A model generated the notes under the pieces. It made no database searches, was not told the DNA's origin, and saw only the letters and a list, made by a program, of their open reading frames with translations. Shown one piece after another: positions 1 through 17,613 of a DNA stretch of 17,613 nt; the stretch's first letter is position 1; the number at the start of each line of letters is the position of its first letter. Origin of the DNA: Jimgerdemannia flammicorona (Eukaryota); NCBI GenBank assembly GCA_003990765.1, contig RBNJ01002470.1, positions 1-17,613 on the forward strand, read 5' to 3'. The position numbers and the translations under genes are program-made.

Positions 1-162
1 TTGAAGGTCATTATCCGCAATTCTAGTAGAACCAGCTGATTCTTCAGTCCTATGGAAGCCATCTGCTAAATCCTGTTTATCAAGACATCACAGCCGACCA
101 TCCAAGAGGTAGACCAACTAGAAGATACCAACAGAGGACAAGGAGGCTTTGGAAGCACCAAT
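1..162 (+). pseudogene. C-terminal half of a trimeric dUTPase domain (motifs 4-5) in the retrotransposon polyprotein
   Basis: Frame 1 reads LKVIIRNSSRTS*FFSPMEAIC*ILFIKTSQPTIQEVDQLEDTNRGQGGFGSTN. RGQGGFGST (133-159) is dUTPase motif 5 (RGxxGFGST). AIC*IL matches motif 4 (RIAQL) with Gln CAA>TAA at 67-69. Another stop lies at 37-39. Not in the ORF track. Confidence 0.9.
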
Positions 163-195
163 AGAAATCTACAGACACCACCTATCGAGGTTCAT

Positions 196-534
196 TTGGC
201 AACAGTTGCTCAATTCCGACAAATGAGACCCCATATCTGCCGCCCAATCCGAGCAAGAGAAGACATCCTCCTGCAGCCCTACCAGCAAAAATGCCTAGAT
301 GTGCACCTACCAGTAGAAGCAAACAACTTGATATTTGCACCATCACTAGAGCTTCAAAAGGAATACCACATCCTTCTGGCTGAAGAACGAATTCATGACC
401 AGATGTCACCAATCCACATCTCTATCAGAAACTTGGGCTTCGAAGTGATAACTATCCCCAAGGGAACAACACTGGGATATTTCGAACCACTGATAGACAC
501 CTACGAGGAAGAAGTCTTCAAATTCTTGGGAAAC
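196..534 (+). pseudogene. Second, degenerate dUTPase-like (beta-clip) domain, in frame with the dUTPase and preceding RT
   Basis: Frame 1 is open from 70 to 582. The segments IRAREDILLQPYQQKCLDV and IHISIRNLGFEVITIPKGTTLGYF echo the dUTPase strand pattern (IxVxxxNxxxxxxxIxxGxxIAQ) but lack catalytic motifs. Confidence 0.5.
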
Positions 535-572
535 GGCAAGCCCTCTCTGGTGAGACTGATGGTACTAGGGAG
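528..572 (+). promoter_or_regulatory. Putative programmed -1 ribosomal frameshift signal (slippery heptamer plus stem-loop)
   Basis: G_GGA_AAC at 528-534 is in register with frame 1 (ttG GGA AAC), and -1 slippage enters frame 3, the RT frame. After an 8-nt spacer, CTCTCTGGTG (543-552) pairs with TACTAGGGAG (563-572) in 10 bp including 3 G-U pairs. Confidence 0.75.
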
Positions 573-2061
573 AAAGACTTAGCAAATTCAGCAATCAAAG
601 CCGTCGACATTGAGACAACTCTAACCAAGGACCAGCAACAACAAATACAGGAGTTGATAGAGGAGTACAAAGATATATTTACCACCACATACGATAACTT
701 CCCACCATATCAATATAGAGAACACCCTATATATACTAGAGATGCAAGACCAATCTGACAACGACCCTACCAAACACCACATCATCTGATTGAATTTGAA
801 CAACAACACATAGATGAAATACTACGAAATGGAGTCATCAGACCATCATCAAGCCCCTGGGCCTCACCAGCAATCATAGTACCAAAGAAAGGAGGATGGA
901 GATTAGTCATGGATTTCAGAAAACTCCACAAAGTCACCACAGAAGATGCCTACCCACTGCCAAGAATTGATGACCTCATCAATGCCCTTGGAAAAGCCAA
1001 ATACATGACCACTACTGACCAGTTCCAAGGATTCCAAGTAAACCCATTGCCAAAGAAGATATCTGCAAGATGGCCTTCATCACCAGACGAGGACAGTATG
1101 AATACCTACGAATGCCCTTTGGACTCTACAATGCACCCACCTCATTCCAACGAATGATGAACTATGTCTACCAGGACCTTATTGGAAGAAATGTACTAGT
1201 GTACATAGATGATGTCATCATCTACTCTGAGACATTCAAGCAGCATTTGCAAGATCTCCGTGAAGTATTTGATACCATTCGAAACTCAGGACTCAGACTC
1301 AATGCCAAGAAGTGCTTCTTCGGAAAACATCAAGTCGAATATCTGGGATATGTTGTCTCAGCTCAAGGAACACATGCTGACCCCCGCAAGGTGGAGAAAG
1401 TCAAGAACTACCCAACCCTGACCTCAGCAAAGGAGACCCTATCCTTCTTTATGCTGGCATCCTACTATCAATGATTCATCCCAAGGTTTTCGGATAAGGC
1501 AGTACCTCTCCAAGATATCTCCAAGAAGGACCAACCATTTTACTGGAAAAAGGAATAACAAAAGTCATTCGACCTACTCAAGAAGGCCCTACCGAAGCCC
1601 CTGTCCTGGTGCAACCAGACTTTGACAAACCATTCATCCTGATAATTGATGCCTCAGCCTTAGGACTTGGATCAATTCTGTTACAGCAAGATGACCAGAA
1701 AAGGGAGCATGTTATCGAATATGCTAGCAAGGCCACAAATGAAACTCAAGCGAACTATGGAGCCACTAAGTTGGAATGCCTAGCAGTAGTTTGGGCTGTG
1801 GACCACTTCTGACACTATCTCTTGGGAAAGAGATTCGCCCTCATCACTGACCATCAAGCTCTACAATGGTTGTTCAATAAGCCAGAGCCCTCAGGAATCT
1901 TTGCTAGATGGAACATGTCCCTGCAAGAATATCAGTTCACTATTGTCTACAAGAAAGGTGCTAAGAATTCCAATATCAATACCCTGTCAAGAATCCCACG
2001 AAACCAACAAGAAGGGAAGGAGCCCCCACAAGAGAAGGCTGCTTCCCACCCACCCAAATGA
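528..2061 (+). pseudogene. pol: Reverse transcriptase - RNase H (Ty3/Gypsy pol), disrupted
   Basis: GVIRPSSSPWASPAIIVPKK, RLVMDFRKL, DAYPLPRIDD, MPFGLYNAPTSFQR, YIDD (1202-1213), KCFFG, YLGY. RNase H: FILIIDASALGLG, IEYASK, LECLAVVWAV, ITDHQAL. Frameshifts near 1040 and 1590. Stops at 756, 1472, ~1556 and 1810; terminal TGA 2059-2061. Confidence 0.96.
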
Positions 2062-3278
2062 ACCAAGAATTGCGCCTCGCCCTCACCTGGAGCCTGCACC
2101 ATAGAAGCTTCAAGAAAGGAATTCAACCAGCCCACAAGTTGTTTATCCAAAGGAATTTCAAGAAATTCCAAGAAGGCAATGGCGAACTTTGGAGAGTAGA
2201 GGGAGAGCAGTACACCCAAGTTCCAAGAGAAGAAGAAATATTAAAGATCCTGACAATGAATCATGACCAAAATACACACCAAGGAATTGGTGCCACAATT
2301 GCAAGAATCAAGAAGCAATACTGGTGGCCCAAGATGAGAAAACAAATTTCAACACACATTCAACAATGTTATACCTACCAAAGATACTGACAAAAGCCTA
2401 CCAACAGAGCACCATTAATACCGATTGCAGCACCAGCTGGAGCCTTTCAAAGACTAGGAATAGACATTATTGGACCCCTACCAGTAACCAGCCGAGGAAG
2501 ACGCTACATCCTCACTATCGAAGACCACCTGACAAAATGGCCTGAAGCCTTTGCCATCGAGACTGCCGATGCCCAGACAATTATTGGGATCCTGTATGAT
2601 GAAATTTTCAGCTGCCATGGTGTGCCCAAGGAAATCATTACAGACCAAGGTCGAGAATTTATCAACTAAGCCATGAAGACCTTTGCGAGTAACTTCAAGA
2701 TCAAGCTATGACCAACAACAGCCTACCACCCACAGGCAAATGGACTCACTGAACAAATGAACCAGACCATCAAGCGAGGTCTCAGTAGAACCGGAGATCA
2801 ACTAAACTGGGATATCTATCTACCGGCAATTCTGTTCAGCATCTGTACCTCTAAGGTAACTGCTACCCAACAGACCCCCTTCTATTTGGTGTATGGCCGA
2901 GAAGCACAAGATCCTACTGAACCAGTCTAGCTAGATCTGTCAAAATGAGTCACAGAAGAGATCACCTGGTTACATGACATATGCCAGCAAGCACGAGGAT
3001 TTATTGCCAAGGCACAAGAATACCAAAAGAGGTACTATGACCACAAAGCCAACCTCAAACCCCTGCTCATTGGACAAAAGGTTCTGGTGTACCATACTAT
3101 CATAGAAGGAAATTGGAGTGCCAAGCTTGAACCAAAATGGGAAGGCCCCTATCTCATATACCAAGTATTCTCGAACCACACTTATCAACTCAAGACCTTG
3201 GATGGAGTTATACTCAAGACCAAGATACATCGCAACCGCATAAGACTCTACTACTCAAGAGAAGCAAAATGCATTTGA
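2058..3278 (+). pseudogene. Retrotransposon integrase (HHCC, DDE, GPY/F), no chromodomain seen; disrupted by stops
   Basis: One frame from ATG 2058: HDQNTHQG...YWWPKM...CYTY (second Cys>Tyr), GIDIIGPLP (D 2463), ITDQGREF (D 2643), YHPQANGLTE (E 2751; D-35-E spacing), TPFYLVYG, KLEPKWEGPY. Stops at 2388, 2667, 2709, 2928 and 2946. Confidence 0.95.
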
Positions 3279-3735
3279 ACAATCCTGTTCACTCTGTCTG
3301 TGTCATCTCCACTGGAGATATGACAGACATTTCACTCGGAACTCAAGAAAGCCAACAACATTGGAACCAGACTTAAGCCCATCCACGTGACAGACGTTGT
3401 TACTAAGAAATTGCCTTGGATTACAAGTAATACTATTTCCGATGGGTTCAAACCCCCAGCCACGACTATGGGAGCCCTTGCCCTAGACAAGGATGGCCAG
3501 TCTTCACAAATGCGCCAGCATTCCGCTTGTCCCTGGAGTTAAGACCACCCAACTCTGTGTAACCCTCACCGCCGAGGATGGCTCTAATTTTGCAAGGGGC
3601 AGATGTGATGTACACAATTGACAATAGAGTACCAGTGACTGCTAAGATCAGACAACATAACGGCATGACAATTAAATAGACAGCCTGACCCATTAGGTGA
3701 TCATCCCAAAAGAAGACAAGATGATCTGAGCCAAA

Positions 3736-4797
3736 ATGAAGACCATGTTATTTAAGAAACCATACTCTGCCTCAAGGATCGGCACCAAAGAACCAAGTAC
3801 TCACCACACAATGCCTCCCATTCACCAAACCAACCAGACCTCCCGCTGCTCTACCCCTTTACCTGGCCCAAAGACCCTGATCTTTGAAGCTATCAAGAAG
3901 GCCATCTGGTGCCCAGATACTTCCGAACACTTGAACTTCTATACTGAGGATCTTGGACACTTCATCAACTACCAGTATATAATGACCCAACAGCTCAAAG
4001 ACACTACTGAACAAATGACCCTCTGGTATGACTATGAAATTGGACACTGCCTTCGCAATGAGACTCAAGAAGGCGACCAGGAAGACCTCATTGCCAAAAT
4101 GTTAACCACCAGCCAGCTAATCAAGAGAGCCCTCCGTGTCCATCAAATCTTCTGCCATATTCCCTGGGCTATAGTACACTTGCAAGGAGTAATAGCTGGC
4201 AGCCTCTCCCACCTTTCAACTGAAGATGCTGACTGGATAGAATCTGAAGTAGCCAATGCTATTGGCAGCAACTGCATCACCGTAGGAAGCCAACAAACCG
4301 AACCTACTCAGCCAGGTTTCCACACCACCCCACTCCGAGACAACCATCAAGGTCACCTAATGAGTTTTATGGAGATATTTGAAGGACTGCCCATCACTAT
4401 AGAGGCACCCATTAGAGCTACCCCAACCACCCACCACCCTGTCAGCCACAATTCACACCTCATCATTTGGGAACCGAATCAAGAAGAAGCCCAAGAAGTT
4501 CCTGTCTTTGAAGAGGAGGCCCAAGAACTCCAAGACCCTGCCCCTGAAGAAACCCCCTCTGACACTGAAACTGACGAGCCTTCAGAAGAAGAAGAGGAGC
4601 AACAGAGAGTCTACCAGTCCTCTGTTCACATTCAAGCTGTTCAAGGGTTGGAGAATGTTGTTGAAGATGACTGGCCACTTTCCTACACTCTCACCTCTTG
4701 GCCGGCACTTCCCCCCTTTAAGGAGAGATATGATGAAGAAGAAATCACAACCCAGCAAGATTTGCCCACCACGGACGAAGGGTACTATTTCCTCTAG
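3736..4797 (+). CDS. Accessory ORF of the retrotransposon (env position), 353 aa, function unknown; alternative start ATG 3811
   Basis: Stop-free 353-codon ORF between integrase and the 3' LTR. It has a helical-looking core (LWYDYEIGHCLR...ALRVHQIFCHIPWAI...SLSHLS) and an acidic low-complexity C-terminus. No obvious signal peptide or transmembrane stretch. Confidence 0.7.
   Translation: MKTMLFKKPYSASRIGTKEPSTHHTMPPIHQTNQTSRCSTPLPGPKTLIFEAIKKAIWCPDTSEHLNFYTEDLGHFINYQYIMTQQLKDTTEQMTLWYDYEIGHCLRNETQEGDQEDLIAKMLTTSQLIKRALRVHQIFCHIPWAIVHLQGVIAGSLSHLSTEDADWIESEVANAIGSNCITVGSQQTEPTQPGFHTTPLRDNHQGHLMSFMEIFEGLPITIEAPIRATPTTHHPVSHNSHLIIWEPNQEEAQEVPVFEEEAQELQDPAPEETPSDTETDEPSEEEEEQQRVYQSSVHIQAVQGLENVVEDDWPLSYTLTSWPALPPFKERYDEEEITTQQDLPTTDEGYYFL
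4720..4728 (+). other. Candidate polypurine tract
   Basis: TTTT-AAGGAGAGA is directly followed by TATGAT, which could be a G>A/C>T-decayed TGTGRC LTR start complementary to the GCCACA end. Confidence 0.4.
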
Positions 4798-4830
4798 AGT
4801 ACCGCCCATCAGCCATGAGAACCCAGCTTT

Positions 4831-4991
4831 TGTCAGCAAGTCCGTTTCCAGCATTGCTACCCAGTACCACCATTTTCAGCATTTTGTCAGCAGGTCTGAA
4901 TCCAGCATTGCCACCCTCCACAACCACTTCTGGCAACAATCATCGTATCATGTCAGCTCATCCGAATCCAGTGTTGCTATCCCCTATAACC
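4831..4991 (+). repeat. Three imperfect 54-66 nt tandem units in putative U3
   Basis: Units start TGTCAGC at 4831, 4885 and 4951, each continuing TCYGWWTCCAGYRTTGCYAYCC. Confidence 0.85.
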
Positions 4992-5107
4992 CAATCCGTA
5001 GTAAAAAATAGCCTACACCTCGCATCATGCAAGCCAATAGCATAGCGAAGTTTGCCACAACGTAGTATACCTTAGCCTTAGTTGCGCCCCCTCCCCCATA
5101 GCTAGCA

Positions 5108-5153
5108 AACTTGTATAAATAACCCATATTCTTAGAGTGAATAAATCTCAGTC
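5108..5153 (+). promoter_or_regulatory. LTR core: TATA box, poly(A) signal and initiator-like TCAGT
   Basis: TATAAAT 5114-5120, a 13-nt spacer, AGAGTG, AATAAA 5140-5145 and TCAGT 5148-5152. The same module occurs at three other places in the window. Confidence 0.8.
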
Positions 5154-5353
5154 AGCTTGTGTTTAAAAAGTAAAAAGGATTACAAAGAAATCACTGCCTC
5201 CAAGAGACCGGATAAATTCTGAGAACAAGATAACAACCTAGAGCAACAGATCGCTCAGAAGTTTGAGTTAAAGAATTTTCTCTTGCTATGGAAAGAAAAC
5301 ATTACCCGACTGCTGCCATTTGAGACCCGAGACCCAGCCAAGGATTCAAGACC

Positions 5354-5414
5354 AGACCGCCATTTGGACCACCATTTGGACCACCATTCGGACCACGCAT
5401 TCAGACCGCCATTC
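5354..5414 (+). repeat. 12-nt tandem repeat (RGACCRCCATTY) x5 in putative U5
   Basis: AGACCGCCATTT GGACCACCATTT GGACCACCATTC GGACCACGCATTC AGACCGCCATTC. Confidence 0.9.
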
Positions 5415-5904
5415 GAGATTCAAGACCCAGAAACCCAAGAATACCCAGCTAAAGGATACTAGACCACCAAAGACCGACCCACTGCCAAAGACCCGAATGA
5501 CTGCCAGGAACCTTTCAAGATTAACCAAGACGGATGAGCGAGCCATCAACCTCCATTTTCCCGACCTACTGCACCACAAGCTGCTTAAAGTCAAGACCAT
5601 CGCCCACTTCAAATCGACCGCATATTCCGCTAAAGTTTATCGCCGCCAGCACACCCAAGTAACCACCCTCTGTTAGCAACAACACCTTTTTCCACTGAAT
5701 ATTGAGCCACCATCGACATCCTGAGCCAATGAACAATCTCTCGCTAATTATCAATTATCGCATGAATCGAACGAGCCGATCATGTGACTATCAACCCGTA
5801 ACCATCACAAATGCATTCAGTTATCCATCGCGCACTTCACCAGTGGCACACATTGAGCCATGCAGTCGAAGTTCATTATACATAACTGATGCCACAATAT
5901 ATAT

Positions 5905-8891
5905 GAGAGGAGTAGTAGGTAAGTTGTGGTAATAAATAATCTAATAGTCTTTGAGAGGGTGGGGGTGGTGTATTTGGGTAGAGTAGGGTGAGATAGAGCT
6001 GAGTTGAGGCTACTGGTATAATATGAGGACCTTGTACTTATAATAGATTAGTTTATAAAGTGGTCTAGTATTCATGAAATATATATATATAATTAAGATT
6101 TTATTAAACTTATAGATAATTACCAAATTGGGGGAGACGACTGAAGATTAATATGGGTGAAAATAGAGATTAGAGAATTACAACAGATATTATGAGAAGA
6201 GGGGGAGGTATAGATGCAGAGTTTGGTGATACAGTCACATTGGCAGAGACTGGAGGAAGGGGAAAGACCTTCTAAGTATCTCACAAGGGCTCTTCAGGCA
6301 AAGAGAGTAAAGCAGAGATGAGAGAGAGTACTAGATTCTAATGGTCTGCTGGTATATAGTATATAAGACCTTCTTGGATCATTAAAGGAGAGATAGAGTG
6401 GTTTATAGAGTAAGGAAAAGGGTGGGGCTGATGCTGCCACCATTGACCATACTTTGGAGGATTGGTACTCAATATAAGCAGAAGGGCTGGGTGGTTTGGT
6501 GATGTCAGTATAGGAGGAGAAGATCTGTCAGGTTCTTGCCATAACTATACTGGACATGATGCCAAGAGAAGATGGTCTGTCCTGGGACTTCTGGAAGAAG
6601 ATGGTGAGTCTCTGGAGTACTGGGAGAGCTGATGGTGCTGTGTGACTTGATATTACAGTCAGAGAGATGGGTGGAGAGGCAGGATCTGGGGCTGGTTATA
6701 CTGTTTTATAAGAACAAAAGAAAGAGAGAGGACTGGAAGAACTGGCAGCCAATCATATTACTGGATATGGACAGAAAGTTAGTTACTAAGGTGGTGATTG
6801 CAAGGCTATAGAAGATGGCCTAGCAAGTCTTAGGTGTAGAGCAGTGGGGCTTTATAGGATATTGACTCATTAGGGATAGTATGGCTTAGATATATGGAGT
6901 TATTAAAGGAGTATGAGCCTGTGGACTAGATAGGCAACTGGTCATCCTGGATCAGGAGAAGATATATGACTGAGTTCAGTGAGTCTGGTTGGCAAAGATA
7001 TTGGATAGGATTGGTATATCTCACTAGTTCCAGTTAGTGATGGTCAGCCTACTGGAAGAGAGTAGGGCTGTACTCATGTGCAATGAATATAAAGAGGTGA
7101 TATTCCCCCTAGGTAGGAGTGTGTCCCAGGGGGATCCACTGTCCCCCATTCTGTATGCTCTTTCCCTAGAGCCTTTGATGGATAGTTAGGTAGAAGATAG
7201 TTGGGCTCTCAGTTTTTGGAATTGGGTGGAAAGTTGGAGCCTTTGTAGATAATATAGTAGTTAGCCTAGAATTGATTGCTGATATCAAGGAGCTCAAGAA
7301 GACAGTTAAGTAGTATGAGATATACTCTGGGGCTAAACTCAATTAGTATAAGTGTGAAATGATGATATTAGGTAATAGCTGGGTGAGAGGGGATGTCATT
7401 GGAACAATTGTCTCTGCTGAAGAGATAGTGTAGTACTTGGATATCTATCTATCAGTATATGGGTCAGTCCTATTAAGACCTTGGTGAGAGCAGAGAGTTG
7501 CAATCTGGAGGGAGGCCCTATGGAGTTGGAGAGGATACCACTTGTCTCTGATGGAGTATGTTTCGATTTTGAATATCTACTGGTTACTGAAGCTGTAGTA
7601 TTTGGCTTATCATCTGGACTTCTCAGCCTGAGTGGTGAAGAAACTGATAAAACTGATCAAAGAGTGGATCTGGACTGAGAGAAGGAGTTAGATAAGTTGG
7701 GAGGTCTTGTCTTTACCAGTGGCTAGAGGGGGCCTTGGACTGGTTGATTTTCCAAAGAGGCTGTACTATCTGAGAACATGGTGGCTGAAGAGAGTGGTAG
7801 AGTTGAGAGGGGATAGCTGGGTTCCTCTGATGTAGAAGGTCTGGGAGATGAGATCCTCACTAAGAGACTCTATAGGAGATCTACTATCCTTAGTTAAGCT
7901 TCAGAATAATGAGCATATGTAGTATAAAGACTTCTGGTGGGAGGTAGCAGATGGGGTACACTGCATTGGAATTTGCTAGTAGAGAAATAAAGAGAAGGTA
8001 CCTTGGGACCCAGTGATGTAGAGATGAAACTAAATATTATTAGAGGGGCATTTCCTTAGTTGATTTTAATATTAGTGATGAGATCGAGTGCCTGAGGGGG
8101 CCAGAACAGGATCTATGGCTCAGTGGATGGCAGCTGACAGATATTAGAGAGAAGTGGGACTGAAATGGAGTTTGGGCCTAGAGTGCTGAGGTAAGGTAGT
8201 AAATGCTGCCAAAGTACTGGGTGATCTAGTGGTATATGCTGCAGAGAAATATCATACTCAACTTCTACTTGGGACACCTTGTTGAGGGAAAAAGCTTCAA
8301 CTGTGAGAAGTACCACAATGTAGGATAGAAAGGGAGATTTGTACAGATGCTAGAATATTGACTAGGAGAGTACAAGATACTTAGTGACTTTTGGCTAGCA
8401 GTTGGAGATTAATTAGCTATTATATATAGGAGGAATGGTGAGCAGGGTCAGTGGGAGGATTTGAGAGATAGATTGGTGGGGGGGGGTGAGAAAGGAATGA
8501 CTTACTTTAGATTGAGTATTGGTAGTTTGAATACGGCTGGCAGATCACTAGTTGTTTTTTTCAAGAAAGAGAGGAGCATGGGTTTGAGGGTGTGGCTGTT
8601 GAGATGGCAAGGACTAATGGAGGACATTATAATGAGCCGGTGGCTTGATTGGGGTTTGCAGGATAGTCAGAGGTATTGCTTAGTAGAGAAAATCTATAGG
8701 TAGAGTGAGAGAAGAGTTGGAGTAGTGAGTGGTAAAGTAGTCTTCAAATGTAAAAGTATAAGAGAGAGCTCCCTTATGGGGATTGAGTAGTGGGAGGTAA
8801 TACTGTAACTATATCAATAGACTGGTAATAAATGGCAAAGTCTGAGTAACTTTAAAAAATAAAAATAAAAATAAAAAATAAAATAAAATAA
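5905..8891 (+). mobile_element. Degenerate non-LTR retrotransposon (L1/Tx1-like LINE ORF2: RT and C-terminal region), 5' part missing
   Basis: Hand translation: EEGERPSKY (6253), EDGLSWDFWKK, KNWQPIILLDMDRK (6740), EQWGF, LDQEKIYD*V (6950), SQGDPLSPILYALSLEPL (7127), AFVDN for FADD (7242), SGAKLN*YKC, LPVARGGLGLVD (~7713-7748). Riddled with TAG/TGA/TAA. AATAAA at 8827 and an A-rich tail. The left boundary is approximate. Confidence 0.92.
8854..8891 (+). repeat. A-rich (TAAAA/TAAAAA)n tail of the LINE
   Basis: aaaaaataaaaataaaaataaaaaataaaataaaataa, about 20 nt after AATAAA. Confidence 0.8.
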
Positions 8892-8974
8892 TTACTAGAT
8901 TAAATATTTATAAAATTTTACCTTACTTAGCTTATTAATATAATAAAGTATATTTTATATTATTATTAGTACTT

Positions 8975-9222
8975 AGAATAAATTAAATTAAATCAAATTT
9001 AACTTTAATTTAATTTGATTTAAATATTTAAATTAAATTGAGAGTTATTTTAATTTATAATAAAGATTATCAAATTTGGATATATTATAATTTAGTAAAT
9101 TTTGACTCTTAATTTAAATTTAATTAGACTTCAATTTGATGTTGAATTAAATTAAATTAGACCTTAATTCAATTTGAATTCAATTTGATTTAAATCAACC
9201 CCAATTTGATTCAATTCAAATT

Positions 9223-9223
<1 letters not shown>
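8975..9223. repeat. AT-rich quasi-palindromic array of TTGA/TCAA/TTAA words; probably a decayed TCGA-rich DNA-transposon subterminal repeat
   Basis: Recurrent AATTTGA, TTCAATT, AATCAAA and ATTTAAA words. TTGA, TCAA and TTAA are the three deamination products of TCGA. Confidence 0.45.

Positions 9224-9253
<30 letters not shown>
9224..9253. repeat. Poly(T), 30 nt
   Basis: Uninterrupted T run. Confidence 0.95.
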
Positions 9254-9254
<1 letters not shown>

Positions 9255-9260
9255 AGAGCA

Positions 9261-9488
9261 CTAGTTAATATACTTCAGTGATTGATAATTAGTGATGACA
9301 TTAAACTTAATTTCTTCTAGATAATATCTCCTAATTAATAGCTCTTTCTTATATATTGCTAACTTCTGTTCAGCTGGTAATAACTTATATAACTCAAAGA
9401 CAATAGGGTGGGGTCCTTTACCATCATCTTGGGAAATGACAGCACTAATTGCAAAGGTGGACACTCCAGTGGTAACTGCGAATTTTAG
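9261..9488 (-). pseudogene. Isolated Ty3/Gypsy RNase H fragment (different family from element 1)
   Basis: LKFAVTTGVSTFAISAVISQDDGKGPHPIVFELYKLLPAEQKLAIYKKELL-RRYYL...FNVITNYQSLKY matches the decayed pattern TDASxFAIGAVLSQ...HPxAFESRKLxPAE...EKELLA...WRHYL...TDHxSLKY, with a short internal deletion. Confidence 0.9.
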
Positions 9489-10178
9489 GCCCTGACATTT
9501 ACGTACACATCACACGATACAAGCCACGAAAATCCATTTCAAGGATTATATAATCAACAAACACGCATTCCGATCAACCCAATTTTTCATCCATTGTGAA
9601 CAAGGAATTGTTGCACAGTATTATCAGCATGTCCCATCACTCATGCCCCGTTCATCCATCACGTAACATGCAATATGGCGATCAAATTCATCACGGAAAG
9701 GCCACAACCGAACTCGGAAGCCACCAAAAGGAACACCCAGATACTCAAAATGATGCGAACACGCCAATCCATTGCACGTTCGTATGTATTGCCTGGGGCG
9801 AGCAAATCTGCCCACCATCGAACCTTTATTATTGCAACGAACCATTCGCCTTGATCACATATTTATCACCAAGGAACCACTCACCCTTTTAACCCTTCCA
9901 TCGGCTGTGTTCGCCACTCTCAATTGGGTCGGAACATTCAGTGATTTTACGAAGTGGAGCGGACAGGAGGTGAGCCGTCGAGAATAGCACGCTTTGGTAC
10001 GGTGTCGTTTCAACCGTGGTCGTAAATGCGTTCTCCTCATGTCATTCTTTCTTGGATCTGCTTCACGTTTCACTTTGGACATACATGATGAAATCATCCG
10101 ATTCAAGATGTCCGAAAGAGAAAGTAAAAGTTGAATATTTTATTTCAAACATTTAATACGCAAGCAAAACAAACTCTA

Positions 10179-11392
10179 TTATACAATTGGTTTCCTCCCG
10201 TATGCGTATGGCATATTCATATAAGTTTTAGTTTTCGTCATCTTCTGCAATATGTTTACATAGAGATCAGTGTACCCGTCGTCGTCTAGTCCCAACTTTG
10301 GCATTACCATTGGTCTGCACACCTTTTTCATTATTGCGCCGACGCGACCTTTCCAGCCCATTGGAGCCGACACGTAGTACTCGTCTTCGTCAAGTCTCAA
10401 CTTTGGCACTAGCGCCGGTCTGAACATCTCCCAAAAGTTCGTGGCACAGGTTTTCATTATTGTGCCAACGCGACCGTTCCAGCCAATGGGAGCCGACACG
10501 TAGTCCGAGGAAATGTCCTCGAATCCCTGGGCGGCAAGGAGTTTGGGTAAACTGTGCACCATGTCCTCGTCTACACCGCGGGCGAGGAGAAGGTCGCTGA
10601 CTACGAAAGGTTTGGAAATAAGGATTATCGAAATGTTCAGTAGGTTGTTTGAAGCACCGTCAATGAGGAAAGACAAGAGTGTCTCGCAGACCGGACGATA
10701 CACAACATCAAATAACTTACCCGCGTTCGATAACAATTCGTACTCTGGTGGCGACTGATTCAGTTTCACGACCCCTTCAAAAAGCTCCACCCACCCACCC
10801 GACTTAGTGACCCTCATTAGCTCCTTCACTGCCACCTCCCACTCGCTTGGTGAAAATGCGGCCCACATGAAGCGCTGGAACACGTAATCGAAGGTGCAGT
10901 CGTCAAAGGGCAGACCCGCGAGTATGTTCGCCTTGACAAAGGTCAGGTTAGATGGGACGTTGACTGTTGGAAAGATACCGGAAATGTCGACGCCGACGAA
11001 GTTGGAATTCAGAAAATCCTCAGCCATGTCGAGACACCATCTCCCGGAACCGCAGCCGACGTCAAGCACGGTGATACCACTCTCAAGGTCGTCCTCCACG
11101 GGGGCGCTGAAGTTGCCATGCATCAGGTAGCTATTGAAGTGAGATGGAAAACGTAAGGAGGGGTTTGATCCATGGTAACAATCTACCGAACGCTACCTCT
11201 CCCAACTGACCGTTCCGCCCGTTCGTACCGAATAACGTAATGCTGATAGTCCAAGCGGACCATTTCACTGTCGTCGATACTCGGCAACACATATTTTGTG
11301 TTGGCGCTGGGCATGTACTTGCGTTTACGAAGGGTTCTGTATCCATCCGGGATAGAGAAGGACTGCGAGGCGGTATCATTGATGGTGTCCAT
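10179..11392 (-). CDS. Class I SAM-dependent methyltransferase, fungal LaeA-like type; exons 11392-11229, 11130-10721, 10600-10179; 331 aa
   Basis: ACCATGG start; YVLPSIDDSEMVRLDYQHYVIR|YLMHGNFSAPV; motif I VLDVGCGSGRW; FVGVDIS; GLPFDDCTFDYVFQR; ELMRVTKSGGWVELFE; AYGRKP C-terminus. The spliced length of 996 nt keeps frame through both GT-AG introns. Confidence 0.92.
10272..10502 (-). repeat. Diverged in-frame tandem duplication in exon 3 (126 nt + 105 nt)
   Basis: YVSAPIGWNGRVGTIMKTCATNFWEMFRPALVPKLRLDEDEY (10502-10377) is followed by YVSAPMGWKGRVGAIMKKVCRPMVMPKLGLDDDGY (10376-10272). Confidence 0.95.
10601..10720 (-). other. Intron 2 of the methyltransferase (120 nt, in frame, stop-free)
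   Basis: GTAAGT donor and CCTTTCGTAG acceptor; removes a 40-aa non-family-like insert seen in the 314-aa ORF. Confidence 0.85.
11131..11228 (-). other. Intron 1 of the methyltransferase (98 nt)
   Basis: GTACGA...pyrimidine tract...CAATAG; splicing joins CG|C (Arg) and restores QHYVIRYLMHGNF. Confidence 0.88.
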
Positions 11393-11705
11393 GGTGTAAG
11401 CGAAGAAGACGGCGTGTTACCTAAGCCCCAACCTACTTAAGGGTTTAAAACTTTTAATGATCCAAAACTATATTAGGCACGTCGTCATGTTATTCTTCCG
11501 ACAATAGTAACCAGAAACACCTTCCCTGAAATTATAAAGGGTGGCTAAGCATACTTTATCCGATTGCGAATTTCCTTTCCGAAATCACAAAGCCCACGAG
11601 TATGGTTTAGTCACACCCTCATAGGGGTGGCGTCTTTTATCTCATTATTCTCATTATGTATTGATAGATTAAGTGCCTTCATTAGTATTATTTCTATTTA
11701 TATAT

Positions 11706-12013
11706 TGTGAAATGTGATGACTTGCTAAAAAAAATTAGACTGAGGTTTATTTACTCTGGTCACTGTGGTTATTATATAAGTTGTACTAAGTTATAGCGTG
11801 ATAAACTTCACTGAGTCAGACTAACTAATAGAGATAAGAATAAAGCTAGTATATAGTAGATTGATAGTACAGTCTAACAAATCTATAAATTTTTGTTAAC
11901 TTGAATATATAGAATATAAAAACAAAATATATATTAAAAACTAATTCTGTAGAATGATTCTCTGCTTGATTTACTATAACTTGACAAGTTAGACTTTTTA
12001 TTTAATATATACA
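11706..12013 (-). mobile_element. Putative short solo LTR (308 bp) of the same lineage, decayed
   Basis: Plus strand reads TATAT[TGTGA...ATACA]TATAT (possible 5-bp TSD). The minus strand carries AACTTATATAAT-N13-AGAGTAAATAAACCTCAGTC (11782-11738). The TATA lies 237 nt from the proposed start, versus 240 nt in LTR 2. Confidence 0.55.
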
Positions 12014-12347
12014 TATATATCTATAAGTTTAAAAAAAAATAAAAATAAAAATATTATATTAAGTCAAAATTTAATTTAAGTTATATATATCTTAAAAAGA
12101 AAATTACTATATAAATTTTATAATAGTATATATTATCAATAGTTTAATTATTATTAAAAAATATATCAATATATTTTGATAATATATCTATAGATTTAGG
12201 ATTTAGTAGTAGTTATACTATTTAGTTATATAGTATAATTTATAGATTTATCTAACTATAGTAATTAATAAGAATAAAGCTAATATTAATAAAAATAAAA
12301 TTAGTATATTTATTAAGTAATAATAATAGAGATAAAAACTAACTAAA

Positions 12348-12465
<118 letters not shown>

Positions 12466-12923
12466 AATTAAATAAATAAGTATAAGACTGAAATTTAGCT
12501 AGACTAATATAATAAATTATTATACTTAATAAGTAATATTATTAAAAGCTAAACTATATTATTATAACTAATAGATAATAAGAATAAATCTATTAGTTAA
12601 CTAAATGTAAATTAAATATATTTACTAATATTAATAAAGATATTATAATATAATATAATATAATAAATATATATAAAATCTAAATAGTATAACAGATTTC
12701 TTTATCTTAAATACTTGATCTTCAGAGTTCTCAGAATGTAGAGATAGGTGAGTTCAAAGTATATTTGTCTATAGGCTTATTAGTTCTTTTGCTTCTTTAC
12801 TTTGAACTATTTTGATCTGAGATTTATTTACTCTAGATACTAGAGATATTTATATAAGTATGCTAGTTATATTGTAGCTAAGCATAAGTTATATTATAAC
12901 TATTAAATTTATATATCTTTGTT

Positions 12924-13190
12924 GAAATTTCTAATATTTTGATATTTGAATAATATGGTAATTTTTTATAACTATATTATTTTAGAGCTATATTGTTTAA
13001 TATATAAAAATATAAGAAATTGATAATAATAAATAATATTCTTCTTTTCTGTAAAAATTTCTATTATTTTAACATCTTGATAATATAGCTTAGAAATATT
13101 ATTCTTTGTAACTATAATATCTTTAAGTTATATTACTCAATATATAAAAATATAAATAATTAATAATAAATAATACCTTTTTTCTCCCTA
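12924..13190. repeat. Two imperfect 130-140 nt tandem units (putative U3 duplication of the relic LTR)
   Basis: AAATTTCTA.TATTTT...TAATAT...TAACTATA...TATATT...AATATATAAAAATATAA...TAATAATAAATAATA occurs from ~12924 and again from ~13054. Confidence 0.8.
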
Positions 13191-14402
13191 CTATATATTT
13201 CCAACTTATTTATAATAAAGATTATGAGCCCTAGTTAGTAGCTAATAAGAAATATCTCTCTAAGACTATATACTACTCTATATTAAGATGTTGCAACTGA
13301 TAAATTAAGGAGTTAATATGAGTATATCAGCTACAGCAAATATAGATACCTCTGAAATAGATATAATAGTTATAGTCTTTATAGTAAGTATAAATATAGT
13401 TAAGAGGTTGATTCCAATCTTTGATAATAAGAATTATATTATTTGAATATTCTATATAAGTAATTTTCTAGAGAAGTATGGATTGGTAGAGTTTATGAAA
13501 CTATAAGTATAGATTTAAGATTATAATACTATAAATAATTATTGAGCATTATGAGAGATTGTATTCATATTATTGAACTAGTAAATAAAGTATAATATAT
13601 ACTATAATAGCTTATAATAAATAAGAGACTCTATATAATTATCATATATAAGTATTCTTATCAAATCAATTTTATCTAAAATCTCAGTAATTTAATCTAT
13701 AAATGAAATCTAAGAAAAGTATCTATAAATATACTAATTATATCAATAAACTGGTAAATCAGTTAAATTTTCTAAGTATATTAATAAAGTATATCAGTGA
13801 TAAAGATGAGGTTTTGGCCCTTATAAAAGATCTTTTCAAAATATAAAATATTATTGTATAACTATATATAGGAGTGAGAAACTTATAAACTATATCTATA
13901 TAATAACAAGCCTTATTAATAAAGAGATATATCAAGGAAATAGTAATAATGATGATAATGAGAAAGTATTCTATAGATTATATAAATAAGATAAGAAATA
14001 TCAATAAGATCAGAAATATAAGTCTATCAAATTTAATAGAAACTACCATTAGTATAGTAAGTATAAATGTATATATAGAGAGCAACTACCATTATAAGAA
14101 TAAAAAGAACAGCATTGATAATATGAAAGTGGCAGAAAGAAATATAATGGCAAAGAGTAATATAATATAAATACTATCAAAACTAATAATAATTAGAATA
14201 GAGACATAGTCTATATATAAGTAATACATACTGAGTATCTAAAGAAGACATTTATATTGTGACAAACCAAGACGTACTATCTGAATCATATCTTTACCAG
14301 ATGATGCGAACAAGATGACATGAACACTCAGCTTAGTAACCAGCAACTATTTGCTGTGGAAACTGTATAAATAGCCAGACATACCAGAAAGGGTCTGTTT
14401 AC

Positions 14403-14438
14403 CTGTACAGACTCTGTACACTGTACAGACTCTGTACA
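14403..14438. repeat. Exact 18-nt tandem duplication of a palindrome in U3
   Basis: (CTGTACAGACTCTGTACA)x2; each unit contains TGTACAGA-C-TCTGTACA, a perfect 8-bp inverted repeat. Confidence 0.95.
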
Positions 14439-14491
14439 CCTGCCATAAGTAGCAGATCTATAGTTAGCCACATAGTAACTAGATAGCAACC

Positions 14492-14538
14492 AACTTGTAT
14501 AAATTACCCCAGAGGCGAGAGTGAATAAAACCTCAGTC
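14492..14538 (+). promoter_or_regulatory. LTR core: TATA box, poly(A) signal and TCAGT
   Basis: TATAAAT 14498-14504, a 13-nt spacer, AGAGTG, AATAAA 14524-14529 and CCTCAGTC. A second AACTGTATAAATA lies upstream at 14361. Confidence 0.8.
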
Positions 14539-14649
14539 CGAATTGAAGTGCAAACCAAAGAAGCCTCTAAAGATTGAGCAATTGGTCCCCTTATTCCCAC
14601 TCCGGTCCACTTTCTGATACAAAGAAGAGTTTGTTACATTTTTGGTTTA

Positions 14650-15230
14650 CTTGCCAGATAAGCCTGAAGATTTGCCACCTAAGTTCAAGAAGAACTTCGC
14701 CACCTTTGAAGAGAAGCCCTTGGTTCGCTTGCCAGATAAGCCTGAAGATTTCCGCCTTTTCTGCCACTTAAAGGAAAGCCGCCTTGCTCAAGCCAGTTTC
14801 TGATGCAACTTCACAGTGATTCGTCATGCAAACGAAGCCAGTCTTTGATGTAACTTTGCCAAGAGACCCTTTTCCAAAGAACGCCACCAGTTTTATTTGC
14901 CATATTCCCAGTTAGAGCCGCCAATTCAGGAAGAATCCGCGCCATTATATTTCCAGAAGAAGCCATCTGAGTTATTTCCCAGAAGCCCGCCAATTCAGAA
15001 GAATCTGCACCATCCGAGTTATTTCCCAGAAGCCCGCTGATTCAGGAGAATCCGCGCCACCTGCCGTTTTCGAGTTATCTGCATTCCCAGAAAACCCACG
15101 CCATCCAAGTAGTATTCCCAGTTGAAGCCGAAACCACGACATCCGAGTTATTCATTATTCCCAGTGAGCCTAGGAAGAATCCGCGCCATATATTCCCAGA
15201 GAGCCAAATCGAGTCACCTGCCAGAAATCG
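14650..15230 (+). repeat. Repeat arrays in the long U5 of LTR 2
   Basis: Exact 24-mer CTTGCCAGATAAGCCTGAAGATTT at 14650 and 14728. An imperfect array of TTCCCAG / GAATCCGCGCCA / CCGAGTTAT modules spans ~14900-15230. Confidence 0.85.
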
Positions 15231-15591
15231 CATACTTTTGGAAACCTGTCGCGCTACACAAAGATCGCTGTGCTATACGAAGATCGCCCACCACCCAAGA
15301 AGGAGAACTGTTAAATTGCCAGACCATCACGCACAAGGAGATCGTCACGCTACACAGAAATTGTGCCATTTCCAATTGACCCAAGAGGGAAACCCATTCA
15401 CACAAATCGCCGCTACACCCAGAGAACAGTCCCAATAAGGAAACCACTTGCACAGTATCCAGATCTTGACTATTATACCACTAAACACTAAGAACATTTT
15501 GTTGCTTTTAACAAAGTAACTGGGGGCTCAAGCCAAACTACATCAACCCCCAATCTTGTAATTTGCCTCCATTGAGCCGGCACATTACATT

Positions 15592-15609
15592 TGGGGGCTC
15601 AACTGGGAA
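15592..15609 (+). other. Primer binding site, tRNA-Pro type
   Basis: TGGGGGCTCAACTGGGAA lies 2 nt after the LTR end and resembles the classic tRNA-Pro PBS TGGGGGCTCGTCCGGGAT. Confidence 0.82.
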
Positions 15610-16156
15610 GATTTCAAAATCGACGTGACTTTTCAGCTCACAAGAACCCACAGTCAAACTGGATACATTTGATACAACACCAATCTCTGCCACTACAGGA
15701 GAACCAGTCATCACTAGCATTTGGACAGGAAGAGAAGTAATCACCTCAAGACTTGCCAACTATCCAGCATCAGAAGGATCCCAACCAGAAGCAGGAGGCA
15801 GTATAGCCCGAAATCCCCAACCAGATCAACCAGACCAACCAGACAATACAGACAGCCCTGCTAGAGTTTTTGGAGAACTTGCACAAGAACTAGACGAATT
15901 TATTACCCAGACCCAACATCTTATAGCCAGACAGCATACACCAGCCCCACCAATCTCACCAATAGAACCCCTACCACAACCTCTTGCAGGACAAGAAGTA
16001 GCTCCCACAAGGATACCTAGGCCTATTCCACCTCACCCAAGGACCAAAACACCATCTTCAAGATACCCAAGCACCCCTATCTCTAGTGACAGTTCAGAAA
16101 GCAAATCAGAATCAGAATCTGAACCTGAACCAGAATCAGAAGAAAGTGACGAAGAA

Positions 16157-17613
16157 ATGGCCACCTCATTGCCAATCTTTGCAGGATACCCAGAAGAGGA
16201 CCCCAGAGAATTCCTTGATGGAATCGAAGGAATCGCAGCCTTGAGGAATCTCTCAGATGAAAGGAAAATCACCATCTACAAAGCTCAGCTCAGAGAACCA
16301 GCCAGAGGGATTTTCCATCGAACAGCAAACAACCCAGATTCGGAACTAGCAAGACAGATACAAGCAGCAATCTCCTATGAGCTAGAATATCAGGCCATGG
16401 TCTACTGGCTCATAGAAAAGTATGCAGGAAATGAAACCCGCCACAAGGCCCAGGAATCTATCATGGGAATGAAGATGAATCTTGGAGAATCACCCAGAGC
16501 CTTCTTCACAAGAATCCAGAAGAGGATGCACTCTGCTGGATTCAATGCCACCAACCAAGACATCATAGGTCCAATGACCTTCATGAATGGGATTCCTCCG
16601 AATATTGCCCAGCATGTCCGCACTCTAGGCATCAGAAGGTCTGAAGAGCAAGTAGATGCAGCCCAAGGATTCTTTGATATCAAGCAAGGAACTACCTGGA
16701 GTGACCATGACAAGAAGGAAGATAAAGAAGATATCCTGGTCAAAGCCCTACAGGGACTCCTTCAAGGATAAGACAGGTCTGAAGAAAGAAGGCCAGCCAA
16801 GGAAGGAAAGAAGGACAGAAGTGAAATTCAAGACCTCAGCTCCAAGTTAGACCGATTGGTTGGGCAGATTGAAAAACTCACCACACGTGAAAATCGGGAC
16901 TACCAAAACAACAGAGGATACCCACCACAGAGGAGCCAAGGTTACCCACCCAGAGATAACCAGAATTACCAGCAAGAAGAAAGAAGGTACCCTGCCCGAG
17001 ACAGAGCCCAAGTCCAATGCTTCCACTGTGGACAATTTGGACACTATGCCACTGAATGTGACAACAAAAGAAGTGACCGAAGGGACTCAGAACCACCAAA
17101 CTGAAGGAATGACACCCAGTACAAGAAAACTGAAGTCCATCCTGTTGAAGATTTCGAGGAGGCAAGCAACAGTGAAGACTACAGCGACCTAGATTTGTAC
17201 CCTACCAAGGTTACCACCCAAAAGACAGTCTACCCAGCAGAAAAAAGAAAGAGACCTGTGGGAAGACCATCCAGGAATATTAGCAGGAGAATTATTCAAG
17301 AAGAAGATGAAGAACATGAGGAGGAACAAGCTGAAACACCTCCCCGAACCCCTTCACCTTTTGTGCCCGAGACAAACGAGTTACCACCAGAAGATGAAGA
17401 AATGGAACAAGAAGAACGGGAACCTGCTGCTCCAAAGTCTAAGAAGAAGTACACCCCGAAAACCATGCCTAGGGATATTTACAATGAAGCCTGGCAGAAG
17501 ATTCAAGAAGCCAAGATGGAAGTTCCTCTCCTGCAGTTCTTGCAATTGACACCAGCTGGAGTCCGAAACAAATTGCTGAGAACCACCAGGTCTAGCACTG
17601 GCCGAGTTCCAAT
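16157..17613 (+). pseudogene. gag: Gag (capsid-like domain, CCHC zinc knuckle) continuing in frame toward the protease; disrupted by two stops
   Basis: LPIFAGYPEEDPREFL, QLREPARGIF, MNLGESPRAFFTRI, FMNGIP; CFHCGQFGHYATEC (17018-17059). The same frame runs through TAA 16769 and TGA 17102 to the window end, ending MEVPLLQFLQLTP (pre-protease-like). The frame is also open upstream to 15629. Confidence 0.9.

Follow-up and report, generated by a model that had tools for sequence, protein, structure and literature searches.

In the standard picture of LTR retroelements, integrase (IN) is made and packaged within Gag-Pol. Gammaretroviruses use stop-codon suppression between gag and pol, and foamy viruses produce the whole of Pol from a spliced mRNA, independently of Gag. 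Betaretroviruses such as MMTV and MPMV encode their dUTPase in frame with the protease and pass from gag to the end of pol by two -1 frameshifts, with IN fused to reverse transcriptase (RT). Among Ty3/Gypsy elements, a dUTPase between protease (PR) and RT has been described for PosPlaTy3-5 of Postia placenta and for elements of Phanerochaete and Tuber (Tmt1) (PMC2864245), as well as for Juno, Vesta, and TelKA of bdelloids (PMC5408684); some of the dUTPase-bearing elements possess an additional ORF of unknown function (PMC2864245, PMC5408684). In the available text of both papers, pol of these elements is PR-RT-RNase H (RH)-IN and the phrase "separate ORF" is absent (PMC2864245, PMC5408684), whereas the lineage described below has a start codon dedicated to IN. 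Stop-codon suppression between gag and pol is reported for Tj1 of Schizosaccharomyces japonicus (PMC5911963). Coupled termination-reinitiation is documented for caliciviruses, influenza B virus, and the non-LTR retrotransposon SART1 (UAAUG; PMC10275272) and, in a fungus, for hypovirus CHV1 (UAAUG; PMC2699510).

The locus analyzed here occupies the first part of the window, i.e., the whole stretch of 17,613 nucleotides that was studied. With the termination-reinitiation systems, as far as their available descriptions go, it has in common a stop and a start codon that overlap or lie close together (AUGA and UAAUG, respectively) past a long ORF, with RNA structure nearby. Its likeness to the betaretroviruses lies in the reading frame that dUTPase and protease have in common and in two recoding events on the way from gag to the end of pol, but the second event is a -1 frameshift there and would be termination with a fresh start here. 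Five relatives of the element resemble Tj1 and the gammaretroviruses in that an in-frame stop would be read to reach the polymerase, the stop being situated after PR in the former and after gag in the latter; in the window's own family, a frame change is found in place of stop readthrough. The foamy viruses parallel the lineage insofar as a Pol component is independent of Gag and would enter the particle without Gag fusion, although in their case the whole of Pol is separate and here only IN. The initial annotation had regarded the combination of dUTPase, frameshift, stop-restart, and accessory ORF as undescribed. This holds in part: dUTPase and extra ORFs have already been published for Gypsy elements, whereas in the literature text available to our search, no paper on a split integrase and no case of termination-reinitiation for an LTR retrotransposon or an integrase was found. 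Our main reading, to which we assign a probability of roughly 0.6 on the basis of sequence comparison, is that the window contains a decayed Ty3/Gypsy copy of a diversified lineage in which Pol would not be one polyprotein, IN would form its own cistron, and RT-RH would be recoded in several branches.

Architecture of the element

A Ty3/Gypsy copy that has undergone mutation occupies positions 1 to 4797 of the window with its 3' two-thirds, comprising the end of a dUTPase, RT, RH, IN, and an extra ORF, termed ORF-X (Table 1). Pfam matches follow the Gypsy-type domain order, with RVT_1 at 879 to 1061 and 1076 to 1354, RT_RNaseH at 1618 to 1932, Integrase_H2C2 at 2229 to 2387, and rve at 2445 to 2732; a chromodomain at the integrase C-terminus, which marks the chromovirus branch, is not indicated, as none of the forward frames matched a chromodomain family (E ≤ 0.01). 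The element belongs to a large Gypsy lineage of fungal type that has apparently not been described before. Gag and PR of the element lie outside the window, as does the 5' LTR; the related locus L001 encodes zf-CCHC and gag-asp_proteas domains. LTR boundaries were not found in the window. The LTR core recurs at 14480 to 14538 (+) and 12817 to 12870 (-), and self-comparison of the window for further copies (blastn, tblastn, and purine/pyrimidine-coded blastn) returned only this 54-nt TATA/poly(A) core.

The dUTPase motifs named in the initial annotation are present. Specifically, PF00692 matches the C-terminal third of the domain with 22.8 bits (cut-off, 22) at approximately nt 4 to 162 in frame 1, the RGQGGFGSTN motif included, and two copies of the family that are 83 to 85% identical (P0151 and P0162) possess the whole domain at 108 bits. 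Position 37, which falls in the first in-frame stop, is C in contigs of the public runs X1, X3, and X5. The dUTPase is located directly upstream of RT, as in the described dUTPase-bearing Gypsy elements, and the order PR-dUTPase (111 bits)-RT is seen in L001; among the relatives, a dUTPase was visible in this locus only. Downstream of the domain, P0162 stays in frame to about nt 345. The post-dUTPase stretch has no Pfam match; a second dUTPase-like barrel considered at approximately nt 250 to 500 was unsupported (BLASTP E = 20, Pfam empty).

Table 1. Coordinates of the element's features in the window
Feature	Position	Strand	Description
dUTPase, C-terminal part	1..162	+	Frame 1; RGQGGFGSTN at 133-162; in-frame stops at 37-39 and 67-69
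Post-dUTPase stretch	163..582	+	Frame 1; open frame 70..582, ending with TAG 580-582
RT-RNase H frame	399..2061	+	Begins in frame 3, passes to frame 2 at ~1040 and to frame 1 at ~1590, ends with TGA 2059-2061
Candidate -1 slippery heptamer G_GGA_AAC	528..534	+	Keeps the register of frame 1; within the zone 399-582 where frames 1 and 3 overlap
Stem-loop	543..572	+	8 nt past the heptamer; -13.7 kcal/mol, statistically unsupported
Hairpin	2014..2047	+	10 nt 5' of the IN ATG; -18.7 kcal/mol
ATGA	2058..2061	+	IN start overlapping the RT-RH stop (TGA 2059-2061)
Integrase ORF	2058..3278	+	Frame 3; 5 in-frame stops in the window copy
ORF-X	3730..4797	+	355 codons; probable start ATG 3811 (MPP...), stop TAG 4795-4797
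LTR core	5098..5151	+	Contains TATAAATA and AATAAA; loose ends of other copies at 5097 and 5151

Integrase as a probable separate cistron

That integrase is a separately initiated protein had been proposed from the window alone, and comparison with relatives strongly supports it. Among the best 150 of 85,026 matches to the window IN frame, the rows of highest identity are stand-alone proteins of 394 to 453 aa, and all 14 stand-alone proteins that were aligned have Met in column 1 and are colinear with the window IN from Met 1. Of the 80 related loci from metagenomes, 39 have an IN ORF that starts at the earliest in-frame ATG, at most 45 nt from the predicted residue 1, and these split loci share the start motif M[DEN]xxxYxxLxxYL. 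Met occupies the start column in the window and in 38 of the 39 split loci, compared with 1 of 12 fused loci. Complete IN ORFs of at least 400 aa were obtained in 23 of 38 cases, and dN/dS of IN ranges from 0.13 to 0.29 (pairs with dS < 1.5). These data demonstrate how the ORFs are arranged, that the arrangement is kept throughout the lineage, and that the IN ORF evolves under purifying selection. In a tree calculated by a quick method, which has long branches and requires five split/fused changes, a clade of 39 rows (SH-aLRT, 96) comprises 29 split and no fused rows; the window falls together with two split loci, L001 and L013, at a support of 97 and is adjoined by a fused row, L075, with a branch length of 2.91. 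Two of the stand-alone-IN relatives are assigned by record name to the Glomeromycota, namely to Paraglomus occultum (P0085) and P. brasilianum (P0098). The probable host of the window element is a soil fungus of an early-diverging group. For annotation, it matters that stand-alone IN ORFs of the lineage are labelled "transposase InsO" in public records or placed in an archaeal bin.

At the junction in the window, the ATG of the ATGA is the earliest one in the IN frame, which opens at position 1965, and the same overlap of stop and start codons is present in L001 and L011. The hairpin noticed ahead of the overlap is likewise real as a fold (z = -3.41; 0 of 200 shuffles equally stable). Restart after a long ORF may involve a conserved upstream element of the TURBS type, which tethers the ribosome by complementarity to 18S rRNA. 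The window hairpin has no counterpart in seven relatives, a different conserved structure occurs in one subclade (see below), and a comparison of the window and of L001, L007, and L023 with Rfam yielded nothing at E ≤ 1. The offsets between stop and ATG amount to -11, -11, -5, -1, -1, +2, and +5 nt and then to 27 to approximately 113 nt. In the window and the seven relatives at -11 to +5 nt, the AUG overlaps or lies near the stop and is the first one past it, which is the arrangement expected for a restart. Fifteen spacers with a total of 1000 nt contain 2 ATGs, compared with 12.3 expected from shuffles. A stop-restart at the AUGA, with ribosomes that terminate after RT-RH resuming and reinitiating at the earliest AUG from the stop onward, that of the conserved IN Met, would fit these comparative data.

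Alternatively, separate initiation of IN might take place on an mRNA of its own, produced by splicing or by an internal promoter, or depend on an internal ribosome entry element, rather than on reinitiation within the full-length RNA. We consider this unlikely. The spacers, up to 113 nt in length, rich in A, and poor in G, would be compatible with it, as would the conserved structured RNA that abuts the AUG in one subclade (13 pairs, 7 of them with compensatory changes, matched in 14 loci; the corresponding covariance model has no match in the window), and foamy viruses offer a precedent in their spliced pol mRNA. The close spacing of stop and start in seven loci and the window (-11 to +5 nt) is, however, typical of coupling, and the AUG-free spacers fit resumed scanning, though equally a short 5' leader.

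Possible recoding upstream of reverse transcriptase

The earliest ATG of frame 3 in the RT-RH frame is found at 909 to 911, so that no usable ATG precedes it. The initial annotation had postulated a -1 frameshift at a slippery site with a stem. The heptamer GGGAAAC is indeed in register, although at least one in-register XXXYYYZ heptamer occurs in 14 to 21% of shuffled overlap zones, but the stem folds no better than shuffled sequences (z = 0.04; 103 of 200 fold equally well) and gives no statistical support for the stable stimulatory structure expected 5 to 9 nt downstream of a frameshift site. Relatives differ at this position. The frame of L001 is unbroken from gag through RH, and the -1 break is therefore not lineage-wide; L011 has the -1 layout as well, without a canonical heptamer. 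In 5 of the 22 loci examined (L002, L009, L017, L071, and L042), an in-frame TGA-CTA located 96 to 213 nt upstream of RT is the single stop between two long ORFs of the same frame, a layout suited to readthrough, and the UGA-CUA context favors stop-codon readthrough. With the heptamer, the lack of an ATG before 909, and five recoding relatives on one side and the insignificant stem and the continuous L001 on the other, production of RT-RH by a -1 frameshift in the window family appears plausible, with moderate support.

The break at approximately 530 to 582 might instead be a defect that was fixed early, the IN split being real, the ancestor continuous like L001, and the family non-autonomous or dead ever since. 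The continuity of L001, the insignificant stem, and a heptamer that may be due to chance would all accord with such a history, as would the outcome of a search of the protein collection, in which no long intact ORF of the window family was found (for frame 1, 70 to 579, one protein of near length and none longer); viral contigs scanned with P0162 gave no match. Nevertheless, the break is common to the copies that bridge it, relatives show recoding at the same junction, and the family is present in numerous copies, as X1 alone contributed 821 aligned contigs, most of them on the 3' part. We regard an early-fixed defect as improbable, on a par with separate initiation from an own mRNA or internal entry.

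Decay of the window copy

Every family copy seen is decayed. In the window copy, the pol frames contain 11 in-frame stops, and the CpG observed/expected ratio is 0.32 to 0.46. At both frame breaks an additional base is present in other copies, after 1041 in a single contig from each of X1, X2, and X5 and after 1589 in X1 and X2, from which it follows that both breaks are private to the window copy, in agreement with their initial classification as copy-specific indels near 1040 and 1590. The junctions at approximately 530 to 582 and at 2058 appear to be shared rather than private: among the indels listed from public-run contigs, none falls within 530 to 600 or 1965 to 2070, and gap-free contigs cross the junctions (X2, 358 to 601; X2, 1991 to 2331; X5, 1979 to 2269), where contig coverage of 523 to 696 is sparse and rare variants are lost in contigs. 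It is very unlikely that all four frame changes reflect random decay of a dead copy whose intact form had one ordinary Pol frame. The 11 stops, the two private 1-nt losses, and the CpG ratio do speak for decay, yet other copies differ at 1041 and 1589 and not at the two junctions, and for the IN junction the explanation is largely refuted by a conserved-Met split in 39 of 80 loci under purifying selection. A second ribosomal frameshift that joins RH and IN into a normal RT-RH-IN protein, to which the -1 position of IN in the window, L001, L010, L011, and L013 could point, is hardly credible, given that no in-register heptamer occurs in 1965 to 2061, the overlap measures merely 7 nt in L011, IN is found in all three relative frames, many loci have IN-frame stops past the upstream stop, and Met conservation is limited to split loci.

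Farther downstream in the window, the block from 11500 to 14300 satisfies the usual indices of RIP; as plain AT-richness could account for these values, RIP is not claimed.

Proposed expression of the lineage

For a Pol that is divided in this lineage, the following order of events can be envisaged. Translation of the Gag-PR-dUTPase ORF in the window family would be followed by a -1 shift at the heptamer into RT-RH, whereas in other branches, represented by the five TGA-CTA relatives, RT-RH would be reached from Gag-PR by UGA-CUA readthrough. With reinitiation at IN as the last step, a graded output of Gag-PR-dUTPase > RT-RH > IN would be expected. The comprehensive version of this reading, i.e., an old and widespread Ty3/Gypsy lineage of soil fungi, including arbuscular-mycorrhizal ones, that expresses a three-tier Pol from one RNA and makes IN by reinitiation, aided in one subclade by the structured RNA, is a tentative proposal that we rate at somewhat less than even odds. 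If it is true, integrase must reach the particle without any Gag fusion, and we know of no LTR retrotransposon in which a never-Gag-fused integrase enters the particle. A free-standing integrase under purifying selection in a large lineage raises the questions of by what route the protein enters the particle and what controls its dose. In addition, the lineage is a source of many natural fungal stop-restart, readthrough, and frameshift signals that are open to direct testing.

ORF-X and the second element

The extra ORF had been described as intact. Its frame is open throughout, and homologues of 324 to 331 aa that are 75 to 77% identical (P0167, P0217, and P0221) have start and end in common with it, but the window copy shows decay in the form of Cys at sites that are Arg in four other copies. 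Intactness as a sign of selection was rejected in view of this Arg-to-Cys decay and a P value of only ~0.04 (hand calculation from counts). ORF-X has no Pfam family and no Atlas neighbor, and comparison with the ORFs that follow IN in relatives revealed no similarity at E ≤ 1e-3. As to the second element of the window, its gag had been read as one frame toward the protease; the frame can be followed in frame 2 from 15629 to 17611, but two in-frame stops interrupt it. A zf-CCHC match of 20.4 bits is present in this element.

Layout and decay of the element

The three forward frames were searched against Pfam with stops read as X, which resolved the domains listed in the table. The dUTPase motifs claimed in the initial annotation were thereby confirmed as the last third of the domain, and two metagenome ORFs 83 to 85% identical to the window (P0151 and P0162) carry the full dUTPase and continue in the same frame to nt ~345. 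The pol frames of the window contain 11 in-frame stops, seven of them TGA, and the observed/expected CpG ratio is 0.32 to 0.46 in the elements versus 1.13 around the host methyltransferase gene; the element is a decayed copy, chiefly via CpG transitions.

Positions of the features of the element (window coordinates) and of the TGA-CTA motif in related metagenome loci
Feature	Position (nt)	Frame	Strand	Remark
dUTPase, last third	~4-162	1	+	Pfam, 22.8 bits (cut-off 22)
RVT_1, first piece	879-1061	3	+	Pfam
RVT_1, second piece	1076-1354	2	+	Pfam
RT_RNaseH	1618-1932	1	+	Pfam
Integrase_H2C2 and rve	2229-2732	3	+	Pfam
Open frame, 355 codons (ORF-X)	3730-4797		+	Downstream of integrase
TGA-CTA	L002:902, L009:3290, L017:870, L071:1585, L042:3358			Between gag-PR and RT-RH ORFs

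To separate private from common frame breaks, contigs of four public runs (n = 821, 67, 64, and 26) were placed on window positions 1 to 5200 at ≥80% likeness. Behind 1041, every contig that covers the site in runs X1, X2, and X5 (one each) has one base more, as do other copies behind 1589 (X1 and X2); the shifts near 1040 and near 1590 therefore belong to the window alone. Some of the window's stops are likewise private to this copy: C stands at position 37 in X1, X3, and X5, and at position 1556 in X1 and X2. The reading of the frame breaks as copy-specific indels thus holds near 1040 and 1590, but no indel within 530 to 600 or 1965 to 2070 was among those listed, a comparison limited by the few contigs in these bins and by the loss of rare variants from contigs. 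Bridging contigs without gaps cover 358 to 601 and 1991 to 2331 (X2) and 1979 to 2269 (X5), and an X3 contig covering 1590 to 2214 has a single gap, at 1825. Separately, a second in-register heptamer, GGGAAAG, was seen at 1824 to 1830 in the RNase H frame; base 1825 is absent in one X3 contig, and the window has an open frame 2 between 1790 and 2104.

Integrase is encoded as a separate ORF

In the window, the RT-RH frame ends at TGA 2059-2061, and the integrase (IN) frame, open from 1965, has its first ATG at 2058-2060. The IN frame matched 85,026 of 1.84 billion representative proteins, and among the best 150 of these the top identities (up to 49%) belonged to stand-alone proteins of 394 to 453 residues, colinear from the first residues. 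All 14 aligned stand-alone proteins have Met at the window's start column (consensus MNxxxYxxLxxYL). Nearly all stand-alone IN proteins stem from metagenomes; P0085 and P0098 are named from the Glomeromycota Paraglomus occultum and P. brasilianum. In the protein cluster of P0126, two NCBI records, labelled integrase or hypothetical protein, are assigned to a Nitrososphaeraceae archaeon bin; they probably derive from a eukaryotic retroelement contig that was mis-binned.

A scan of metagenome contigs yielded 80 loci, counted as split if the first in-frame ATG lay within 45 nt of predicted residue 1: 39 split (L080 probably misclassified), 10 doubtful, 13 fused (L060 and L061 being duplicates), 12 cut by the contig end, and 6 with IN before RT. 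Met occupies the start column in 38 of the 39 split loci and in the window, versus 1 of 12 fused loci (L061 dropped). With L080 dropped, 23 of 38 loci have complete IN ORFs of at least 400 residues, and 27 of 38 had an upstream ORF of 90 residues or more in view, so that the stop-to-ATG offset could be scored. Close offsets are -11, -11, -5, -1 (L001 and L011, both ATGA), +2 (L010, TAATG), and +5; in 16 loci the ATG follows at 27 to 113 nt, in a further 4 at 166 to 730 nt, and all three relative frames of IN occur. Fifteen spacers of 24 to 110 nt (1000 nt in total; L027 excluded as a duplicate of L023) hold two ATGs, both in L005, versus 12.3 predicted by shuffles (P of ~4e-4, a Poisson estimate that overstates independence, the loci being related). 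The spacers of L040 (163 nt) and L018 (190 nt) are free of ATG, and the long ones of L017 and L042 have as many as expected.

The dN/dS of IN is 0.13 to 0.29 (Nei-Gojobori, pairs with dS < 1.5). A quick tree of IN (67 rows) needs five split/fused changes; one of its clades, with 39 rows (SH-aLRT 96), contains 29 split loci, 6 doubtful ones, and 4 cut ones but no fused locus; the window's clade (support 97) holds L001 and L013 (split), L004 (cut), and L075 (fused, with a long branch). The six loci with IN upstream of RT-RH (L055, L065, L066, L067, L072, and L079) form an outgroup clade. The split of integrase is an old trait of the lineage as a whole and is under selection, and the proposal of a separately initiated integrase is strongly upheld; the first-AUG rule fits ribosomes that would terminate and then resume, a mechanism that we infer. 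The AUGA overlap noted at this junction stands, and the hairpin before it (2014-2047) is significant taken alone (z = -3.41), but nothing comparable was found in the seven relatives searched.

In 14 loci (L003, L005, L007, L008, L015, L016, L018, L019, L023, L027, L028, L029, L049, and L073), a conserved structured RNA of ~45 nt ends 3 to 13 nt 5' of the IN start codon (in L005 it lies farther away). It consists of GUGAAAGC-NAAAGUG, a hairpin, and an outer helix, and 7 of its 13 predicted pairs show compensatory changes. The covariance model matches these loci at E < 1e-13 (12 used in building, plus L019 and L027); it has no match in the window, nor does the RNA match Rfam. In L005, L007, and L023 (e.g., L007:4270-5163), the upstream ORF extends past RNase H by ~270 to 300 residues that match no Pfam family, before the IN cistron begins.

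Access to RT-RH

Frame 1 stops at TAG 580-582, and frame 3 is open from 399; since its first ATG, 909-911, lies within RT, RT-RH cannot start by itself. The slippery site proposed here, G_GGA_AAC at 528-534, is indeed in register, but the accompanying stem did not hold up (z = 0.04). The element's 1449 codons contain four such in-register heptamers, and 14 to 21% of shuffled overlap zones contain at least one; the window's frameshift signal is weak. In L001, gag, PR, dUTPase (111 bits), RT, and RH form one frame of 1577 residues, followed by the ATGA-overlapped IN, so the break at the dUTPase/RT junction is not ancestral to the dUTPase-bearing group.

RT-RH set apart by recoding is common in the lineage. 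In 5 of 22 loci (see table), a single TGA-CTA, in frame, lies 96 to 213 nt 5' of RT, preceded by a same-frame gag-PR ORF of 289 to 1031 residues; it looks like programmed readthrough located after the protease. Between gag and PR-RT-RH, L026 carries T_TTA_AAA, and in L011 the frames have a -1 arrangement with no canonical heptamer. Because recoded RT-RH is common among relatives, a -1 shift that reaches RT-RH in the window's family is plausible, at slightly better than even odds; the frameshift proposed in the initial annotation is thus moderately upheld, against the continuous L001 and the weak signal.

ORF-X

Homologues of ORF-X with 75 to 77% identity (P0167, 325 aa; P0217, 324 aa; P0221, 331 aa) begin at MPP (window 3811) and end where ORF-X ends, with every indel in frame; they mark ORF-X as a genuine ORF of the family. 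Another cluster member, P0219, lies on a contig of 19,434 nt whose length and source match those of P0151's contig, and the two are probably on one contig. The extra ORF had been described as intact, but the window's copy is decayed too, since Cys replaces the Arg of other copies at four places. From ~3300 on, the contig depth of X1 is roughly three times as high as before, which hints that ORF-X may sit within a long LTR.

Relation to described elements

The layout first read from the window is largely real; its interpretation is strong for the integrase and moderate for the frameshift, with the translational mechanism inferred. The combination had not been recognised as described for an LTR retrotransposon. 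Parts of it are published: fungal Gypsy elements with a dUTPase, in some cases located between PR and RT, and with "additional ORFs" (PMC2864245), and bdelloid elements with the dUTPase in that position (PMC5408684). Reinitiation is documented in caliciviruses, influenza B, and the non-LTR element SART1 (PMC10275272) and in a fungal hypovirus (PMC2699510). Full-text searches, which do not reach subscription journals or Repbase, brought up no LTR retrotransposon described as having a separately initiated integrase.

Other features of the window

The regions presumed to be LTRs carry short tandem repeats, at 4828-4991 in element 1 and at 14963-15056 in element 2. The region 5900 to 8800 is G-rich (GC skew ~+0.4) and nearly CpG-free (observed/expected 0.05), with no Pfam match in any frame. 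An RT_RNaseH remnant (~9236-9482, minus strand, 36.3 bits) lies in AT-rich DNA. The block from 11500 to 14300 has 13 to 25% GC, an A run of ~120 nt (~12345-12465), and an inverted LTR-core remnant at 12817-12870; its RIP indices (TpA/ApT, 1.14; [CpA+TpG]/[ApC+GpT], 0.79) reach the RIP range, which plain AT-richness could explain. The methyltransferase ORF (10179-11192, minus strand, 337 codons; Methyltransf_25, 56.9 bits) is intact with normal CpG content and contains a direct repeat of 54 nt (10325-10378 and 10451-10504, 91% identical, 126-nt spacing).
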